The notes beneath the pieces are model-generated. The model did no database searches. It worked only from the letters and a program-made list of their open reading frames with translations, and was not told the origin of the DNA. Positions 1 to 64,000 of a stretch of DNA of 64,000 bases are shown here, in pieces. How positions within the stretch are numbered: position 1 is the stretch's first letter; every line of letters begins with the position of its first letter. This DNA comes from Candidatus Daviesbacteria bacterium RIFCSPHIGHO2_12_FULL_37_16 (GTDB taxonomy: Bacteria; Patescibacteriota; Microgenomatia; Daviesbacterales; UBA10151). The stretch is from NCBI GenBank assembly GCA_001776785.1, contig MFDF01000002.1:6894-70893 (forward strand). The letters run 5' to 3'. Both the position numbers and the translations under genes were made by a program.

Positions 1-156
1 TACAATTGAACCTTACTTAAACAGTCTAATTATTTACATGAAAAGATTGGAATTTAAAATATTATATAGTTCCAGTTATTGGAGGGTTGATAGGTTTACA
101 CTTTTCCAATTTCCATTTAGAATTTTGGGTAGTTTAGGTGTTTATCCTTTCAGGTA

Positions 157-1014
157 TTGGGGGCCACACTTATGTTTAGTAGCAGAAAAAAAATAGAATC
201 AAATCAAATTTGTCTAATTTGTAAATCAAAAACTTATTTATTCGCAAAAATTAAAAATTACGAAATATATAAATGTTTAATCTGCGGATTCGGTTTTACA
301 ACAAATTTAAAAAAACAAACTGGTGATTACCATAGGGATGAAGAATATTTTTTGGAAGAGGATTTATTTAGAAATATTTTTTTAAAAAGAGTAAGGATTA
401 TTTCAAAGTTTGTAAAACCTCCTGCTAAAATTTTAGAGGTTGGTTGTTCAAATGGATTAATGCTTTCTTTGTTTAAAGAGAAGGGTTATGAGGTAGTTGG
501 TATAGAAATATCTACTAAAGCTTCAGAACTTGCAGAGAAAAAGGGAATAAAAGTTATCAGACAGCCATTTGAAAAAATTATCTTTGAAGAAAGGTTTGAT
601 GTAATTATTTTTAATCATACACTGGAACATCTTAGTAACCCGCTGGAAGTTTTGAGAAAAGCAAAAAAAGTACTTAAACCAAAAGGAATTTTATATATTG
701 ATTTACCTAATTTTGATAGTCTTTCTGCAAAAACTTTAAAAGGGAGATGGCCGCTTTTACTTCCTGATGAACACCTTTGGCATTTTACTGAGAAAGCATT
801 TATTAACATATTTAAGAATTTAGATTTTAAAATTATTTATGTTGAGAAGGCTTCAGGAATTTGGGATTTAGAGAATCCTTTAAAAGAACTTTTTGTTTCC
901 TTTAAAGGAATGAAGAAAAGATTTTTTAAAGAGTTTATTACAGTAAAGTCTTCGTATATAATTTCAAAAATGAAGGTTGGGACTGATTTGATGATACTTG
1001 CCAGAAAAAAATAG
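157..1014 (+). CDS. SAM-dependent methyltransferase with N-terminal Cys4 zinc-ribbon (sugar C/O-methyltransferase-like)
   Basis: Two CxxC pairs near the N-terminus (CLICKS...CLICGF) followed by a class I methyltransferase glycine-rich motif (LEVGCSNGLMLSLF) and an acidic post-motif residue. First gene of the glycosyltransferase island. Confidence 0.6.
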   Translation: MGATLMFSSRKKIESNQICLICKSKTYLFAKIKNYEIYKCLICGFGFTTNLKKQTGDYHRDEEYFLEEDLFRNIFLKRVRIISKFVKPPAKILEVGCSNGLMLSLFKEKGYEVVGIEISTKASELAEKKGIKVIRQPFEKIIFEERFDVIIFNHTLEHLSNPLEVLRKAKKVLKPKGILYIDLPNFDSLSAKTLKGRWPLLLPDEHLWHFTEKAFINIFKNLDFKIIYVEKASGIWDLENPLKELFVSFKGMKKRFFKEFITVKSSYIISKMKVGTDLMILARKK

Positions 1015-2403
1015 ATGGTTAACCTCTCTTTAATTCTTCTTTTGCTTTTGCATATTTTACTTTTGTCCCAACTTAAATTTACAGCCTGGCCTGAGATGCT
1101 ATCTTACCCCTATCTTTTTTCTAACAATTTTTTGCCATACAAAGATTTTGTAATTCCGTACACACCTTTATTGGTTGTAATTCTTTCTTTCGTTTTTAAT
1201 ATCTTTGGATTCAGTACAGAAGTTTTAAAGATTTTAACTTGGGTAATACTTTTAATAAATGATTTAATAATCTTTTTAATTTTAAAACAAATTTCTAAAA
1301 AAGATTTACTTAATTTATTCATTTTAGCAATTTATATTTTTCTTTCTTCTTTTTTGGATGGAAATATGCTTTGGGTTGATAATACAACAGTTACACCGAC
1401 ACTTTTATTCTCTTATTTTGGAATTATTTGGATTAAGGAGAAAAAACTTTCAAATTTTTTCATGACCGCATTTTTTTTAAGCTTAACTATACTTATTAAA
1501 CAAATAGCGATTGTATACCTAGGATTTTTTATCATCTTTTGCCTAAGTCTAAGAAAAATAGACTTAAAAGAAATTCTTATTTTTTTTGCAGGACTATTGA
1601 TTCCTATATTTTTATTCTTTATGTATTTGATATCAAATAATATTCCTTGGGAGTTTTATAATTGGACTTTGTATTACCCCTTAGTTTTTTGGAGGAATTT
1701 TCCAGGATATGTTGATTTTCAAATTACAAAAACAGAAATTTTTATATTGCTTTTTCTTCTTTCTTTAATTCTACTACCTTTAGTTAATTTTAAAAGATTT
1801 TTAGATAAAAAAGAGCCTTTATTCATCATTCTTACATTAATTGCTGCATTAATTGCTGTCTATCCGAGGTTTTCTTTTTTCCACCTGCAAGCAGCCTTGG
1901 CATTAGGCATTATTTTGTTTACTTTTATTTATGTAAATATTGATACTAAATACAGAAATTGGTTACTGGCCTATGTCTTATTAGTAATCCTGACTGTATT
2001 TTTTCTTCTTAGAAATCAAGTATTTAGTCAAGAGATAAGATTTTATTCGCCTGATGATAGAAAATTGAGTATAGATATAGAAAGAATATTACAGGGTGAG
2101 AAAAAAACATATTTTTTGGGATTAAATTCTTCACAATATGTATTTACAAATACTATTCCTCCAAAACCCTGGATAGAAGGTTTTTTGTGGTATATGGAAA
2201 GTCCTGGAGTGCAAGATCTCTTTATAGAAGGGTTAGAGAATGAAAAACCAAATTTCATATTTGTTAAAAAGCCTGTTAATGGTAATTGGTTTGATCTGGA
2301 GACCTATCAGCCAAAGGGGGTTATGAGTTATATATTCAACAATTACTCAGTTAGTGAAATAATAAATGGAGACATTGAAGTATGGAAAAGAAAAAAAGAA
2401 TAG
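1015..2403 (+). CDS. polytopic integral membrane protein, putative GT-C type glycosyltransferase
   Basis: 462 aa with more than 10 predicted hydrophobic helices and a C-terminal soluble region. Start abuts the previous stop. Context of GT genes. Confidence 0.4.
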   Translation: MVNLSLILLLLLHILLLSQLKFTAWPEMLSYPYLFSNNFLPYKDFVIPYTPLLVVILSFVFNIFGFSTEVLKILTWVILLINDLIIFLILKQISKKDLLNLFILAIYIFLSSFLDGNMLWVDNTTVTPTLLFSYFGIIWIKEKKLSNFFMTAFFLSLTILIKQIAIVYLGFFIIFCLSLRKIDLKEILIFFAGLLIPIFLFFMYLISNNIPWEFYNWTLYYPLVFWRNFPGYVDFQITKTEIFILLFLLSLILLPLVNFKRFLDKKEPLFIILTLIAALIAVYPRFSFFHLQAALALGIILFTFIYVNIDTKYRNWLLAYVLLVILTVFFLLRNQVFSQEIRFYSPDDRKLSIDIERILQGEKKTYFLGLNSSQYVFTNTIPPKPWIEGFLWYMESPGVQDLFIEGLENEKPNFIFVKKPVNGNWFDLETYQPKGVMSYIFNNYSVSEIINGDIEVWKRKKE

Positions 2404-3335
2404 TTTTTCTATCAAGGTATGTTGGTGTTGTTGATAGAGGTGTAGAGACCTATGTGCTTGAATTATCAAAAAGGTTAAAACATGATTTTGATGTGGAGAT
2501 ATTTAGTAACGAGACTAGTGATGACATTAGGAAAGTTATAAAGGGTAAGTTTGATGTTGTAATACCTACAAATGGGCGGGTACAGTCTTTAAAGGTTTTA
2601 TTTGGAAAGTTATTTTCAAAATACAAAGTAATTATTCCAGGTCAGGCTGGTGTTGGAAGAGATGATTTGTGGAACATACTTATTACTGTACCTGATGTAT
2701 ATGTTGCCTTAACAGATTATGAAAAAGATTGGGCTAAGAAATGGGCATGGAAAACTATAGTAGTAAAAATACCAAATGGAGTAGACCTTAGGAGATTTAA
2801 GCCTGGAGAAAAGATTGATTTTGGCCTTGAAAAACCAGTAGTGCTTAGTGTAGGTGCGCTGGATTGGTATAAGTATCATGAGTTAGCAATAAAAGCAGTT
2901 TCCAGGATGAGAAAGGGATCATTATTAATAGTGGGTAGAGGTCAGCTGAAAAAACAATTAGAAGATTTAGGAAAAAGAATGCTTGGAAATAGATTTAAAA
3001 TAGCTGAGTTTGATTTTAATGATATGTCAAAGGTTTATAAAAGTGGTGATGTGTTTACTCTACCTTCCTGGATTAGAGAAAGCTTTGGAATTGTTTATGT
3101 GGAAGCAATGGCTTGCGGTTTAGCTGTAGTAGCTCCAGATGATTTACCAAGAAGGGAGATAATAGGCAAAGCTGGCATTTTGACTGATGTTTTTGATGAA
3201 GAAAAATATGCAAAGGCCTTAGAGGATGCATTAAACAGAGATTGGGGTCAAATTCCAGTAAAGCAGGCTGAAAAATTCAGTTGGGATTTAATAGCTTTAG
3301 AATATAAAAAGCTAATTAATTCACTTTTAGAATGA
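2382..3335 (+). CDS. glycosyltransferase family 1 (GT4)
   Basis: C-terminal GT4 signature EAMACGLAVVAP with E-x7-E motif. Overlaps upstream gene. Confidence 0.7.
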   Translation: MEKKKRIVFLSRYVGVVDRGVETYVLELSKRLKHDFDVEIFSNETSDDIRKVIKGKFDVVIPTNGRVQSLKVLFGKLFSKYKVIIPGQAGVGRDDLWNILITVPDVYVALTDYEKDWAKKWAWKTIVVKIPNGVDLRRFKPGEKIDFGLEKPVVLSVGALDWYKYHELAIKAVSRMRKGSLLIVGRGQLKKQLEDLGKRMLGNRFKIAEFDFNDMSKVYKSGDVFTLPSWIRESFGIVYVEAMACGLAVVAPDDLPRREIIGKAGILTDVFDEEKYAKALEDALNRDWGQIPVKQAEKFSWDLIALEYKKLINSLLE

Positions 3336-4186
3336 AAGTTTCAGTAATAATACCTACATTTAATGAAGAGAAAGATATAGTTGAGTGTTTAGAGTCTCTA
3401 AAAAATCAAACTCTTAAAGCATTAGAAATTATAGTAATAGATGATGGATCGACTGACAATACTTTAAGAGTATTGTCAGAATTTCCAATTTCAAATTTCC
3501 AATTTCAAATTATTAAACAAAATCACAAAGGTCCGGGACAGGCAAGGAATTTGGGGGCAAAAAATGCAAAAGGTGAAATACTGGTTTTTGTGGATGCTGA
3601 TATGACATTTGATAAAAAATTTATTGAAAAATTAGTTGAGCCAATAATTAATGGTCAGTCTAAGGGGACATTTAGTAAGGAAGAATTTTTAGAAAATAAG
3701 AACAATGTTTGGAGTAAGTGCTGGAATGTCAACAAAGGTCTTCCGATAGACAGAATGCATGGTAAAGACTATCCGGATGAACAACCAGTTTTTAGGGCAA
3801 TATTAAAGGAGGAGTTTATTGATGCTGGAGGGTTTGAATCAATAGGATACATAGATGATTACACCCTATCTGAAAAGTTGGGATATAAAGCAACAGCTGC
3901 TGCTGGAGCAATCTTTTATCATAAAAACCCAGCTTCATTAAGTGAGGTATTTAAACAAGCCAGATGGGTAGGGAAATCCGAATATAAGAGAAGAAAGATT
4001 AGTAATGAAGATTTAATGAGAGTTTTATCAATGATTAGATACAGTTTACTGTTTAGTATATTTAATGGTTTTGTGAAATCTTTTAAATATAACCTTCCGC
4101 AGTTTTTAATCTTCAAAATAGTTTATGATTTTGCAGTTGAAATATCACTTATTAATTCATTTTATGGAGAACAAAAGTATAAATGA
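3332..4186 (+). CDS. glycosyltransferase family 2
   Basis: N-terminal VSVIIPTFNEE...IIVIDDGSTDNT and DAD motif (GT-A fold, DxD). Contains a 14-nt tandem duplication at 3480-3507. Confidence 0.7.
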   Translation: MKVSVIIPTFNEEKDIVECLESLKNQTLKALEIIVIDDGSTDNTLRVLSEFPISNFQFQIIKQNHKGPGQARNLGAKNAKGEILVFVDADMTFDKKFIEKLVEPIINGQSKGTFSKEEFLENKNNVWSKCWNVNKGLPIDRMHGKDYPDEQPVFRAILKEEFIDAGGFESIGYIDDYTLSEKLGYKATAAAGAIFYHKNPASLSEVFKQARWVGKSEYKRRKISNEDLMRVLSMIRYSLLFSIFNGFVKSFKYNLPQFLIFKIVYDFAVEISLINSFYGEQKYK

Positions 4187-5586
4187 TAATTCTAATTTTA
4201 CTTTTGGGATTAGTTTTAAGGCTTATTAGAATTGACCAATCATTTTGGTTAGATGAAGCGTCACAAGCTATCATGTCATCTCAGTCACTTTCTTCTATTT
4301 GGTTTGGAAGAGAAGGGGATTTTCACCCACCCCTTTCATATATTTTTTCTCATTTCTTTTTGACTGCTTCCCATAATGATATTTGGTTAAGGATGTTGCC
4401 AATTTTATTTGGTATAGGCAGCATTTATTTTTTGTATATAATTGGACAAAAATTATTTAATAAAAGAATAGCACTTGTTGGAGCAACTTTGTTAGCTATT
4501 TCTCCCTATCATATTTATTATTCCCAGGAATTTAGAATGTATTCACAAGCAGTATTTTTTGGACTGTTAACATTCAATTTTTTTATAGATTATTTAGAAA
4601 AGAATAGTTTTAGAAATGTATGTCTTTTTGCGCTGAGTGGTGGAATGTTAATCTATACACATTACTTTGGAATGTTTTTATTAATAAGCATATTTTTTTA
4701 TGAGTTATTTTTTGAAAAAGCTAAAACTTTAAATTTAGTTAAAGCATTTTTACTAATTCTTGTTTTATATATACCCTGGATTCCTCAATTCATTTTACAA
4801 TTAAAAAGTGGAGTTGTTGCTGATCAAATTCTGCCTGGTTGGAGTAACATTTTAAATATCCCATTTCTAAAAGCTATTCCTTTAACTTTTTTAAAATTTA
4901 GTATTGGTAGAATTGATTTTGAAAGTAACTTTTTGTATTACATAGTAGCTCTAGTTGTCCTGAGTTTGTTTTTTACCCCAATTATTTATGGTATTAAAAA
5001 ATATAAGGGTCATAGCGTTAAATTTTTATTAAATTGGTTATTTTTGCCAATAACTTTAGCGGTTGCTGTCTCATTTTTTATACCCTTATTCCAGCCATTT
5101 AGGCTTTTATTTGTTTTGCCAGCCTATTATTTATTGATTGCTTTTGGATTATCCCAAACGGGTAAGTATAAGAATGTTTTAATAGCAGTAATTGTAGTAG
5201 TATCACTTATAAGTTTGGGAATTTATTACACAACTCCAAGATTTTTAAGAGAGGATTGGAAGGGAGCTGTTAACTATATAAACCAGAATGTTAAAGAGGG
5301 AGAGTTAGTGGTATTTGTCTGGCCTCAGCCATTTCCTCCTTATGATTGGTATAAAGGTAATGAGAATACATTAAGATTGGTAGATAGACTTCCAGTAAAA
5401 GAAGAAGATGTAAAGTTAAAACTAAATGGGATTAAAAATACTTCCAAAATTTATTTATTTGAATATCTACAGGATTTATCAGATCCAAAACGCACTACTC
5501 AAAAAGAAATAATAAGGTTAGGCTTTAAAGAGGGAGAGAAAAATGATTTTAATGGAGTTGGTTTTATTCAAATTTATCAAAAGTGA
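4183..5586 (+). CDS. GT-C fold membrane glycosyltransferase (ArnT/PMT-like, GT39/GT83 type)
   Basis: Polytopic N-terminal region with a DE motif in the first extracytoplasmic loop (FWLDEASQ), plus a C-terminal soluble domain. Confidence 0.55.
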   Translation: MIILILLLGLVLRLIRIDQSFWLDEASQAIMSSQSLSSIWFGREGDFHPPLSYIFSHFFLTASHNDIWLRMLPILFGIGSIYFLYIIGQKLFNKRIALVGATLLAISPYHIYYSQEFRMYSQAVFFGLLTFNFFIDYLEKNSFRNVCLFALSGGMLIYTHYFGMFLLISIFFYELFFEKAKTLNLVKAFLLILVLYIPWIPQFILQLKSGVVADQILPGWSNILNIPFLKAIPLTFLKFSIGRIDFESNFLYYIVALVVLSLFFTPIIYGIKKYKGHSVKFLLNWLFLPITLAVAVSFFIPLFQPFRLLFVLPAYYLLIAFGLSQTGKYKNVLIAVIVVVSLISLGIYYTTPRFLREDWKGAVNYINQNVKEGELVVFVWPQPFPPYDWYKGNENTLRLVDRLPVKEEDVKLKLNGIKNTSKIYLFEYLQDLSDPKRTTQKEIIRLGFKEGEKNDFNGVGFIQIYQK

Positions 5587-7082
5587 AGATATTATTAATT
5601 ATATTTGCCAGCCTATTTTTAATATATTCAAGTATTCAGTATGAAAATAAAGTTTTTGCAATCCATTTTGTTGATGAGGAAGATAATTTAGTTTTAGGAA
5701 AATACCTTTTAGATAATAAAAAACTATATGGAGATTTATTTTCCCATCACCAGCCTTATGGATATATATTAAGTGCAGGAATTCAAAAAGTTACAGATCC
5801 AAACAGTATTTTTCTTTTAATTAAAAGACACAGAGAGGCAATAATTGTATGGTCATTTATTTGGTCAATTCTATTAATTTTAAGATTTGGCTGGCTGCTT
5901 TTGGTTTTTGTAACTATTTATGAGCTTAGTAAAGTGTATTTGTTTGGAAATCTATTTCTAGCGGAGTCACTAGTTGTTTATCCTCTAATATATTTGTTTT
6001 CAAGTCTTTTTAAATTAAGAAAGAGAAATAAATGGGAAATTTTATTTTTAGGAAGTCTAATAAGTTTTAGTGCTTTAACTTTAAGTCCTGTCTGGCCAGT
6101 GCTTTTATTTACATTAATTATTATTTGGTATCAAGAAAATAAGTCTATTAATTTTTTGAAATTTGTAGCAATTGGAACAATCCCAATAATTGTAATTTCA
6201 GCTTTTTTTATAAATTTTAATGATTATTTATACAACGCTTTTTACATCAACCTTTTTTATTATATTCCGCTAACACATGGTGAGAGTGCGTTGTGGGGAA
6301 TCATTAAAGGATTTAGTGCACCAGTTCTTTCATTTTTTGTAAGTTCAAATGAATCACCAACGATATATTTAATTAGGATTTTTTCATTGGGTCTAATATT
6401 GGGTTTAGGATATCTTGTTAAATTAAAGGAATATAAGTCTGCTGCATTATTAATAGTGACTTTAGGTTTACTCAATCTGCGCTATATAGATCCTGGAGCA
6501 CAGTACTATAGAGGATTTCATTTACTTCCATGGTTTGCATCTTTAATTTTAGTTGTAACTTTAATATTTGAAAAAGTTTTTAATAAGAATAAAGCAATTG
6601 GACTTATATTAATGATAGGTCTACTTGGGTCCACAATTTATTACTGTTCAAATGAATTCTTAACAGTAAGGGATATTAATAAGGATTTTTATATTAATTA
6701 CTCAAGGCAGTTTAGTATTGGTGAGGCAATAAGAATTATGAAAACAGAAAAAGATACATTATTTGTTGCTCCTGATGAATGGCTTGTTTATTGGCAGGCT
6801 GATATAAACCCTGCAAGTAAGATGATCAACTATTATGCCTGGATGGATAAGGTGCCTGTTTTAAAAAATGAAATTGATAGAACTTTTAGGGATTCACCTC
6901 CAACATTTGTTTACTTAAATCTTGTAGGAACAGGTTTTGAGCCATATTTAGATAATTATATTAACTTAGTAAGAGATGGAAAAAATGTAAATTTATATGT
7001 AGAAGATGATAGGTTTTCTAGTTTAAGTAAAGAACAGTTAAACCAGCTTAAATTTCATAATTTTGAATTAATTAAGCAATGA
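5583..7082 (+). CDS. polytopic membrane protein, GT-C-like glycosyltransferase
   Basis: DEED motif in loop 1 (IHFVDEEDNLVLGKY), multiple TM helices and a C-terminal soluble domain. Start overlaps previous stop. Confidence 0.45.
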   Translation: MKILLIIFASLFLIYSSIQYENKVFAIHFVDEEDNLVLGKYLLDNKKLYGDLFSHHQPYGYILSAGIQKVTDPNSIFLLIKRHREAIIVWSFIWSILLILRFGWLLLVFVTIYELSKVYLFGNLFLAESLVVYPLIYLFSSLFKLRKRNKWEILFLGSLISFSALTLSPVWPVLLFTLIIIWYQENKSINFLKFVAIGTIPIIVISAFFINFNDYLYNAFYINLFYYIPLTHGESALWGIIKGFSAPVLSFFVSSNESPTIYLIRIFSLGLILGLGYLVKLKEYKSAALLIVTLGLLNLRYIDPGAQYYRGFHLLPWFASLILVVTLIFEKVFNKNKAIGLILMIGLLGSTIYYCSNEFLTVRDINKDFYINYSRQFSIGEAIRIMKTEKDTLFVAPDEWLVYWQADINPASKMINYYAWMDKVPVLKNEIDRTFRDSPPTFVYLNLVGTGFEPYLDNYINLVRDGKNVNLYVEDDRFSSLSKEQLNQLKFHNFELIKQ

Positions 7083-7096
7083 GTTAATCTATTAAT

Positions 7097-8116
7097 ATGC
7101 AAAATAAATTGAAAGTTGGCTTTGATATATCACAAATTGCTCATACTGGTGGAGTGGGTGTCTATACTCAGAATTTAGCTAAAAATCTTTTAAATGATGA
7201 AGATTTAGAGATGGTTTTTTTCTATTCTTCTCTTAGAAAACCCTATAAAGGATCTTTAAAAAATGTTAAAGCCTTTAGATTACCTCCTACGATGTTTGAG
7301 GTTTTATTTAATAGAGTAAGGACAACAAAAATAGAAAAGTTTTTAGGGGATTTAGATATTTTTCACAGTTCAGATTGGGTACAACCACCAAGTAATGCAA
7401 AACAAGTAACTACTTATCATGATGTCATACCATTAAAATATCCTGGGTGGTCAACCTCTAAGATAGTTTCTGTCCATAAAAGAAGGCTTAAAATAGTTGA
7501 AAAAGAAATTGATATGGTGATAGCTGTTTCAGAGGCAACAAAAAAAGACTTACTTGAAGTAAGCCAAATTCCTGAAGAAAAAATAAAAGTTATCTATGAG
7601 GGGGTTGAAGAAAGATTTAAAATTCAAAAAAAAGAAGATATAGAAGAATTTAAAAAGAAATATAATTTACCAAATAATTTTTTAATGGCAATTGGAGGAA
7701 TTGGTGAAAGAAAGAATTTAAAAAGGATTAAAGAGGCAAGTAAAGATTACAATTTAATAGTTTTAGGTGAGGATGTTCAAGTTTCCAGAGAGGAACTGCC
7801 ACTTTTATATGCTAGTGCTGAACTTTTAGTTTATGCATCTTTGTATGAAGGGTTTGGGTTGCCGATTCTAGAAGCAATGGCTTGTGGAACTTTAGTTGTG
7901 ACTTCGAATGTTTCTTCTATGCCAGAGATTGCTGGAGAAGCTGCTGTTTTAGTAAAACCTGCAAGTGTGGAGAGTATTAGAAATGGGATTGTTAAAGCAT
8001 TAGACAAAAACGATGAATTAGTTGAGAAAGGGTTAGAAAGGGCAAAAGAATTTAGTTGGGAAAAATGCGCAAAAGAAACAGCACAGGTATATAAAGAGTT
8101 GGGGGATAAAGAATGA
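7097..8116 (+). CDS. glycosyltransferase family 1 (GT4)
   Basis: EAMACGTLVVTSNVSSMPEIAGEAAVLV motif. Paralog of the next gene. Confidence 0.7.
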   Translation: MQNKLKVGFDISQIAHTGGVGVYTQNLAKNLLNDEDLEMVFFYSSLRKPYKGSLKNVKAFRLPPTMFEVLFNRVRTTKIEKFLGDLDIFHSSDWVQPPSNAKQVTTYHDVIPLKYPGWSTSKIVSVHKRRLKIVEKEIDMVIAVSEATKKDLLEVSQIPEEKIKVIYEGVEERFKIQKKEDIEEFKKKYNLPNNFLMAIGGIGERKNLKRIKEASKDYNLIVLGEDVQVSREELPLLYASAELLVYASLYEGFGLPILEAMACGTLVVTSNVSSMPEIAGEAAVLVKPASVESIRNGIVKALDKNDELVEKGLERAKEFSWEKCAKETAQVYKELGDKE

Positions 8117-9231
8117 AAAAGATTTGGGTGGATGGGACTGAGGCTAATGTTAATCAAAGGCTTGGATCAGGGGCTGTTGCTTTTGAACTAATTAAAAATT
8201 TTGAAAAGTTAGACAAAAAAAATGACTATACAGTTTTGTTACCTGGTAAACCAATGGAAGATTTGCCTAGAGAAAGGTCAGGGTTTAGATATAAAATTAT
8301 TAGAATAAAAAAATTAAAAACTCTAGTTGGGATTCCACTCGAGCATTTCTTTTCCAAAGAAAAACCTGATGTGATTTTTAGTCCCACACACTATATACCA
8401 AGGTATATAAATACTAAAAGAGTGGCAACTATTTTTGATCTTTCTTATCTGCACTTTCCCCAGATGTTTAAAAAAAGTGATTTATATAAACTGACTAGGT
8501 GGTCTGAATATTCTATAGAAAATGCCAGCCATTTAGTAACTATATCTAATTTTTCCAAAAAAGATTTGTTAAAAAATTACAGGATTCCTAAAGATAAAAT
8601 TACGGTTGCATATCCAGGCTTTGATGAAGATTTTTATAAGCCAATTAATGATAAAGAAGCAATTGATAATATCAAAAGAAAGTATAGGAGTGGGGATAAC
8701 TACATTATATATATAGGGACCATCCAGCCCAGAAAAAATCTATTAAGGTTAATTGAAGCGTTTGTAAAAATTGACAACCTAAAATTAATTATTGTTGGGA
8801 AAACTACTGGTGAGGGTAAAGAGGGTTGGATTTATAAGGATATTTTAGAATTACCTGAAAAATTGGGAATATCTGAGAAAATTGAATTTACAGGATATGT
8901 AGAGAAGGATGAACTGGTTTATTTATTGAATGGTGCAAAAGCTTTTATACTGCCATCCCTTTGGGAGGGATTTGGGATTCCTGTGGTTGAGGCAATGGTT
9001 TGTGGTGTGCCAGTTATAGTATCAAATGTATCTTCTCTGCCTGAAATTGTTGGGGATGCCGGGCTTTTGGTAAATCCTAAATCAGTTGATCAGATTGAAC
9101 AGGCAATAAGAACCATATCCACTGATAAAAAACTTCACGAGAAGCTTTCAAAAAAAGGGATTGAGAGGGCAAAAAGGTATTCCTGGAAAAAGATGGCAAG
9201 AGAAGTGATAAGGGTATTGGAAAAGATTTAA
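8113..9231 (+). CDS. glycosyltransferase family 1 (GT4)
   Basis: EAMVCGVPVIVSNVSSLPEIVGDAGLLV motif. Start overlaps previous stop. Confidence 0.7.
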   Translation: MKKIWVDGTEANVNQRLGSGAVAFELIKNFEKLDKKNDYTVLLPGKPMEDLPRERSGFRYKIIRIKKLKTLVGIPLEHFFSKEKPDVIFSPTHYIPRYINTKRVATIFDLSYLHFPQMFKKSDLYKLTRWSEYSIENASHLVTISNFSKKDLLKNYRIPKDKITVAYPGFDEDFYKPINDKEAIDNIKRKYRSGDNYIIYIGTIQPRKNLLRLIEAFVKIDNLKLIIVGKTTGEGKEGWIYKDILELPEKLGISEKIEFTGYVEKDELVYLLNGAKAFILPSLWEGFGIPVVEAMVCGVPVIVSNVSSLPEIVGDAGLLVNPKSVDQIEQAIRTISTDKKLHEKLSKKGIERAKRYSWKKMAREVIRVLEKI

Positions 9232-9237
9232 GGTAAT

Positions 9238-9268
9238 TTGCTTTTTTACTTTCTGACTTCGCGCCCTA
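9238..9268 (+). repeat. partial copy (3' tail block) of the conserved intergenic element found at 28148-28272 and 63446-63576
   Basis: CTTTTTTACTTTCTGACTTCGCGCCCT matches the tail ACTTTTATTGATTCTGACTTCGCGTCCT of the 63446 copy, 25 nt upstream of the next start codon. Confidence 0.3.
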
Positions 9269-9287
9269 TTCAATATATAATAAACTT

Positions 9288-10166
9288 ATGAATGTATCTA
9301 TCGTTATACCAAATTGGAATGGGGAGGAAAGATTAAGAAGAAACTTACCTAAGGTTTTAGAGGTGGGTGATGTTGATGAAATAATTGTAGTTGATGACGG
9401 GTCAACTGATGGAAGTGTGCAACTTTTAGAAAGGGAATTTCCAAAAGTAAAATTAATAAAAAAGCAAAAAAATTCCGGTTTTTCTTCAACTGTAAATTTG
9501 GGGGTAAAAGAAGCAAAAGGGGAATTAATATTCCTTCTCAATTCTGATGCTGTTCCAGCAAGAGACTGCTTAAAATTTATACTTCCACATTTTAAAGATC
9601 CAAGGGTTTTTAGTGTGGGATTAAATAATGGTGGTTCATGGTCCTGGGCCAAATTTGAAGATGGATATTTTTGGCACTATCAGTCAAAAGAAAAAACACC
9701 AAAGATCCACCAGACTCTTTGGGTTTCAGGGGGGAGTGGTGTTTTTAGAAAAGATATCTGGGAAAAACTAGGAGGGTTAGATGAGCTTTTTGACCCATTT
9801 TATGAGGAGGATTTGGATTTAGGTTATAGGGCAACCAAAAGAGGGTATATTAATTTATGGGAACCAAAAGCAATAGTTGAGCATGGTAAAACAAAAGGTG
9901 TAATAGAAGAAAATTTTTCTAAATCAAGTGTTTCAGCTATTGCCCAGAGAAATCAGCTTTTGTTTATCTGGAAAAATATTACAGATGAAGATTTGTTTAT
10001 GCAGCATAAAATCAGTCTAATAAAAAAATTATTAATTAGTCCGAAGTATTGGTCAGTATTGATTTCAGCTTTAGGGAAAATGGGTAAGTTGAGATCTAAA
10101 AGACTGAGAGAGATAAAAGATGAAGCAATTTCTGATAAAGAGATCTTGAAAAAGTTTAAGGATTGA
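9288..10166 (+). CDS. glycosyltransferase family 2
   Basis: VSIVIPNWNGEE...VVDDGSTDGS and LNSDA (DxD) motif. Confidence 0.7.
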   Translation: MNVSIVIPNWNGEERLRRNLPKVLEVGDVDEIIVVDDGSTDGSVQLLEREFPKVKLIKKQKNSGFSSTVNLGVKEAKGELIFLLNSDAVPARDCLKFILPHFKDPRVFSVGLNNGGSWSWAKFEDGYFWHYQSKEKTPKIHQTLWVSGGSGVFRKDIWEKLGGLDELFDPFYEEDLDLGYRATKRGYINLWEPKAIVEHGKTKGVIEENFSKSSVSAIAQRNQLLFIWKNITDEDLFMQHKISLIKKLLISPKYWSVLISALGKMGKLRSKRLREIKDEAISDKEILKKFKD

Positions 10167-10180
10167 TTAGAATCTAATCC

Positions 10181-10969
10181 ATGAAGAATGAGGCATGTGT
10201 TTTAGGGTTTGGGGTAGTTGGAGGAGCTACTGCAAAAGCTTTAAAAATTAAATTCCATTATGATATTGATCCCTCAAAATCAAACATAAATTTTAATAAT
10301 TTAAAAAAATACCGGTTAATTTTTGTTTGTCTGCCAACCCCAATTCAAAAAAATAAAAAATATAAACTTAATCACATAAGTTCAATCATTAAAAAAATAG
10401 AAAAGCTTGGAGGAGAACCAATCTATATAATAAGATCAACAGTTTTTCCAGGGTTTGCAAAAAAATTACAGGAACAGTTAAGAACTGAAAGAATTGTATC
10501 TAATCCGGAGTTTTTGTCAGAAAAAACTGCTTATAAAGATACAAAGTATCCCCCTTTTTTGTTAGTAGGGGGTTCAAGTGGAAAATATACAAAAATAGTA
10601 GTTGATTTTTTGAGAAGATATGTTAAAGCCCCATTGATACTGACTGATAATACTTCTGCAGAACTGGGAAAACTGGCAATGAATTCTTATTTTGCAATCA
10701 AAGTAATATTTGCAAATCAACTTTATGATATTGCTGCAAACATTGATGCTGATTATGACTCTGTTAAAAAAATACTGGAGTCCCACCCATTTGGTCCGAA
10801 TAATCATTTTAAGGTTTGGTTTAATGATAAAAGAGGAGTAAGGGGTAATTGTCTGCCTAAAGATTCGGCTGTATTTTCAAATTTTGCTGGGTCAGACCTT
10901 GTTAGAAAAGCTGTAAGTTTAAACAAAAAGTATATAAACATAAAACCCCAAAGTGAAAAAGACCTTTAA
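10181..10969 (+). CDS. UDP-glucose/GDP-mannose dehydrogenase family protein, C-terminally truncated (lacks UDP-sugar-binding domain)
   Basis: Rossmann N-terminus (LGFGVVGGA), central dimerization helix region and catalytic-Cys motif RGNCLPKD about 35 aa before the stop. Full-length homologs continue for more than 100 aa. The next gene overlaps the 3' end. Confidence 0.55.
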   Translation: MKNEACVLGFGVVGGATAKALKIKFHYDIDPSKSNINFNNLKKYRLIFVCLPTPIQKNKKYKLNHISSIIKKIEKLGGEPIYIIRSTVFPGFAKKLQEQLRTERIVSNPEFLSEKTAYKDTKYPPFLLVGGSSGKYTKIVVDFLRRYVKAPLILTDNTSAELGKLAMNSYFAIKVIFANQLYDIAANIDADYDSVKKILESHPFGPNNHFKVWFNDKRGVRGNCLPKDSAVFSNFAGSDLVRKAVSLNKKYINIKPQSEKDL

Positions 10970-11645
10970 ATTTTCAGTTATAATCCCTTTTTTTAATGAA
11001 GAGAAGACAATTGAAAAAATTGTCAGGAAAGTACATGCAAGAAAAGAAGTGGATGAAATAGTACTTATTGATGATGGGAGTAAAGATAGTTCATTTAAAA
11101 AAGCTTCTCGTTTAAACTTAGCAAAGCTAAAAATTTTTCAGCATAAAAAAAATAAAGGAAAAGGTGCTGCAATGCTGACAGGATTAAGGAAAGCATCCGG
11201 CGATGTTTTATTATTTCAGGATGCGGATTTAGAATGTTTTCCATCTGATTATCCTAAGCTTTTAAAACCTCTTTTAGAGTGTGATGCGGATTTTGTAATT
11301 GGGACCAGATGGGAAAACCATAATGGTTATTTTTTAGCCCAAATGGGAAACAGGTTATTAACAACTATTATTAATGTTTTGTTTTTTACAAACTATAGGG
11401 ATGCATACTGTGGATATAAACTTGCACGGAAAGAAATATTTACAAATTTAGGCTTAAGCAGTAAAGGTTTTGAGATAGAGGGAGAGATTGCTTCCAAGGT
11501 TGCTCTAAAAAGGCTAAGAATGGAGCAGGTAAATGTAAAATACAAACCAAGAAGTTATAAAGAGGGAAAGAAGATAAATTATAAAGATGTTTTTAAAGGA
11601 ATGAAGAAAATTATGGAAGTTAGAACTGGAAGCTTACTTTCTTAA
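10953..11645 (+). CDS. glycosyltransferase family 2, polyprenol-phosphate sugar synthase-like (Dpm1/GtrB-like)
   Basis: FSVIIPFFNEE...LIDDGSKDSS, DAD motif and 230 aa size typical of Dpm1/GtrB-type enzymes. Confidence 0.6.
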   Translation: MKKTFKFSVIIPFFNEEKTIEKIVRKVHARKEVDEIVLIDDGSKDSSFKKASRLNLAKLKIFQHKKNKGKGAAMLTGLRKASGDVLLFQDADLECFPSDYPKLLKPLLECDADFVIGTRWENHNGYFLAQMGNRLLTTIINVLFFTNYRDAYCGYKLARKEIFTNLGLSSKGFEIEGEIASKVALKRLRMEQVNVKYKPRSYKEGKKINYKDVFKGMKKIMEVRTGSLLS

Positions 11646-13211
11646 TTTGTAGATAATTAATGTTCCATCCTGAGTATTAGTTGAATATATTTTCTCCAAA
11701 TTTGAGTGGTTAAAACTATTATTAAAAAGTGGTGCCAATTCTTTTTCTCCTGCTAATTCCCTCTCCCAGGCTATTAAAAGATCAGCATTTTTTTCCAGCC
11801 CATAATTTACTACATTGTTGACACTGGTCTGTGGAATGTAGATAGTCTCCCCATTTGTATAGAACTCAAAAACTTCATGGCGGGCCATTATTTTGGGGTT
11901 TTTATCAGTGTTTTTGGTTATCCAGTCAGATATTTCAAGTATTTCGGGCCGGTAATTTATATTGTTTATGCTTTTAATGAGTGAGTAATCGATATTGAAT
12001 AATTCAGATCTTAAGGTAGAAGGAAAAAATAAGGTTAAAAGAAAAGGTATAATCAGCAGGTATTTATTTCTAAAGATTTTTTTTACTAAAAAAAGAAACC
12101 CAAAGTAATAAAGAAATATTACTATTGGAATAGTCCAAAACAAGTATCTGATATCGGGGATAGCGGTTGAGAATACAGTTATTGGGATAGTAGTGGTAAA
12201 TACAAATAAAGTGAAAGTTAAAGGCCAAAATAATTTTTTATCTGCAATATTTAATAATCCCAGCCCGGCAATCATAAAAAACCACAAAGGAAAAATCTCT
12301 AATGCAACTTGAGTCCATTTGTTTAATTTTTGAAAAAACCAGATGCGGTACTTATTGAAATTATCCAGGATATATTCTGTACTGTCTTTGAAATAATCCG
12401 ACTGATAATTTGGGTTTTTAACTGATACAACCTCTTGGGACCAGGTTGTGTTGTTTTTAAAAGAAAATGCATGATCCTGCTGTATTTGGGCATTAAATTT
12501 TTGTGACAAGGTCCAATATCCAAGTTTATTTTTCATAACATAAATATAAGGACTTATTGTTACTATAAAGATTGCTATAAATAATGGTACAAATAAAAAA
12601 TTTTTAAATAAGAGTTTTTTTCTAAAAATTTGAGCAGATAAGAAAAAAATCAGGAATGACAGATAGACTGCAAAGAATAAAGTTCCCTCTGACCTGGTTA
12701 AAAAAGCCAAGCCGCAAAGAAACGAGGATAAAAATAAGAGTTTTGAGTATCTTTGAAAATCCCAAAATGCAAAAAACATACAGACAAACGAGAAAACAAT
12801 TAAAAAAGCTGCAAGAGCGTCTGTTTGAGGGAATAAAGCAATTTGAAGAATATTTAAGTTCAAAATGATTGTAACTAAGAAAAAGACAGATGAAACTGAT
12901 CCTATGATTTTTTTAGATAAAAAGAAAAGAGGCAGAAGCATTAAAGTTATTGATAATGCAGAAACCATCCTCAAAGAAATTTCCCAATTTTTTATGAATA
13001 GAAAAACTAAAGCAGAAAGAATAGGATAAAGGGGAGGCCATGCTGGGTGAAATATTAAACTATATTTTCCTTCCAGAAAAAAGCGGGCGAGGCTTGCATA
13101 AATTGCATCGTCCGAAAAAAAGGTCAGATTTGTGTTTAATATAAGGTATATTAGGAAAGACTGATAAATTATAAGAATTAAAATTAGGACTACGTGTTGT
13201 TTTTGTACCAT
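11634..13211 (-). CDS. GT-C fold membrane glycosyltransferase (ArnT/PMT-like)
   Basis: DDAIYASLARFF motif in the first loop, more than 10 TM helices and a C-terminal soluble domain. Only large minus-strand gene in the island besides rsmH and the UXS-like gene. Confidence 0.5.
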   Translation of the reverse strand: MVQKQHVVLILILIIYQSFLIYLILNTNLTFFSDDAIYASLARFFLEGKYSLIFHPAWPPLYPILSALVFLFIKNWEISLRMVSALSITLMLLPLFFLSKKIIGSVSSVFFLVTIILNLNILQIALFPQTDALAAFLIVFSFVCMFFAFWDFQRYSKLLFLSSFLCGLAFLTRSEGTLFFAVYLSFLIFFLSAQIFRKKLLFKNFLFVPLFIAIFIVTISPYIYVMKNKLGYWTLSQKFNAQIQQDHAFSFKNNTTWSQEVVSVKNPNYQSDYFKDSTEYILDNFNKYRIWFFQKLNKWTQVALEIFPLWFFMIAGLGLLNIADKKLFWPLTFTLFVFTTTIPITVFSTAIPDIRYLFWTIPIVIFLYYFGFLFLVKKIFRNKYLLIIPFLLTLFFPSTLRSELFNIDYSLIKSINNINYRPEILEISDWITKNTDKNPKIMARHEVFEFYTNGETIYIPQTSVNNVVNYGLEKNADLLIAWERELAGEKELAPLFNNSFNHSNLEKIYSTNTQDGTLIIYKLRK

Positions 13212-14146
13212 TCTATTGTTTTCTGCAGACCTTCTTCCAGAGTGATATTACATGAGTAATTGGCAAGACTTAAAAGTTTTGTATCATCAGGAATCCTGAA
13301 TTTTGGTTCTTCAAAGTCCTTTGGGTTTTTTATAAAAACTATCTTTGATTTTGAGTTTGTAATTGAAATTATAGTCTTGGCTAATTTTAATATTGATATG
13401 GGTTGAGGCCTGCCAATGTTTATTACTTCACCAGACGCTTTTCGAGTTGCAGATATTTTTATTAGTGCATTGATTGTGTCATCGATAAAGGTGAAAGAGC
13501 GGATTTGTTTACCATCCCCAAAAATTGTAACATTTTCTTTTTTTAAAGCCTGGGTAATGAATTTTGGGATCACATTTGAATAAACCGGATTTTGTGAACG
13601 GGGACCGTAAACATTAAACAGTCTTGCAGCAGATCCACAAAACCCAAGTTTTGAGTAGCTTAAGATGAGGTGTTCTTCCAAAAGTTTTGCAGTAGCGTAC
13701 CACCATCTGGTTATATGAGGAGGTCCAAAAACACTATCAGTAGTATTTTCTGAAAAAATTTTTGCAGGATTTTTACCATAACATTCTGAAGAAGAAGCAT
13801 AGACTAACTGCTTTTTGTACCTAAAGGCATCTTCGATGATATATGATGATGATCGGCTATTGGTATGGATTCCCAGAATTGGATTTTCCAAAACATTGGA
13901 AACACCCACAACTGCTGCCAGGTGAAAGATTAAATCAGATTGTCTGATTAATTTTTTGATTAAATTTAAATTATTGATATCTCCTTTTATAAAAGTAAAC
14001 TTTTTATTTTTAAAATACCCATTAATGTTTTTTCTTAAGCCTGTGGATAGGTTATCTAAACATACAACTTTATGGTTTTGATCTAAAAGCTTATCTATTA
14101 AGTGTGAGCCTATAAAACCTGCTCCTCCTGTAACTAAAATATTCAT
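13190..14146 (-). CDS. NAD-dependent epimerase/dehydratase (UDP-glucuronate decarboxylase / UXS-like)
   Basis: Start MNILVTGGAGFIGSHL (GxxGxxG) and YxxxK catalytic motif (YATAK). The track ORF extends 12 codons upstream; ATG at 14146 chosen. Confidence 0.65.
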   Translation of the reverse strand: MNILVTGGAGFIGSHLIDKLLDQNHKVVCLDNLSTGLRKNINGYFKNKKFTFIKGDINNLNLIKKLIRQSDLIFHLAAVVGVSNVLENPILGIHTNSRSSSYIIEDAFRYKKQLVYASSSECYGKNPAKIFSENTTDSVFGPPHITRWWYATAKLLEEHLILSYSKLGFCGSAARLFNVYGPRSQNPVYSNVIPKFITQALKKENVTIFGDGKQIRSFTFIDDTINALIKISATRKASGEVINIGRPQPISILKLAKTIISITNSKSKIVFIKNPKDFEEPKFRIPDDTKLLSLANYSCNITLEEGLQKTIEWYKNNT

Positions 14147-14172
14147 TCTCAACTTATACACAAATTGCAAAT

Positions 14173-14838
14173 ATGATTGCAAGCTCTTACACTATATATA
14201 TGCTGTATCTTGAGCATATTAAGCTTTCAAGCAGGGGATTAGAATTTACTGATAAAAATGGGAAGGGGTTGAGTGTCGGACAAGCTTTGGCTAAAGCTCT
14301 TAATAGAGTCTATAATTACTTTTTAGATATGGATTTGTTAATACTTAGGATTATAAGTTTTGTACCATTCCACTTTATAAGATGGTTTTTTTATAGCTTA
14401 GCTGGTGTAAAAATTGGGAAGGGTGCACATATACATATTGGAACGCAATTTTATAATCCCCGGGGTGTAAGTATTGGTGAAGGGTCAATTGTTGGTCAAA
14501 ATGCTTTTTTGGATGGTCGGGATAAGCTAAATATAGGAAAATCTGTTGATATTGCATCTGATGTGATGATTTATAACAGTGAGCATGATATAAATAGTGA
14601 AACTTTTGAGGCAACTTCTGCGCCTGTTGAGATAGGTGATTATGTTTTTATTGGTCCCAGAACAATTATTTTGCCGGGAGTAACAATAGGAAAAGGCGCT
14701 GTTGTTGGTGCAGGTGCAGTTGTAACTAAAGATGTTGAGGAGTTTAAAATAGTTGGGGGAGTACCAGCACAAGTAATTGGTGAACGAAATTTAAAAGACC
14801 CTCACTACCATTTAGGTAGGCCAAGGCTGTTCCAATAA
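14173..14838 (+). CDS. hexapeptide-repeat (LbH) acetyltransferase, sugar O-acetyltransferase-like
   Basis: Repeated [LIV]-G-x-x-x-x hexapeptides (IGKGAHIHIGTQ, IGEGSIVGQNAFL, IGKGAVVGAGAVV). The true start may be downstream (Met at 14329), giving a divergent promoter region shared with the UXS-like gene. Confidence 0.6.
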   Translation: MIASSYTIYMLYLEHIKLSSRGLEFTDKNGKGLSVGQALAKALNRVYNYFLDMDLLILRIISFVPFHFIRWFFYSLAGVKIGKGAHIHIGTQFYNPRGVSIGEGSIVGQNAFLDGRDKLNIGKSVDIASDVMIYNSEHDINSETFEATSAPVEIGDYVFIGPRTIILPGVTIGKGAVVGAGAVVTKDVEEFKIVGGVPAQVIGERNLKDPHYHLGRPRLFQ

Positions 14839-15429
14839 ATGAATAAATTCAAATTTAATTTTAGAAAGAACTGGTTTCTACTAGCAATTTTTTTATTAGG
14901 TTTGGTTTATGTTTTAGTGCCTGGTCCTGAAAGTATTTATGAGGTGCCTGCAGTTCCATATTCTTTAAAATCTATTCAGGAGGGAGATACTTTTCAGAAT
15001 AAAAATATAGCAGCGTACTACACAAATTATAGAAGAGCTTTTTTAACATTCTTCTATAAGTCTTATTTTGAAAAACAACTTATTCCTGGTTTACCCATAC
15101 CTTTAATTACTTTAAACCATCCTCCTGAGCTAGCTGGGGTTTATGTCAGAGACCAGCAGGAAAGTACGTTTTTAGAAGAATACACCAGGCCACTGCGGGA
15201 ATCACTTTTTGTAAATGGTTATGAGCCTTTGGTTGAAAATTTTATAAGAAGGAGACAGGCTGATAAATTAGGTAATAATATTATCTATAATGGTGAGCTC
15301 TATGCCACAAAAACAACAGTAAGGTATTATCCAACATTGGCAATTTTTAGAGTATTAGTTTATTTAGGAATTTGGGCAGCAGGAATTTACCTTTATAGAC
15401 TTTTTAGGAGTGTACAAAAGAAATACTGA
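14839..15429 (+). CDS. hypothetical membrane protein
   Basis: N- and C-terminal hydrophobic helices. No recognisable motif. Confidence 0.3.
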   Translation: MNKFKFNFRKNWFLLAIFLLGLVYVLVPGPESIYEVPAVPYSLKSIQEGDTFQNKNIAAYYTNYRRAFLTFFYKSYFEKQLIPGLPIPLITLNHPPELAGVYVRDQQESTFLEEYTRPLRESLFVNGYEPLVENFIRRRQADKLGNNIIYNGELYATKTTVRYYPTLAIFRVLVYLGIWAAGIYLYRLFRSVQKKY

Positions 15430-16328
15430 TGTCTGTTACTGTAAGCATGATCAGTTTTAATACAAAAGATTTAACAAAAAATTTAGTTAGCCAGCTTTTA
15501 GAGCAGGATTATAAGGGCAGGTTAGAGATAGTGGTTATTGATAATAATTCATCAGATGGTTCAGCTGAGCTGCTTGAAGAAGAATTTAAAGGAGAAATTA
15601 AAGTTATTAAAAATGAGGTAAATTTAGGTTTTGCAATAGCCCAAAATCAAATTTTGAAAAATATTAAGACAGATTTTGCAGTAGTTTTAAATCCTGATAC
15701 AAGTATTCCTAAAAACTTAATTTCTGCAATGATAAAGTTTATGGATGAAAATGCTAAGTGCGGAGTTGCCAGCTGCAAAATCTTAGGATTTGATGGAGTT
15801 CTTCATTCAAATGGTGGGGATTTTCCAGAAGGGTTAGCACTCTACAGCTGGCTTTTTAATTTAGAAGTATTAGGGGTTAAGAAAAATTTCCATAGAAGTG
15901 AAAAACCTTATTTTGAGAAACCTCATAAAGTAGACTGGGTTGGTGGAACATTTATGATTATAAGGAAAGAAGTTTTAGAAAAGACTGGTGGGTTTAATGA
16001 GGATTATTTTATGTATTTTGAGGATGTTGAATTTTGTTATTTAGTGAATAAAAAAGGTTTTGAAGTTTGGATTAATCCGGCAGTAGAGATTAAGCACAAA
16101 AGCGGTGCTAGCTCAGATGATCCAAATTTCAAACAATGGTGTGGTGAATTTAAAGGGGTTATTAATTTTTATAAAAAAACTTTATTTAATAGAATGGCTG
16201 GATTGCTGGCATCAATGTTTATTAAAATATTTATTTATATAAGTACAATTCTAAGGATTTTAGCATTTATCGCCTTAGGCAGGTTTAATACTGCCAAAAC
16301 ATATGGAAAAGTTTTTATCAGTATTTAA
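15429..16328 (+). CDS. glycosyltransferase family 2 (rhamnosyltransferase-like)
   Basis: VSMISFNTKD...VVIDNNSSDGS and NPD motif. Confidence 0.65.
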   Translation: MSVTVSMISFNTKDLTKNLVSQLLEQDYKGRLEIVVIDNNSSDGSAELLEEEFKGEIKVIKNEVNLGFAIAQNQILKNIKTDFAVVLNPDTSIPKNLISAMIKFMDENAKCGVASCKILGFDGVLHSNGGDFPEGLALYSWLFNLEVLGVKKNFHRSEKPYFEKPHKVDWVGGTFMIIRKEVLEKTGGFNEDYFMYFEDVEFCYLVNKKGFEVWINPAVEIKHKSGASSDDPNFKQWCGEFKGVINFYKKTLFNRMAGLLASMFIKIFIYISTILRILAFIALGRFNTAKTYGKVFISI

Positions 16329-17736
16329 AGAAAAATACTATTTTTATTTAGTATTAATTTTAGTGGTGTTTATACCTATTTATCCAAAATTGCCTTTAAT
16401 TGGTGTGGGAGGAACATATGTATCTATTAGGGCTGAAGATTTTTTTATATTTTTAACAGGTTTGCTTTGGTTTGTATTTTACTATAAGGATCTAAGGAAA
16501 TATTTAAAACAGCCTATTTACCAGGCTTTTATTTTATTTTGGTCAATAGGACTTTTGTCTTTAATCTCTGCATTTACAATTACTTATTTTATTCAGCCAC
16601 ATCTTGGGATTTTGCATTGGCTTAGAAGAATAGAATACATGTCACTTTTTATAATTGCTGCAACCACTATTAAGTCAGTTGATCAGATTAAATTAATTTT
16701 GAAAGTGTTTTTAGCAGCAACAGTATTTATAATTTTATATGGATTTGGTCAGCAGTGGTTAAATTTTCCGGTTATATCTACTACTAATAGAGAGTTTTCA
16801 AAAGGACTTATATTATTTTTAACCCCTGAGGCAAGGGTTAATTCTACTTTTGCAGGGCACTATGATTTAGCTGCTTATTTAACTGTAGTTTTAGTAATAC
16901 TCAGCAGCTTGTTTTTTTTCTATAAATCTTTGAGGTCCAAACTAATTGTTGGAAGTATAGGTCTTTTAAGTTTTGTACTGCTTGGTATGACTGCTGCCAG
17001 GGCATCATTTGCAGCAGTTTTGGCAGGAATTGCATTAAGTTTTTGGCTAAACCAAAAAAAAATGTTAATTATTGTCTTGTTTGTTTTGGCATTAAGTACT
17101 GTGGCAGTAATCCCAGATCTCAGACATAGGTTGGTGGCCACAATTACTGTTAATTTATTAGGAGGGGGAGGGCCAAAATATACCCTGCCTGAGGGGGTTT
17201 CAGTTGACCCTTCAAAAAGGTTGACTGAGGAGGAAAGAGTGAAGGTTTTGGAGCAGGTAGTCTCTACAGGAGGGTATAGCACTGAAAATATTGCTACTGT
17301 TGCCTCAGATATTGCCCCTGGTGAACCAATCAATTCAACTGAACTTGGAGTCTACAGGTCATATGGGATAAGACTTGATGTTGAGTGGCCAAGGGCTTTA
17401 AGAGCATTCTATAAAAATCCATTCCTGGGGACAGGATATTCTTCTCTTTCTATTGCAACAGATAACGATATTCTAAGATCATTAGGGGAAGTTGGCCTTT
17501 TGGGAACACTAGCACTTTTTTTAATTTTCTGGATTCTTTTTAAGAATTTCTGGAAATTTTTAAGAAAAAGTCAGGGATTTGAAAGATTTTACATTGTAGG
17601 AATTATCTGTTCTGTATTTGGTCTTCTTTTAACCAGCTTATTTATTGATTTATTTGAGGCTTCTAAAATTGCTACTTTGATGTGGTTTTTCTTAGGAGTG
17701 ACTTGGGCAATGGTTAGAAATTACCGAGATGATTAA
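16303..17736 (+). CDS. O-antigen ligase / Wzy-like polymerase family membrane protein
   Basis: About 10 TM helices with a Wzy_C-like periplasmic loop (NPFLGTGYSSLS...D). Contains A9 and T8 homopolymer tracts. Confidence 0.55.
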   Translation: MEKFLSVFKEKYYFYLVLILVVFIPIYPKLPLIGVGGTYVSIRAEDFFIFLTGLLWFVFYYKDLRKYLKQPIYQAFILFWSIGLLSLISAFTITYFIQPHLGILHWLRRIEYMSLFIIAATTIKSVDQIKLILKVFLAATVFIILYGFGQQWLNFPVISTTNREFSKGLILFLTPEARVNSTFAGHYDLAAYLTVVLVILSSLFFFYKSLRSKLIVGSIGLLSFVLLGMTAARASFAAVLAGIALSFWLNQKKMLIIVLFVLALSTVAVIPDLRHRLVATITVNLLGGGGPKYTLPEGVSVDPSKRLTEEERVKVLEQVVSTGGYSTENIATVASDIAPGEPINSTELGVYRSYGIRLDVEWPRALRAFYKNPFLGTGYSSLSIATDNDILRSLGEVGLLGTLALFLIFWILFKNFWKFLRKSQGFERFYIVGIICSVFGLLLTSLFIDLFEASKIATLMWFFLGVTWAMVRNYRDD

Positions 17737-19207
17737 AATTATGAAATTTTTTAAATTACCCATGATCTACTTATTTTTAATATTAGTTTTGGCTTTTAGT
17801 GTCCGCCTTTATAAATTGGACAGTCCTGTTGCCGATTGGCATTCCTGGAGACAGGCGGATACTGCAGCAGTTTCCAGGAATTTTTACAAAGAAGGTTTCA
17901 ATCCATTTTATCCTAAATATGACGATATGTCCGGTGTGGCAGAGATACCTAATGTAAACACAGAAAGATACAGATTTGTAGAGTTTCCCATTTATAACTC
18001 TTTGGTTTATTTTGCTTATTTAGTAAATGGTGGAGTTGACGAAAGATTAGCAAGACTTGTTTCTATTATATTTTCTTTAGGGTCTTTGGTATTTGTATCT
18101 TTAATCACTAAAAAATATTTCGGGTTGTTAACTTCTTTGGTTGCAGCATTTTTATTTGCTGTTTTGCCATTCAATATATTTTTTTCAAGAGTAATTTTAC
18201 CTGAACCAAGCTTAATTTTTTTTAGCCTGGGTATGTTCTACTTTGTAGATAGATGGATTTTTGAACAAAAGTTTTGGTTATATATTTTTGGGGTTTTGTT
18301 TACAGCATTAGCATTATTGACCAAACCAATGGCAATATTTTATCTACTGCCTCTTATTTATTCATACTTAAAAAAAGAATCAAGGCTTTTTCCTATTCCT
18401 GATAAGTATCTATTGCTATTGATTCCTGCTGTAATTCCTTTTTTAATTTGGAGGATGTGGATGTGGCAGCATCCAGAGGGAGTTCCTGCATCCAGCTGGC
18501 TATTTAATGGGAATGATATAAGGTTTAGGCCAGCATTCTGGTGGTGGATACTGCAGGACAGGTTTGGGAGGGAGATTTTGTCTGTTGCAGGGTCAATACT
18601 TTTTGCAATTGGTTTGTTTGTAAAGCCTAAACCTAAAGAAGGAATGCTTTTGCATTTGCTTGCACTATTTTCTTTTATTTATTTGATAGTTTTTGCAACA
18701 GGGAATGTGACTCATGATTATTACCAAACATTTATAGTGCCTGCACTGGTTATATTTACTGCCAGAGGTTTTGTACTTTTACTTGAAGGGGTTCCTTCAT
18801 TCATTCCAAGGCTTTGGACCATTCCTTTTGCACTGCTTCTTTTGCCTTTGATGATTTATTTTGGCTGGAGAGAGATTAAAGGTTTATACCAGATTAATAA
18901 TGGAGTAATTGTGGAGGCAGGCAAATATGCAGATAAAATATTACCCAAAGATGCAAAAGTTTTAGCGCCATATGGGGGTGATACATCTTTTTTGTACCAG
19001 ATAAACAGACCTGGTTTTCCTTATGTTTATTTACCAGTAGATGAAATGGTTAAAAAATATAAACTGACACACTATGTTTCTGTTAATAGGGATGATAATA
19101 CTAACTTTGTTTTAAAAAACTACAAAATAATTGAAGATAATCCAAAGTTTGTAATTGCGGATCTAAGAGAAAAGGTTAATAGTCAAGTTCAGGATGACAA
19201 GAAATGA
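17729..19207 (+). CDS. GT-C fold membrane glycosyltransferase (ArnT-like, GT83 type)
   Basis: WRQADTAAVSRNF motif in the first loop, polytopic. Confidence 0.5.
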   Translation: MIKIMKFFKLPMIYLFLILVLAFSVRLYKLDSPVADWHSWRQADTAAVSRNFYKEGFNPFYPKYDDMSGVAEIPNVNTERYRFVEFPIYNSLVYFAYLVNGGVDERLARLVSIIFSLGSLVFVSLITKKYFGLLTSLVAAFLFAVLPFNIFFSRVILPEPSLIFFSLGMFYFVDRWIFEQKFWLYIFGVLFTALALLTKPMAIFYLLPLIYSYLKKESRLFPIPDKYLLLLIPAVIPFLIWRMWMWQHPEGVPASSWLFNGNDIRFRPAFWWWILQDRFGREILSVAGSILFAIGLFVKPKPKEGMLLHLLALFSFIYLIVFATGNVTHDYYQTFIVPALVIFTARGFVLLLEGVPSFIPRLWTIPFALLLLPLMIYFGWREIKGLYQINNGVIVEAGKYADKILPKDAKVLAPYGGDTSFLYQINRPGFPYVYLPVDEMVKKYKLTHYVSVNRDDNTNFVLKNYKIIEDNPKFVIADLREKVNSQVQDDKK

Positions 19208-20394
19208 AAATACTAATGCTAACTCCTTATCTTCCGTATCCTCCGTCTTCTGGCGGACAAATCCGCTCATATAACCTTATTAAACAGCTATCTAAAAAAC
19301 ACAAGATAACTCTTTTTTCATTGATAAAATCTGATGAAGAGAAAAAATATGTAGACAACTTAAAAAAGTACTGCCAAGATGTGCATGTTTTTAAAAGGCC
19401 AGAAAAACCATGGACACTGCGAAATATTGTTAGGACCGGATTATCTTTACATCCTTTTTTGGTTGTCAGAAATTATTCCTATCATGAAAAAGCTGCAGTT
19501 GAAAAAATCTTAGCTGAGGAAGAGTTTGATTTGATACATGCTGAAACTTTTTATGTAAGTCCTCACATTCCTGTAACAAAAATACCCGTAGTTTTAGTTG
19601 AGCAGACAATTGAGTATCAGGTATATTCCCACTTTGTGCAAAATTTTTGGATATTGCCTTTAAGACCTATTCTTTTAATAGATGTTTTAAAAATTAAGTA
19701 TTGGGAAACATATTATTGGAAAAAAGCATCCAGAGTAGTAGCAGTATCTGAGCGGGATGCTAAAGTCATGAGATATTTATCTAAGGGACTTGATGTAACA
19801 GTAGTGCCAAATGGAGTAGGTGAGGATTTAATAGAAGAAAATGGGATCCATTTTAACAAAAAAATTTTGTTTATGGGAAATTATGCCTGGCTGCAAAATG
19901 TGGAGGCTGCAAGAGTTTTAGCAAGGAAGATTTTTCCTAAAATTTTAGAAAAAGTACCTGATGCGCAGCTTTTAATTGCTGGTCAAAATACAGAAAAAAT
20001 TTCAAAGCTGGAAAGTAAAAATATTGAGCTTCTGGATTTGAAAATTGATGATATTGATGGAGTAAAAAGAGCATATAAAGAAAGCGGGATTTTGGTGGCG
20101 CCTTTGTACGGACCTGGCGGGACAAGACTTAAAATTTTGGGGGCAATGGCTGCAGGTTTACCTGTTGTAACGACTGAAGTTGGTATTGAAGGGATTGATG
20201 CTAAGGAGAATGAAAGTGTTTTAATAGGTAAAGACTATGCTGGTTTGGCAAAACAGGCAATAAAATTGTTAGAAGACAAAGATTTTTATGAAAAAGTGTC
20301 AAAAAATGCAAGAATTTTAGTAGAAGAAAATTATAGTTATGAATCGATAGCTAAAAAGCTAGACCAGGTTTACCAGGAGGTTTCTAATGGATAA
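19204..20394 (+). CDS. glycosyltransferase family 1 (GT4)
   Basis: GT4 C-terminal domain (GGTRLKILGAMAAGLPVVTT). Confidence 0.65.
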   Translation: MKILMLTPYLPYPPSSGGQIRSYNLIKQLSKKHKITLFSLIKSDEEKKYVDNLKKYCQDVHVFKRPEKPWTLRNIVRTGLSLHPFLVVRNYSYHEKAAVEKILAEEEFDLIHAETFYVSPHIPVTKIPVVLVEQTIEYQVYSHFVQNFWILPLRPILLIDVLKIKYWETYYWKKASRVVAVSERDAKVMRYLSKGLDVTVVPNGVGEDLIEENGIHFNKKILFMGNYAWLQNVEAARVLARKIFPKILEKVPDAQLLIAGQNTEKISKLESKNIELLDLKIDDIDGVKRAYKESGILVAPLYGPGGTRLKILGAMAAGLPVVTTEVGIEGIDAKENESVLIGKDYAGLAKQAIKLLEDKDFYEKVSKNARILVEENYSYESIAKKLDQVYQEVSNG

Positions 20395-21259
20395 GCTAAC
20401 TGTATCTATTGTTAACTATAATGGTGGACAGTTTATTATTGACTGCCTTAACCTGGTTAAATTATTAAGTAATGAAGTAAGTTTAAAAGTATATGTTGTG
20501 GATAACGCATCTAAGGATGGAAGTATTGAAAAGATTCAAGAAAACTTTCCTGAAGTAGAAACTATAATAAATAAAGAAAATTTAGGTTTTGGTAAATCTC
20601 AAAATCTAGTATTAAAAAAAACTAAAGATGAATACATTTTAATCCTTAACCCTGATGTTGAAATTAAAAAAGGAGTATTAAAAAAACTATTAGAATATTT
20701 AGAGAGTCATAAGAACATAGGAGTGATAACGCCAAAGATAATTTTGCAGAATGGAGAATTAGACTTAGCTGCGCATAGAGGATTTCCAACTCCATTAGCT
20801 TCTTTTTTGTATACTTTTTTTAAAAATGATAGTTTGTATCATCTTACACAAAGAGATATGAATGAGATTCATGAAGTAGATTCAATTTCCGGGGCATTTT
20901 TTTTAACCAGAAAGGATGTTTTAGCTAGTGTTGGTTATTTTGATGAGGATTTTTTTATGTATGGGGAAGATATAGATTTGTGTTTCAGGATTAAGGAGGC
21001 AGGCTACAAAGTTGTTTACTATCCAGAAGTTGAAGTTATACACCATAAGGGTATATCCTCTGGACTTAAGAAAGATACCCAGAAAATGACAACAGCTGAT
21101 AAAGAAACAAAGATGAGGTCAGTTGATGCTTTTTATGAGGCTATGAAAATTTTTTATAGAAAACATTATGAAAAAAATTATGCTGCAATTGTAAACTGGC
21201 TTGTGTATTTAGGGATAAATTTAAAGTGGATGCAGGCAAAAAGGAAGCTTGTGGTATAA
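20387..21259 (+). CDS. glycosyltransferase family 2
   Basis: LTVSIVNYNGG...VVDNASKDGS and NPD motif. Confidence 0.65.
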   Translation: MDKLTVSIVNYNGGQFIIDCLNLVKLLSNEVSLKVYVVDNASKDGSIEKIQENFPEVETIINKENLGFGKSQNLVLKKTKDEYILILNPDVEIKKGVLKKLLEYLESHKNIGVITPKIILQNGELDLAAHRGFPTPLASFLYTFFKNDSLYHLTQRDMNEIHEVDSISGAFFLTRKDVLASVGYFDEDFFMYGEDIDLCFRIKEAGYKVVYYPEVEVIHHKGISSGLKKDTQKMTTADKETKMRSVDAFYEAMKIFYRKHYEKNYAAIVNWLVYLGINLKWMQAKRKLVV

Positions 21260-22409
21260 AATGAGGATTGGGATTGATGCCAGGTTGTACTCTGAGTCAG
21301 GGATTGGCAGGTATATAAGAAATCTTTTAAAGTATCTTCAAAAATTAGATAGAGAGAATGATTATTTTATTTTTTTACTAAGAAAAGATTTTGAAGATAT
21401 AAACTTCCCAAAAAATTTTACAAAAGTTTTAGCTGATTTTAGCTGGTATGGGATGGAGGAGCAGTATAAATTTCCAGGACTATTAAATAAATACAAACTA
21501 GATTTAGTCCATATTCCTCACTTTAATGTCCCAATTTTTTATCTAGGTAAAATGGTAGTAACTGTACATGATTTAATCCATCAAAATTTTTCTATGAATA
21601 GAGCTACAACTTTAGATCCATTTACATATAAGGTTAAACAGTTTGGATATTCAACTATTTTTAATTTAGCACTGAGAAATTCAAAAAAAATTATTGTTCC
21701 ATCAAATTATGTAAAAAGTGAGATTTTAAAAAAGTTTTCTGTTTATAAAGATAAGATTGTTGTAACTTATGAAGGGGTTGATGAAGAAATTTTAAAAATT
21801 AAAAATCAAATATCAAATAGAGAAATTGAAAAAACCATGAAACACTTAAATATTAAACCTCCATATATATTTTATGTGGGAAATGCGCACCCTCATAAAA
21901 ATGTTGAAGGTTTGATTAAAGCATTTTTGAGAATTCAGAATTTAGAGTTCAGAGTTCAGAATGGATATAAACTGAAGCTTGTTTTATCAGGAAGTGACCA
22001 TTATTTCTGGCAAAGACTAAAAAAGGAGAATATGCATAATGATATAATCTATACAGGATATGTAACAGATGAGCAGTTAGTTGCACTATATATGGGGGCA
22101 AAGGCTTTTGTAATGCCAAGTTTTGAGGAAGGATTTGGGATACCACTTTTGGAGGCAATGGCGCTGGGGACACCTGTTGTTTCTTCAGATGCTGCATCTT
22201 TAAAGGAAATAGGAGGGGATGGGGCAATTTATTTTGATCCAAATAATTTAGTGGAAATGGAAAGTAAAATTAAAGAGGTTTTAAATAATGAGAAATTAAG
22301 AAAAGAGTTAGTGGAAAAAGGGAGAGAAAGAGTAAAAGAGTTTAGTTGGGAAAAATTAGCAAAAGAAACTTTAGAGATTTATCAGCAAAAAGCAGAACAC
22401 CATGGATGA
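21249..22409 (+). CDS. glycosyltransferase family 1 (GT4)
   Basis: EAMALGTPVVSSDAASLKEIGGDGAIYFDP. Confidence 0.7.
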   Translation: MWYKMRIGIDARLYSESGIGRYIRNLLKYLQKLDRENDYFIFLLRKDFEDINFPKNFTKVLADFSWYGMEEQYKFPGLLNKYKLDLVHIPHFNVPIFYLGKMVVTVHDLIHQNFSMNRATTLDPFTYKVKQFGYSTIFNLALRNSKKIIVPSNYVKSEILKKFSVYKDKIVVTYEGVDEEILKIKNQISNREIEKTMKHLNIKPPYIFYVGNAHPHKNVEGLIKAFLRIQNLEFRVQNGYKLKLVLSGSDHYFWQRLKKENMHNDIIYTGYVTDEQLVALYMGAKAFVMPSFEEGFGIPLLEAMALGTPVVSSDAASLKEIGGDGAIYFDPNNLVEMESKIKEVLNNEKLRKELVEKGRERVKEFSWEKLAKETLEIYQQKAEHHG

Positions 22410-22473
22410 ATCTGTTGATGAATGCTTTTACCGCGAAGATACCATGGCTTTAGCCGTGGAGCTTCATAGGAAT

Positions 22474-23358
22474 TCATAGTTTTTCAATTACTCTAAGCTT
22501 TCCTGAGCGGGCGCGGGGGTTTTTAGAAATTTCTTCTTCAGTTGGTTCAAGAGGTTTGTCTGTTAATATTTTGGCTTTACCAGATGTTTCGAATTCTTTA
22601 AAAGAGTTTTTGACAATCCTGTCTTCCAGGGAGTGGAAGCTGATGATTGTAAGGCGGCCGCCTGGTTCTAACACTTCAAAAGCTTGGGGGAGAGTATCTT
22701 TTAGGGTATTTAGTTCATCATTAACAACAATCCTCAAAGCTTGAAAAACCCTGGTTGCAGGATGAGTCCTGTCTGAGGGAGTTCTTCTTCTGACAGATAA
22801 AATTATATTAGCCAGTTCATTGGTAGTTTCGATTTGTTTCTTTTTTCTATACTCCACAATTTTTCTGGCAATCTGTCTGGAAAAATTCTCCTCTCCTAAT
22901 TTCCAGAAAAGTTCTGCCAGTTCCTTTTCATGAAGACCATTTATTAAGTCTTTGGCAGTTGCAGTGTTTTTAGTCTGGTCCATTCTCATATCTAATGAAG
23001 CATCTTTATTAAAACTAAAGCCTCTTTCTGCTTTTTCCAACTGATGAGTAGATATTCCCAGATCAAACAAAATTCCTAAGGGTTTGATATTATATTTTCT
23101 AACAATTTGCTCTAGGTGGATAAAATTGTTATGTTCTAAAATTAATCTGCCTGAACTTAGATACCCACTAAGTTTATCTGAGACTTCCTTGATGGAACTG
23201 TGGTCTAAGTCTATCCCCAAAACATTGCCGCCCTTTTCCAGAATCCCTTTAGTGTGGCCACCTCCTCCAAGATTGCAATCTATGTACCACATACCTGGTT
23301 TGATATCCATGTATCCTAGTACCTCGTTAAGCATGGCAGGCTTGTGATAATTGCTCAT
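22474..23358 (-). CDS. rsmH: 16S rRNA (cytosine1402-N4)-methyltransferase RsmH (MraW)
   Basis: N-terminal HKPAMLNEVL...DCNLGGGGHT, a full-length match to the RsmH family. Located about 7 kb from, and on the opposite strand to, the dcw cluster. Confidence 0.85.
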   Translation of the reverse strand: MSNYHKPAMLNEVLGYMDIKPGMWYIDCNLGGGGHTKGILEKGGNVLGIDLDHSSIKEVSDKLSGYLSSGRLILEHNNFIHLEQIVRKYNIKPLGILFDLGISTHQLEKAERGFSFNKDASLDMRMDQTKNTATAKDLINGLHEKELAELFWKLGEENFSRQIARKIVEYRKKKQIETTNELANIILSVRRRTPSDRTHPATRVFQALRIVVNDELNTLKDTLPQAFEVLEPGGRLTIISFHSLEDRIVKNSFKEFETSGKAKILTDKPLEPTEEEISKNPRARSGKLRVIEKL

Positions 23359-23384
23359 ATATTTTTTTCTGATACAATCATACC

Positions 23385-24455
23385 ATGCGTGTAGCCTTAG
23401 TTCATGATGATTTAGTGCAGTGGGGAGGAGCAGAAAGGGTTTTATATGCTTTAACAGAACTTTTTCCTAATGCTCCAATTTATACTTCAGTTTTTGATAG
23501 GTCGAATAAAAGACTGCACAACCTGTTTAAGGATAAAGATATTAGGACTTCTTTTATGCAGAAAATTCCCGGATGGAAATATTTATACAAATCATTAATG
23601 CCTGTTTATCCAATTGCCTTTGAACAATTTGATTTTTCTAATTTTGATTTGGTTGTTTCCCATACAACAAGGTTTGCAAAGTGCATAATTACAAAGCCTG
23701 AGACAAAACATGTTAGTTTAATGCATACCCCTCCCAGGTTTTTATGGAACTATTCCGGGGTAACATACAATAAGTTTTTAAACTTTTTATTTGGATTTTT
23801 GAGGATTCTTGACAGGATAAGTGCAATTAGAGTTGATGAAATTATAAGCTGTTCAAATAATGCCCAAAAGAGAGTCAGGAAAAATTATGATGTAGAAACT
23901 AAAGTAATACAGCCCTTTGTTGAGAAGGAGAGGTTTTTAAATAAGGATCCTTTTAATGGAGGATATTATTTGATTATTTCCAGATTGAATGATTATAAAA
24001 AAATTGATTTAGCTATCAATGTGTTTAATAAAAATGGCAACAGGTTAAGAATTGTTGGCAAGGGTCCAATGGAGGAAAGATTAAAAGAAATGGCGCAGGA
24101 AAATATTGATTTTTTGGGAAATGTGAGTGAAAAGTTATTAAATGAAGTTATTTTGGGATGTAAGGCAATGATAATTTTAGCTGAGGAAGATTTTGGTTTA
24201 ACATCCCTTGAGGCACAAGCTGCAGGAAAAGGTGTGATAGCTTATAAAAAAGGAGGAGTGTTAGAAACTGTGATAAATGGGGAAACCGGTATTTTATTTA
24301 ATGAGCAGACAGAGAAAGCTTTAGAGGAAGCCCTAAACAAATTTGAAAAATCTAATTTCAGCAAACAAAAATGTATGATGAATGCAAGGAATTTTTCCAG
24401 GGAAAAATTTGACCATTTGGTATTGACCCACTGCATCAACTCAATTAATGTATAA
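23385..24455 (+). CDS. glycosyltransferase family 1 (GT4)
   Basis: GT4 C-terminal domain (AEEDFGLTSLEAQAAGKGVIAYKKGG). Confidence 0.65.
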   Translation: MRVALVHDDLVQWGGAERVLYALTELFPNAPIYTSVFDRSNKRLHNLFKDKDIRTSFMQKIPGWKYLYKSLMPVYPIAFEQFDFSNFDLVVSHTTRFAKCIITKPETKHVSLMHTPPRFLWNYSGVTYNKFLNFLFGFLRILDRISAIRVDEIISCSNNAQKRVRKNYDVETKVIQPFVEKERFLNKDPFNGGYYLIISRLNDYKKIDLAINVFNKNGNRLRIVGKGPMEERLKEMAQENIDFLGNVSEKLLNEVILGCKAMIILAEEDFGLTSLEAQAAGKGVIAYKKGGVLETVINGETGILFNEQTEKALEEALNKFEKSNFSKQKCMMNARNFSREKFDHLVLTHCINSINV

Positions 24456-24478
24456 TGGCCCAGTTTTTTTAAAAGCTT

Positions 24479-25108
24479 ATGCTTTATGATTTTTTGAAAA
24501 GGACTTTGGATATTTTAGGCTCGCTTGTAGGCATCGTACTTTTGTCTCCGCTGCTTTTAGCTTCTGCTTTGGCAATAAAACTTAATTCCTCAGGACCTAT
24601 GCTTGCTGACACTCCTATGAGGGTTGGCAAGGAAGGTAAGCTTTTTAAGATGCACAAATTCAGGTCAATGGTTGTGGATGCCTTGGAGATATTACAAAAG
24701 GATCCTGAGCTTTTAAAACAATACAAGAAAAATAGCTTTAAGATTGAAAATGACCCCAGAGTTACAAGAGTTGGAAAGTTTATCAGGAAATTTTCCATTG
24801 ATGAGCTGCCTCAGCTTTGGAATATTTTAAAAGGAGATATGAGTATTGTCGGACCAAGGGCCTACTATCCTTTTGAACTCGCAGAGCAGCAAAAGAAATA
24901 CCCAAATTCTAAAGAATTTGTTAAGATAATATTATCAGCAAAACCTGGGCTGACAGGAGTGTGGCAGGTTTCCGGGAGGTCCCAGATTAACTTCGATAAG
25001 AGGGTGGAGATGGATGCCCAGTATGTACAAAGAAGGTCTATATTGTATGATATATATCTTATCTTAAGGACTGTCCCTGCGGTACTGTTAGGTAGAGGAG
25101 CAGTGTAA
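24479..25108 (+). CDS. sugar transferase (small monotopic phosphoglycosyltransferase, PglC/WbaP C-terminal domain type)
   Basis: Single N-terminal TM then Bac_transf motifs (KFRSM, DELPQLWN, MSIVGPRA). Confidence 0.75.
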   Translation: MLYDFLKRTLDILGSLVGIVLLSPLLLASALAIKLNSSGPMLADTPMRVGKEGKLFKMHKFRSMVVDALEILQKDPELLKQYKKNSFKIENDPRVTRVGKFIRKFSIDELPQLWNILKGDMSIVGPRAYYPFELAEQQKKYPNSKEFVKIILSAKPGLTGVWQVSGRSQINFDKRVEMDAQYVQRRSILYDIYLILRTVPAVLLGRGAV

Positions 25109-25120
25109 GTTTGCCCAATT

Positions 25121-27013
25121 ATGCCTTTAACTAATCTGAACAAAAAATACGATAGAAGAGAGAGATATTCTTATCATCCACAAAAAAAAGGAAATAAAGC
25201 TAAGAGGATTTTTACAATAATCTTAATCCTTTTTATTGCTTTAGCTATTCCCTCATTTTTTGCCTACCAAAGTGCAAAAAAACTGTCGTTTAATGCAAAA
25301 AGGGCAGCAGAAGGGTTTAAAAATGGCAATTTTGCAGAGGTAAAACTGGGAGTAGATGAGATGAAGAATGCCAGTTCTGCACTAAACCTTTCTGTTGATG
25401 CAATGATTTGGGTAAGAGTTATCCCATTTTTGGGTGATTATTATGGAGATGCCAGGCACTTTGCCAAAGCTGGGAACAATGAGCTTAGGGCTGCCCAAAA
25501 GATTGTGGATATTATTGAACCCTCTAAAAATGAATTGGGATTGAATGGGGCTCCTATGGCTGGACCTGAAAAAATCGCCCAGATGGTCAAGATTATGGAT
25601 AAGGTAATCCCTGAGCTTGATAAGATCTCCCCTGAGCTAAAAAAAGCCAGCGATGAGGTTAAAAGTATAAAAGTTGAGAAGTATCCTGAGAAGGTGGGTA
25701 AATACAATGTGCGCTCACTGGTGGATACTGGAAAAAACTTTATTATGGGTGCCAGTGTAGCTGCAACAGACCACAAAGAAGCCCTGCAGGTGGCTCCCAG
25801 AGCCTTGGGGCAGCCAGACCCTAAAAATTACCTGTTAATTTTCCAAAATGATAAAGAGATTAGAGCTACAGGAGGGTTTATGACTGCTTATGCCTTTTTG
25901 AAGCTGGATAAGGGTAAGGTTGATTCCTCCCAGTCTGATGATATTTACCATCTTGATGAGAAATTATTAGATGTTTGTTTGAGAAAGATTTGTCCTTTAG
26001 CCCCGCCTGAACCTTTGGTTAAATACTTGCCTGAGGCTGATGGTAAACCAAGACAAGCCTGGAGCCTTAGGGATGCTAATTTATCCCCTGATGTGCCCAC
26101 TTCTATGAAGCAGTTTGAGAAGATGTACTCATTTATTGGGGAGGGGACACCCTGGGATGGGATTATTTTAATAGATACCCATGTTGTGGAGGAATTAATC
26201 AAGATTACAGGCCCAATTGAGGTTTATGGGACAACTTATTCTGCTGAAAATGATAACAGGTGTAACTGTCCAAATGTGATCTTTGAGCTTGAGAATTATG
26301 CACAGATTATAGAGAGGGGGGAAAAGGACAGAAAAGCTATTTTAGGGGCCTTAATGCAGCAAATTTTAGCTAAATCTTTAGAGACTTCAACTGAGAAGAT
26401 GCCTGAGTTTATTAATGTGGGTGTGAAGCTGGCTAACTCTAAAAATATGCTCTTTTATATGCATGATCAAAAAACACAGGATGCTTTAGCTAAGCTTAAC
26501 TGGACTGGGCAGATTAAAGAAGTTGGTGGAGATTACCTTCATATTAATGATTCTAATTTTGCAGGAGGTAAGTCTAATTTGTATGTGGAGGAGAAGGTTG
26601 AGCTGGATATAAATATTAAAGATGGGAAAGTTAAGAATAAGCTCACTATTGAGTATAAAAACCCATCACAGCCTAAATCATGGTTAAATAATGTGGTAAA
26701 CAGGGACTATATAAGGGTTTATGTGCCAATGGGGGCAAAACTTTCTGCAAATAAGGGATCTGATGCAGCTGTGCAAACTAAGGATGAGTTAGGGAAGACT
26801 TATTTTGATGCTTTTATTCAAGTGAGACCTGCAAATTCAAGGGTAATTAGCTTTGAGTATGAGCTTCCAAATAGTTTTTCTGGAAAAGAGTATCCACTCT
26901 TAATCCAAAAACAGCCAGGATCTAAAGATTTTGAATATACAGTTAAGGTAAATGGCAAACAGAAAGCAAAGTTTAATCTAGATTCTGATAAAGAGTTAAA
27001 GCTGAGTATTTAA
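25121..27013 (+). CDS. DUF4012-like membrane-anchored extracytoplasmic protein
   Basis: N-terminal TM helix and a ~600 aa soluble region. The architecture, and its position next to a phosphoglycosyltransferase, is typical of DUF4012 proteins in Gram-positive and CPR polysaccharide loci. Recalled from memory. Confidence 0.45.
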   Translation: MPLTNLNKKYDRRERYSYHPQKKGNKAKRIFTIILILFIALAIPSFFAYQSAKKLSFNAKRAAEGFKNGNFAEVKLGVDEMKNASSALNLSVDAMIWVRVIPFLGDYYGDARHFAKAGNNELRAAQKIVDIIEPSKNELGLNGAPMAGPEKIAQMVKIMDKVIPELDKISPELKKASDEVKSIKVEKYPEKVGKYNVRSLVDTGKNFIMGASVAATDHKEALQVAPRALGQPDPKNYLLIFQNDKEIRATGGFMTAYAFLKLDKGKVDSSQSDDIYHLDEKLLDVCLRKICPLAPPEPLVKYLPEADGKPRQAWSLRDANLSPDVPTSMKQFEKMYSFIGEGTPWDGIILIDTHVVEELIKITGPIEVYGTTYSAENDNRCNCPNVIFELENYAQIIERGEKDRKAILGALMQQILAKSLETSTEKMPEFINVGVKLANSKNMLFYMHDQKTQDALAKLNWTGQIKEVGGDYLHINDSNFAGGKSNLYVEEKVELDINIKDGKVKNKLTIEYKNPSQPKSWLNNVVNRDYIRVYVPMGAKLSANKGSDAAVQTKDELGKTYFDAFIQVRPANSRVISFEYELPNSFSGKEYPLLIQKQPGSKDFEYTVKVNGKQKAKFNLDSDKELKLSI

Positions 27014-27092
27014 TTTTTTCCTAAACATTAAGTAAAGAAACCCAAAAGGATGAATTCTTGAGATGAATAGTGTATAATTATAGGATACTATA

Positions 27093-27455
27093 ATGAATAG
27101 GGAAAATATATTTGAATTTGGAAAAAAAACTCTTTTGGCGGGAGGGTTAGCTATTTTAGCTCATGGTGCTGTTTTAGCTGAATCAATTGTGGAAGGGCAG
27201 CAATATAACCAAAAATTGCAAGGTATTGGAGTAGATAAATTTGAAAATACAAATTTATATCTTATAAGACACAACACTTCAAAAACTGAGGATCTTTCAT
27301 TAGAAGAATTGCTCAGGAAGGCATTAAATGATATTCGAAGAGAAAATTCTGATTGTAAATTATATACACTCCTCCCAATTACAATTCCTGACCAAAGTCC
27401 CGAGGAATCTTTTTATATGGTTGCTACTGATTGTTACTCAACTTCAAACCAATAA
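27093..27455 (+). CDS. hypothetical small secreted protein
   Basis: Hydrophobic signal-like N-terminus (LLAGGLAILAHGAVLA). No known motif. Confidence 0.3.
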   Translation: MNRENIFEFGKKTLLAGGLAILAHGAVLAESIVEGQQYNQKLQGIGVDKFENTNLYLIRHNTSKTEDLSLEELLRKALNDIRRENSDCKLYTLLPITIPDQSPEESFYMVATDCYSTSNQ

Positions 27456-27491
27456 CTTGATTCATTAGTTATTTAATTTTAAACTTCAAAA

Positions 27492-28127
27492 ATGCCTGCT
27501 GTTACTACTGAAGGACTTATTTTAAGAAGGTCTAATTTTGGGGAGGCTGATAGGGTTTTGACTGTTTTAACTGACAGATATGGGAAGATTTCTGTGATTG
27601 CAAGAGGGGTGAGGAAGATTACCAGCAGGAGGGCTGGGAATATAGAAATTTTAAACAGGGTTAAGCTGCATTTATTTAAAGCTAAAAGTTATACACTTTC
27701 TGAGGCAGAGAGTATTGAAACATTTCAAGTTGTTAAAGATAATTTAACATTGGCTACAACTGCATTCCATATCCTGGAATTAGTAGACAGGTTGGTGGTT
27801 GAGGAGCAGAGAAATCCTCAGGTTTACAGTTTAACTGTTGCTGTTTTGCATTTACTGGAAAAAAACCCCAGACAGATTTTTATCAGGGCTTTTGAGGTGA
27901 AACTATTAAGTGTATTAGGATTTTGGTCTATAGATGCAATTAAAGATTTATCTAATGATCAGAAAATATTACTTATGAAATTAGAGGAATTTTCCTGGGA
28001 CCAAATTGAGGAGATGGAGATTTTAAGCGAGCAGGCTGTAGCTTTGGAGAGGATTTTAAGATATTATATGGAGAGAATACTTGAGTCTAAGCTCAAGAGT
28101 GTGAATGTGATGAAGGAGTTAAAGTAA
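27492..28127 (+). CDS. recO: DNA repair protein RecO
   Basis: N-terminal OB-fold sequence (EGLILRRSNFGEADRVLTVLTDRYGKISVIARGVRK) typical of RecO. Confidence 0.75.
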   Translation: MPAVTTEGLILRRSNFGEADRVLTVLTDRYGKISVIARGVRKITSRRAGNIEILNRVKLHLFKAKSYTLSEAESIETFQVVKDNLTLATTAFHILELVDRLVVEEQRNPQVYSLTVAVLHLLEKNPRQIFIRAFEVKLLSVLGFWSIDAIKDLSNDQKILLMKLEEFSWDQIEEMEILSEQAVALERILRYYMERILESKLKSVNVMKELK

Positions 28128-28147
28128 TATTTTTAACAGTAATGTTT

Positions 28148-28272
28148 AAGTCGCTCATCAGAGCACAAAGTACCGCTCGGACCGAATTCCTCGCTGTAGG
28201 ATCGCAAGTTACCAGGCAACTGCATAACTTGCTCTCCAACTACTTTGTTGCTTCTGATTTCGCGACTTTGCA
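28148..28272 (+). ncRNA. conserved structured intergenic element, copy A (candidate novel ncRNA or cis-regulatory RNA)
   Basis: GC-rich 125 nt in a 257-nt gap. Shares sequence blocks and three helices whose stems differ in sequence but stay complementary with 63446-63576: hairpin GCAAGTTA/TAACTTGC with conserved loop TACCAGGCAACTGCA, helix ACAAAGT/ACTTTGT, and mini-hairpin GGA-CCGAAT-TCC. Confidence 0.4.
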
Positions 28273-28384
28273 AATTTTAAATAATTATGAATAGTGATCA
28301 AAATTTAATGGAAAAAATTGTAGCCCTTTGTAAGGAAACCTTGTTTTTGTTCGCTCCGCTCACAAAAATAAAAGAAGGGTTAAG

Positions 28385-29695
28385 ATGATTAATGATTTAA
28401 TGGATAAGATAGTAGCTTTGTGTAAGCGACGTGGATTTGTTTATCCTGGGTCTGAGATTTATGGAGGGTTAGCTGGAACTTGGGATTATGGACCTGCAGG
28501 TGCATTAATGAAGAAAAATTTGAAAGATCTCTGGTGGAAAGAGATGGTTCAATTAAGAGATGATGTTGTTGGGCTTGACGGGGCAATTATGATGAACCCC
28601 AGGGCATGGGAGGCATCAGGGCATGTTGAAGCTTTTGTTGACCCCCTGGTTGAGTGCAAAATTTGCCACCAAAGATTTAGGGCAGATAAATTAGAAGAGA
28701 TTGAAGAGCATACCAAAAACCATGGGGGTATGATGGTTGACTGGACTGAGCCAGAGCAGTTTAACCTATTGGTTAAAGCGTATTTGGGCGTTATTGAGGG
28801 AAAACAGTCTGAGATTTATTTAAGAGGAGAAATTACTAATGGTGTCCATGTAAATTTTAAAAATGTAATGGACTCAACAAGAGTAAAAATTCCTTTTGGA
28901 ATTGCCCAGATTGGAAAAGCTTTCAGGAATGAGATTACTCCAGGAAATTTTACTTTTAGATCCAGAGAGTTTGAACAGATGGAGGTCCAGTTTTATATAA
29001 AGCCAGTAGATGAAGAAGGTAAGAAGTGGTTTGAATACTGGAAGCAAAACAGGATGGACTGGTATTTATCATTAGGTATGAAAAAAGAAAACTTAAGGTT
29101 CAGGGACCATGAAGACAAGGAAAGGGCGCATTATGCAAAGGCTGCAACTGATATTGAATACAATGCCCCCTGGGGTTGGCAGGAGTTTATGGGAATTCAT
29201 CATCGTGGTGACTGGGATTTATCTAGACATGAAAAATTTAGCGGACAAAATTTAAAGGTCCGCGATATTGAGACAAATGAGGAATACTTTCCTTGGGACA
29301 TTGAGACATCTGCAGGTGTAGATAGATCTTTTCTTTTTTTACTTATTGATTCATATAGGGCAGAGGGAGGAAGAGTTTGGTTGCAACTTGATCCAAGGCT
29401 TGCTCCATATAAAGTGGCTGTATTTCCTCTATTGGGTAACAAACCGGAACTTATAGATAAAGCTAAAAAGATTTTTAATGATTTAAAGAAAGATTATATG
29501 ATTGCCTGGGATGATAGGGGGAATATTGGGAAAAGATATGCTAGCCAGGATGAAATTGGTACTCCCTATTGCATTACTGTAGATTTTGATACACTAGAAG
29601 ATGAAAGTGTGACAGTGAGGGATAGGGATAGTGCAAAACAGGAGAGAGTGAAGATTGCTGAATTGAAGCAATATATAATGGAAAGATTAAGGTAG
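28385..29695 (+). CDS. glyQS: glycine--tRNA ligase, alpha2 (archaeal/eukaryotic-like) type
   Basis: Full-length class II GlyRS similarity from the N-terminus (DKIVALCKRRGFVYPGSEIYGGLAGTWDYGP). Good SD (AAGAAGGG) upstream. Confidence 0.85.
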   Translation: MINDLMDKIVALCKRRGFVYPGSEIYGGLAGTWDYGPAGALMKKNLKDLWWKEMVQLRDDVVGLDGAIMMNPRAWEASGHVEAFVDPLVECKICHQRFRADKLEEIEEHTKNHGGMMVDWTEPEQFNLLVKAYLGVIEGKQSEIYLRGEITNGVHVNFKNVMDSTRVKIPFGIAQIGKAFRNEITPGNFTFRSREFEQMEVQFYIKPVDEEGKKWFEYWKQNRMDWYLSLGMKKENLRFRDHEDKERAHYAKAATDIEYNAPWGWQEFMGIHHRGDWDLSRHEKFSGQNLKVRDIETNEEYFPWDIETSAGVDRSFLFLLIDSYRAEGGRVWLQLDPRLAPYKVAVFPLLGNKPELIDKAKKIFNDLKKDYMIAWDDRGNIGKRYASQDEIGTPYCITVDFDTLEDESVTVRDRDSAKQERVKIAELKQYIMERLR

Positions 29696-29728
29696 CTTCT
29701 CGACTCGCTGGCGCTCGCTCGAAGAATA

Positions 29729-30619
29729 ATGTTAGACAAAGCTAAGGTTTTTTTATCCAATAGAACCAATTTAATACTGGTGGGGGTTTTGGTTTTACTT
29801 TTAGCTGGGGGAATTTTTGCATTCCAGAGATTTTTTGCAGGAGACCCTAATGCAATTGTAGAGGAGATTGATCTAGCCTTTGATCCAGAGGGGCCATATG
29901 CACTTTTGTATCCCAGAAGAGATGGGAATGCTTTAAACCTTTCACTTAAAAGAACTGGAACCTATGACAAAATTTCCTATGAGTTGGCTTATGTTGCCAA
30001 TGCTGATGCTACAGGTTCTAAAGACTCTGAGAGGTTAGTAGAGGATGGGATTTCCGGAATAGACAGAGGAGTTATGGGAGAGGTGGATACATCAAAGAAA
30101 AAATCAGAGTATGAACAGGAGATTTTATTTGGGACTTGTTCTAAGAATGTCTGCAAATATGACCAGGGTGTAGAGAATGGGACTTTAACTTTGCATATAA
30201 GAAAAGGCAAAGAGGCCTACAGAATGGTTACCCAATGGAAGTTACAAAAACCTGATGTAGCTTTAGGGAAATTATCGTCTGGAGATGAGCATTTCAAATA
30301 TGAGACAACTGCTTCAAGAGAGGAGCTGACTTTAGTTGGATACACTATAATTAATGAGTTAACTGGAGTGCCAAAACTTCCTTCCGGTAAAGAAATTTTA
30401 GGAACTGTTTATGCTCTAAATGTGCCTTTGGCAAAAAGTTTTCCAAAGGGGGCTGTTAGTTTTGAATTAGCTGAAAACCCTCCAGGGGATGCAAAAATTG
30501 CCAGGTTTTTGGATTCTAAAAATGACTGGGAGATCTTAGAAACTAAAATTAATGGGAGCAAACTTTCTGCAGATTCAGGGGGTGAGGGTATATTTGCAAT
30601 TCTTGCTGATTCTAAATGA
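29729..30619 (+). CDS. hypothetical membrane-anchored extracytoplasmic protein
   Basis: Single N-terminal TM (LILVGVLVLLLAGGIFAF). No recognisable domain. Confidence 0.35.
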   Translation: MLDKAKVFLSNRTNLILVGVLVLLLAGGIFAFQRFFAGDPNAIVEEIDLAFDPEGPYALLYPRRDGNALNLSLKRTGTYDKISYELAYVANADATGSKDSERLVEDGISGIDRGVMGEVDTSKKKSEYEQEILFGTCSKNVCKYDQGVENGTLTLHIRKGKEAYRMVTQWKLQKPDVALGKLSSGDEHFKYETTASREELTLVGYTIINELTGVPKLPSGKEILGTVYALNVPLAKSFPKGAVSFELAENPPGDAKIARFLDSKNDWEILETKINGSKLSADSGGEGIFAILADSK

Positions 30620-30724
30620 ACTACCCCGCAGCAAGCTGACGGGGTATCGCTTTGCGAAAGTTCTTGTTTCGGATAGTTGTAACCTTGCAGTAAACTGCTA
30701 GGTATTTTATGAAACAATAAATTT

Positions 30725-31045
30725 ATGCTGCTTTTTAGAAGTTTTGAATTAGGAGCAATCCTTAGAAAAAAGATTATTGTGGTTTTAGTGCTGCTTTTAA
30801 TTGCCTTTAGTATTGTAGAAATTTGGGTTGTGAATAGGTTATCCACTTATGGTGAGCAGATAAGTAAGCTTGAGGAAACAAGAACAAATTATGTACTAGA
30901 GAACCAGGTTCTCCAGAACCAAATTGATGAAGCATCCTCTTTGGAAGAAATAGGAAAGTTAGTAAAATCATATGGATTTGCAGAGATTAAAAACATTGAG
31001 TATTTAACTACATCTGATCTAACCCCTAAAAACAGTACACTGTAA
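30725..31045 (+). CDS. ftsL: cell division protein FtsL-like (septum formation initiator)
   Basis: 106 aa with one TM followed by a coiled-coil (KLEETRTNYVLENQVLQNQIDEASSLEE), immediately upstream of ftsI. Confidence 0.45.
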   Translation: MLLFRSFELGAILRKKIIVVLVLLLIAFSIVEIWVVNRLSTYGEQISKLEETRTNYVLENQVLQNQIDEASSLEEIGKLVKSYGFAEIKNIEYLTTSDLTPKNSTL

Positions 31046-31065
31046 AAATTTGTTAAGATAAAATC

Positions 31066-32910
31066 ATGCGCATAAGATTTTTAAAGATTTCTTTTTTTGT
31101 AATAATATTTTCTATAATTTTAAGACTTGGGTACTGGCAGATATTAAAATCTGATGAATTAACAGCAAGGGCAGAAGGACAGAGAACTTCTATAAAAAAT
31201 GTGATAGCCCCAAGAGGAACAATTTTTTATCAGGATGGTTCAACTCTGGCTACAAGTCAACCTGCTTATTTAGTTTATGTACAGCCTAAAAGTATAGTTA
31301 TCCCCAAAAGTTTTAATATAACAGAATTTAGAAGGTTTTATGCCCAAAAACTAGCTGAGGTTTTTTGGGAAGAAGACCAAAAACTAAAACTTAAGTTTAA
31401 AGAAGATAAAGTTGGGACTGATTCTGCAAAATTGGAAGCTATCCCACCTGTTGAAACTGCTGTTAAAACAGATGAAGAGATAAAAAAAGATGAAAAAAAA
31501 CAGATTGAGGATTTTATTATTGATAGGCTGAGCCAGGATTTATATTGGGTGAGTTTAGCAAGAAAGGTTGATTTAGAAACAAAGAAAAGACTTGAAAAGC
31601 TAAATTTAGAGGGTTTGGGATTTGAGCCAACCTCACAAAGATTTTATCCTGAAGGCTCATCGTCTGCCCACCTTTTAGGATTTATTGGATCAGATATTTA
31701 TGGGGCAGAGACAGGTTATTTTGGGATTGAAGGTTTTTACAATGGAGAACTTAAGGGAACTCCAGGACTTTTAAAGCTTGAAAAAGATGCACTTGGCCTA
31801 CCAATTTTAATTGGGCAATTTATTAACAAAATTGCAAAACCTGGTAAGAATTTAACTTTAACTGTAGATAGGACAGTCCAATATATAGTTGAGAGGAATT
31901 TAAGGGCTGGAGTAGAAAAATATAAGGCTAAAGGAGGTTCAGTTGTGGTTTTGGAACCTTCAAGTGGGAATATTTTAGCAATGGCTTCTATACCTGGTTA
32001 TGATCCAATAATTTCTTATTTGTATCCAGGGGAGAATTTTAGAAACCCAATTACTGCTGAATCTTATGAGCCAGGATCCACATTTAAAGTTTTAGTAATG
32101 GCAGCAGGAATTAATGAGGGTGTAGTGCAGCCTGATACAAGATGTGACAGCTGTAGTGGGCCTGTAAACTTAGCAGGTTACACAATTAAAACCTGGAATA
32201 ACAAATATTTAGAAAACCAGACAATGGCAGAGACAATTATCCATTCAGATAATACAGGAATGGTTTTTGTAGGGAAAAAGTTAGGGATAGATAAAATGTA
32301 TGAGTATATAAGGAATTTTGGGTTTGGTGATGTGACAAATGTTGATTTGCAGGATGAGCAATCCCCCCCTCTGAGGGAGAAAAAAGACTGGAAAGAGATA
32401 GACTTAGCTACAGCATCTTTTGGTCAGGGTATCTCAGTAACACCAATGCAATTAATAAGGGGAGTTGCTGCTATTGCAAATGGTGGGAAACTAGTAGAAC
32501 CAAAGGTAGTAAAGGAGATTAGTGATGGTAAGGGAGTTACTAAAATCAGGGATAGGATTTTGGGGAACCCAATTTCCGAGGAGACCTCTAAAACTATTAC
32601 AAAGATGATGATTCAGGCTGTAGATAAGGGAGAAGCACAATTTTATAAGAAAAAAATTGGACTGCAAAATTATAAAATTGCAGGAAAAACAGGGACTGCC
32701 CAAATTGCAGTTGCAGGGCATTATGACCCTACTAAAACTATTGCCAGCTTTATTGGGTTTGCACCTGCAGAAAATCCAAAATTTGTGATGTTAGTTAGGT
32801 TTAATGAGCCATCTTCATCCATCTTTGGTGCAGACACTGCAGCCCCAACATTTTTTGAAATAGCAAAAGAACTGTTTTTATATTACGGAATTGCTCCCTC
32901 GGTGCAATGA
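31066..32910 (+). CDS. ftsI: penicillin-binding protein (FtsI/PBP2-type transpeptidase)
   Basis: Transpeptidase motifs STFK, HSDN and KTGT present in order. N-terminal TM. Confidence 0.85.
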   Translation: MRIRFLKISFFVIIFSIILRLGYWQILKSDELTARAEGQRTSIKNVIAPRGTIFYQDGSTLATSQPAYLVYVQPKSIVIPKSFNITEFRRFYAQKLAEVFWEEDQKLKLKFKEDKVGTDSAKLEAIPPVETAVKTDEEIKKDEKKQIEDFIIDRLSQDLYWVSLARKVDLETKKRLEKLNLEGLGFEPTSQRFYPEGSSSAHLLGFIGSDIYGAETGYFGIEGFYNGELKGTPGLLKLEKDALGLPILIGQFINKIAKPGKNLTLTVDRTVQYIVERNLRAGVEKYKAKGGSVVVLEPSSGNILAMASIPGYDPIISYLYPGENFRNPITAESYEPGSTFKVLVMAAGINEGVVQPDTRCDSCSGPVNLAGYTIKTWNNKYLENQTMAETIIHSDNTGMVFVGKKLGIDKMYEYIRNFGFGDVTNVDLQDEQSPPLREKKDWKEIDLATASFGQGISVTPMQLIRGVAAIANGGKLVEPKVVKEISDGKGVTKIRDRILGNPISEETSKTITKMMIQAVDKGEAQFYKKKIGLQNYKIAGKTGTAQIAVAGHYDPTKTIASFIGFAPAENPKFVMLVRFNEPSSSIFGADTAAPTFFEIAKELFLYYGIAPSVQ

Positions 32911-32977
32911 AGTAATAGAGCTTGCTCATATTACAAAATTCCTCCAACATACTAAATTTTGATATACTTTGTAAGCA

Positions 32978-34198
32978 ATGATTAGGTTTTTGAGGAAATT
33001 AGTTCCGCAGATTTTAATAAACTTTTTTAAGCATCTGCCTGAGGCTGTTTTGGCAAACTTTATATATGGATTTCCATCAAGAGGGATGAAAGTTATTGGT
33101 GTGACCGGGACTGATGGGAAAACTACAACTACAAATATGATCTATGAGATCTTAAAAAAGTCCGGGAAAAAAGTTTCTATGGTTTCAACTATTAAGGCTG
33201 TTATTGGGGATAAAGAGTTTGAAACTGGTTTTCATGTAACCTCACCTACCTCATTTTTTTTGCAAAGACTGTTAAGGGATGCTAAGGGTGCAGGATCAGA
33301 ATATATAGTTTTGGAAGTGACCTCTCATGGGTTGGATCAATTCAGGTTTTTTGGGATAAATTTTGAGGTTGGGGTAATTACAAATGTAACTAATGAGCAC
33401 CTGGATTACCATAAGACCTTTGAAAATTATTTAATGACTAAAGCAAAGTTAATTAAAAATGCAAAAGTTGCTGTTATAAATGCTGATGAAAAACATTTTG
33501 AGAGGTTGCGTCACTTAACACATCCGAAGTGTAAAGTATTAAGCTTTGGAAAGAATCCAAAAGCAGATTTTAATCCAGGTAATTTTAAACTGAATCTAAA
33601 AATTCCAGGTGAATATAATTTGTTGAATGCTTTGGCTGCTTCTGCTGCTACTGATTCAATTGGTCTGGATAAAGCAAATATAAAGTATGTTTTAAGCAGT
33701 TTTGATGGTTTAGAAGGAAGGATGGAAGAGGTTCCAAACAAACTGGGGATTAAAATATTTGTAGATTTTGCCCACACTCCAAATGCTTTGGAAAATGTTT
33801 TAAAAGTTTTAAAGAAAAAAAGCAAGGGTAGGTTAATATCAATTTTTGGTACAGCTAGTGAGAGGGATGTTGTAAAAAGGCCTGTAATGGGGGCTATATC
33901 TGCAAGAGAGGCAGATATAACAATCCTGACTGATGAGGATCCAAGATTTGAGTCCTCTGAAAAAATTATTTCAGAAATTGCGCTGGGTGCAAAAAAAGAA
34001 GGGGCTAAATTTGGGAAGAATTTATTTAAGGAACCTGATAGATTTAAAGCAATAATGCTTGGGATAAAAATGGCACGCAAAGGAGACACAGTTGGGATAT
34101 TTGGTAAGGGTCATGAAAAATCTATGAATTATAAAGGTATTGAAAAAATCTGGTCAGATAAGGAGGCTGTGGGAAGAGTTTTAAGGTATGGAAGATAG
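32978..34198 (+). CDS. murE: UDP-N-acetylmuramoyl-tripeptide synthetase MurE (compact form)
   Basis: Mur ligase P-loop GVTGTDGKTTTT, MurE-like central domain (TSPTSFFLQRLL, EVTSHGLDQFRF, NEHLDYH) and a C-terminal domain. Only about 35 aa precede the P-loop, so the N-terminal domain is reduced. Confidence 0.7.
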   Translation: MIRFLRKLVPQILINFFKHLPEAVLANFIYGFPSRGMKVIGVTGTDGKTTTTNMIYEILKKSGKKVSMVSTIKAVIGDKEFETGFHVTSPTSFFLQRLLRDAKGAGSEYIVLEVTSHGLDQFRFFGINFEVGVITNVTNEHLDYHKTFENYLMTKAKLIKNAKVAVINADEKHFERLRHLTHPKCKVLSFGKNPKADFNPGNFKLNLKIPGEYNLLNALAASAATDSIGLDKANIKYVLSSFDGLEGRMEEVPNKLGIKIFVDFAHTPNALENVLKVLKKKSKGRLISIFGTASERDVVKRPVMGAISAREADITILTDEDPRFESSEKIISEIALGAKKEGAKFGKNLFKEPDRFKAIMLGIKMARKGDTVGIFGKGHEKSMNYKGIEKIWSDKEAVGRVLRYGR

Positions 34199-34772
34199 AT
34201 ATAAGTTAATTGCTGCAGCTTTGGGAGAAGAAAGAGTTAAATATGATGAGAGGCTTATACACCATACTTATACAAAACTAAAAAGCAGGGCTGAAATTTT
34301 TTATATTGCTACCACCCTAAAGGAGCTAATTGCTGTTTTAGATTTAGCTTATGAGTTAAAAATTCCCTATTTAGTATTAGGAGCAGGAACAAAATATTTA
34401 ACAAAAAGAGCAGATATTAAAGGGTTGGTAATAAAAAACAGAACAACTCAGATAAAAATTGGGGCCATCAAGGGTAAAGTTTCAACAAGTGGTCTAGGAA
34501 TTGAGGAAGCCCAAATTGAAGTTGACAGCGGTGTAAGCATAAATAAATTAAATGATTTTCTATATGAAAGCGGACTTGAAAATTTAAGGGGTATTAGCTC
34601 TAGCTTAAGTACAGTGGGAGGAGCAATTTTCTTAGATTCAGTACTTCAGGCTCAAGCCTCAATGATCAAGGTATGGGATAAAGGAGACATAGAAAATGTT
34701 GACATATTAAGTCTTGATAAAAATAAACATGTAGTTTTATCAGTGGTTTTTGGTGTTAAAGCACGAATTTAG
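34188..34772 (+). CDS. MurB-like (UDP-N-acetylenolpyruvoylglucosamine reductase FAD-binding domain homolog), truncated and divergent
   Basis: 194 aa. IPYLVLGAGTKYL aligns to the MurB GGGSNLL FAD-loop and GLENLRGISSSLSTVGGAIFLD to MurB GLENLSGIPGTVGGA. Lacks the C-terminal substrate domain. Confidence 0.4.
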   Translation: MEDRYKLIAAALGEERVKYDERLIHHTYTKLKSRAEIFYIATTLKELIAVLDLAYELKIPYLVLGAGTKYLTKRADIKGLVIKNRTTQIKIGAIKGKVSTSGLGIEEAQIEVDSGVSINKLNDFLYESGLENLRGISSSLSTVGGAIFLDSVLQAQASMIKVWDKGDIENVDILSLDKNKHVVLSVVFGVKARI

Positions 34773-34797
34773 GGTAAATTAAGGTATACTTAAGCTG

Positions 34798-35994
34798 ATG
34801 ATAGATATTAATAAACATCCGATCTGGCAAGGAAATAAGCTTTGGGGAGGGATAAATCTGCTAAAAAAGCGAGGACACCTGGTTAGATTTTTCTTAGCCA
34901 GACAATATGCTAAACTTTTTCCCAGGACACTATTTGTAGGAATTACAGGGTCTGTTGGTAAAACTACTACAACATTGGCCTGTCAAAGTGTACTTTCTGA
35001 AAAATTTAAAACTATTTCTACAAAAATAGATTTAGATCCAATTTTGAATATCCCAATTACAATTTTAAATATAAGGCCTAAGACACAAAAAGTCTTATTG
35101 GAAATGGGGGTTGAGTATCCCGGGGAGATGGAGTATTACCTAAATATGGTTAAGCCTTATATAGGGGTTGTCACCCGAGTGAGTTTTGCCCATAGTGAAT
35201 TTTTGGGATCAGACCAGGAGATTTTGAGCGAAAAGGGTAAGCTTATTGAGCAGTTGCCAGAGAATGGATATGCAATTTTGAATTGGGATGACCCCCTGGT
35301 TAGAAAGTTAGCTGATAAAACAGCGGCCCAGGTAATATTTTTTGGAACTGATTCTATAAATTCACATGTATGGGCTGGAAATATAAAAATTAAAGATTAC
35401 CAAACTGTTTTTGAATTAAACCAGGGGGTTGAGAGAGTAGAAGTTAGAACAAATCTTTTAGGTAGACATATGGTTACTTCTTTACTTGCAGCTGCAGCTT
35501 TAGGAGCATGTTTGGGTATGCCTCTTACAACCATAAAGAAGGGTTTAGAGAAGGTAAAGAGTGCTCCCCATAGATTTGATCTGATAGAGGGGAAAAATGA
35601 CAGTTTTATAATTGATGATACACACAACTCTTCTCCTGCTGCTGCTGCAGAAGCGCTGGAGACATTAAATTTGCTTACAGCCAGAAGGAGGATTGTAGTA
35701 TTGGGAGAAATGAAAGAGCTTGGGGTGTATTCTGAGAAGCTGCATAGGGAAATGGCTCACATAATTTATAGAAATAAGGTTGATTTAGTTTTTTTAGGGA
35801 CTGGGGATGCAAATTATATTGCTGATGAACTTATAAAACTGGGTTTTTTAGAAGATAGGTTATTTGCAAACCTGCAAAACCCTCAAATTGTATCAAAGCT
35901 AATAAAGGTTTTATCTAAGGGTGATGTAGTTTTAATTAAAGGATCCAGAACTTTAAGGTTAGATGAAGTAGTAAAAAAATTATCTAAAAAATGA
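34798..35994 (+). CDS. murF: UDP-N-acetylmuramoyl-tripeptide--D-alanyl-D-alanine ligase MurF
   Basis: Mur ligase P-loop GITGSVGKTTT. Position between murE and mraY. Confidence 0.8.
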   Translation: MIDINKHPIWQGNKLWGGINLLKKRGHLVRFFLARQYAKLFPRTLFVGITGSVGKTTTTLACQSVLSEKFKTISTKIDLDPILNIPITILNIRPKTQKVLLEMGVEYPGEMEYYLNMVKPYIGVVTRVSFAHSEFLGSDQEILSEKGKLIEQLPENGYAILNWDDPLVRKLADKTAAQVIFFGTDSINSHVWAGNIKIKDYQTVFELNQGVERVEVRTNLLGRHMVTSLLAAAALGACLGMPLTTIKKGLEKVKSAPHRFDLIEGKNDSFIIDDTHNSSPAAAAEALETLNLLTARRRIVVLGEMKELGVYSEKLHREMAHIIYRNKVDLVFLGTGDANYIADELIKLGFLEDRLFANLQNPQIVSKLIKVLSKGDVVLIKGSRTLRLDEVVKKLSKK

Positions 35995-37034
35995 TAGAAC
36001 TCCTAGGTCTTGTTTTAATATCTTTTTTAATTACCAGTATTTTACTAGTTCCCTATATTGATTTTCTATACCATTTGAGGAAGAAAAATTTAAAGAAGCT
36101 TGAGATTCATCACAGTGAAGTAAATATTGAAGCATCTAAGAACCGTAATATACATACACCTATAACAAATAAACTATTAGGATATAAAGATATTGATACT
36201 CCTGTTGGAGGAGGATTGTTAATTATTCCTGTGACAATAATTTTAACCATTCTGACTGTTTTATTTACTGATATTGAGATGTCAAATGAAATTTATCTTT
36301 TAATTTTTACATTAATATCTTTTGGACTGATTGGATTTGTAGATGATATCAGGAAAATTTTTGCCCTTTTTTATGGGAAATATCATGGGATCCGCGGAAG
36401 GTACTTGTTAATCCTTCAGTTAATTTTTGCCAGCTTAATAGCCTGTGCGCTTTATTTTGTTGTTGGCATCAATAATCTCTATGTTCCAATTTTTGGCAAT
36501 GTTGTATTGGGAAGTTTTTATATACCACTGGCAGTATTTATTATTGTTTCATTTGCAAATGCATATAATATATCTGATGGGCTTGACGGACTATCTTCCG
36601 GACTGTTAATGATTTGTCTGTTTGCTTTTTTAGCATTGGCTAGTGCGTCTTTCAATCAATACCTGTCAGTATTTGTTGGTGTATGGATTGGTGCATTGAT
36701 TGCGTTTTTATATTTTAATGTATACCCTGCCAGGATTTATTTAGGAGATGCAGGTGCTTATGGGTTTGGAGCAGCATTGGCAGTAGTTGGGTTATTAACC
36801 GGGAAGGTTGTGGGTTTGGCAGTGATTGGAGGTATGTATATTATCATAGTTGCATCCTCTTTAATCCAGATACTTTCAAAAAGATTTTTGCATAAAAAAA
36901 TATTACCTGTAACACCAATACATATGTATTTTAAATTCTTAGGATGGGAGGAGCCAAAAATTGTTTTTAGATTTTGGCTGGCAGGAATTATCTTTGCATT
37001 TTTTGGCTTGTGGCTGGCGCTACTTTCCTCATGA
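35991..37034 (+). CDS. mraY: phospho-N-acetylmuramoyl-pentapeptide transferase MraY
   Basis: NAYNISDGLDGL signature, polytopic. Confidence 0.9.
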   Translation: MIELLGLVLISFLITSILLVPYIDFLYHLRKKNLKKLEIHHSEVNIEASKNRNIHTPITNKLLGYKDIDTPVGGGLLIIPVTIILTILTVLFTDIEMSNEIYLLIFTLISFGLIGFVDDIRKIFALFYGKYHGIRGRYLLILQLIFASLIACALYFVVGINNLYVPIFGNVVLGSFYIPLAVFIIVSFANAYNISDGLDGLSSGLLMICLFAFLALASASFNQYLSVFVGVWIGALIAFLYFNVYPARIYLGDAGAYGFGAALAVVGLLTGKVVGLAVIGGMYIIIVASSLIQILSKRFLHKKILPVTPIHMYFKFLGWEEPKIVFRFWLAGIIFAFFGLWLALLSS

Positions 37035-38146
37035 GATTTAAAAGTAAATCTAATAAAATAGTATCTCCCCTTTTTGAAGGAAGTGGAATGGATTACGGGC
37101 TTTTAATAGCTTCTATCGCACTGACTGTTTTTGGATTAATCATGGTTTATGATTCATCAGTTGTGCAGGCCTATAAAGATTTCGGGGATAAATATTATTA
37201 TATTAAACAGCAATTAATATGGGTTGTACTTGGATATTTTTTCTTAACTTTTTTTGCATTTTTTAATTATGAAAATTTTAGAAAACTGGCTCTGCCAATT
37301 TTAGCAGGCTCTTTCCTGCTTTTACTGGCAGTTTTAATTCCAGGGTTAGGTACTGCTGCTGGAGGTGCCCATAGGTGGCTTAAGTTAGGACCAGTATCAA
37401 TTCAGCCGGCAGAGATTATGAAGCTTGCAAGTGTGATTTTCTTTGCAGCCATATTTGAAAAGAAACCAAGATTTGCCCCCTTTGCGCTGGTTGTGCTGGC
37501 TGCATCTTCTATAATTGGAATTTTTCAAAGAGACCTTGGGTCGACAGTAGTTTTTGTATTAATCTCCCTTGCAATGTTTATTGGTTCTGGTGCAAATTTA
37601 GGTTACATTTGGCTAATGCTGCCCGTATCGGCTGCGGGATTTTTATTCTTTGTTCTTTCTTCTGCATATAGAAAACAGCGGGTTTTAGCATTTTTAGACC
37701 CTTTTGCAGATCCCCAGGGATTTTCTTACCATATTTCACAAGTGCTAATCGCTTTGGGATCTGGCGGACTGTTGGGATTAGGCCTGGGCCAGTCCAGACA
37801 AAAGTTTGAATATATTCCTGAGGTGACAACAGATTCCATTTTTGCAATTGTTGGAGAAGAGTTTGGGTTTATAGGAGCTTTAGTGCTAATAGGACTTTTG
37901 ACTTTTTTAATATACAAAGGTTTTAAAATAGCTGAAGCTGCTCCTGATAGGTTTGGTAAACTTTTAGCTTTGGGATTGACTATTTGGCTTGGATCCCAAA
38001 CTGTTGTTAATTTAGGGGCAATGGTGTCTCTGATTCCATTAACAGGTGTACCTTTGCCATTTATCTCTTATGGTGGATCTGCGCTTTTGGTAAATTTGGT
38101 AGCTATAGGGATACTTTTAAATATATCCAAAAACACAAATAGATAA
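37031..38146 (+). CDS. ftsW: SEDS family peptidoglycan glycosyltransferase FtsW
   Basis: SEDS motifs. ATG at 37031 overlaps the mraY stop (ATGA). Position in the dcw cluster. Confidence 0.8.
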   Translation: MRFKSKSNKIVSPLFEGSGMDYGLLIASIALTVFGLIMVYDSSVVQAYKDFGDKYYYIKQQLIWVVLGYFFLTFFAFFNYENFRKLALPILAGSFLLLLAVLIPGLGTAAGGAHRWLKLGPVSIQPAEIMKLASVIFFAAIFEKKPRFAPFALVVLAASSIIGIFQRDLGSTVVFVLISLAMFIGSGANLGYIWLMLPVSAAGFLFFVLSSAYRKQRVLAFLDPFADPQGFSYHISQVLIALGSGGLLGLGLGQSRQKFEYIPEVTTDSIFAIVGEEFGFIGALVLIGLLTFLIYKGFKIAEAAPDRFGKLLALGLTIWLGSQTVVNLGAMVSLIPLTGVPLPFISYGGSALLVNLVAIGILLNISKNTNR

Positions 38147-38166
38147 AATTCCTGTAAAATATATTA

Positions 38167-39309
38167 ATGAAGATTTTAATTACGGGGACACACTTTACAC
38201 CTGCGCAGGCTGTAATTGAGGAGCTTAAAAAGGATGATTCTGTAGAAATTGTTTATGTTGGAAGAAAAACAACAATTGAAGGGGACAAGACACCTTCTGT
38301 GGAATCTCGGATATTGCCTGAGTTGGGTGTTAAATTTATTCCGCTTACTGCAGGTAGGATCAGAAGGTTTTTCTCTTTTTGGACAATAATTTCTTTTTTG
38401 AAAATCCCTTTAGGATTTATCCAATCCTTTAATATTTTAGTTTCTGAAAAACCTGATGTGGTTTTGTCATTTGGGGGATATATAGGTTTGCCAGTTGTTT
38501 TTAATGCCTGGCTTTTAAATATTCCTATAATTTTGCACGAGCAGACTTTAGTAAGCGGATTATCTAATAAAATGAGCAGCTTATTTGCAGATAAAGTTGC
38601 TGTTTCTTTTGAAAAAAAATATGAATTCAGTAAAAAGAAAATAATATTTACAGGAAACCCCATAAGAACTGAATTGTTAAAATATAACGATAAAAATTTT
38701 CAATCGCGAAAAAATGTCACCAGCCAAAAAATTAAGGAATTTGTATATAATTCTAAAAACAGCAGCAGCCCGTTAGTGCTCGTAACTGGGGGAAACCAGG
38801 GATCTCATATTATTAATGAGACAGTCGAAAAGTCTCTGGATGAATTTTTAAAGTTGGGGGTTTTAGTCCATCAAACAGGTGACTCAAGTTTTAAAGATTA
38901 TGAAAGACTTAAAGAGAAACAAAATGAAAGGTATCTGGTAGAAAAATGGATTGATGGTAATGATTTTGGTTTCCTGATTTCAAATACTGACCTTGTGATC
39001 TCAAGGGCAGGAGCTAACACTTTAACAGAACTTGCATATTTTGGTGTTCCTGCTTTAGTGATACCTATCCCATACGTAAACAAAAACGAACAAGAGAAAA
39101 ATGCTGATTTTTTTGAAGATTTAGGGTTAGTAAAAAAGCTTCTTCAAAAAGGATTAACTTCTGAAAAGTTATTAAAAACAGTTAAAACAGCTATATCAGA
39201 ATTAAAATCTTTAAAAGAAAAATCAAAGAATGCAAAAAAAGTGGTGATTGAAGATGCTGCCAGAAGGGTTGCTTTAGAGACAAAGATATTAGGTGAACAT
39301 GAGTATTAA
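38167..39309 (+). CDS. murG: undecaprenyldiphospho-muramoylpentapeptide beta-N-acetylglucosaminyltransferase MurG
   Basis: GT28 N- and C-terminal domains (GGYIGLPVVFNAWLLNIPIILHEQT). Confidence 0.8.
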   Translation: MKILITGTHFTPAQAVIEELKKDDSVEIVYVGRKTTIEGDKTPSVESRILPELGVKFIPLTAGRIRRFFSFWTIISFLKIPLGFIQSFNILVSEKPDVVLSFGGYIGLPVVFNAWLLNIPIILHEQTLVSGLSNKMSSLFADKVAVSFEKKYEFSKKKIIFTGNPIRTELLKYNDKNFQSRKNVTSQKIKEFVYNSKNSSSPLVLVTGGNQGSHIINETVEKSLDEFLKLGVLVHQTGDSSFKDYERLKEKQNERYLVEKWIDGNDFGFLISNTDLVISRAGANTLTELAYFGVPALVIPIPYVNKNEQEKNADFFEDLGLVKKLLQKGLTSEKLLKTVKTAISELKSLKEKSKNAKKVVIEDAARRVALETKILGEHEY

Positions 39310-40135
39310 AGGGTTAAAAATTAAGGTAGCCATAGTTCCACTTACAATTTTAGCTTTTATACTTGTTACGGCTATTTTTTTACAAATTAATTCTGTTAAC
39401 GTCGAGGTTTTAAAAGTTGATTGTGTTTCAATTGACCAGCTTAAAAAAGAGTTAAATTTTAAGGGAAAAAATTACTTCTTATTAAATAAAGGTCAAATTA
39501 CTGAGGCTTTAAAAAACAAACATGTCTGTGTTGATAGTTTAAACCTAAGTTATAGATTGCCAAATAACTTAGATATTAAGTTATTTGGCAGAGAGCCAAA
39601 AGCATTATTAAAGGAGAAAACTTTGGTGGTTAATCCAAGCACATCTGAGATAATGGCTTCTTCATCTGCAGATACTAAATTATTGGATTTAGAGACTCAG
39701 GAGAGTTCTGACAGCTCAATATATGTATCTGATGGATTTGGGGTTATATATTCTAAAACAGAAAATATTTCTGATTTACCGCTAATAGAGGTTATCAATC
39801 AGGATCTGGAAATTAAAAACACCATTCCTGAATTAGTTGTGAATACCTTGTCTATTTTGGAAAGGATAAAAAATATGTCAGTTCCTGTTACAAGCGTGAA
39901 AGTATTAGGTAATCAACTGTACCTAGGTAGTCAACCGAAACTAAAATTTACCCTAAGTAATGATTTAGACCGCCAAACCGCCTCTTTACAACTAATCTTA
40001 CAAAAAGATAAAATGAGGCTAAGCCTCTTTCCTACGGAAATGAGGCTAACCCTCGACTCTAAAGAAAAAAGAGAAATTGAAATGATAGATTTAAGATTTG
40101 ATAAACCTGTAGTTGTATATATCCCAAACAAATAA
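39293..40135 (+). CDS. ftsQ: cell division protein FtsQ/DivIB-like
   Basis: N-terminal TM plus a ~250 aa extracytoplasmic region, positioned between murG and ftsA. Confidence 0.4.
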   Translation: MNMSIKGLKIKVAIVPLTILAFILVTAIFLQINSVNVEVLKVDCVSIDQLKKELNFKGKNYFLLNKGQITEALKNKHVCVDSLNLSYRLPNNLDIKLFGREPKALLKEKTLVVNPSTSEIMASSSADTKLLDLETQESSDSSIYVSDGFGVIYSKTENISDLPLIEVINQDLEIKNTIPELVVNTLSILERIKNMSVPVTSVKVLGNQLYLGSQPKLKFTLSNDLDRQTASLQLILQKDKMRLSLFPTEMRLTLDSKEKREIEMIDLRFDKPVVVYIPNK

Positions 40136-41425
40136 ATGGCTAAAGACAAAGTAGTTTGTGCTATTGATGTAGGATCTTCAAAAATTGCAACATTGATTGC
40201 AAGCATTAACGAAGATGGAAGAGTAAATTTAATCGGGGTTGCTGCTACTAACTCAAGAGGGGTTAAGAAAAGCCAGATTGTTGATATTGAATCTGCTGTT
40301 GAGGCAATTACAGAGAGTGTAGAATCAGCAGAAAGAATGGCAGGTTACTCAATTTCCCAGGCGTTCGTGTCTATGGGAGGTCCCCAGATTGAAAGTATTA
40401 ACTCTCATGCTGTAGTAGCTGTGGCAGAACCTGAGGGTGAGATAAAACCATCAGATATAGCCAGGGTGAATGATGCAGCCAGGGCTATAGCCCTTCCTTC
40501 ATCCAGAGAAATTCTGCATGTTATTCCAAGAACTTTTACAGTTGATGGGCAAGAGGGGATTTCGGATCCAGTCGGAATGACTGGTGTAAGGCTTGAGACA
40601 GATACACATATAATTACAGGTCCCACAACTTCTATGAGAAATTTGGTTAAGTGTGTAGGGATGGTTGGAGTGGATGTTAAAGAGTTAGTTTTTTCCGGAA
40701 TGGCTTCATCTCATGCAGTTTTGACTGATACAGAAAAAGAGCTTGGAGTTATTTTAGTTGACATAGGTGGAGAGACAACTGATGTTGTAATTTTTGTGGA
40801 TGGGGCAATAGGATATTCGGCAGTTATTCCTCTTGGGGGAAGGCATATAACTTCTGATATTGCAGTAGGGCTTAGGATCTCTTTGGAATCTGCAGAAAAG
40901 ATTAAAGTTGCTTTAGGCAAATCATTAAAGCAGCCAGTTGTACCAGAAGAGAGGGATGAAAAAGGTGCAACAAAAAAAAGAGAGGAAGAGGTTTTGGATT
41001 TGAAGTCTATGGGAGTTACAGAAGAAGTCCAAAAGATTTCCAGAAAAGCTGTAGTGGATTCGATTATCAGGCCGAGACTTCAGGAGATTTTTAAATATGT
41101 CGGCAAAGAGATTAAAAAAAGTGGTTTTGGGTCACAAACTCCATCAGGGCTTGTGATTACTGGGGGAGCAGCAACAACTGTTGGGCTTTTGGACCAGGCT
41201 AAATATATTTTAGGATTTCCTGCAAGAGTTGGAAAGATAGAAGGGTTTATGGGTCTGGTTGATGAGGTTGAATCTCCAGGGTTTGCAACTGCTGCAGGGC
41301 TTATACTATATGGGGCAAAAGGAGATATGACTGCAGAGACGGGTTTGCCTGTTTTAGGATCAGGTTTACCTATTAAAGCAGTCACCCAAAAAGTGACAGA
41401 TTTGATTAAATCTTTCCTTCCATAA
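40136..41425 (+). CDS. ftsA: cell division protein FtsA
   Basis: Actin-like ATPase N-terminus VVCAIDVGSSKIATLIAS, full length. Confidence 0.85.
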   Translation: MAKDKVVCAIDVGSSKIATLIASINEDGRVNLIGVAATNSRGVKKSQIVDIESAVEAITESVESAERMAGYSISQAFVSMGGPQIESINSHAVVAVAEPEGEIKPSDIARVNDAARAIALPSSREILHVIPRTFTVDGQEGISDPVGMTGVRLETDTHIITGPTTSMRNLVKCVGMVGVDVKELVFSGMASSHAVLTDTEKELGVILVDIGGETTDVVIFVDGAIGYSAVIPLGGRHITSDIAVGLRISLESAEKIKVALGKSLKQPVVPEERDEKGATKKREEEVLDLKSMGVTEEVQKISRKAVVDSIIRPRLQEIFKYVGKEIKKSGFGSQTPSGLVITGGAATTVGLLDQAKYILGFPARVGKIEGFMGLVDEVESPGFATAAGLILYGAKGDMTAETGLPVLGSGLPIKAVTQKVTDLIKSFLP

Positions 41426-41477
41426 TATAGTTGACGGCCAATAGTTTAGTTGTTACAATCACCCAAAGATTCTTCTT

Positions 41478-42686
41478 ATGTTAATTAAGCCGGATGTTCA
41501 AAGATTTGCCAAGATTAAGGTTGTAGGTTTGGGTGGGGGTGGATCTAATGCCCTAAACTCAATGATCACACTTCAACAGATCCAGGGGGTAGAATTTATT
41601 GCTATCAATACTGATGCCCAGGCACTGCTTGGTAACCAGGCACCAACAAAAGTCCAGATTGGTGAGTCTTTAACCCGGGGTTTAGGCTCCGGTGGTAACC
41701 CGCAAATTGGAAGAGAAGCTGCAGAAGAATCTAATGAAAAAATCCAGGAAGTTTTAGAAGGTGCAGATATGGTTTTTATAACAGCAGGTATGGGAGGAGG
41801 GACTGGGACAGGTTCTGCGTCTGTAACTGCATCTGTTGCCAAACAGCTTGGGGCTTTAACTGTAGCAGTTGTGACAAAACCATTCACTTTTGAGGGTTCC
41901 AGAAGAATGGTGGTTGCAGAAGAAGGGATAGAAGAATTAAAAGATAAAGTTGATGCTTTAATTGTGATTCCAAACCAAAGATTACTTGAGGTTGTTGATA
42001 AGACTATGACACTTCAGGAAGCTTTTAAACTGGCTGATTCTGTTTTAGGTCAGGGTGTGCAGGGAATTTCTGATTTGATCACAATGCCCGGGCTTATTAA
42101 TGTAGACTTTGCAGATGTTAGATCCATCATGACAAATGCTGGTTCTGCCTTAATGGGTATAGGTCAGGCTGGTGGAGAAAACAGGGCTTCTACTGCGGCC
42201 AGGATGGCTATTGCATCACCACTATTGGAGGTTTCAATTGAAGGAGCCAAAGGAGTACTTTTCAATATTGTTGGCGGACCTGATTTGGGTATGAATGAGG
42301 TTAATGAAGCAGCCCAGATTATAGCCCAGGCTGCAGAACCTGATGCAAACATTATATTTGGTGCAACTATTAAAGAAGAGCTTGTGGATATGGTTAAAAT
42401 TTCTGTGATAGCTACTGGATTTGATGAGTCCAGGGTAAAACTTAGAGAATATGCAGGGATTGGGGCTATGAATGCACCTGTGTCTGCGCCAATTTTTACT
42501 TCTTCAAATAATCAAAATCCTCCAAGTCAAACTTCAACCTACCAGCAAACAACAAGTTCCAATTCTTCCCAGTATTCTTCATCCCAGTCTTCCCAGAGTG
42601 CTGAGGAGGAGTTAGAGCAGATTGAATCAAAAAATGAGTCTGATGATGATCTAGAAATCCCTGCATTTTTAAGACAAAACAGATAA
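41478..42686 (+). CDS. ftsZ: cell division protein FtsZ
   Basis: Tubulin signature GGGTGTG, N-terminal GLGGGGSNA and a disordered Q/S-rich C-terminal tail. Confidence 0.95.
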
Positions 42687-42687
42687 G

Positions 42688-42951
42688 ATGCTTGAAAGTA
42701 GAATTGAACCTGAAAGTGATCATGCTTTTAAGAATAGAAAAGAGAGAATATTTGGTAGGTCTCAAACTGTATGGGAGTTTTGTTGGGATTTAAGAGATAT
42801 GTATCCTAACAAAGTAACTGAGTTTATATTTAGTATTGCCGATGAAGCAGACAGTAGAATTTATGCTAAGCAGATTGGGAGAAAAAGGTTTCTTAGACTT
42901 GTTGGACCTTTGAAATTGCCATTAACTTCAATTAAAGAACCAAATTTTTAA
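42688..42951 (+). CDS. small hypothetical protein translationally coupled to ftsZ
   Basis: Start ATG 2 nt after the ftsZ stop codon. 87 aa, no TM, no recognisable motif. Confidence 0.3.
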   Translation: MLESRIEPESDHAFKNRKERIFGRSQTVWEFCWDLRDMYPNKVTEFIFSIADEADSRIYAKQIGRKRFLRLVGPLKLPLTSIKEPNF

Positions 42952-43037
42952 TTCTTGCAGGTATTGTCTAATCCCACCTTAAATGTCTCAAACTTTTAGG
43001 CACAAATATTATTAAATATTCCAAGGTTGCCGCACAA

Positions 43038-43065
43038 TCAACCTCGGAGGTTGCTGTTTAATTCT
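43038..43065 (+). terminator. candidate intrinsic terminator after the dcw operon
   Basis: CAACCT-CGG-AGGTTG hairpin followed by CTGTTTAATTCTT. Confidence 0.3.
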
Positions 43066-43161
43066 TCAGACATTAACTTCTTGAAGCAAATTCAATAAAA
43101 TTTTACAATACAATCTATGCTTAAACCTTTTCTAACAATTTTATCCACATGGAGTAAATTG

Positions 43162-43701
43162 TTAGGTAAAGAAGTAAGAGATTAGTTTATTTTGGCTTTC
43201 AAGAGAGTTTGCTTCAATGTATTCAACTTCTGCAGCTACCCCAAAATAGTCCCTTAAGTATTTAACTATCTCAAAACAAGGATAGGGGTGAATAAAAACA
43301 CTGTTTTGCAGTTTATAGAAACCAATCTCTTTCATCTTTTTCCTAAGTAAAAATCTTTCATTATTTTTACTGATTGGGATATCAAAAATTATTATCCTCC
43401 ATTTCCCATCCCAACTTATTGGTTTTTCAATTTTTAAATTATCAATCTGATATCTTCTTAGCTTTGCTTTACCATCTTTTGTAAGCTTTATAACTGAAAC
43501 TCCCTTTTTATTCTTAATTATTTCTACTAAGCTTCTTTTTTGAAGTCTTTTTATTTCCTGGTTTATTCTTGCGAGATCAACTTTTTTAAGTAATGGTAAG
43601 ACTTTAGCAAGACCAGGTGCTACAGACACAATAGGAACAATACCAATAATGCCCAGTGCAATTAAAATATTTTTTGCAACATCTTTTTGTTTTTCAGTCA
43701 T
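43162..43701 (-). CDS. PaaX-like winged-helix transcriptional regulator with N-terminal membrane anchor (short form)
   Basis: N-terminal TM, a wHTH-like segment and the WDGKW-containing segment (WDGKWRIIIFDIP...YKLQNSVFIHP) that aligns to PaaX WDGKWLLLL and superficially resembles Cas2. Confidence 0.45.
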   Translation of the reverse strand: MTEKQKDVAKNILIALGIIGIVPIVSVAPGLAKVLPLLKKVDLARINQEIKRLQKRSLVEIIKNKKGVSVIKLTKDGKAKLRRYQIDNLKIEKPISWDGKWRIIIFDIPISKNNERFLLRKKMKEIGFYKLQNSVFIHPYPCFEIVKYLRDYFGVAAEVEYIEANSLESQNKLISYFFT

Positions 43702-43863
43702 AAGAATAGTCTATTGAATTTTATAACAAAATGCACTACGTGGATAAAAATGTTATCGATACTTATATTTATAACTTTAATTACTTTAATTGATAGTTAA
43801 AATAATACCCAGACCAATTTATTAGGTTGCAGGAGGGCTTCAACTTCGGCTACAATACTACGT

Positions 43864-46743
43864 ATGTTTAAACCTGTTTCCAGTTCTGTTGATTTTCCGG
43901 CTCTTGAGAGAGAATGGCTAAAGAAATGGTATGAAGAAGGAATTGTTGAGAAATATTTAAAGAGAAATGATACTTCGGAGAAAAAATATTCTTTTTTAGA
44001 CGGGCCTATTACTGCAAATAACCCAATGGGAGTCCACCACGGGTGGGGAAGAACTTATAAGGATTTGTGGCAAAGGTGGCATAACATGAGGGGATATAAA
44101 CAAAGGTTTCAAAATGGATTTGACGAACAAGGACTTTGGGTTGAGGTTGAAGTTGAGAAAGAGTTGGGGCTTAAATCTAAAAAAGATATAGAAAATTTAG
44201 TACCTGGAGATAAATTTGCTTCACTTGAAAAATTTATAAATCTCTCTAAAGAAAGAGTCAAAAAATATTCTGCAATTCAAACTGAACAGTCTAAAAGACT
44301 TGGATATTTTATGGACTGGGATAATTCGTATCACACATCCTCTGATGAAAATAATTATGCAATCTGGAATTTTCTAAAAGTTGTTAATGATAAAGGATGG
44401 TTATACAAAGGTCATGACAGCGTTCCCTGGTGTCCAAGGTGCGGAACTGCAATTTCCCAGCATGAAATAGAATCTGATGGATATAAACTAGTAACCCATG
44501 AATCCATATATTTTGAATTGCCAATTGAAGGAAAAGATAAGGAATATTTACTGGTTTGGACAACTACTCCATGGACACTACCAGCAAATATTGCAGTAGC
44601 TGTAGATGAAAAAATGGAATATTCATTGGTTGAAGGTACTAGTGGTGATAATTTCTGGGTTGCCAAAGAATTAGTGGAAACGGTATTTAAAGGTGAACTT
44701 AAGGGGGTTGTAAAAACTGTAAAAGGGAAAGAGTTAGTTGGTTTAAAGTATAGCTGGGCTTTTGATAATCTTCCTAAAGTAAAAGAAGTTGCAGAAAAAA
44801 ATCCCGGGAAATTTCATCTTGTAATTGCAACTGATGAGAGAATAATGCCTATTAGTACTACTGAAGGTACGGGGCTTGTTCATACTGCTGTTTCTGCAGG
44901 GGTGGAGGATTTTGCACTTGGAAAAAAATTAGGCCTGCCTTTAATTGAAGTTATAGATGAGGAAGCGAATTATTTAGAGGGATTAGGGGATTTCTCAGGA
45001 AAAAATGCCAAGAAAAATCCAAAAGTTATTTTAGATTATCTTGAAGAGCAAAACAAAAAGGGGAATTGGGTTTTTAAGATTGAACCATATCAGCATAGAT
45101 ACCCAACTTGCTGGAGGTGCGGGACAGAACTTGTCTGGAGAGTGGTAGATGAGTGGTATATTTCTATGGACAAAAAAGATGAAGCAGAAAAAACTTTCAG
45201 GGAACAAATGGTTGAAGTGGCAGTCAAGATTTCCTGGCATCCCAGGTGGGGTTTGGATAGGGAATTGGATTGGCTTAAGAATATGCATGATTGGTTAATC
45301 TCAAAAAAGAGGTATTGGGGTTTGGCATTGCCAATATGGGAATGCAAAAAATGCAGACATTTTGAGATAATTGGAGGAAAAGAGGAGTTAAAAGAGAAAG
45401 CTTTGAAGGGATGGAAGGAGTTTGAGGGAAACTCTCCTCATAGACCCTGGGTAGATCAAATTAAGATAAAATGTTCAGAATGCGGAGAGTTGATGGAGAG
45501 GATTCCTGATGTTGGAAACCCCTGGCTTGATGCAGGGATTGTACCATTTTCTACACTTCCAGAAGATTGGTTTCCAGCCGACTTAGTAAGTGAGTCATTC
45601 CCCGGACAGTTTAAAAACTGGTTTTATGCCATGGTTGCAATGAGCACTGCCCTTAAGAGAACAAATCCTTTTAAAAACCTATTTGGTTATGCCCTGGTTA
45701 AGGACGAGAAGGGTGAGGAGATGCATAAATCAAAAGGAAATTCCATTGAATTTAATGAAGCAGCAGATAATATGGGTGCAGATGTAATGAGATGGATGTA
45801 TATGACTCAAAACCCTGAGGTTAACTTACATTTTGGTTTTAATGTAGCAGCAGAAATTAAGAGAAGGTTTTATCTGATTTTATGGAATACATATAAGTTT
45901 TTTGTGGATTATGCTTCTTTATCAGACTGGCAGTGTGAATTAAAAAGAGGAGAGCTTACTATACTGGACAGGTGGATTCTGGCAAGATTAACTGAAGTTG
46001 TGCTTTTGGTCAATAAGTCTATGGAGAAATATGATGCTTCAACTGCATCAAGGGCAATTGAGGATTTTGTAATTAATGATCTATCTACCTGGTATATAAG
46101 AAGAAACAGGGATAGAGTTGGACTAAATGCTACTGATTTAGATAGAAATACAACTTTGAGTGTGATTTATGGTAATTTAGTGACACTTTCTAAGCTTTTA
46201 GCCCCATTTATGCCCTTTATTAGTGAGGAGATATATCAAAACCTGGCTGAACCTAGTTCAGTCCACCTGACAGATTACCCTTTAGGAGATAAATCATTTT
46301 TGGATGAAAAGTTAATAGCTGATATGAAGATAGTTAGGGTTATAGTAGAGCTTGGACATGCACAAAGGAAAGAGGCGCAGATTAAATTAAGACAGCCATT
46401 AAGTAAATTAAGCTATTTAGCTACTTTGCAATTGAGTCCTGATCTAGAGCAAATAATTGCGGATGAGTTAAATGTTAAGAAAGTTGAGTATGAAAAGTCC
46501 TCAAATAAAAATCCTTCAGTTGAATTGGATACAAAAATTACTCCAGATTTAAAAGAAGAAGGTGAGGCAAGGGAATTGATAAGACAGATTCAACAGTTAA
46601 GAAAAGATAGTGGATTAACCCTTAAGGATAAAGTTAATGTTAAAGCTCCAAATTGGCCAAAGAGATTTGAAGAGATGATTTTAAAGTCAACTTCCGCTAA
46701 GAATATTTCCAGCTCTGATCAGGTTGAAATCGAAAAAGTATAA
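43864..46743 (+). CDS. ileS: class I aminoacyl-tRNA synthetase, isoleucine--tRNA ligase-like
   Basis: FLDGPITANN...GFDEQGL matches the IleRS N-terminus. WCPRCGTAI zinc knuckle and HDWLISKKRYWGLALPIW (DWCISRQRYWG-like). HIGH and KMSKS positions are non-canonical (HHGW; EMHKSKGN). Confidence 0.65.
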   Translation: MFKPVSSSVDFPALEREWLKKWYEEGIVEKYLKRNDTSEKKYSFLDGPITANNPMGVHHGWGRTYKDLWQRWHNMRGYKQRFQNGFDEQGLWVEVEVEKELGLKSKKDIENLVPGDKFASLEKFINLSKERVKKYSAIQTEQSKRLGYFMDWDNSYHTSSDENNYAIWNFLKVVNDKGWLYKGHDSVPWCPRCGTAISQHEIESDGYKLVTHESIYFELPIEGKDKEYLLVWTTTPWTLPANIAVAVDEKMEYSLVEGTSGDNFWVAKELVETVFKGELKGVVKTVKGKELVGLKYSWAFDNLPKVKEVAEKNPGKFHLVIATDERIMPISTTEGTGLVHTAVSAGVEDFALGKKLGLPLIEVIDEEANYLEGLGDFSGKNAKKNPKVILDYLEEQNKKGNWVFKIEPYQHRYPTCWRCGTELVWRVVDEWYISMDKKDEAEKTFREQMVEVAVKISWHPRWGLDRELDWLKNMHDWLISKKRYWGLALPIWECKKCRHFEIIGGKEELKEKALKGWKEFEGNSPHRPWVDQIKIKCSECGELMERIPDVGNPWLDAGIVPFSTLPEDWFPADLVSESFPGQFKNWFYAMVAMSTALKRTNPFKNLFGYALVKDEKGEEMHKSKGNSIEFNEAADNMGADVMRWMYMTQNPEVNLHFGFNVAAEIKRRFYLILWNTYKFFVDYASLSDWQCELKRGELTILDRWILARLTEVVLLVNKSMEKYDASTASRAIEDFVINDLSTWYIRRNRDRVGLNATDLDRNTTLSVIYGNLVTLSKLLAPFMPFISEEIYQNLAEPSSVHLTDYPLGDKSFLDEKLIADMKIVRVIVELGHAQRKEAQIKLRQPLSKLSYLATLQLSPDLEQIIADELNVKKVEYEKSSNKNPSVELDTKITPDLKEEGEARELIRQIQQLRKDSGLTLKDKVNVKAPNWPKRFEEMILKSTSAKNISSSDQVEIEKV

Positions 46744-46747
46744 TTTA

Positions 46748-47800
46748 ATGGCCCTTTGCATTCTCTTATTACTGTCATTATCTATAACAGTTATATATTC
46801 TTCTAATCAAAATTTGGCTATTGCGCAAACAATCTTCTCTGCGGTCGGTTTAGGCTTGTTTTTTCTTCTGAGAAATATTGATTACAGATTTTTAGGATCA
46901 GTGATAAAACCATTATATATAATAATCCTTGGGCTTTTAGTTATAACCTTTATTTTAGGTATTGAAACAAGGGGTTCAGTCAGATGGATACCTATTGGTC
47001 CTTTTAATCTCCAACCATCAGAGTTTGCAAAACCTCTAATAATCCTTCTATTGGCTGATTTTTGGAGTAAAAATTATGCATCCTGGAAAAATATTTTTAA
47101 AAGCTTTTTGATAATATCTCCAATCTACTTACTAGTATTTAGACAACCTGATTTAGGTACTACACTCACGCTGTTATTTACCTGGTTTGGAATTTTGATA
47201 GTTTCCCAAATTTCTTTTTTTAAATTACTTAGTGTGGTGATTGGAGGAATTAGCATCATACCAATAATCTGGTTTAATCTGCATTCATACCAGAAAGAAA
47301 GAATTTTTAGTTTCATCTCACCTCAACAAGACCCGCAGGGAATTGGGTTTCATGTTATTCAGTCAACAATAGCAGTAGGTTCAGGGCAGTTTTTTGGAAG
47401 AGGGTTGGGACGGGGAACCCAATCAAGGCTCCAGTTTTTGCCTGAGTTTAGAACAGATTTTATTTTTGCTTTTATTGCTGAGGAACTTGGTTTTATAGGT
47501 TCAATCATTGTTTTAAGTTTATATGCATTTCTATTTGTGCTGGGTTTTAAGATCTTAAATAATATTGAAGATAGGTTTGGAGAGCTCATAGTGGTAGGGG
47601 TTTTTAGTCTTCTGTTTTTTCAGATTTTTGTAAATGTTGGTATGAATATTGGTTTACTACCAATAACTGGCATTACATTGCCGCTATTATCCTATGGGGG
47701 AAGTTCTTTGATAACAACTCTGATACTTTTGGGTTTAGTATCCTCTGTATCCAGGTTTGGAACCAAAAAAGCTGAGATGAGGATATTTAGCATTAATTGA
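46748..47800 (+). CDS. rodA: SEDS family protein RodA-like (second FtsW/RodA paralog)
   Basis: SEDS fold and C-terminal motifs. ATG at 46748, 4 nt after the ileS stop. Confidence 0.65.
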   Translation: MALCILLLLSLSITVIYSSNQNLAIAQTIFSAVGLGLFFLLRNIDYRFLGSVIKPLYIIILGLLVITFILGIETRGSVRWIPIGPFNLQPSEFAKPLIILLLADFWSKNYASWKNIFKSFLIISPIYLLVFRQPDLGTTLTLLFTWFGILIVSQISFFKLLSVVIGGISIIPIIWFNLHSYQKERIFSFISPQQDPQGIGFHVIQSTIAVGSGQFFGRGLGRGTQSRLQFLPEFRTDFIFAFIAEELGFIGSIIVLSLYAFLFVLGFKILNNIEDRFGELIVVGVFSLLFFQIFVNVGMNIGLLPITGITLPLLSYGGSSLITTLILLGLVSSVSRFGTKKAEMRIFSIN

Positions 47801-47832
47801 CACAAGGTTGGTTTAAAGGTAAAATTAGCAAC

Positions 47833-48147
47833 ATGATAAATTACGCAGTTTGTGAGATTAATGGAAAGCAGGTAAAAGTAACACCCAATAGCGATATTTT
47901 AGTGGATTTTTTAGGAGATGTTAAGGCTTTAAGCTGCGATAAAGTACTTTTGATAAAAGATGGGGAGGAACTTAAAATTGGAACACCATATCTTAAAGAT
48001 GTGTTGGATTTTGATATTTTAGAGACAAAGAAAGGTGCAAAGATAAGAGTTGCTAAATTTCATGCAAAAGCAAATTACAGGAGAGTAATTGGATCAAGAC
48101 AAAAATTTTCAAAAATCAAGCTTAAAAACAGCGTGAAAAAGAGTTGA
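47833..48147 (+). CDS. rplU: 50S ribosomal protein L21
   Basis: MINYAVCEINGKQVKV N-terminus typical of bL21. The track ORF starts 12 codons upstream; ATG at 47833 chosen. Confidence 0.8.
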   Translation: MINYAVCEINGKQVKVTPNSDILVDFLGDVKALSCDKVLLIKDGEELKIGTPYLKDVLDFDILETKKGAKIRVAKFHAKANYRRVIGSRQKFSKIKLKNSVKKS

Positions 48148-48200
48148 CAAAGCTTTTCACAGTATGTATAGTTGGGGTAATTAAAGGAGAATTAAAATAA

Positions 48201-48446
48201 ATGGCACATAAAAAAGGCGGCGGAACAGCAAAAACAAACAGAGATTCTATTTCCAAAAGATTGGGTGTAAAAAAATATGGTGGGGAGAAAGTTTTGCCCG
48301 GAAATATAATAATCAGGCAAAAGGGTTCTAAGTTTCATACAGGAGTTGGTGTAAGAATGGGTAATGATTTTACAATTTATTCCGTGACAGAGGGTAAAGT
48401 AGAGTTTAAAAAGAAGCTTGGTAAGAGAATGGTACATGTAACTTAA
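48201..48446 (+). CDS. rpmA: 50S ribosomal protein L27
   Basis: MAHKKGGGT...IIRQKG...[16 protein letters not shown] 12 nt upstream. Confidence 0.9.
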
Positions 48447-48449
48447 GTG

Positions 48450-49316
48450 ATGGACGACCAACCACAAGATAAGGTTTTTGAGATTGATATTAATTTACTT
48501 CAGGCAAATCCCCTGCAGCCCCGCGGTTTAATTACACCTGAATCTTTAGCAGAGCTTGCAGAATCTATAAGAACCCATGGTGTGCTAGAGCCGATTGTTG
48601 TGGCTAAAACACCTGCAGGATATCAAATTATTGCCGGAGAGAGAAGATGGAGAGCTTCAAGGCTTGTTGGTCTTGAAAAAGTACCTGTTATTATCAGAGA
48701 AACTTCACCCCAAGGGATGCTGGAGATGGCAATTGTAGAAAATGTCCAAAGGGTTGACCTAAACCCTTTAGAAAGAGCCCAGGCATATAAAAGATTAATG
48801 GATGAATTTAATTTAACAAATGCTGAAATTGCAGAAAGAGTAGCAAAATCTCCATCTTATATTTCTAATACAATAAGACTTTTAACATTACCAGATGCCT
48901 TAAAAGATGCTTTAATGTCTGGTCAGACTACAGAGGGTCATGTTAGGGCACTATCCGCTCTGGAGGATCCCCACTTAATTATTGAGGCTTACAAGGAAGT
49001 CTTAAGAAGAAACCTTTCAGTAAGAGGTACTGAAGAGCTGGTTAGAAAACTGCGCTCTAAGCATGGAATAGCCCCTAAAAAGGGAGCAGCTCCAGAAAAA
49101 ATGAGGATTATTTCTGATGAAATTGACCAGGTTGAACAAGGTTTAAGAGAAATATTGTCTAATGGAGACGGCAGTGCTGCTAAAGTTAAATATGATTTAA
49201 CAGGGTCAAGCGCCAGGCTTGAAATTAGAATACCAGGTCAGCCAGATAAAACCAGTGAGACTATTCAGGAAATATACCGGGCAATTAATGAGAGACTGGG
49301 AAACAGATCTGTTTAA
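48450..49316 (+). CDS. parB: ParB/Spo0J family chromosome partitioning protein
   Basis: ParB box GERRWRAS and an HTH region. No parA in the window. Confidence 0.8.
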   Translation: MDDQPQDKVFEIDINLLQANPLQPRGLITPESLAELAESIRTHGVLEPIVVAKTPAGYQIIAGERRWRASRLVGLEKVPVIIRETSPQGMLEMAIVENVQRVDLNPLERAQAYKRLMDEFNLTNAEIAERVAKSPSYISNTIRLLTLPDALKDALMSGQTTEGHVRALSALEDPHLIIEAYKEVLRRNLSVRGTEELVRKLRSKHGIAPKKGAAPEKMRIISDEIDQVEQGLREILSNGDGSAAKVKYDLTGSSARLEIRIPGQPDKTSETIQEIYRAINERLGNRSV

Positions 49317-49954
49317 TTTGTGATCTGGTAGTATGCAGGGTAAAGGCCTATTTCATTTGCAGGCCAATACCTGAAAAAAACTTTCCCTATAATTTCATTC
49401 ATTTGGATAAATCCCCACTCCCTTGAGTCTGAGGAATGGGATCTGTTGTCTCCTAAGACTATAAAGTGGTTTGGGGCAATTTCTACTTCTTCTCCTTCTT
49501 TCATAAAAGATCCAGAGTTGGTAACTATTTGGTCATTAAGATAGGGCTCATCCAGAAGTTTCCCATTTAAATAGACTTTTCCTGACGAGATCTTAACCCT
49601 ATCGCCGGGAACGGCAATAATTCTTTTGATGAAATCCTGACTTTCATCCCTTGGGTTTTTGAAAACAATAATATCTCCTCTTGTAGGTTCTGATAATCTG
49701 TAAGTCACTTTGTCAGTAATAATATAGTCCCCGTCTTTAAAATTTGGGAACATAGATGAACCTGAAACTTTATGAGGCTGGGCAATCAGCCAATAAATGG
49801 CTGTTCCGATTGCTGCAAAAACTACCAGAGTTTGAAAAAGCTCTACAATGTGAGTGCGGAGAGGTATTTTAGGTTCTTCCTGGTGATAAGCTAAGACTTC
49901 TGTATCTGAATTATCCATGAGTGATATTATCTCAGGTGAACAATTGTGATGCAA
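49313..49954 (-). CDS. lepB: signal peptidase I
   Basis: Catalytic Ser box GSSMFPNF and the Lys box region (RGDIIVFKNP), with an N-terminal TM. Confidence 0.8.
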   Translation of the reverse strand: MHHNCSPEIISLMDNSDTEVLAYHQEEPKIPLRTHIVELFQTLVVFAAIGTAIYWLIAQPHKVSGSSMFPNFKDGDYIITDKVTYRLSEPTRGDIIVFKNPRDESQDFIKRIIAVPGDRVKISSGKVYLNGKLLDEPYLNDQIVTNSGSFMKEGEEVEIAPNHFIVLGDNRSHSSDSREWGFIQMNEIIGKVFFRYWPANEIGLYPAYYQITN

Positions 49955-49989
49955 GGGTGATAAATGTTAGAATTTGGCATATTTAACAG

Positions 49990-50772
49990 ATGAAAGAGAT
50001 AATAGATATTTATAAAAAGTACAAAGAGGTATTTTGGCAGTTGGCTTATAGAGAAATTAAAGCCAGATATAAACAGTCTGTATTAGGATATGCCTGGGCT
50101 GTGATAGTTCCTTTACTAAATTTACTGGTTTTAAGTGTAGTTTTTTCTAACTTATTTAGAGTACCTACTGGTGGAATCCCATACCCTGTTTTTTTGTTTG
50201 CAGCACTGGTTCCATGGACCTTTCTTTCTAATGCTATTACTACTGCAACGGGAAGTATTATTTCAAATGCTTCACTTGTTACTAAAGTTTATTTGCCAAG
50301 AGAAATATTTCCACTGGCAGCTATTGCTTCAAAATCAATAGATCTTTTGTTAACTTGCTTAGTTTTAGTTATTTTTTTATTTTTTTATGGAGTCAGCTTT
50401 AAACTGACAATGCTTTTAGTACCAATTATTTTTTTAGTTCAACTTATTTTAATTATAGGAGTGTCACTGATACTTTCTGCAGCAAATGTCTTCTTTAGGG
50501 ATATTGAAAATATACAAAGTGTGTTTTTAACTATTTGGATGTATTTGACACCTATTATCTATTCAACAGAACAAATTCCTGAGAGTTTAAAGCCTTTGTT
50601 TTATTTAAATCCCATGACTGGAATCATAAATGCCTATAGAGATGCTATTTTATTTGGAAAATTTCCAGTTAACTTACCGTTTATCTATTCATCTATATTC
50701 TCATTATTTATATTAGCTTTTGGATTTTATTTCTTTAGAAAAAATTCTAAATATTTTGCAGATGTAATCTAA
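49990..50772 (+). CDS. ABC-2 type polysaccharide/teichoic acid export permease (Wzm/TagG-like)
   Basis: Six TM helices and the ABC-2 family layout, immediately upstream of the ATPase. Confidence 0.65.
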   Translation: MKEIIDIYKKYKEVFWQLAYREIKARYKQSVLGYAWAVIVPLLNLLVLSVVFSNLFRVPTGGIPYPVFLFAALVPWTFLSNAITTATGSIISNASLVTKVYLPREIFPLAAIASKSIDLLLTCLVLVIFLFFYGVSFKLTMLLVPIIFLVQLILIIGVSLILSAANVFFRDIENIQSVFLTIWMYLTPIIYSTEQIPESLKPLFYLNPMTGIINAYRDAILFGKFPVNLPFIYSSIFSLFILAFGFYFFRKNSKYFADVI

Positions 50773-50774
50773 AT

Positions 50775-51506
50775 ATGGAAAGTGTAATAGAGTTTAAAAG
50801 CATAAGTAAAAAATACAAAAGGGGAAGAAGGCTTTTTTTAAAGCAAGCATTATTAGATCTATTTAGGCCAAACAAGCAGGAGGACTTTTGGGCCCTAAAA
50901 GATATAAGTTTTAAAATTAGAAAAAGTGAAACTGTAGGAATTATAGGAGACAATGGATCAGGTAAAAGCACAATTCTAAAATTAATTGCCGGGGTTGTAG
51001 CTCCTACCAGCGGTTGGATAAGTGTAAATGGAAAAGTTAGCCCTTTAATTGAGCTGGGTGCCGGATTTCATCCGGAACTTACGGGAAGAGAGAATATATA
51101 TCTAAATGGTACAATTCTTGGGCTTACAGAAAGGGAGATTGACAAGAAATTTGACGAGATAGTAGCCTTTTCTGAGCTTGAAAACTTTATTGATACTCCT
51201 GTGAAGCATTATTCTTCAGGGATGTATATGAGGTTAGGTTTTTCAATTGCCATTAGTGTTGATCCTGACATTTTACTAATAGATGAAATACTGGCGGTTG
51301 GAGATATATCATTTCAGAAAAAATGTTTTGAGAAAATTAAAGAGTTTAAAAGGAAAGAGAAAACAATTGTGATAATTTCCCATTCGATGGAGGTAATTAG
51401 GATGTTTTGCGAGAAAGCAATGTTAATCAGGAATGGCAGGTGCATAGGATTCGGAGATACTAAAAAATTGGTAGGAAGCTATATAAAATACCAGGATAAT
51501 TCTTGA
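50775..51506 (+). CDS. ABC transporter ATP-binding protein (Wzt/TagH-like, no C-terminal carbohydrate-binding domain)
   Basis: Walker A GDNGSGKST, signature YSSGM, Walker B ILLIDE. 243 aa. Confidence 0.75.
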   Translation: MESVIEFKSISKKYKRGRRLFLKQALLDLFRPNKQEDFWALKDISFKIRKSETVGIIGDNGSGKSTILKLIAGVVAPTSGWISVNGKVSPLIELGAGFHPELTGRENIYLNGTILGLTEREIDKKFDEIVAFSELENFIDTPVKHYSSGMYMRLGFSIAISVDPDILLIDEILAVGDISFQKKCFEKIKEFKRKEKTIVIISHSMEVIRMFCEKAMLIRNGRCIGFGDTKKLVGSYIKYQDNS

Positions 51507-51555
51507 CAAACGATCCTAAGTAGCTTATCTTTTCAAGACTTTTGGAAAACAATTT

Positions 51556-53586
51556 ATGAAAGTTGCATTAATTACACCTACATTAATTGCCCACCATGCT
51601 GTTCCAAACAGCATTATTAACAAATACCGTGCCTTGAGAGAAAAATCACATGAGGTTGATATTTTTGTCCAGTCAGTAGATCCCGAAGGATTACCTGATG
51701 AAATTGCTAAAAGTACATATGTTTTAACTCCTGAGCAGTTAAGTAAATTCAGTAAAGGAGGCAAGCCATTTACGGAAAATATTGAAAAATGGTTTGATGC
51801 ACAGCTTTATCTTTTTGACTACCCGCACTACTATCCATTTGTTGACGAGATTAAAAGAGTAGAGGGGATAACAGGATTTATTTATCATGGAATTACACCT
51901 CCTGCATTTGCAGATCCCAGAAAAAGATCACTCTACGAATCAAGCATGATGTTTTTAAGCTTATTAAAAAATGCAGATTTTGGAATTGTTTACAGCAAAT
52001 ATACTTATGATGAATTAGTTAAAAAGTATAGGTTTTCGTCTAAACAGATAGCTCAAATACCCTTTGGTATAAATATTGTTAAGAGAAAACAGCCAATCGA
52101 AAATAAGTATAGAGGGAGTAAACATATACTTACTTATATTGGGAGAATTACACCCCATAAGAATATAGAATTTTTGATTAGAGCGTTACCGCAAATAGTA
52201 GCGAAAAAAAAAGATGTTTTTTTGTATATCTTGGGAGATGACAGAGGTGAATATGCACGGGAGAAAGCCAGATTGGTTGGTATTGTTAAAGAACTTGAGT
52301 TAGAAAGATATGTTGAGTTCCCCGGATTAGTGGATGATTTAGATAGATATATAGAAGCCTCAGATGTTATTGTTTCAGCTTCTCTGCATGAGGGATGTTG
52401 GGTGCCTGGATTAGAGGCGATTGCTTTTAAGAAGCCAGTTGTTGCATCCGACAGCACTGCGATTCCTTTTACAGTTAAGAAGTCAGGTTTATACTTTGAC
52501 CCCTCAAATCAAAAGGAGTACATAGATAAGGTGTTAAGAGTTTTGGACAACGACAGCGTTAGAAGCAGCCTAAAGAAGGAGGCTGAGAAGGAGAGGGTGA
52601 AAATATCATTAGAGGCACATGATAAAGCTTTTAACAAGGTTATCAGTAATGCTTTAAAGATGAGACCGAAGAGAGGTACAAAAAATAATAAAATTGATCC
52701 TAATATTCTTCTGGAGAAGTTAAGAATTCTGGAAGAAATGAAGGATGCTAAGATTGATTACCATGAATTTTCAGACAGGAAATACATAGGTTCTTTACTA
52801 AGCAAATTTAGAGACTTTGCTACAAGACATGTTAGAAAATTTTACATACAGCCCCTGGAACGGGCGCAAATAAATTTTAATGATGCAGTAGTTGATGAAA
52901 TCAGGACTATCCTTGAATATTTAGCAGAGAAGGAAAAATGGAGTACAAAAGTTGGAAAAGTCATGCAAAAGGATCTCAATGAAGAATTTTACAATAGAGA
53001 TTATTTTATTGGAGGCAACAAAAGTAATTATGGTGATTACAAAGATACAAAGGATATATTGATACATTTGGCCGATATGGTAAATGAAGTTTTGGCTCCA
53101 AAGTCACTGCTTGATATAGGTTGTGCTTACGGATATATACCAATTAGACTGAGGGAAAAAGGAGTAGCAGCACACGGAATAGATATTTCAGATTTTGCTA
53201 TTTCCCAAGCAAACAAACCTTATTTATCGGTAGGTGATGCAACTAATCTGAGTCAGTTTAAAAATAGGGAATTTGAAGTATTAGTGGCATCTGAAATGAT
53301 GGAACATATTCCTGAGAATAAAATTGATTCTGCAATAAAAGAAGCAAAACGGGTTGCCTCCAAATATATTGTTTACTTAATAGCAATGAAAGGTTTTGCT
53401 TCTCACGAAGGGGAACATGATCATGACATTTCCCATGTGAGTGTTCATAACAGAAAATTCTGGCTTGATAAATTTCAAAGATTGGGGTTAGATAGGGATG
53501 TTGATAAAGAAAGAATGTTAAATACAAAGCAGTACTCGGTTGATATGGGCTGGAGCGGAAGATTTTTTGTACTGAGGACCAGATAG
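51556..53586 (+). CDS. bifunctional glycosyltransferase family 1 (GT4) / class I SAM-dependent methyltransferase fusion
   Basis: The N-terminal ~370 aa has GT4 features (GRITPHKN, EGCWVPGLEA). A coiled-coil-like linker is followed by a C-terminal methyltransferase (LLDIGCAYGYIPIRLREKGVAAHGIDIS ... VASEMMEHIPE). Confidence 0.6.
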   Translation: MKVALITPTLIAHHAVPNSIINKYRALREKSHEVDIFVQSVDPEGLPDEIAKSTYVLTPEQLSKFSKGGKPFTENIEKWFDAQLYLFDYPHYYPFVDEIKRVEGITGFIYHGITPPAFADPRKRSLYESSMMFLSLLKNADFGIVYSKYTYDELVKKYRFSSKQIAQIPFGINIVKRKQPIENKYRGSKHILTYIGRITPHKNIEFLIRALPQIVAKKKDVFLYILGDDRGEYAREKARLVGIVKELELERYVEFPGLVDDLDRYIEASDVIVSASLHEGCWVPGLEAIAFKKPVVASDSTAIPFTVKKSGLYFDPSNQKEYIDKVLRVLDNDSVRSSLKKEAEKERVKISLEAHDKAFNKVISNALKMRPKRGTKNNKIDPNILLEKLRILEEMKDAKIDYHEFSDRKYIGSLLSKFRDFATRHVRKFYIQPLERAQINFNDAVVDEIRTILEYLAEKEKWSTKVGKVMQKDLNEEFYNRDYFIGGNKSNYGDYKDTKDILIHLADMVNEVLAPKSLLDIGCAYGYIPIRLREKGVAAHGIDISDFAISQANKPYLSVGDATNLSQFKNREFEVLVASEMMEHIPENKIDSAIKEAKRVASKYIVYLIAMKGFASHEGEHDHDISHVSVHNRKFWLDKFQRLGLDRDVDKERMLNTKQYSVDMGWSGRFFVLRTR

Positions 53587-53587
53587 A

Positions 53588-54733
53588 ATGAGTGAAATTT
53601 TTGTGGATATCCGACCTATGCAGCTTCTGGATAGAAAGCAGCGGGGAATCGGGAAGTATACCCAGCTGCTTCTAAGAGATTTAAAAGCGGGGAATCCTAA
53701 ATTGAATTTTTTCTCCTTACCCATAAAATTTGAGAATGTTATAGAAAAGTATTCACCTGATAACAGGATCCATTTGTTTATAAGAAAACTTCAATTTCTT
53801 ATGTGGTTGGCCTCTAACAGCTTGATAAATATGATAGTCCCCCAGGGTGTTCTATTTCACAGTGTAGACCAGTTGTTTATCCCAAAAACTGATAGATTCA
53901 AAAGGATAGTGACTGTTCATGATTTAATCCCAACTGTTTATCCGAAAGAATATTTGAACAATCTAAATCCGTATTTTAGAAGGACTTATTTGGAATCTAT
54001 TAAGCAGCTTCCTAAGGTTGAACACATTATTGCAGTTTCCAATTACACTAAAAAAGACATTATTAAATATTTCTCTATTGATGAAAATAAGATAAGCGTT
54101 ATTTATGAGGCTGCAGATCCAATATACAGAGTCCACAGGCCTCACCATTGCCTGGAGAACTTAAAAAATAAATTTATGTTGTCTGAAGACTTCATTTTAT
54201 TTGTAGGAGGTATTGATCCAAGAAAAAACCTGAAAACTGTTGTTGAAGTTTTTTCAGAGATTAGCAAAGAAAATCGGAACCTTAATCTTGTTATTACTGG
54301 AAGTGACATTATGGTTGATGAGGATCCAAGTAAAAGAAAAATAGATAAATTAATCAAAAAATATAAATTGAAAGAAAAAATTTTACCACTGGGATTTATT
54401 GACACTAATGATTTGGCTTGTCTGTATAATAGAGCTAAGATGCTTATTTACCCATCAAATTATGAAGGCTTCGGGCTGCCTGTTCTAGAGGCTATGGCTT
54501 GCGGCTGCCCTGTTATTTCATCAAACAGAACAAGCATTCCCGAAATTGCGGGGAATGGTGCGATTTTTATAGATCCAGATAATATTGAAGAAATTAAAAT
54601 TGCCGTAAAAAGACTACTAAATGATAAGTTATTATCAAATAGCCTTAGAAAGAGGGGTTTAAGCAGGGCGAAGTTGTTTTCCTGGAAAAAGACTCGAAGA
54701 GAAACCTTTCAAGTTTACAAACGATTTCTTTGA
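53588..54733 (+). CDS. glycosyltransferase family 1 (GT4)
   Basis: EAMACGCPVISSNRTSIPEIAGNGAIFIDP. Confidence 0.65.
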   Translation: MSEIFVDIRPMQLLDRKQRGIGKYTQLLLRDLKAGNPKLNFFSLPIKFENVIEKYSPDNRIHLFIRKLQFLMWLASNSLINMIVPQGVLFHSVDQLFIPKTDRFKRIVTVHDLIPTVYPKEYLNNLNPYFRRTYLESIKQLPKVEHIIAVSNYTKKDIIKYFSIDENKISVIYEAADPIYRVHRPHHCLENLKNKFMLSEDFILFVGGIDPRKNLKTVVEVFSEISKENRNLNLVITGSDIMVDEDPSKRKIDKLIKKYKLKEKILPLGFIDTNDLACLYNRAKMLIYPSNYEGFGLPVLEAMACGCPVISSNRTSIPEIAGNGAIFIDPDNIEEIKIAVKRLLNDKLLSNSLRKRGLSRAKLFSWKKTRRETFQVYKRFL

Positions 54734-56010
54734 ACTTTACAATGAGTTTAGCAGCTACATTTCAGTCATTAGTTATAGCTTTTGCGCCTTTTTATATATT
54801 AAGAGGTTATATTCCTCTGCCAATTTTAAATTTAAACATTCCAACAACTTTGCTTGAGGTTTTAATTATTTTAAGTTTGGTTTCTACCTTTGTAGGATAT
54901 TTAAAAAGCAAAGATAATCTAAAAGTTTTTAGAACTAAGTTTGATAGATTAATACTTCTATTTTTATTTGCTTCATTCATTTCTATTTTTTTCAGTCCTG
55001 ATTTTATTGGAGGTATAGGGATATTTAGGGCATATTTTTTAGAACCTATCCTTTTTTATTATGCATTGGTTTATGAAACTAGGAAAGTTGGTTATGGGTT
55101 TGTAATAAATTCACTTGTTGTTTCTGGATTAATTCTTTCTTTGATAGCTATAATTCAAAAATTTAGCGGCCTTTTAGTATTTGCTCCGCATGAATTAGAG
55201 CAGGGTAGAGTATCTGGCGTATACAATAGTGCCAACTCATTAGCGCTATACCTTGGGCCAATAAGCATTTTATCATTATCCATTTTTTTAAAACTAAAAA
55301 ACAATTTCAAATTTTTGTATTTGGGGTTATTTCTTTTGAATGTTTTGATACTTTTGTGGACCAGGTCAAGAGGGGGTTTGGCAGCAGAAGCAGGAGCAGT
55401 GCTGATAATGGTATATGGAATTTTGTCTGTTAGTTCAGATTTTAAAATAAAATTTGTAAAAATCAGGACTGAGGTATTTAGAAGACTTTGGGTATTCATA
55501 CCAATTTTATTTATTCTATTTACAACATTTTTTTATACACAAATTTATCAAATTTATTCTACTTATCCCCAGTATATTGCAGCCCATGAGGTGAAAGGAG
55601 ATACTCTTCACATAAGATATCTAATCTGGAAATCTACCATTGAGATGTTAAAAGACAGTCCACTTTTTGGAGCTGGTCTTGATGGTTTTAAAAGTGCATA
55701 TGAGCAAATATATAAACCTTCAATTTTTCCTGAGCAATTTCAGTATCCTCATAATTTAATTTTAACTTTTTGGGTAGAAACAGGTATTCTAGGTTTAATA
55801 GCTTTCCTTCTATTAATATATAAAGTTTACTTTTTACTTATGAAGAATATATTTAAAACAAAAGATCCCTATCTGGGTATAGCATTAATTGCGATAATGA
55901 CTTATTGGATGATACATGGGTTGGTAGATGTTCCTTATTTTAAAAATGATTTAAGTTTAGAATTCTGGGTGGTTCTGGCACTTATTTCAGGATTCCTGGA
56001 AAACAAGTAA
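54730..56010 (+). CDS. O-antigen ligase / Wzy-like membrane protein
   Basis: Polytopic with a Wzy_C-like loop (PLFGAGLDGFKSAY...YPHN). Confidence 0.55.
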   Translation: MNFTMSLAATFQSLVIAFAPFYILRGYIPLPILNLNIPTTLLEVLIILSLVSTFVGYLKSKDNLKVFRTKFDRLILLFLFASFISIFFSPDFIGGIGIFRAYFLEPILFYYALVYETRKVGYGFVINSLVVSGLILSLIAIIQKFSGLLVFAPHELEQGRVSGVYNSANSLALYLGPISILSLSIFLKLKNNFKFLYLGLFLLNVLILLWTRSRGGLAAEAGAVLIMVYGILSVSSDFKIKFVKIRTEVFRRLWVFIPILFILFTTFFYTQIYQIYSTYPQYIAAHEVKGDTLHIRYLIWKSTIEMLKDSPLFGAGLDGFKSAYEQIYKPSIFPEQFQYPHNLILTFWVETGILGLIAFLLLIYKVYFLLMKNIFKTKDPYLGIALIAIMTYWMIHGLVDVPYFKNDLSLEFWVVLALISGFLENK

Positions 56011-56012
56011 GT

Positions 56013-56735
56013 TTAAGGATTGTAGGTAACTTTTTTCTCAATTTTTTTTGAATTTCCAAAGTTATTTGTAGCAATTATTGTAACAGTATTATCACCTTCA
56101 TTTAATGAGATTTCTGTTGAGAAATTACCTTCTGCATTTACTATGACTGTTGTACCATTTATTGTAATTGGATTTTGATTGTCAACACTTCCGGAGACTT
56201 TAACCTTTTTATCCCCACCTTTTATCTGGTGATTATCAGGTGGTTCTGAAACTTCAAGTTTTGGTTCCTCCTTACTGTAGAGAAGTTTTATGGTTTTAGA
56301 GGGAAGGCTTTTTTTATCTCCATTTTTGGTTATGGCATGGATATAGTTTGTTCCTTCAATTAAATTCAGGTTTCCTGTTTCAAATGATCCATCAATTGAT
56401 GTATCCACAGTATCTTTTAGACTGTCATCAAAGTATATTTCCACCTGAGAATCTTCAGTTGCATATCCTGATATTTTTAAATCTGCAGAATTTGTGGCTT
56501 CAAAGGGAATATTTAGAACCGGGGGTGCAAGTCCTGTGTCTTCAATTTCTTCAACCTGTGCAGCAGGTTTAAACTTATTAAAAATTGTAAGGCCTCCGAT
56601 TAAGGTAGGAAGACCCCAGGTAATTAAAAAATAAGCAAAAATCAGAAAGATTATTATTGAAAGAATTAGGTTTCTTTTAGCTTTTTTTTCCAGTCTTCTA
56701 ACTGACCTTGGCCTGTAGCGCTGTCTTGGAGGCAT
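56013..56735 (-). CDS. membrane-anchored protein with Ig-like beta-sandwich repeats
   Basis: Start moved to the Met at 56735 (MPPRQRY...) because the longer track ORF runs into tRNA-Thr. TM helix followed by repeated S/T/N-rich beta-strand segments. Confidence 0.4.
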   Translation of the reverse strand: MPPRQRYRPRSVRRLEKKAKRNLILSIIIFLIFAYFLITWGLPTLIGGLTIFNKFKPAAQVEEIEDTGLAPPVLNIPFEATNSADLKISGYATEDSQVEIYFDDSLKDTVDTSIDGSFETGNLNLIEGTNYIHAITKNGDKKSLPSKTIKLLYSKEEPKLEVSEPPDNHQIKGGDKKVKVSGSVDNQNPITINGTTVIVNAEGNFSTEISLNEGDNTVTIIATNNFGNSKKIEKKVTYNP

Positions 56736-56755
56736 AGTATAATTATATACCAATT

Positions 56756-56830
56756 TGGAGCCAGTGGGGGGAATCGAACCCTCAACTTCTGCTTTACGAA
56801 AGCATTGTTCTGCCATTGAACTACACTGGC
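56756..56830 (-). tRNA. tRNA-Thr (anticodon CGU)
   Basis: The reverse complement folds as a cloverleaf: acceptor GCCAGTG/CACTGGC, D-stem GTTC/GAAC, anticodon loop TTCGTAA, T-loop TTCGATT and encoded CCA. One A-C mismatch in the T-stem. Confidence 0.85.
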
Positions 56831-56894
56831 ATATCTGTATTTTACACGAAAATACTATCTATATATTTGTAAGAGAGTATGTATAATCTCTACT

Positions 56895-57809
56895 ATGAGT
56901 TTAGATTTAAGACATGAATTGCCTTTTAGAATAAGAGCTGAAGGTCCATTTGACCCAAAAAAGATTTTAGTAGATTACAGATCTTTGAGGTTGCCATTAA
57001 ATGAAAAAGACAAGAGTGAAGTTGACGCAATTTGGAGTCAGCATTTTGAACCTTACCCTGACCGGTATAAAAATTTTCCTAAAGTTAATATAAACAAAGT
57101 TGAAGTAAGAGATGGATTATTAAACTTGGGATTACTAGATACTGATTATAAAACTCATATTAGTTTAAGGAGAAAGTATAGACAGGAAGGGGGACATTTC
57201 AGGCAGTATGATGCAGCTTCAGGAATTGAAGCTGTAGTAGTAACAGCTGATAACCGTATTTTATTATCACAAAGGGCAGAAGATATTGATGATCCAGGAT
57301 GGATGGCAGTGATCTCTGGAGGGTTTTTTGAGCCGGATGAGTTAAAAACAGCAGGACCAAGTGTATATAACTGTTTTTTGAGGGAATTGGAGGAGGAAGC
57401 CGGAATCGAAGAAAGGGATCTTGTTGATTGTGTAGTTGCAGGCGTAATTCAGGAAAAGATGGGGTCATCAACCGTAGTTTTTATTACTGGAACCAGTCTT
57501 GAGGCAGAAGAGGTTTTAAGAAGGAAAACTGATGGTGAGAACCATAAATTTACAGTTAAAAACAATCCTGCAGAATTTATTGATATAGTTAAAAGCAACC
57601 TACTGATTTTATCTGATACGAATTTAGGGACACTTGATTTATTTATTAAACAGAGATTTGATCAGGAATATGCCCAAATATATGAGAGTCTTATATCAGA
57701 TAGACTGAGTGAGTATAAGGGTTTGGGTGTTGACAGGTTAGAGGAGTTAAGAAGCAGGCAGGTTAGAAATCTTACAGCCCTGGTTGAAAGCAATAGTGAC
57801 AATTCCTGA
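56895..57809 (+). CDS. NUDIX hydrolase with N- and C-terminal extensions
   Basis: Nudix box GGFFEPDELKTAGPSVYNCFLRELEEEAGIE (GGx5Ex7REuxEExGu). Confidence 0.6.
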   Translation: MSLDLRHELPFRIRAEGPFDPKKILVDYRSLRLPLNEKDKSEVDAIWSQHFEPYPDRYKNFPKVNINKVEVRDGLLNLGLLDTDYKTHISLRRKYRQEGGHFRQYDAASGIEAVVVTADNRILLSQRAEDIDDPGWMAVISGGFFEPDELKTAGPSVYNCFLRELEEEAGIEERDLVDCVVAGVIQEKMGSSTVVFITGTSLEAEEVLRRKTDGENHKFTVKNNPAEFIDIVKSNLLILSDTNLGTLDLFIKQRFDQEYAQIYESLISDRLSEYKGLGVDRLEELRSRQVRNLTALVESNSDNS

Positions 57810-57867
57810 AATGCCTTGGCATAAGGAGATTTTACAAGAAAAGCTATTCAGGTTAAACTGTGAATAG

Positions 57868-59331
57868 ATGTTTAATCAAAAAGGTTACATAGTTTTACCT
57901 TTAATTTTATTTGCTCTGATTACAGCTTTTTTTGTAATTCCCAGAAAATCTCCAGTTACTAAGAATGCTTTAAACAAAGTAACTTCAAATGCCTGTCAGC
58001 CGGATAAAGATCCTAATGCTCCAACTGCTACTACACGTGGATATACCATAGATAATGAGAATGATGATTCTACTTTTAGATTTACAGGAGATGTAACTTA
58101 TAGGAGAGTCAAAAAAAATGTTCCTATAGACCAGGATTCTTTTGAAAAACCAGGAAATACTGAAGTTCACTGGATAAAGGGGCAGGATGTTTCAGCCAGT
58201 GATGGTAAAACATACAGAGTTTACTACCCAGGTAGGTATGCCCAAGACTGTGGTGGGGAAAATAACAAGGGCCCTGATGGAAAATGTTTGCCTGGTAAAC
58301 TACTTGCTGAGGGGGATATTGGCTATTCTTTTTTGGGAGCTAATGGTTATACCTGGTTACATTTTTACAAGTATGGAATTATAGTGTTGGTGCATTTAAA
58401 TGATGATGGGAGTGTAGAAAAAGAGGATGGGTTTAATAATAAGGATGCCAGGACTTTTTGGATAGCTGATATTTATGTTGATCCAAGCAAAGATCCACTA
58501 CCTGAGGATGTAATTAAGTGTCAGGATATTCCTAAAGCTCCGGATGAAAGTGGGATACGTTTAAAAACAAGTAAATATTCTAGCCAACAAAGCGGAAATT
58601 CAAATGATTTTAGTACTATTGTTTATCCTACTCAGTCAGAGAGTACTGATAGCAAACAGCTTCAGCTTGAATGGTTCAAATTTGGTAATTCAAATGTTGT
58701 GTATCAGCCTTGGTGGACACCGCATTGTAAGCCAGCAATTTATCTTTACCCCAAAAATAAATCATTAGTAAATGTGAAAGTTTATCCAAGGGGAAATTTT
58801 ACTTTAACTGATCCAAAATATGATTTAGATAAAGGTTGGAATGTTTGGGCGCAGCCAAATGGAGAGATTTATGATTTAAGATTAACACGCCCTTCCTTCG
58901 GAAGCAGGAATTATGAATATTTATATTATGAAGCACAAATTAATGATAATGATATAGATAAGCCAGAGGATGGGTATGTAGTAAAAAAAGATGAAGTTCA
59001 CCAACTTTTGTCAGATTTAATGCCTAAGCTAGGTTTAAATTTTGTAGAAACAAGACAATTTAAAGAATATTGGGAGCGGGTTTTGCCTGATTCTCCATAT
59101 TATTTTATTGGAGTGGTGGATAAAAGTAATTTAGATTATATAGAAGCTTTGAAGATAAATCCTGAGCCTGATTCTATAATCAGGGTTAGTCTTTATTTTG
59201 AGCCTTTAGATAGCTTTAAGGAGGTTTCTGAGCCAAATATAGTTACCCCAAAAAGAGAGGGGTTTAGTGTGGTGGAGTGGGGAGGGTTAATAAAGCTTCA
59301 TGGAGATACTCCATTTACATGCAGCCAATAA
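57868..59331 (+). CDS. hypothetical secreted/membrane-anchored protein
   Basis: N-terminal TM/signal and Cys-containing extracytoplasmic domains. No recognisable motif. Confidence 0.35.
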   Translation: MFNQKGYIVLPLILFALITAFFVIPRKSPVTKNALNKVTSNACQPDKDPNAPTATTRGYTIDNENDDSTFRFTGDVTYRRVKKNVPIDQDSFEKPGNTEVHWIKGQDVSASDGKTYRVYYPGRYAQDCGGENNKGPDGKCLPGKLLAEGDIGYSFLGANGYTWLHFYKYGIIVLVHLNDDGSVEKEDGFNNKDARTFWIADIYVDPSKDPLPEDVIKCQDIPKAPDESGIRLKTSKYSSQQSGNSNDFSTIVYPTQSESTDSKQLQLEWFKFGNSNVVYQPWWTPHCKPAIYLYPKNKSLVNVKVYPRGNFTLTDPKYDLDKGWNVWAQPNGEIYDLRLTRPSFGSRNYEYLYYEAQINDNDIDKPEDGYVVKKDEVHQLLSDLMPKLGLNFVETRQFKEYWERVLPDSPYYFIGVVDKSNLDYIEALKINPEPDSIIRVSLYFEPLDSFKEVSEPNIVTPKREGFSVVEWGGLIKLHGDTPFTCSQ

Positions 59332-59619
59332 TGATATGAAAAAGAGATATTTTTAAAACTAGACGAGTCTTCTTTTTGAGGTTGTTGCAGGATACATTAC
59401 TCTTCAAAAAGCACTGCTTAAATTTTCAGAAACTGCAAAATAATTTCCAAAGGAGTCTTTGCAGATAAAAGGCTCATTTGCTGGCTGCTCCTGTTTTTTT
59501 ATTTGATTGAATATAGATTTTTCACTTGAACCTCGTTCAGTCATAAGGAGAAATTATAACAAATTAGTTAAAAATTATCAACTATAGGTTATAGTATAAA
59601 TACTTAAACCTTAATTCTG

Positions 59620-59690
59620 AGCGGGATATGGGAATCGGACCCACGACTCTTCCTTGGGAAGGAAGCATATTACCACTATACTAATCCCGC
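59620..59690 (-). tRNA. tRNA-Gly (anticodon CCC)
   Basis: Reverse complement GCGGGAT-TA-GTAT-AGTGGTA-ATAT-G-CTTCC-TTCCCAA-GGAAG-AGTC-GTGGG-TCCGATT-CCCAT-ATCCCGC-T. Perfect anticodon stem. CCA not encoded. Confidence 0.8.
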
Positions 59691-59739
59691 ATAGGACAAA
59701 TAAGAATATTACCAAATTTGAGTGATTTAATCTAGAAAT

Positions 59740-60477
59740 TTACCTTGGGAGTTTGAGGGTTTGACCAATTTCAATTAAGTTTGGGTTTTGAATATTGTTA
59801 GCTTGGGCAATTTTTTGATACTGCATTATATCTCCATAAGCTCTGCCTGATATGGTTGAGAGCCAGTCTCCCTGCTGAACTGTATATGAATCACCTGATA
59901 TTGGTGTTCCCCATGGATTTTGTATGATTGCCCCTTTTTCACCTGCAGGTGCATCAGTTTGGCCCTGGGGAGAAGGTGAGGGTGTGGCAGATGTGCCAGG
60001 AGTTGGTGAAGCTGTTTCACTTGCTTCAGGTGAAGGGGAAGCAGTTAAGCTATCAAGCTTTGGAATTTTTATAACCTGGCCTGCGGAGATTTGATCTTCA
60101 TTTTCTAACTCATTTGCTTTAACAAGTTCAGGGTATTTATAGCCATCATCATAATAGTTTTGAGCTATAGAGAAGAGAGTGTCACCTTCTTTTACAGTGT
60201 AATTTCCAGGAAGATTTTCTTTTGAGACATCACCTGTTTGTTCTTCTTCTGCCTGTTGAGTTGGACCTAAATCTCCTTCAGGTTTATTAAAATAATTAAA
60301 AAGAATAACACCTAAAACTATAACTATTAACGCACCTAATACTAAATTTAAGAATGATTGATTATTTTGGAGATCATCCTGGAGTTTGTCTATAAGTCCA
60401 CCACTATCTACGCTAAATCCCTGGGATGTTGTATCTTCTTTTTTCCTTGAGCCCTTTTTTGTAGTTCTTCTTGCCAC
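59740..60477 (-). CDS. LysM domain-containing membrane-anchored protein
   Basis: Two LysM repeats (YTVKEGDTLFSIAQ...GQVIKIP; YTVQQGDWLSTISG...GQTLKLP), an N-terminal TM and a P/S/T-rich linker. Confidence 0.7.
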   Translation of the reverse strand: MARRTTKKGSRKKEDTTSQGFSVDSGGLIDKLQDDLQNNQSFLNLVLGALIVIVLGVILFNYFNKPEGDLGPTQQAEEEQTGDVSKENLPGNYTVKEGDTLFSIAQNYYDDGYKYPELVKANELENEDQISAGQVIKIPKLDSLTASPSPEASETASPTPGTSATPSPSPQGQTDAPAGEKGAIIQNPWGTPISGDSYTVQQGDWLSTISGRAYGDIMQYQKIAQANNIQNPNLIEIGQTLKLPR

Positions 60478-60633
60478 TTTTCTTAAACCCTTTCTTTAAT
60501 CTTTGGGCAGTTCAAGATAACATCACTTTTATAACATTGGGTTATAGTTTGTCAACTGCATCAAAATAGGTCAATTTAATAAAATGGTGTTTGATCTATA
60601 AGTAATTTATTGTTAAAATAGCTCAGTTAACTT

Positions 60634-60708
60634 GGGGCTGTAGCTCAGTCTGGTTAGAGCGCTTCCCTGTCACGGAAGAGGCCGCGGGTTCGAGTCCCGT
60701 CAGTCCCG
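60634..60708 (+). tRNA. tRNA-Asp (anticodon GUC)
   Basis: GGGGCTG-TA-GCTC-AGTCTGGTT-AGAGC-G-CTTCC-CTGTCAC-GGAAG-AGGCC-GCGGG-TTCGAGT-CCCGT-CAGTCCC-G. CCA not encoded. Confidence 0.85.
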
Positions 60709-60728
60709 CTTTATAATATTTACCAAAG

Positions 60729-62495
60729 TTGTATACTTTGGGTATGAAGACTTCTAATCAGGAGATTGCAGATCTTTTGAGATCTGTTGCTGCTTCATTA
60801 ACTCTTTCTAAGGCAAATGCTTTTCAGGTTAGGGCTTATGAGAATGCTGCTGATTCTATTGAACGTTTGACCTCTGAGATTAAAGATTTATGGGAAGAGG
60901 GAAAGCTGGGTGAAGTTCCTGGAATAGGGACAGGATTAAAAGAGCATTTAAATGAAATATTTAAAACAGGAGAATCAAAACACCTTGAAAGTATTTTAAA
61001 AAAACATCCTGAAGTTGTATATGAGCTTATTAAAGTCCCCGGGATTGGACCTAAAACTGCTTTAGAACTGGCTAATCTTGGGGTAAAAGATATTGATGAT
61101 TTGAAAAAGAAGATAGAAAGTGGTGAACTTACTAAAAAAGGCTTTTCTGAGAAGATTTCGGAAAGGGTTTTAGGTGGATTAGAAGAACATGCAGGAAAAA
61201 CAGGTAGAATGCTTTTGCCTTATGCTCAAGCTCAGGCAGATAGAATATTAGAATATTTAAAAAAGGGACCAGATGTTAAGGATGCAGATCCTTTGGGGAG
61301 TTTAAGAAGACAGGTGGCTACAATTGGTGACTTGGATTTTGCTGTATCTGCTAATAATTCTGAAAAAGTTTATGAGTATTTTGTTAAGATGCCAGGTGTT
61401 TCTAAAGTGATAGATAAAGAGACTGTAATTTTAAATTCAGGAATTCATGTTGATCTTTTAGTAGGTAAACCTGAGAGTTATGGAGCACTCCTACAGCACT
61501 TTACAGGGAGCAAAAACCACAATATAAAACTTAGGACATTAGCTTTAAAAAAAGGATTGAGCTTGAGTGAAGATGGAGTTAAAAAAGTGGGAAGTGGGAA
61601 ATTGATAGAAGTAAAAAGTGAAGAGGAGTTTTATAAGCTTTTAGGGATGGATACACCTGCCCCTGAGATAAGAGAAGATGTTGAAGAAATAGAGGCAGCT
61701 CTAGAATACAAATTACCTGACTTAATTGAGTTAAAAGATATTAAAGGGGATTTGCACTTACATTCTAATTTTCAAATTGAGCACCCTTCCCATGGACCAG
61801 GAGCTAACCCAATAGAAGATATTGTTAAAAGAGCAGAAGAGTTAGGGTATGAATATGTAGGGATATCAGATCATCCACCTGCACAGGGAACTGAATCTAA
61901 AGAAGGAATTATAAGATGGGTGGAAAAGAGGACAAAATTTATCCAAAATATACAAAAGGGTAATAAAAGTATTCGGGTACTTAATGGTCTCGAAATAGAT
62001 ATTCTTTCTGATGGAAGTTTAAGTGTGCCTGATGAGGCTTTAAAAACTTTAGATTATTGTATAGCTGGGATTCATCATGGTCATAGGGGAACTCCTGAAC
62101 AGATTACTAAAAGGATTTTAAAGGCTTTGGAGAATCCATATGTTGATATTCTGGCTCATCCTACAGGAAGGTTGCTTAATGAAAGGGGGAGCTATGATGC
62201 TGATTGGGAAGAGATTTTTAAGTTTGCTGCAAAAAATGAGCGAAGCTCCTCTTCGAGTAAAAAACTGATGGAGATTAATGGGTATCCAAACAGGTTGGAT
62301 TTAAGGGATGATTTGGTCAGGTTGGCTTTAAAGTTTGGGGTGAAATTTGTAATTGATACTGATGCACATGAGGTTGACCAGATGGATAATATGAGGTTTG
62401 GGGTGTCTGTTGCCAGGAGGGGCTGGGTTGAGAGTAAGGATGTGGTTAATAGTTGGGAGTGGAAAAAGTTTGCAGAATGGTTTAATATTCACTAG
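60729..62495 (+). CDS. polX: DNA polymerase X family protein with C-terminal PHP phosphoesterase domain
   Basis: N-terminal Pol-beta-like HhH modules (GIGPKTALEL), nucleotidyltransferase motif GSLRR...GDLDF and a C-terminal PHP domain (HLHSNFQIEH...GISDH). Confidence 0.8.
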   Translation: MYTLGMKTSNQEIADLLRSVAASLTLSKANAFQVRAYENAADSIERLTSEIKDLWEEGKLGEVPGIGTGLKEHLNEIFKTGESKHLESILKKHPEVVYELIKVPGIGPKTALELANLGVKDIDDLKKKIESGELTKKGFSEKISERVLGGLEEHAGKTGRMLLPYAQAQADRILEYLKKGPDVKDADPLGSLRRQVATIGDLDFAVSANNSEKVYEYFVKMPGVSKVIDKETVILNSGIHVDLLVGKPESYGALLQHFTGSKNHNIKLRTLALKKGLSLSEDGVKKVGSGKLIEVKSEEEFYKLLGMDTPAPEIREDVEEIEAALEYKLPDLIELKDIKGDLHLHSNFQIEHPSHGPGANPIEDIVKRAEELGYEYVGISDHPPAQGTESKEGIIRWVEKRTKFIQNIQKGNKSIRVLNGLEIDILSDGSLSVPDEALKTLDYCIAGIHHGHRGTPEQITKRILKALENPYVDILAHPTGRLLNERGSYDADWEEIFKFAAKNERSSSSSKKLMEINGYPNRLDLRDDLVRLALKFGVKFVIDTDAHEVDQMDNMRFGVSVARRGWVESKDVVNSWEWKKFAEWFNIH

Positions 62496-63050
62496 ATGGA
62501 TCCTTTTACAATTGGAATTATTGTAGCCGTAGTAGTTGCCTTAGGCTGGCTTTTGATGACCTATAATGGTCTGGTTTCCTTGAGAAACAGAGTAAAAGAA
62601 GCATGGAGCCAGATTGATGTGCAGCTTAAAAGAAGAGCCTCTTTAATTCCAAACTTAGTCGAATCTGTTAAGGGTTATGCAAAGCATGAAAAAGAAGTTT
62701 TTGAAAATGTAACTAAAGCCAGGTCTGCTTTAATGGGAGCTACAGATCCTGCACACAAAGCTGCAGCCAATGATATGCTGACAGGAGCACTGAAATCCCT
62801 TTTTGCTGTGGCTGAGGCATATCCTAACCTGAGAGCTTCTGAGAACTTCAAACAGCTTCAGGATGAGATTTCTGATACAGAGACCAAAGTTGCAGCCTCC
62901 AGACAGTTTTACAATACAAATGTTTTGGATTTAAATAATACTTTAGAGATGTTTCCAAGTTCTCTGGTTGGATCCATGTTTGGGTTCCAAAAAGAAGAGT
63001 TCTTTAAAGCTACTGAAGAAGATAAAAAAGATATCCAAGTAAAATTCTAA
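62496..63050 (+). CDS. lemA: LemA family protein
   Basis: N-terminal TM then [25 protein letters not shown], the characteristic LemA sequence. Confidence 0.8.
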
Positions 63051-63060
63051 TTCACTTATC

Positions 63061-63444
63061 TTGACGCCTCCTTCTAAAATTTATGTTAAGAAAACTTCCA
63101 CTATGGGTAATGGAGTTTTTGCGAGTTCTCTGATTAAGAAGGGTGAGATTATTGAGGTATCGCCAATAATTGTTTTGGAGTTTGAGGAGCTGGTGGATAC
63201 AAAGTGGAATAATCTTTTTAACTACTATTTTTGGATGGATGAGTATGTTGTTTTAGCTTTGGGGTATGGGTCTTTATATAACCACTCTGATGATGCTAAT
63301 GCAGAATATAAGATTGACCAAAAGAGTAAAACTATAACTTTTACAGCTTCTAAAGATATAAAAAAAGGTGAGGAGATTTTTTTTAATTACAAAGGAAAAG
63401 AAAAGACTAAGACTCCGCTCTGGTTTGAAAAAGAAAGACAATAA
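63061..63444 (+). CDS. SET domain protein (putative protein lysine methyltransferase)
   Basis: GNGVFA...IKKGEII (SET N-terminus), YNHSDDAN (NHS motif) and KGEEIFFNY (ELxFDY-like). The start is probably TTG at 63061; ATG at 63103 is the alternative. Confidence 0.6.
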   Translation: MTPPSKIYVKKTSTMGNGVFASSLIKKGEIIEVSPIIVLEFEELVDTKWNNLFNYYFWMDEYVVLALGYGSLYNHSDDANAEYKIDQKSKTITFTASKDIKKGEEIFFNYKGKEKTKTPLWFEKERQ

Positions 63445-63445
63445 T

Positions 63446-63576
63446 TGCGAGTCCGATCGTCGGATCATAAAAGTACCGTTCGGGTCGAATCCCTCACTAT
63501 GTGAGAAAAAATTACCAATCAACTGCAGAATTTTTTCTCAGATTACTTTTATTGATTCTGACTTCGCGTCCTTTGC
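63446..63576 (+). ncRNA. conserved structured intergenic element, copy B (candidate novel ncRNA or cis-regulatory RNA)
   Basis: Shares the AAAGTACCGTTCGGGTCGAATCCCTC block, a hairpin GAGAAAAAATT/AATTTTTTCTC with loop ACCAATCAACTGCAG, helix ATAAAAGT/ACTTTTAT and tail TTCTGACTTCGCG with copy A. Two small track ORFs here are likely spurious. Confidence 0.4.
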
Positions 63577-63681
63577 TTACTCGATTTAGTGAAGAAAAAA
63601 TGTTAAAATAGGCACACTGTGGCTACAATTAATACAGCTTGGGATCATGTAAATTCAAATATCTTTAAGACATGGGTAATC

Positions 63682-64000
63682 ATGTTTTTGTTTTCTGTGT
63701 TTGTGATGGGAGTAGTTTATGTTTTTGCCAGGGGGTTTGGGTATGATTCTGTTGGTGTTTTGGGATTGACTGGGTTTGCCCTTATTTTAACTGGAGTAAT
63801 GAATTTTGTGAGTTACTGGTGGTCAGATAAGATTGTTTTAGGGATTTCCCAGGCTAAACCCGTTTCTTTGGAATCCAACAGACAGCTTTACCATATGGTA
63901 GAAAATATTGGGATTGCTGCAGGACTTCCTACACCTAAGATTTATATTATAGATGACACTGCTCCCAATGCTTTTGCAACCGGAAGAGATCCAAAACATG
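63682..64000 (+). CDS. htpX: protease HtpX (M48 family), 5' partial, runs off the window end
   Basis: Two N-terminal TM helices, then AKPVSLESNRQLYHMVENIGIAAGLPTPKIYIIDDTAPNAFATG, typical of HtpX before the HExxH motif. GTG at 63619 is an alternative start. Confidence 0.65.
   Translation, partial: MFLFSVFVMGVVYVFARGFGYDSVGVLGLTGFALILTGVMNFVSYWWSDKIVLGISQAKPVSLESNRQLYHMVENIGIAAGLPTPKIYIIDDTAPNAFATGRDPKH

Follow-up and report, generated by a model that had tools for sequence, protein, structure and literature searches.

Genomes of the Candidate Phyla Radiation (CPR) are very small and densely packed and, to our knowledge, very few non-coding RNAs are known in these bacteria beyond the universal ones, regulatory RNAs being scarce. 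The locus studied here, in a 64,000-nt stretch of Daviesbacteria DNA (hereafter the window), raises the question of what a GC-rich, apparently structured element of about 125 nt is doing between recO and glyQS, and what its second copy, 35 kb away, has in common with it. The flanking proteins and the GlyQS relatives assign the window to Candidatus Daviesbacteria, within the Microgenomates group of the CPR. A first-pass annotation made from the sequence had proposed a structured RNA linked to glyQS, either a small RNA or a cis-acting leader. Copy number, fold, gene context and resemblance to known RNAs and repeats are considered below.

Two copies of the element in the window

The two folded units and the spacers in which they lie are as follows.

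28147–28269, + strand: copy A, whole folded unit, in the spacer from the recO stop codon (28127) to a relic glyQS start (28287)
63449–63573, + strand: copy B, whole folded unit, in the spacer from the stop codon of a SET-domain gene (63444) to the GTG start of an HtpX-type gene (63619)

Both copies are real and lie where the first-pass annotation had placed them. Their sequences were verified, and a 26-nt block, AAAGTACCGYTCGGRYCGAATYCCTC, is matched exactly twice in the 64 kb, on the + strand each time (positions 28167 and 63470). This block was absent from 100 dinucleotide-preserving shuffles with three mismatches tolerated (0 expected by chance), so that the shared blocks are far beyond what chance similarity would give. 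Four more pairs can be added to the basal helix, which gives the folded unit the coordinates above. Copies A and B are 81–82% identical in MAFFT alignments and score 152.3 and 158.4 bits, respectively, as covariance-model matches. The description of both as GC-rich islands suits copy A, with a GC content of 48.8% vs 34.2% for the window (top 0.7% of 125-nt windows), better than copy B, which reaches 41.2% (top 12%).

Copy A ends 15 nt before the relic glyQS start, the working glyQS start being another one, and the gene 3′ of it encodes a glycyl-tRNA synthetase of class II, identified by the Pfam domains HGTP_anticodon and tRNA-synt_2b and by 117 relatives. Copy B starts 4 nt past the stop codon of the SET-domain gene, and 45 nt separate its end from the GTG with which the HtpX-type gene (Peptidase_M48) begins. 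The same stretch of DNA is also found within contig MFCL01000004.1 of GCA_001775325.1, a Rifle groundwater genome, and it recurs in many independent assemblies. Copy A is present, identical and at the same site, in five independent assemblies, and an identical copy B in eight further ones. No occupancy polymorphism was seen, identical copies occupying both sites in every independent assembly of the window organism. In about 83 kb of the window genome, these two copies are the only ones.

Further copies and distribution of the element

A 19-base pattern searched over JGI metagenome contigs led to four real loci (L081, L083, L084 and L085), which match the covariance model at 124–143 bits. L081, L084 and L085 are one sequence recovered from different samples. 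It carries two copies about 700 nt apart, on either side of a cytidylate-kinase (CMP-kinase)-like gene; the first copy is preceded by a gene for a PD-(D/E)XK nuclease, and the second copy is 5′ of a phosphomannomutase gene. In L083, a single copy sits in the intergenic region between divergent genes, about 20 nt 5′ of uvrB. The distinct copies known thus amount to five, each at a locus of its own, with two in the window and three in metagenomes, the latter lying within about 38–48 kb of contigs Ga0075715_107/_125. One of the metagenome copies has an antisense ORF which is deposited as a hypothetical protein (OGE16372.1 / OGE35645.1) from a Daviesbacteria MAG. Hence, the metagenome copies also come from Rifle Daviesbacteria, probably from a second, related genome.

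Searches outside this group returned nothing comparable. No copy was found in 185,579 species-representative genomes with a strict 21-base pattern, and relaxed patterns gave no match there either. IMG/VR gave no match with strict or relaxed patterns, phage and plasmid collections gave only chance BLAST matches, and, when translations of both open frames of the element were used as profile queries against 5.8 billion proteins, the ORF already known was the only match. Two weak candidates, a covariance-model match of 18.8 bits in L073 and a P2-like hairpin in the spacer of L033, turned out on inspection not to be homologous. Intermediate genomes are absent, the GlyQS homologues dropping from 100% identity to 85% or below. 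The element is therefore lineage-specific, confined to one or two Daviesbacteria genomes of the Rifle aquifer groundwater. An absence of further copies, together with an absence of transcription, had been named beforehand as an outcome that would speak against a structured RNA; instead, three more distinct copies were found.

A tight three-way junction

The element folds into an almost fully paired Y, made of a basal helix (P0/P1), a side hairpin (P2) and a long hairpin (P3). The parts are located as follows, all on the + strand.

28147–28154 / 28262–28269 (copy A) and 63449–63456 / 63566–63573 (copy B), + strand: P0, with 7 pairs, 85.7% paired, and 1 compensatory change specific to copy A (A-U for G-C)
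28157–28172 / 28241–28258 (copy A) and 63459–63475 / 63544–63562 (copy B), + strand: P1, with 16 pairs, 100% paired, and 4 double changes in the five copies
28175–28194 (copy A) and 63478–63497 (copy B), + strand: P2 side hairpin, with 5 pairs, 100% paired, and 2 double changes in the five copies
28196–28240 (copy A) and 63499–63543 (copy B), + strand: P3 long hairpin, with 12 pairs, 100% paired, and 7 double changes in the five copies
28241–28269 (copy A), + strand: 3′ strands of P1 and P0, with the conserved UUCGCG tail

The three helices described in the first-pass annotation, together with the pairing of the ends of copy A, were all recovered by single-sequence folding. Copy A folds at –48.3 kcal/mol (z = –5.26), with none of 200 shuffles as good, and copy B at –35.9 kcal/mol (z = –2.75), with 2 of 200 shuffles as good. 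The compensatory changes noted between the two copies are borne out by RNAalifold, in which 10 of the 37 pairs are changed on both sides with pairing kept. The four pairs by which P0 is extended at its base (GAGG/CCUU) are replaced by AAGU/ACUU in copy A, which is itself a compensatory change.

The junction is tight, with joining strands of 2, 1 and 0 nt. P2 of copy A reads GC-UC-GGA [CCGAAU] UCC-UC-GC, that is, a UC/UC internal loop topped by a YNGAAU hexaloop in which G42, A43, A44 and U45 are invariant in all five copies. A second UC/UC internal loop is present in P3 in four of the five copies. At the tip of P3, the loop is ACCAGGCAACUGCAU in copy A. The apical loop had been described as shared by the two copies of the window. 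In the five copies, the motif GCAWCUGCA is kept in four, copy B having UCAACUGCA instead, and the ACCA of the apical loop is not retained in the other copies, the variants being ACCA, ACCG, AUCG and UCCU. The core next to the junction (AAAGUACCG.UCGG..GAAU.CCUC.CU ... UACUUU) is nearly invariant. At the other extremity, GAGGUCGCUCGUCAGA at the 5′ end pairs with UCUGACUUCGCGCCCUU at the 3′ end through P0/P1, so that the element has terminal inverted repeats. According to the alignment of the flanks, which are unconserved, conservation begins and stops abruptly at the base of P0. However, self-complementarity is not confined to the ends but runs through the whole element.

Covariation across the five copies

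When all five copies are considered, 98.9% of pair cells are standard and 13 of the 37 pairs are changed on both sides. Not one of 500 shuffles reached the observed pairing and double changes, and controls in which the register was slid gave 34–46% pairing with 0–2 doubly changed pairs. Copy B is the most divergent, with 70–75% identity to the others, yet its P1, P2 and P3 are 100% paired. An element that keeps all its helices at this degree of divergence is not a decaying relic: selection maintains the fold either in each copy or in diverged masters from which the copies stem. A loss of the helices in additional copies, which the first-pass annotation had named as a sign of a plain mobile repeat, did not occur, the helices being maintained through compensatory changes. 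Moreover, since a spacer element of 125 nt has been kept folded through 25–30% divergence in such packed genomes, it is unlikely to be junk. The proportion of variable columns is overall equal in paired (29/74) and unpaired (16/41) positions.

The covariation also bears on the possibility of a short coding sequence. On the minus strand, four of the five copies can be read through in one open frame, and the deposited ORF mentioned above corresponds to a 79-aa hypothetical protein antisense to one copy. However, this frame is broken in copy B, the substitutions are paired across helices rather than synonymous, and the search of 5.8 billion proteins with both frames returned nothing beyond that ORF. 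Chance similarity or a short protein-coding sequence, to which we attach virtually no probability, is already refuted by the covariation and by the broken frame of copy B. The element is structured and non-coding, as had been proposed.

With regard to the folded strand, six G-U cells and no C-A or A-C cells were counted on the + strand, which mildly favors this strand as the one that folds. Folding energy does not discriminate between strands, the complementary strand of copy A folding at –54.4 vs –47.6 kcal/mol.

Gene context and the link to glyQS

The genes 3′ of the five copies are glyQS, htpX, a CMP-kinase-like gene, the phosphomannomutase gene and uvrB, which are functionally unrelated. 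The element sits in short spacers of co-directional arrays of housekeeping genes. Where the upstream gene is co-directional, the fold starts 0–20 nt past its stop codon, and four of the five copies end 15–50 nt before a start codon (the relic glyQS start for copy A). The orientation is sense to the flanking genes in five copies out of five, which extends to the metagenome what had been remarked for the two + strand copies of the window.

Then, the glyQS neighborhoods of 80 related species (1.4 Mb) were scanned with two covariance models, one built from copies A and B and the other from five copies; neither model found a copy. In close relatives, recO runs directly into glyQS. The gap between the two genes is within ±70 nt in 39 of the 53 relatives with recO upstream (estimated median of about 5 nt), vs 257 nt in the window. 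The relatives have no spacer element and the gap is enlarged here, so the element is an insertion in this lineage. In the more distant relatives L046 and L037, a recognizable though sub-threshold T-box leader is found at glyQS. The one of L046, a positive control for the T-box model that gives no match on the window element, reaches 42.8 bits (E = 2.5e-8), and its GGGUGGAACCGCG precedes a terminator hairpin. Because the element is missing at glyQS in 80 relatives and is scattered beside unrelated genes, it is not a dedicated regulator or leader of glyQS. The association with glyQS put forward in the heading of the first-pass annotation is not supported.

A broader version of the leader idea is that the element is a cis-acting 5′ leader sensing a common signal (protein, small molecule, tRNA or temperature) and controlling each downstream gene. 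The uniform sense orientation and the position of four copies shortly before a start codon agree with it, as do the conservation of the junction core while the distal stems covary, and the copy of L083, directly 5′ of uvrB in a divergent region. In L083, an extended –10-like site (TGGTAGAAT) can be seen by eye about 14 nt before the element, unflagged by the consensus scan, and it would suit such a leader. Nevertheless, the reading is weakened by the unrelated functions of the downstream genes and by the absence of the element from orthologous sites, including the glyQS loci of relatives some of which have a T-box there. Besides, the joining strands leave no obvious ligand pocket, no terminator or Shine-Dalgarno-sequestering platform is present, and paired and unpaired columns vary equally. 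Such a leader is therefore rather unlikely.

At copies A, B and L083, neither a sigma-70-type promoter nor an intrinsic terminator was detected above shuffle expectation, and a Shine-Dalgarno-sequestering helix was not found. This result also concerns a second possibility, namely that the copies are paralogous trans-acting small RNAs, possibly processed from operon transcripts, whose apical loop or hexaloop would contact targets or a protein. The occurrence of several diverged paralogues in one genome, including a pair separated by about 700 nt, would fit this idea, and so would a stable GC-rich fold in a genome of 34% GC and the retention of GCAWCUGCA (four of five copies) and of GAAU in the hexaloop (five of five) despite the turnover of the stems. 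The lack of a conserved promoter or terminator weakens it, conservation starts and stops at the base of the helix, and the copies follow the stop codon of the preceding gene by 0–20 nt within dense operons. Hence, trans-acting small RNAs appear improbable.

Comparison with known RNA families

No model of Rfam 15 (4227 models, with T-box, tRNA, tmRNA, SRP, RNase P, 6S, Y RNA-like, riboswitch and ribozyme families among them) reached its gathering threshold on copies A and B or on the L081 copies, and the window gave only three ordinary tRNAs. At E ≤ 10, only chance-level matches were obtained (Teg49 at 15 bits, snoR31 at 24 bits), so that a match to an Rfam family, which had been cited in advance as grounds for rejecting a new RNA, is missing even at this permissive level. 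ARAGORN found the same number of ordinary tRNAs, three, and no tRNA, tmRNA or permuted form at the element. The two programs agree with the initial failure to recognize a riboswitch, T-box, SRP, tmRNA or RNase P pattern.

Specific resemblances were nonetheless considered one at a time. T-box leaders carry the sequence AGGGUGGNACCGCG in an antiterminator that competes with a terminator, and a Stem I with a specifier loop. The element resembles them by its position upstream of glyQS, by an ACCGC-like stretch and by a GGCA apical loop in four of five copies, but it has no UGGN bulge, no antiterminator/terminator pair and no Stem I platform. A T-box was rejected on these structural grounds, in line with the lack of any match to RF00230 at E ≤ 10; furthermore, the GGCA loop also precedes genes unrelated to amino acids, namely those for the phosphomannomutase, the CMP-kinase-like protein and UvrB. 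tRNA-like structures are recognized by a cloverleaf or tRNA-like domain, a conserved 7-nt T-loop and a 3′ NCCA. Mimicry of a tRNA through the T-arm-like GGGUCGAAUCCC and the ACCA was dismissed, the loop having 6 nt with a variable first base (C in two copies) and the ACCA being unconserved. A hammerhead-type core is ruled out by the lengths of the junction strands. A pseudoknot in which the CGAA of the P2 loop would pair with the UUCG of the tail is unsupported, the single variant copy turning both sides to A·A. Finally, riboswitches are conserved upstream of orthologous or linked genes across species and come with an expression platform. A riboswitch or gene-specific leader was rejected on the absence of the element at glyQS in 80 species, its unrelated downstream genes and the lack of any expression platform found.

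Comparison with mobile elements and dispersed repeats

The dispersal of the element, its restriction to one lineage and its status as an insertion relative to relatives raise the possibility that selection acts on DNA, a single-stranded fold being recognized by a transposase or recombinase in the manner of REPIN/RAYT, IS200/IS605 or attC, with the paired changes arising by hairpin-templated (quasi-palindrome) correction. The two ends, which are inverted repeats of each other, and the complementary strand, which folds as well as or better than the + strand, would be expected in that case. As in MITEs, terminal inverted repeats (P0/P1) are combined with five dispersed copies and with a recO/glyQS site that is empty in relatives, the occupancy being uniform within the assemblies of the same organism. 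The sequence that the ends of an element with a matching transposase would share is given on the following line.

GAGGUCGC: element-end sequence

No consistent direct repeat that could be a target-site duplication surrounds the five copies; TA is found at some ends, as expected by chance in a genome of 66% AT and within stop codons. No transposase, RAYT, TnpA/TnpB, integrase or reverse transcriptase was found with Pfam in the roughly 59 ORFs scanned, of which 39 come from about 37 kb of the window and 20 from L081, L083 and L084. REP/REPIN sequences are units of 20–40 nt with a GTAG or CGTC tag at one end, arranged in inverted pairs in genomes that have a RAYT gene. In the element, CGTC occurs only in three of five copies (CATC or CACC in the two others), the arms are non-palindromic and no RAYT was found in the sequence available. 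In attC sites, R″(RYYYAAC)-L″...L′-R′(GTTRRRY) cores stand at the base of the hairpin, and cassette arrays lie next to intI. The RYYYAAC/GTTRRRY (AAC/GTT) cores are lacking at the base of the helix here, the copies stand among housekeeping genes at a distance of 35 kb from each other, and the annotated ORFs include no integrase. The end signatures of IS200/605 are absent from the element as well.

The strand-specific G-U pairs (six cells vs none), the uniform sense orientation and the internal loops all weaken a DNA-level origin of the fold, since the bulges and UC/UC internal loops are conserved rather than "perfected". Inspection of the sequence disclosed neither a consistent REP tag (GTAG or CGTC) at the ends nor attC cores, and the genes that would act on them, from RAYT and TnpA/TnpB to integrases and other transposases, were not encountered in the ORFs scanned. 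We consider this explanation quite unlikely. RNA rather than DNA as the folded molecule is mildly favored by the + strand G-U pairs and the sense orientation of all copies.

The opposition of structured RNA to repeat, on which the first-pass annotation relied, is a false choice. The element is structured and non-coding, as stated there, but it is also a dispersed repeat, and known bacterial repeats such as bcr1 keep their fold by compensatory changes too (PMC3184786). In the Bacillus cereus group, bcr1 is a transcribed, dispersed intergenic repeat of about 155 bp whose distribution is not conserved between relatives and whose RNA adopts a cruciform-like, largely double-stranded structure that compensatory changes maintain; 5-bp direct repeats flank it, and some copies have lost the structure (PMC3184786). 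The element described here is likewise small, non-coding, dispersed and intergenic with a fold kept by compensatory changes. It differs from bcr1 in that no target duplication is seen, all five copies retain the fold and the fold is a three-way junction with a conserved core; the sequences are dissimilar.

ERIC elements are enterobacterial and occur in both orientations. They are imperfect palindromes of about 127 bp located in transcribed intergenic regions, where they can alter the stability of the flanking mRNA, and ERIC-type copies of Photorhabdus and Xenorhabdus have terminal inverted repeats and flanking TA (PMC3184786). The size is nearly equal to that of our element, whereas five of five copies are sense here, flanking TA is inconsistent, the host is a CPR bacterium, and neither the Rfam models nor BLAST show any similarity. 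A third comparison is provided by the Correia/nemis elements of Neisseria, whose hairpin is a substrate of RNase III. Correia elements are also marked by TA target duplications, by IHF sites and promoters and by copy numbers in the hundreds; the present element was found to have none of these features. The Correia/nemis elements are co-transcribed intergenic repeats of 104–157 bp, classed as MITEs with terminal inverted repeats, and their long hairpin RNA affects mRNA stability (PMC3184786).

Proposed role and significance

By analogy with these repeats, the element, which appears to be previously undescribed, may be a structured repeat comparable to ERIC and bcr1, dispersed, co-transcribed with its neighbors and acting on mRNA processing or stability; we hold this reading with about even confidence. 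The element would be transcribed within a polycistronic mRNA or a 5′-UTR, and the folded RNA would be the selected form. It could then serve as a generic module recognized by a protein, either as a site of double-strand cleavage of the RNase III type or as a protective stem, and would uncouple the flanking cistrons or set their stability, as for ERIC, Correia/nemis and bcr1. The mechanism that we propose would be that of the Correia/nemis hairpin. The copies would have spread by duplication, transposition or recombination, and not by descent as the regulator of one gene.

Several findings count against this reading. Neither a target-site duplication nor a cognate transposase was found in the sequence scanned, only five distinct copies are known, their presence does not vary, and the most conserved part is the junction core and not the termini. 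Such conservation is more typical of an RNA that binds a protein or a ligand than of a transposon end. An unrecognized class of functional RNA, more than a mere repeat and confined to a Daviesbacteria lineage, is a less probable alternative. In that case, a protein-binding, catalytic or sensing fold would be built from the invariant junction core, both UC/UC internal loops and the hairpin loops with YNGAAU and GCAWCUGCA, and it would co-ordinate maintenance genes (recO/glyQS, uvrB, the PD-(D/E)XK nuclease neighbor and htpX). Such a class would belong to a post-transcriptional regulation that is largely unexplored in CPR bacteria.

Should the element influence the processing or stability of mRNA, as in the co-transcribed repeat reading that we prefer, it would provide an early point of entry to post-transcriptional control in these uncultivated bacteria. 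Its present importance is limited by its narrow distribution (one or two genomes, one aquifer) and by the inferred nature of its function. The element also calls for caution in annotation: the copy adjacent to glyQS is easily mistaken for a new leader of an aminoacyl-tRNA synthetase gene, and another copy already sits in GenBank as a "hypothetical protein".

The recO-glyQS junction beside copy A of the Y element

Beside copy A of the Y element, a structured repeat of about 125 nt, three features were located at the start of glyQS.

Window 28287-28388, relic of the glyQS 5' end, recognized by its N-terminal likeness to relatives
Window 28341-28371, AT-rich hairpin (TTGTTTTTGT-11 nt-ACAAAAATAA) between the relic and working glyQS starts
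Window 28385, working glyQS start

The upstream ORF of 33 codons (MNSDQNLMEKIVALCK...) has the same N-terminus as that found in relatives (L001: MEKNNLMEKIVALCKRRGF) and ends in an ATGA that overlaps the working glyQS start (MINDLMDKIVALCKRRGF); judged from this likeness, it represents a remnant glyQS 5' end. Moreover, the stretch GAAGGGTTAAGATGA, lying between the relic and working starts, is similar to the 3' end of recO (GAAGGAGTTAAAGTAA). Given the relic N-terminus together with this recO-like stretch, the recO/glyQS junction seems to have been duplicated, perhaps as a way of regaining a ribosome-binding site after insertion of the Y element.

Other recO-glyQS spacers

Long spacers between recO and glyQS were also found in other genomes. 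One type, in more distant Patescibacteria, carries a T-box leader.

L046 9784-9963 and the equivalent L037 spacer, divergent T-box leader

This leader (RF00230) scored 42.8 bits (E = 2.5e-8), under the gathering score of 93, and in this type of spacer the canonical GGGUGGAACCGCG is followed by a terminator hairpin. In a few relatives (L017, L032, L053 and L033), the spacers reach 110-230 nt or more, are GC-rich and fold strongly, and the hairpin GAGG-CAGAAU-CCUCGC in that of L033 (about 9760-9960) is similar to the short side hairpin of the Y element, P2. The covariance model of the Y element detected no homology in these long GC-rich spacers, and nothing in Rfam matched them at the gathering threshold.

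A probably spurious gene call and a second structured module

The L081 locus, a metagenome contig with two Y-element copies, includes an annotated gene antisense to one of them.

L081 3064-3303, minus strand, OGE16372.1 / OGE35645.1, 79-aa "hypothetical protein" in GenBank (Candidatus Daviesbacteria)

Because its reading frame is interrupted in copy B of the window and homologues are absent among 5.8 billion proteins, this ORF has in all likelihood been miscalled as a gene.

Another structured intergenic module, a small three-way junction distinct from the Y element, was observed in both the window and L081.

Window 30611-30705 and L081 3172-3300, second structured module

Its layout is GAACU-[ACYCCGCAG YAAR CUG..CGGRGU]-AUC-[small hairpin]-AAGUUC, followed by a further hairpin of the GCAG-UAAA-CUGC type. 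The two copies share 84% identity over 55 nt, with two compensatory pairs, and the module had no match in Rfam. The L081 copy directly adjoins a Y-element copy; the window copy lies 3' of ORF 29729-30619 and 5' of the dcw cluster.

Gene content and a palindromic motif of the window

Window 1-25100, plus strand, almost unbroken glycosyltransferase-rich gene array
Window 23095-23134, 43128-43167 and 43719-43758, palindromic motif of 33-40 nt

The array encodes glycosyltransferases, PMT_2-type mannosyltransferases, methyltransferases and sugar-nucleotide enzymes, as well as a Wzy_C-type polymerase, a Bac_transf priming transferase and a DUF4012 protein. By its predicted gene content, it is a large surface-polysaccharide or glycosylation cluster, and it is followed, from about 31 kb, by the dcw/mur cell-wall cluster. 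The three copies of the palindromic motif (CTAACAATTT...AAATTGTTAG) match at 80-91%. Two of them stand on either side of the minus-strand ORF 43162-43701 and one falls within the 5' part of an mraW-type gene; the motif looks like a putative operator for a DNA-binding protein.

Follow-up and report, generated by a model that had tools for sequence, protein, structure and literature searches.

Genomic context and the two copies of F1

The window (the whole 64-kb stretch of DNA that was analysed) has an average G+C of 34% and carries two copies of a structured element, here called F1, both on the plus strand. Alignment with MAFFT and a search with a covariance model built from the pair (R1) placed the first copy (F1-A) between recO and glyS and the second (F1-B) between a SET-domain gene and htpX. 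The features are as follows.

28146-28276, plus strand: F1-A, R1 score 148.6 bits, between recO (27492-28127) and glyS (28385-29695)
63061-63444, plus strand: SET-domain gene from the ORF list (Pfam SET, E = 8.6e-17)
63446-63582, plus strand: F1-B, full covariance-model match, R1 score 159.7 bits, with a core insert at about 63454-63575

The two copies lie 35 kb apart, and no third copy was found in the 64-kb window when R1 was run with its filters off. Over the core, 83 of 115 columns (72%) were identical, and the proportion was the same in paired and in unpaired columns. A first-pass annotation of this DNA had described the copies as about 60% identical and as not a recent duplication; the second point was supported, and their identity over the 115-column core is somewhat higher than the figure given. 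Unchanged F1 copies recurred in at least 8 independent assemblies from the same Rifle groundwater population, and an assembly artefact was therefore excluded. F1 is known from two sequences of one population, and its boundaries are approximate. The GlyRS was identical to an entry named ‘Candidatus Woesebacteria bacterium GW2011_GWB1_38_5b’, and the relatives of HtpX carried the name Daviesbacteria.

F1-B begins 2 nt past the SET stop codon (63442-63444). Its right boundary was taken from the flank homology with one relative (L085), which starts with ACTCGATTTAGT at window position 63576. The 3' edge (63575-63582) lies about 37-44 nt before the htpX GTG (63619) and the 5' edge about 173 nt before it, which corrects the distance of 40-100 nt upstream of the htpX start that had been given for this copy.

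Secondary structure and its conservation

Both copies were folded by RNAalifold into a three-way junction composed of a long basal helix (P1), a short hairpin (P2) and a long hairpin (P3). The parts of F1-B are listed below.

63459-63475 with 63544-63562, plus strand: P1 basal helix, which encloses the junction; 16 pairs with bulges, 3 compensatory, 1 changed from A-U to G-U, 0 broken
63478-63497, plus strand: P2 hairpin, GU-UC-GGG / CCC-UC-AC; 5 pairs, 2 compensatory
63499-63543, plus strand: P3 hairpin; 12 modelled pairs, 5 compensatory

The copies shared 37 pairs, with 10 changed on both sides, 1 changed from A-U to G-U and none broken. Column shuffles (n = 500) gave 2.15 ± 1.43 compensatory pairs (maximum 7) against the 10 observed, a count that 0/500 shuffles reached, and the refolded shuffles had an energy of -5.6 ± 2.7 against -28.0 observed, with 0/500 as low. 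Shifting the 3' partners by 1-3 columns left 33-49% of the cells paired, against 100% in the real alignment, and 0-2 compensatory pairs, against 10. With 37/37 pairs kept in both copies and 0/500 column shuffles as good, the earlier description of one architecture whose stems are swapped for complementary alternatives was confirmed.

The longer hairpin noticed in F1-B proved to be real, since P3 forms 12 contiguous pairs there (63502-63513 with 63529-63540), whereas the helix of F1-A is interrupted by a UC/UC internal loop. A conserved UC/UC internal loop is also present in P2. The P3 of F1-B is capped by a conserved 15-nt loop, ACCAAUCAACUGCAG (63514-63528), and the loop consensus of the two copies reads ACCA-NN-CAACUGCA-N, where NN is GG in F1-A and AU (63518-63519) in F1-B. 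P2 ends in a T-loop-like hexaloop, UCGAAU in F1-B (63485-63490) and CCGAAU in F1-A. Between the copies, 12/15 positions of the P3 loop and 5/6 of the P2 loop were conserved. F1-A, whose minimum free energy is -48.3 kcal/mol (z = -5.3), is closed by an additional outer stem of 7 bp in which AAGUCGC (28148-28154) pairs with GCGACUU (28262-28268). The plus and minus strands of F1 folded about equally well, so the folding energy settles neither the strand nor the choice between RNA and single-stranded DNA.

A structure kept perfect in both copies despite 28% divergence, together with the conservation of the P3 (12/15) and P2 (5/6) loops, is what would be expected if F1 were a new class of host-functional structured RNA (for example an intercistronic ‘punctuation’ or processing module, an RNA that binds a protein, or a ribozyme) that was duplicated to two junctions. 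This reading is a serious rival, though less probable in our judgement than the mobile repeat preferred below; against it stand the equal folding of the two strands, the undetected promoter and terminator, and the fact that the structure is drawn from two sequences only.

Coding potential and comparison with known RNAs

F1 is non-coding. No reading frame was open across both copies, as each frame open in one was closed in the other, and a concatenated six-frame translation of F1 found no homologue among 5.8 billion proteins. An exhaustive phmmer search of the 73-aa ORF that overlaps F1-B against 1.84 billion representatives matched only giant adhesins with Ig_7 repeats. That homology was rejected as spurious; the scores were summed over repeats of 30 aa at about 30% identity, lay partly outside F1, and involved a frame that is closed in F1-A. 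The two small overlapping ORFs had been suspected to be artefacts, and the lack of a commonly open frame and of a real protein homologue supports this.

The presence of compact structured sequence and of 73- and 82-codon ORFs over F1-B would fit a pair of independent small RNA genes or a small protein gene. We regard this as barely plausible: the coding results above are unfavourable to a protein, no sigma-70-like promoter or intrinsic terminator was detected on the plus strand flanking either copy, no terminator-like site was found in 62900-63800, and F1-B starts almost directly after a stop codon.

At the Rfam gathering threshold, the whole window contained only 3 tRNAs, all away from F1. 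At E <= 10, the regions around both F1 copies and the sequences of two relatives (L023 and L029) returned only noise (for example plasmodium snoR31 and STnc370), in a search that covered T-box, tRNA, 5S, thermometer and all self-cleaving ribozyme families. At this threshold 0 matches were obtained at F1 with the tRNA, tRNA-like and 5S models, and none with the hammerhead, twister, twister-sister, pistol, hatchet and HDV-like ribozymes. The absence of any Rfam match at E <= 10, known self-cleaving ribozymes included, also counts against a host-functional RNA.

Several candidates were considered and rejected. A hammerhead on the minus strand (28148-28268) was suggested by GUCGC-GAAA ... CUGAUGA-GCGAC in F1-A, but F1-B has GAAG and CCGACGA in their place, so that the core is not kept between the copies, and the helix topology was unfit; the resemblance was taken as coincidence. 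The attC, REP, DGR template or variable repeat, retron, 5S, Y-RNA and 6S types were dismissed on their ends, topology, mismatch pattern or gene neighbourhood. In particular, REP/RAYT palindromes are single GC-rich hairpins of 20-40 bp with a GTAG or CGTC head and a high copy number, whereas F1 is a three-way junction of about 125 nt, without a head of this kind, in two copies.

A tRNA-sensing, T-box-like role was weighed separately, with the variable triplet of the P3 loop as the specifier (GGC followed by A before glyS, AUC followed by A in F1-B). GGC is the usual specifier codon of glycine T-boxes. The sole internal difference of the P3 loop produces this triplet, with a purine next to it, directly upstream of the glycyl-tRNA synthetase gene, and P2 bears a T-loop-like CGAAU loop; F1-A therefore resembles a T-box riboswitch (RF00230) in its position before an aminoacyl-tRNA synthetase gene, in its GGC and A within a conserved loop and in its T-loop-like hairpin. 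On the other side, GG would arise by chance at two free positions about 1 time in 16, and of the two cases available, GGC and glyS agree while AUC (Ile) and htpX-gatCAB disagree, there being no isoleucine link. The triplet lies in a terminal loop and not in the internal specifier loop of a Stem I. F1 also differs from T-boxes in lacking a T-box sequence, a UGGN bulge (UGG occurs nowhere in F1) and a terminator or sequestrator, and neither copy matches the covariance model of the T-box (RF00230) or of the tRNA family at E <= 10. Relatives regulate glyS without F1. The T-box-like reading is accordingly judged highly improbable.

Distribution of F1 and empty sites in relatives

At the orthologous junctions, the closest relatives are without F1. 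In L030 and L031 the recO and glyS genes overlap (ATGA), with neither a spacer nor F1 at site 1. The htpX spacer at site 2 is short in L025 (35 nt) and in L027 (8 nt according to the gene calls), and lacks F1 in both. The closest relatives by HtpX identity, L085 (90%) and L023 (88%), carry another element, F2, in that spacer. With R1 on both strands, no F1 was found in about 135 kb of relatives' DNA. F1 is thus found as two dispersed copies whose sites are both empty in relatives. Its dispensability in several close relatives, where the genes overlap or nearly abut, speaks against a host-functional RNA.

Wider searches used exact IUPAC patterns, which diverged F1 copies may escape. The pattern TTACCANNCAACTGCANAA matched exactly at the two F1 copies only within the window. 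The scan of GTDB genomes gave 2 matches, both by chance (high-GC or coding), that of the JGI metagenomes gave 13 matches, 0 of them alignable to F1, and that of IMG/VR gave one recurrent match within a 233-aa phage ORF. Since the source contigs themselves were not returned by these collection scans, the absence of F1 from GTDB, JGI and IMG/VR is weak evidence. A blastn search of phages and plasmids for F1 returned nothing.

The flanks of both copies carry traces that bear on how F1 came to lie there.

28287-28388, plus strand: 33-codon ORF, a degenerate second copy of the glyS 5' end, alignable with the start of glyS in L029, L030 and L031
63448-63453, plus strand: GCGAGT, the left half of an inverted repeat that flanks F1-B, with its partner ACTCGA at 63576-63581

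In L085 the halves of the palindrome are adjacent (ATCGAG-A-CTCGAT) with nothing between them, and this arrangement suggests that F1-B was inserted into the centre of a pre-existing palindrome. Just downstream of F1-A, the TGA of the 33-codon ORF overlaps the present glyS ATG (ATGA), and this remnant of a second glyS start indicates that the DNA was rearranged there. The approximately 19 nt before this ATGA weakly resemble the recO 3' end, a resemblance that suggests a duplicated recO/glyS junction formed when F1 or a foreign allele arrived.

Regarding the ends of the element, F1-A has perfect 7-bp terminal inverted repeats (AAGTCGC/GCGACTT), while F1-B is without an equivalent and takes its outer pairing from flank DNA. 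No target-site duplication was seen at the F1 boundaries, as approximately placed, on comparison with L029, L030 and L085, where the sites are empty or otherwise occupied. Pfam detected no transposase or integrase domain among ten window ORFs (all eight on the minus strand and two on the plus strand).

F2 and other structured inserts at the same junctions

F2 is a distinct GC-rich structured element of related Microgenomates and was found at the same two junctions as F1. Its four copies are as follows.

L029 421-550, co-oriented: F2, recO-glyS
L023 3445-3570, co-oriented: F2, lemA-htpX
L085 809-927, co-oriented: F2, SET-htpX
L030 12245-12369, co-oriented: fourth F2 copy, flanked by a hypothetical gene and by mraZ, with no counterpart at this place in L031

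The presence of F2 in L030 and its absence at the same place in L031 indicate that F2 is dispersed and insertion-polymorphic. Across the four copies, F2 measured 115-130 nt with a G+C of 44-61% and took the form of a rod-like hairpin whose conserved boxes are GGGGUCCUG, CAGCCCCA and GGGGCRCCCCG, with a hypervariable tip and an outer stem of GUUURY/RYAAAC. It had no Rfam match, and its covariance model found no copy in the window.

F2 is like F1 in occupying the recO-glyS and (SET/lemA)-htpX junctions, in length and orientation, in a G+C above the window average and in being insertion-polymorphic. It is unlike F1 in folding as a rod-like hairpin where F1 forms a three-way junction, and the two show no significant sequence similarity; homology between them was rejected, since local alignments were no better than those of shuffles. 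All copies of both elements (2 of F1 and 4 of F2) were co-oriented with the flanking genes.

Two unrelated families at the same two junctions, with every copy co-oriented with transcription, favour a host-functional RNA, in which case F2 would be a functional analogue of F1. A more specific form of this idea, which we hold to be quite unlikely, is that F1 and F2 are interchangeable, lineage-specific intercistronic RNA modules at the same CPR operon junctions, whose structure and loops are selected by the host and whose family is set by a co-evolving trans-acting factor. Such modules could be processing or self-cleaving ‘punctuation’ elements, or insulators that recruit an RNase or another protein. 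A sub-variant in which a tRNA reads the P3-loop triplet (GGC before glyS) is more speculative still.

Other inserts and differences were noted in passing. The SET-htpX spacer of L024 contains a third kind of insert (9785-9850) with an outer stem CUCCACG/CGUGGAG and an inner stem GGUCGAA/UUCGACC. Close relatives (L023 and L027) differ in whether the SET gene itself intervenes between lemA and htpX, and extra ORFs of 54-80 aa occur at lemA-htpX in L024 and L085; this interval forms a variable hot spot. In the window, a GC-rich hairpin, CCCCG-CAGCAAGCUGA-CGGGG, lies at 30622-30660, past the 297-aa gene downstream of glyS, with another small hairpin, CGCUUUGCG, beyond it. In L030, the spacer after the corresponding gene downstream of glyS, before mraZ, is filled by F2; the window has no mraZ at that place.

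The putative htpX promoter and the leader question

The 45 nt before the htpX start were aligned between the window and five relatives (L023, L024, L025, L027 and L085) whose HtpX proteins are 77-90% identical. All 6 genomes share an invariant TGnTAnAAT box that lies 9-10 nt ahead of the start codon of htpX, the remaining spacer being variable, and no conserved Shine-Dalgarno sequence was found before htpX in this alignment.

63601-63609, plus strand: extended -10 promoter box of htpX, TG-T-TAAAAT, 9 nt before the GTG at 63619-63621; the -10 is at 63604-63609

From this alignment, htpX appears to have its own extended -10 promoter and a leaderless or near-leaderless mRNA. The putative -35 region lies in the ancestral flank DNA common to L085 (ACTCGATTTAGT onward), outside F1. 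As F1-B ends at or before 63582, the box at 63601-63609 sits between F1-B and htpX, and F1-B is therefore outside any leader made from that promoter. The GTG start codon of htpX in the window would be unusual for a leaderless gene.

These results bear on the proposal that F1 is a cis-regulatory leader (a riboswitch or RNA thermometer) of the downstream gene, which for F1-B would be htpX. It was prompted by a structured element on the same strand, within 40-175 nt of the start of a stress gene, and the first-pass annotation had considered the position compatible with such a role. The comparison does not support the proposal. The conserved extended -10 box intervenes, the probably leaderless mRNA offers no conserved Shine-Dalgarno sequence for sequestration, and no alternative terminator or sequestrator fold for htpX control was detected. 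F1 is absent upstream of htpX in L023, L024, L025, L027 and L085, the relatives with 77-90% identical HtpX. Furthermore, F1-A precedes the unrelated glyS gene, and its spacer behind recO is missing from relatives, where the two genes overlap (ATGA); a leader role at htpX is unsupported for this reason as well. A cis-regulatory leader is, in our estimate, very unlikely. The feature common to both copies is insertion after the end of the upstream gene, not the leader of a stress gene. A false lead, the htpX riboregulator, is removed in this way, and a probably leaderless htpX promoter is documented.

Interpretation of F1

The reading that we prefer, tentatively and with a probability of roughly 0.45, is that F1 is a lineage-specific, non-autonomous, insertion-polymorphic structured repeat that is carried passively on the transcript of the upstream gene, where its basal helix may protect or process the 3' end. 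F1 would spread, or would have spread, as a small mobile element, the mobility being deduced from presence and absence at orthologous sites. Its propagation would need a folded single strand, and this requirement would explain the structure-preserving divergence between source lineages. The lack of a transposase or integrase among the ten ORFs scanned and of a flanking promoter-plus-terminator pair fits a non-autonomous passenger. Both copies have the profile of small non-autonomous structured repeats, being placed just past a co-oriented gene, missing from sister genomes, folded into a structure maintained through compensatory change, and without an associated gene, promoter or terminator. 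The insertion polymorphism at both sites, the presence of the likewise dispersed F2 at these junctions in other relatives, the shared orientation of all six copies, the palindrome split around F1-B and the rearrangement beside F1-A also favour this reading.

By its position, F1 would be transcribed as a 3' untranslated or intercistronic part of the SET mRNA (F1-B) and of a recO-glyS co-transcript (F1-A); because it starts 2 nt past the SET stop, F1-B would most simply be the 3' untranslated part of SET. By analogy with known repeats, the basal helix of about 16-23 bp would act as a protective structure at the 3' end or as an RNase III-type processing structure. Any effect on htpX would be incidental, through insulation from upstream read-through.

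Some of the evidence weighs against the mobile-repeat reading. Only two F1 copies are known, from one population, no target duplication was seen, clear terminal inverted repeats occur in F1-A alone, and no related autonomous element is known. The 28% divergence with a perfect structure and with loops conserved as well as stems fits a host-selected functional RNA equally. That two unrelated families use the same pair of junctions could point to a function required there and not to an insertion preference.

Comparison with published repeats

Among published repeats, the nearest to F1 is bcr1 of the Bacillus cereus group, a MITE-like repeat of about 155 bp whose dispersed intergenic copies do not keep the same distribution from one related genome to another (PMC3184786). 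It is transcribed and adopts a cruciform-like fold, with a common stem and two independent stem-loops kept by compensatory changes (PMC3184786). F1 is alike in size, in intergenic dispersal, in non-conserved distribution, in a predicted fold of one stem that bears two stem-loops and in compensatory structure. The two differ in that bcr1 is numerous and bounded by 5-bp direct repeats, whereas F1 has two known copies and no detectable target duplication; F1 also lacks sequence similarity to bcr1, has a CPR bacterium as its host, and is predicted to be transcribed by read-through, which its place directly after co-oriented genes makes plausible.

Correia elements (CREE/nemis, Neisseria) and ERIC/IRU elements (enterobacteria) are non-autonomous intergenic repeats of about 100-150 bp that are transcribed together with their neighbour genes, and whose long hairpin is an RNase III target, bound or cleaved, that alters the fate of the mRNA (PMC2649163; PMC2229807). 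Correia elements in particular are bound and cleaved by RNase III (PMC2649163). The long basal helix of F1 and its position after gene ends fit the Correia/ERIC mode of action. Correia elements are further equipped with defined terminal inverted repeats of 26 bp, with a TA duplication and an IHF site, and with promoters that point outward; F1 showed none of these.

The genomes of CPR bacteria are extremely compact, and what lies outside their genes has hardly been explored. Against this background, a Microgenomates lineage carries a structurally constrained element of about 125 nt without a relative in Rfam or by sequence. The occurrence of at least 2 unrelated structured families at the same two junctions in sister genomes points either to an undescribed class of small CPR mobile elements that strongly favour certain junctions or to some function for which these places require a folded RNA. 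The covariance models of F1 and F2 can be used across all Patescibacteria genomes.

Other features of the window

A gene on the minus strand at 43162-43701, the minority strand, encodes a 179-aa protein with a PaaX_M/Cas2-like domain. It is flanked by AT-rich gaps (42952-43161 and 43702-43863) that are among the few longer than 150 nt in the window. The mraY gene is intact at 35995-36973.
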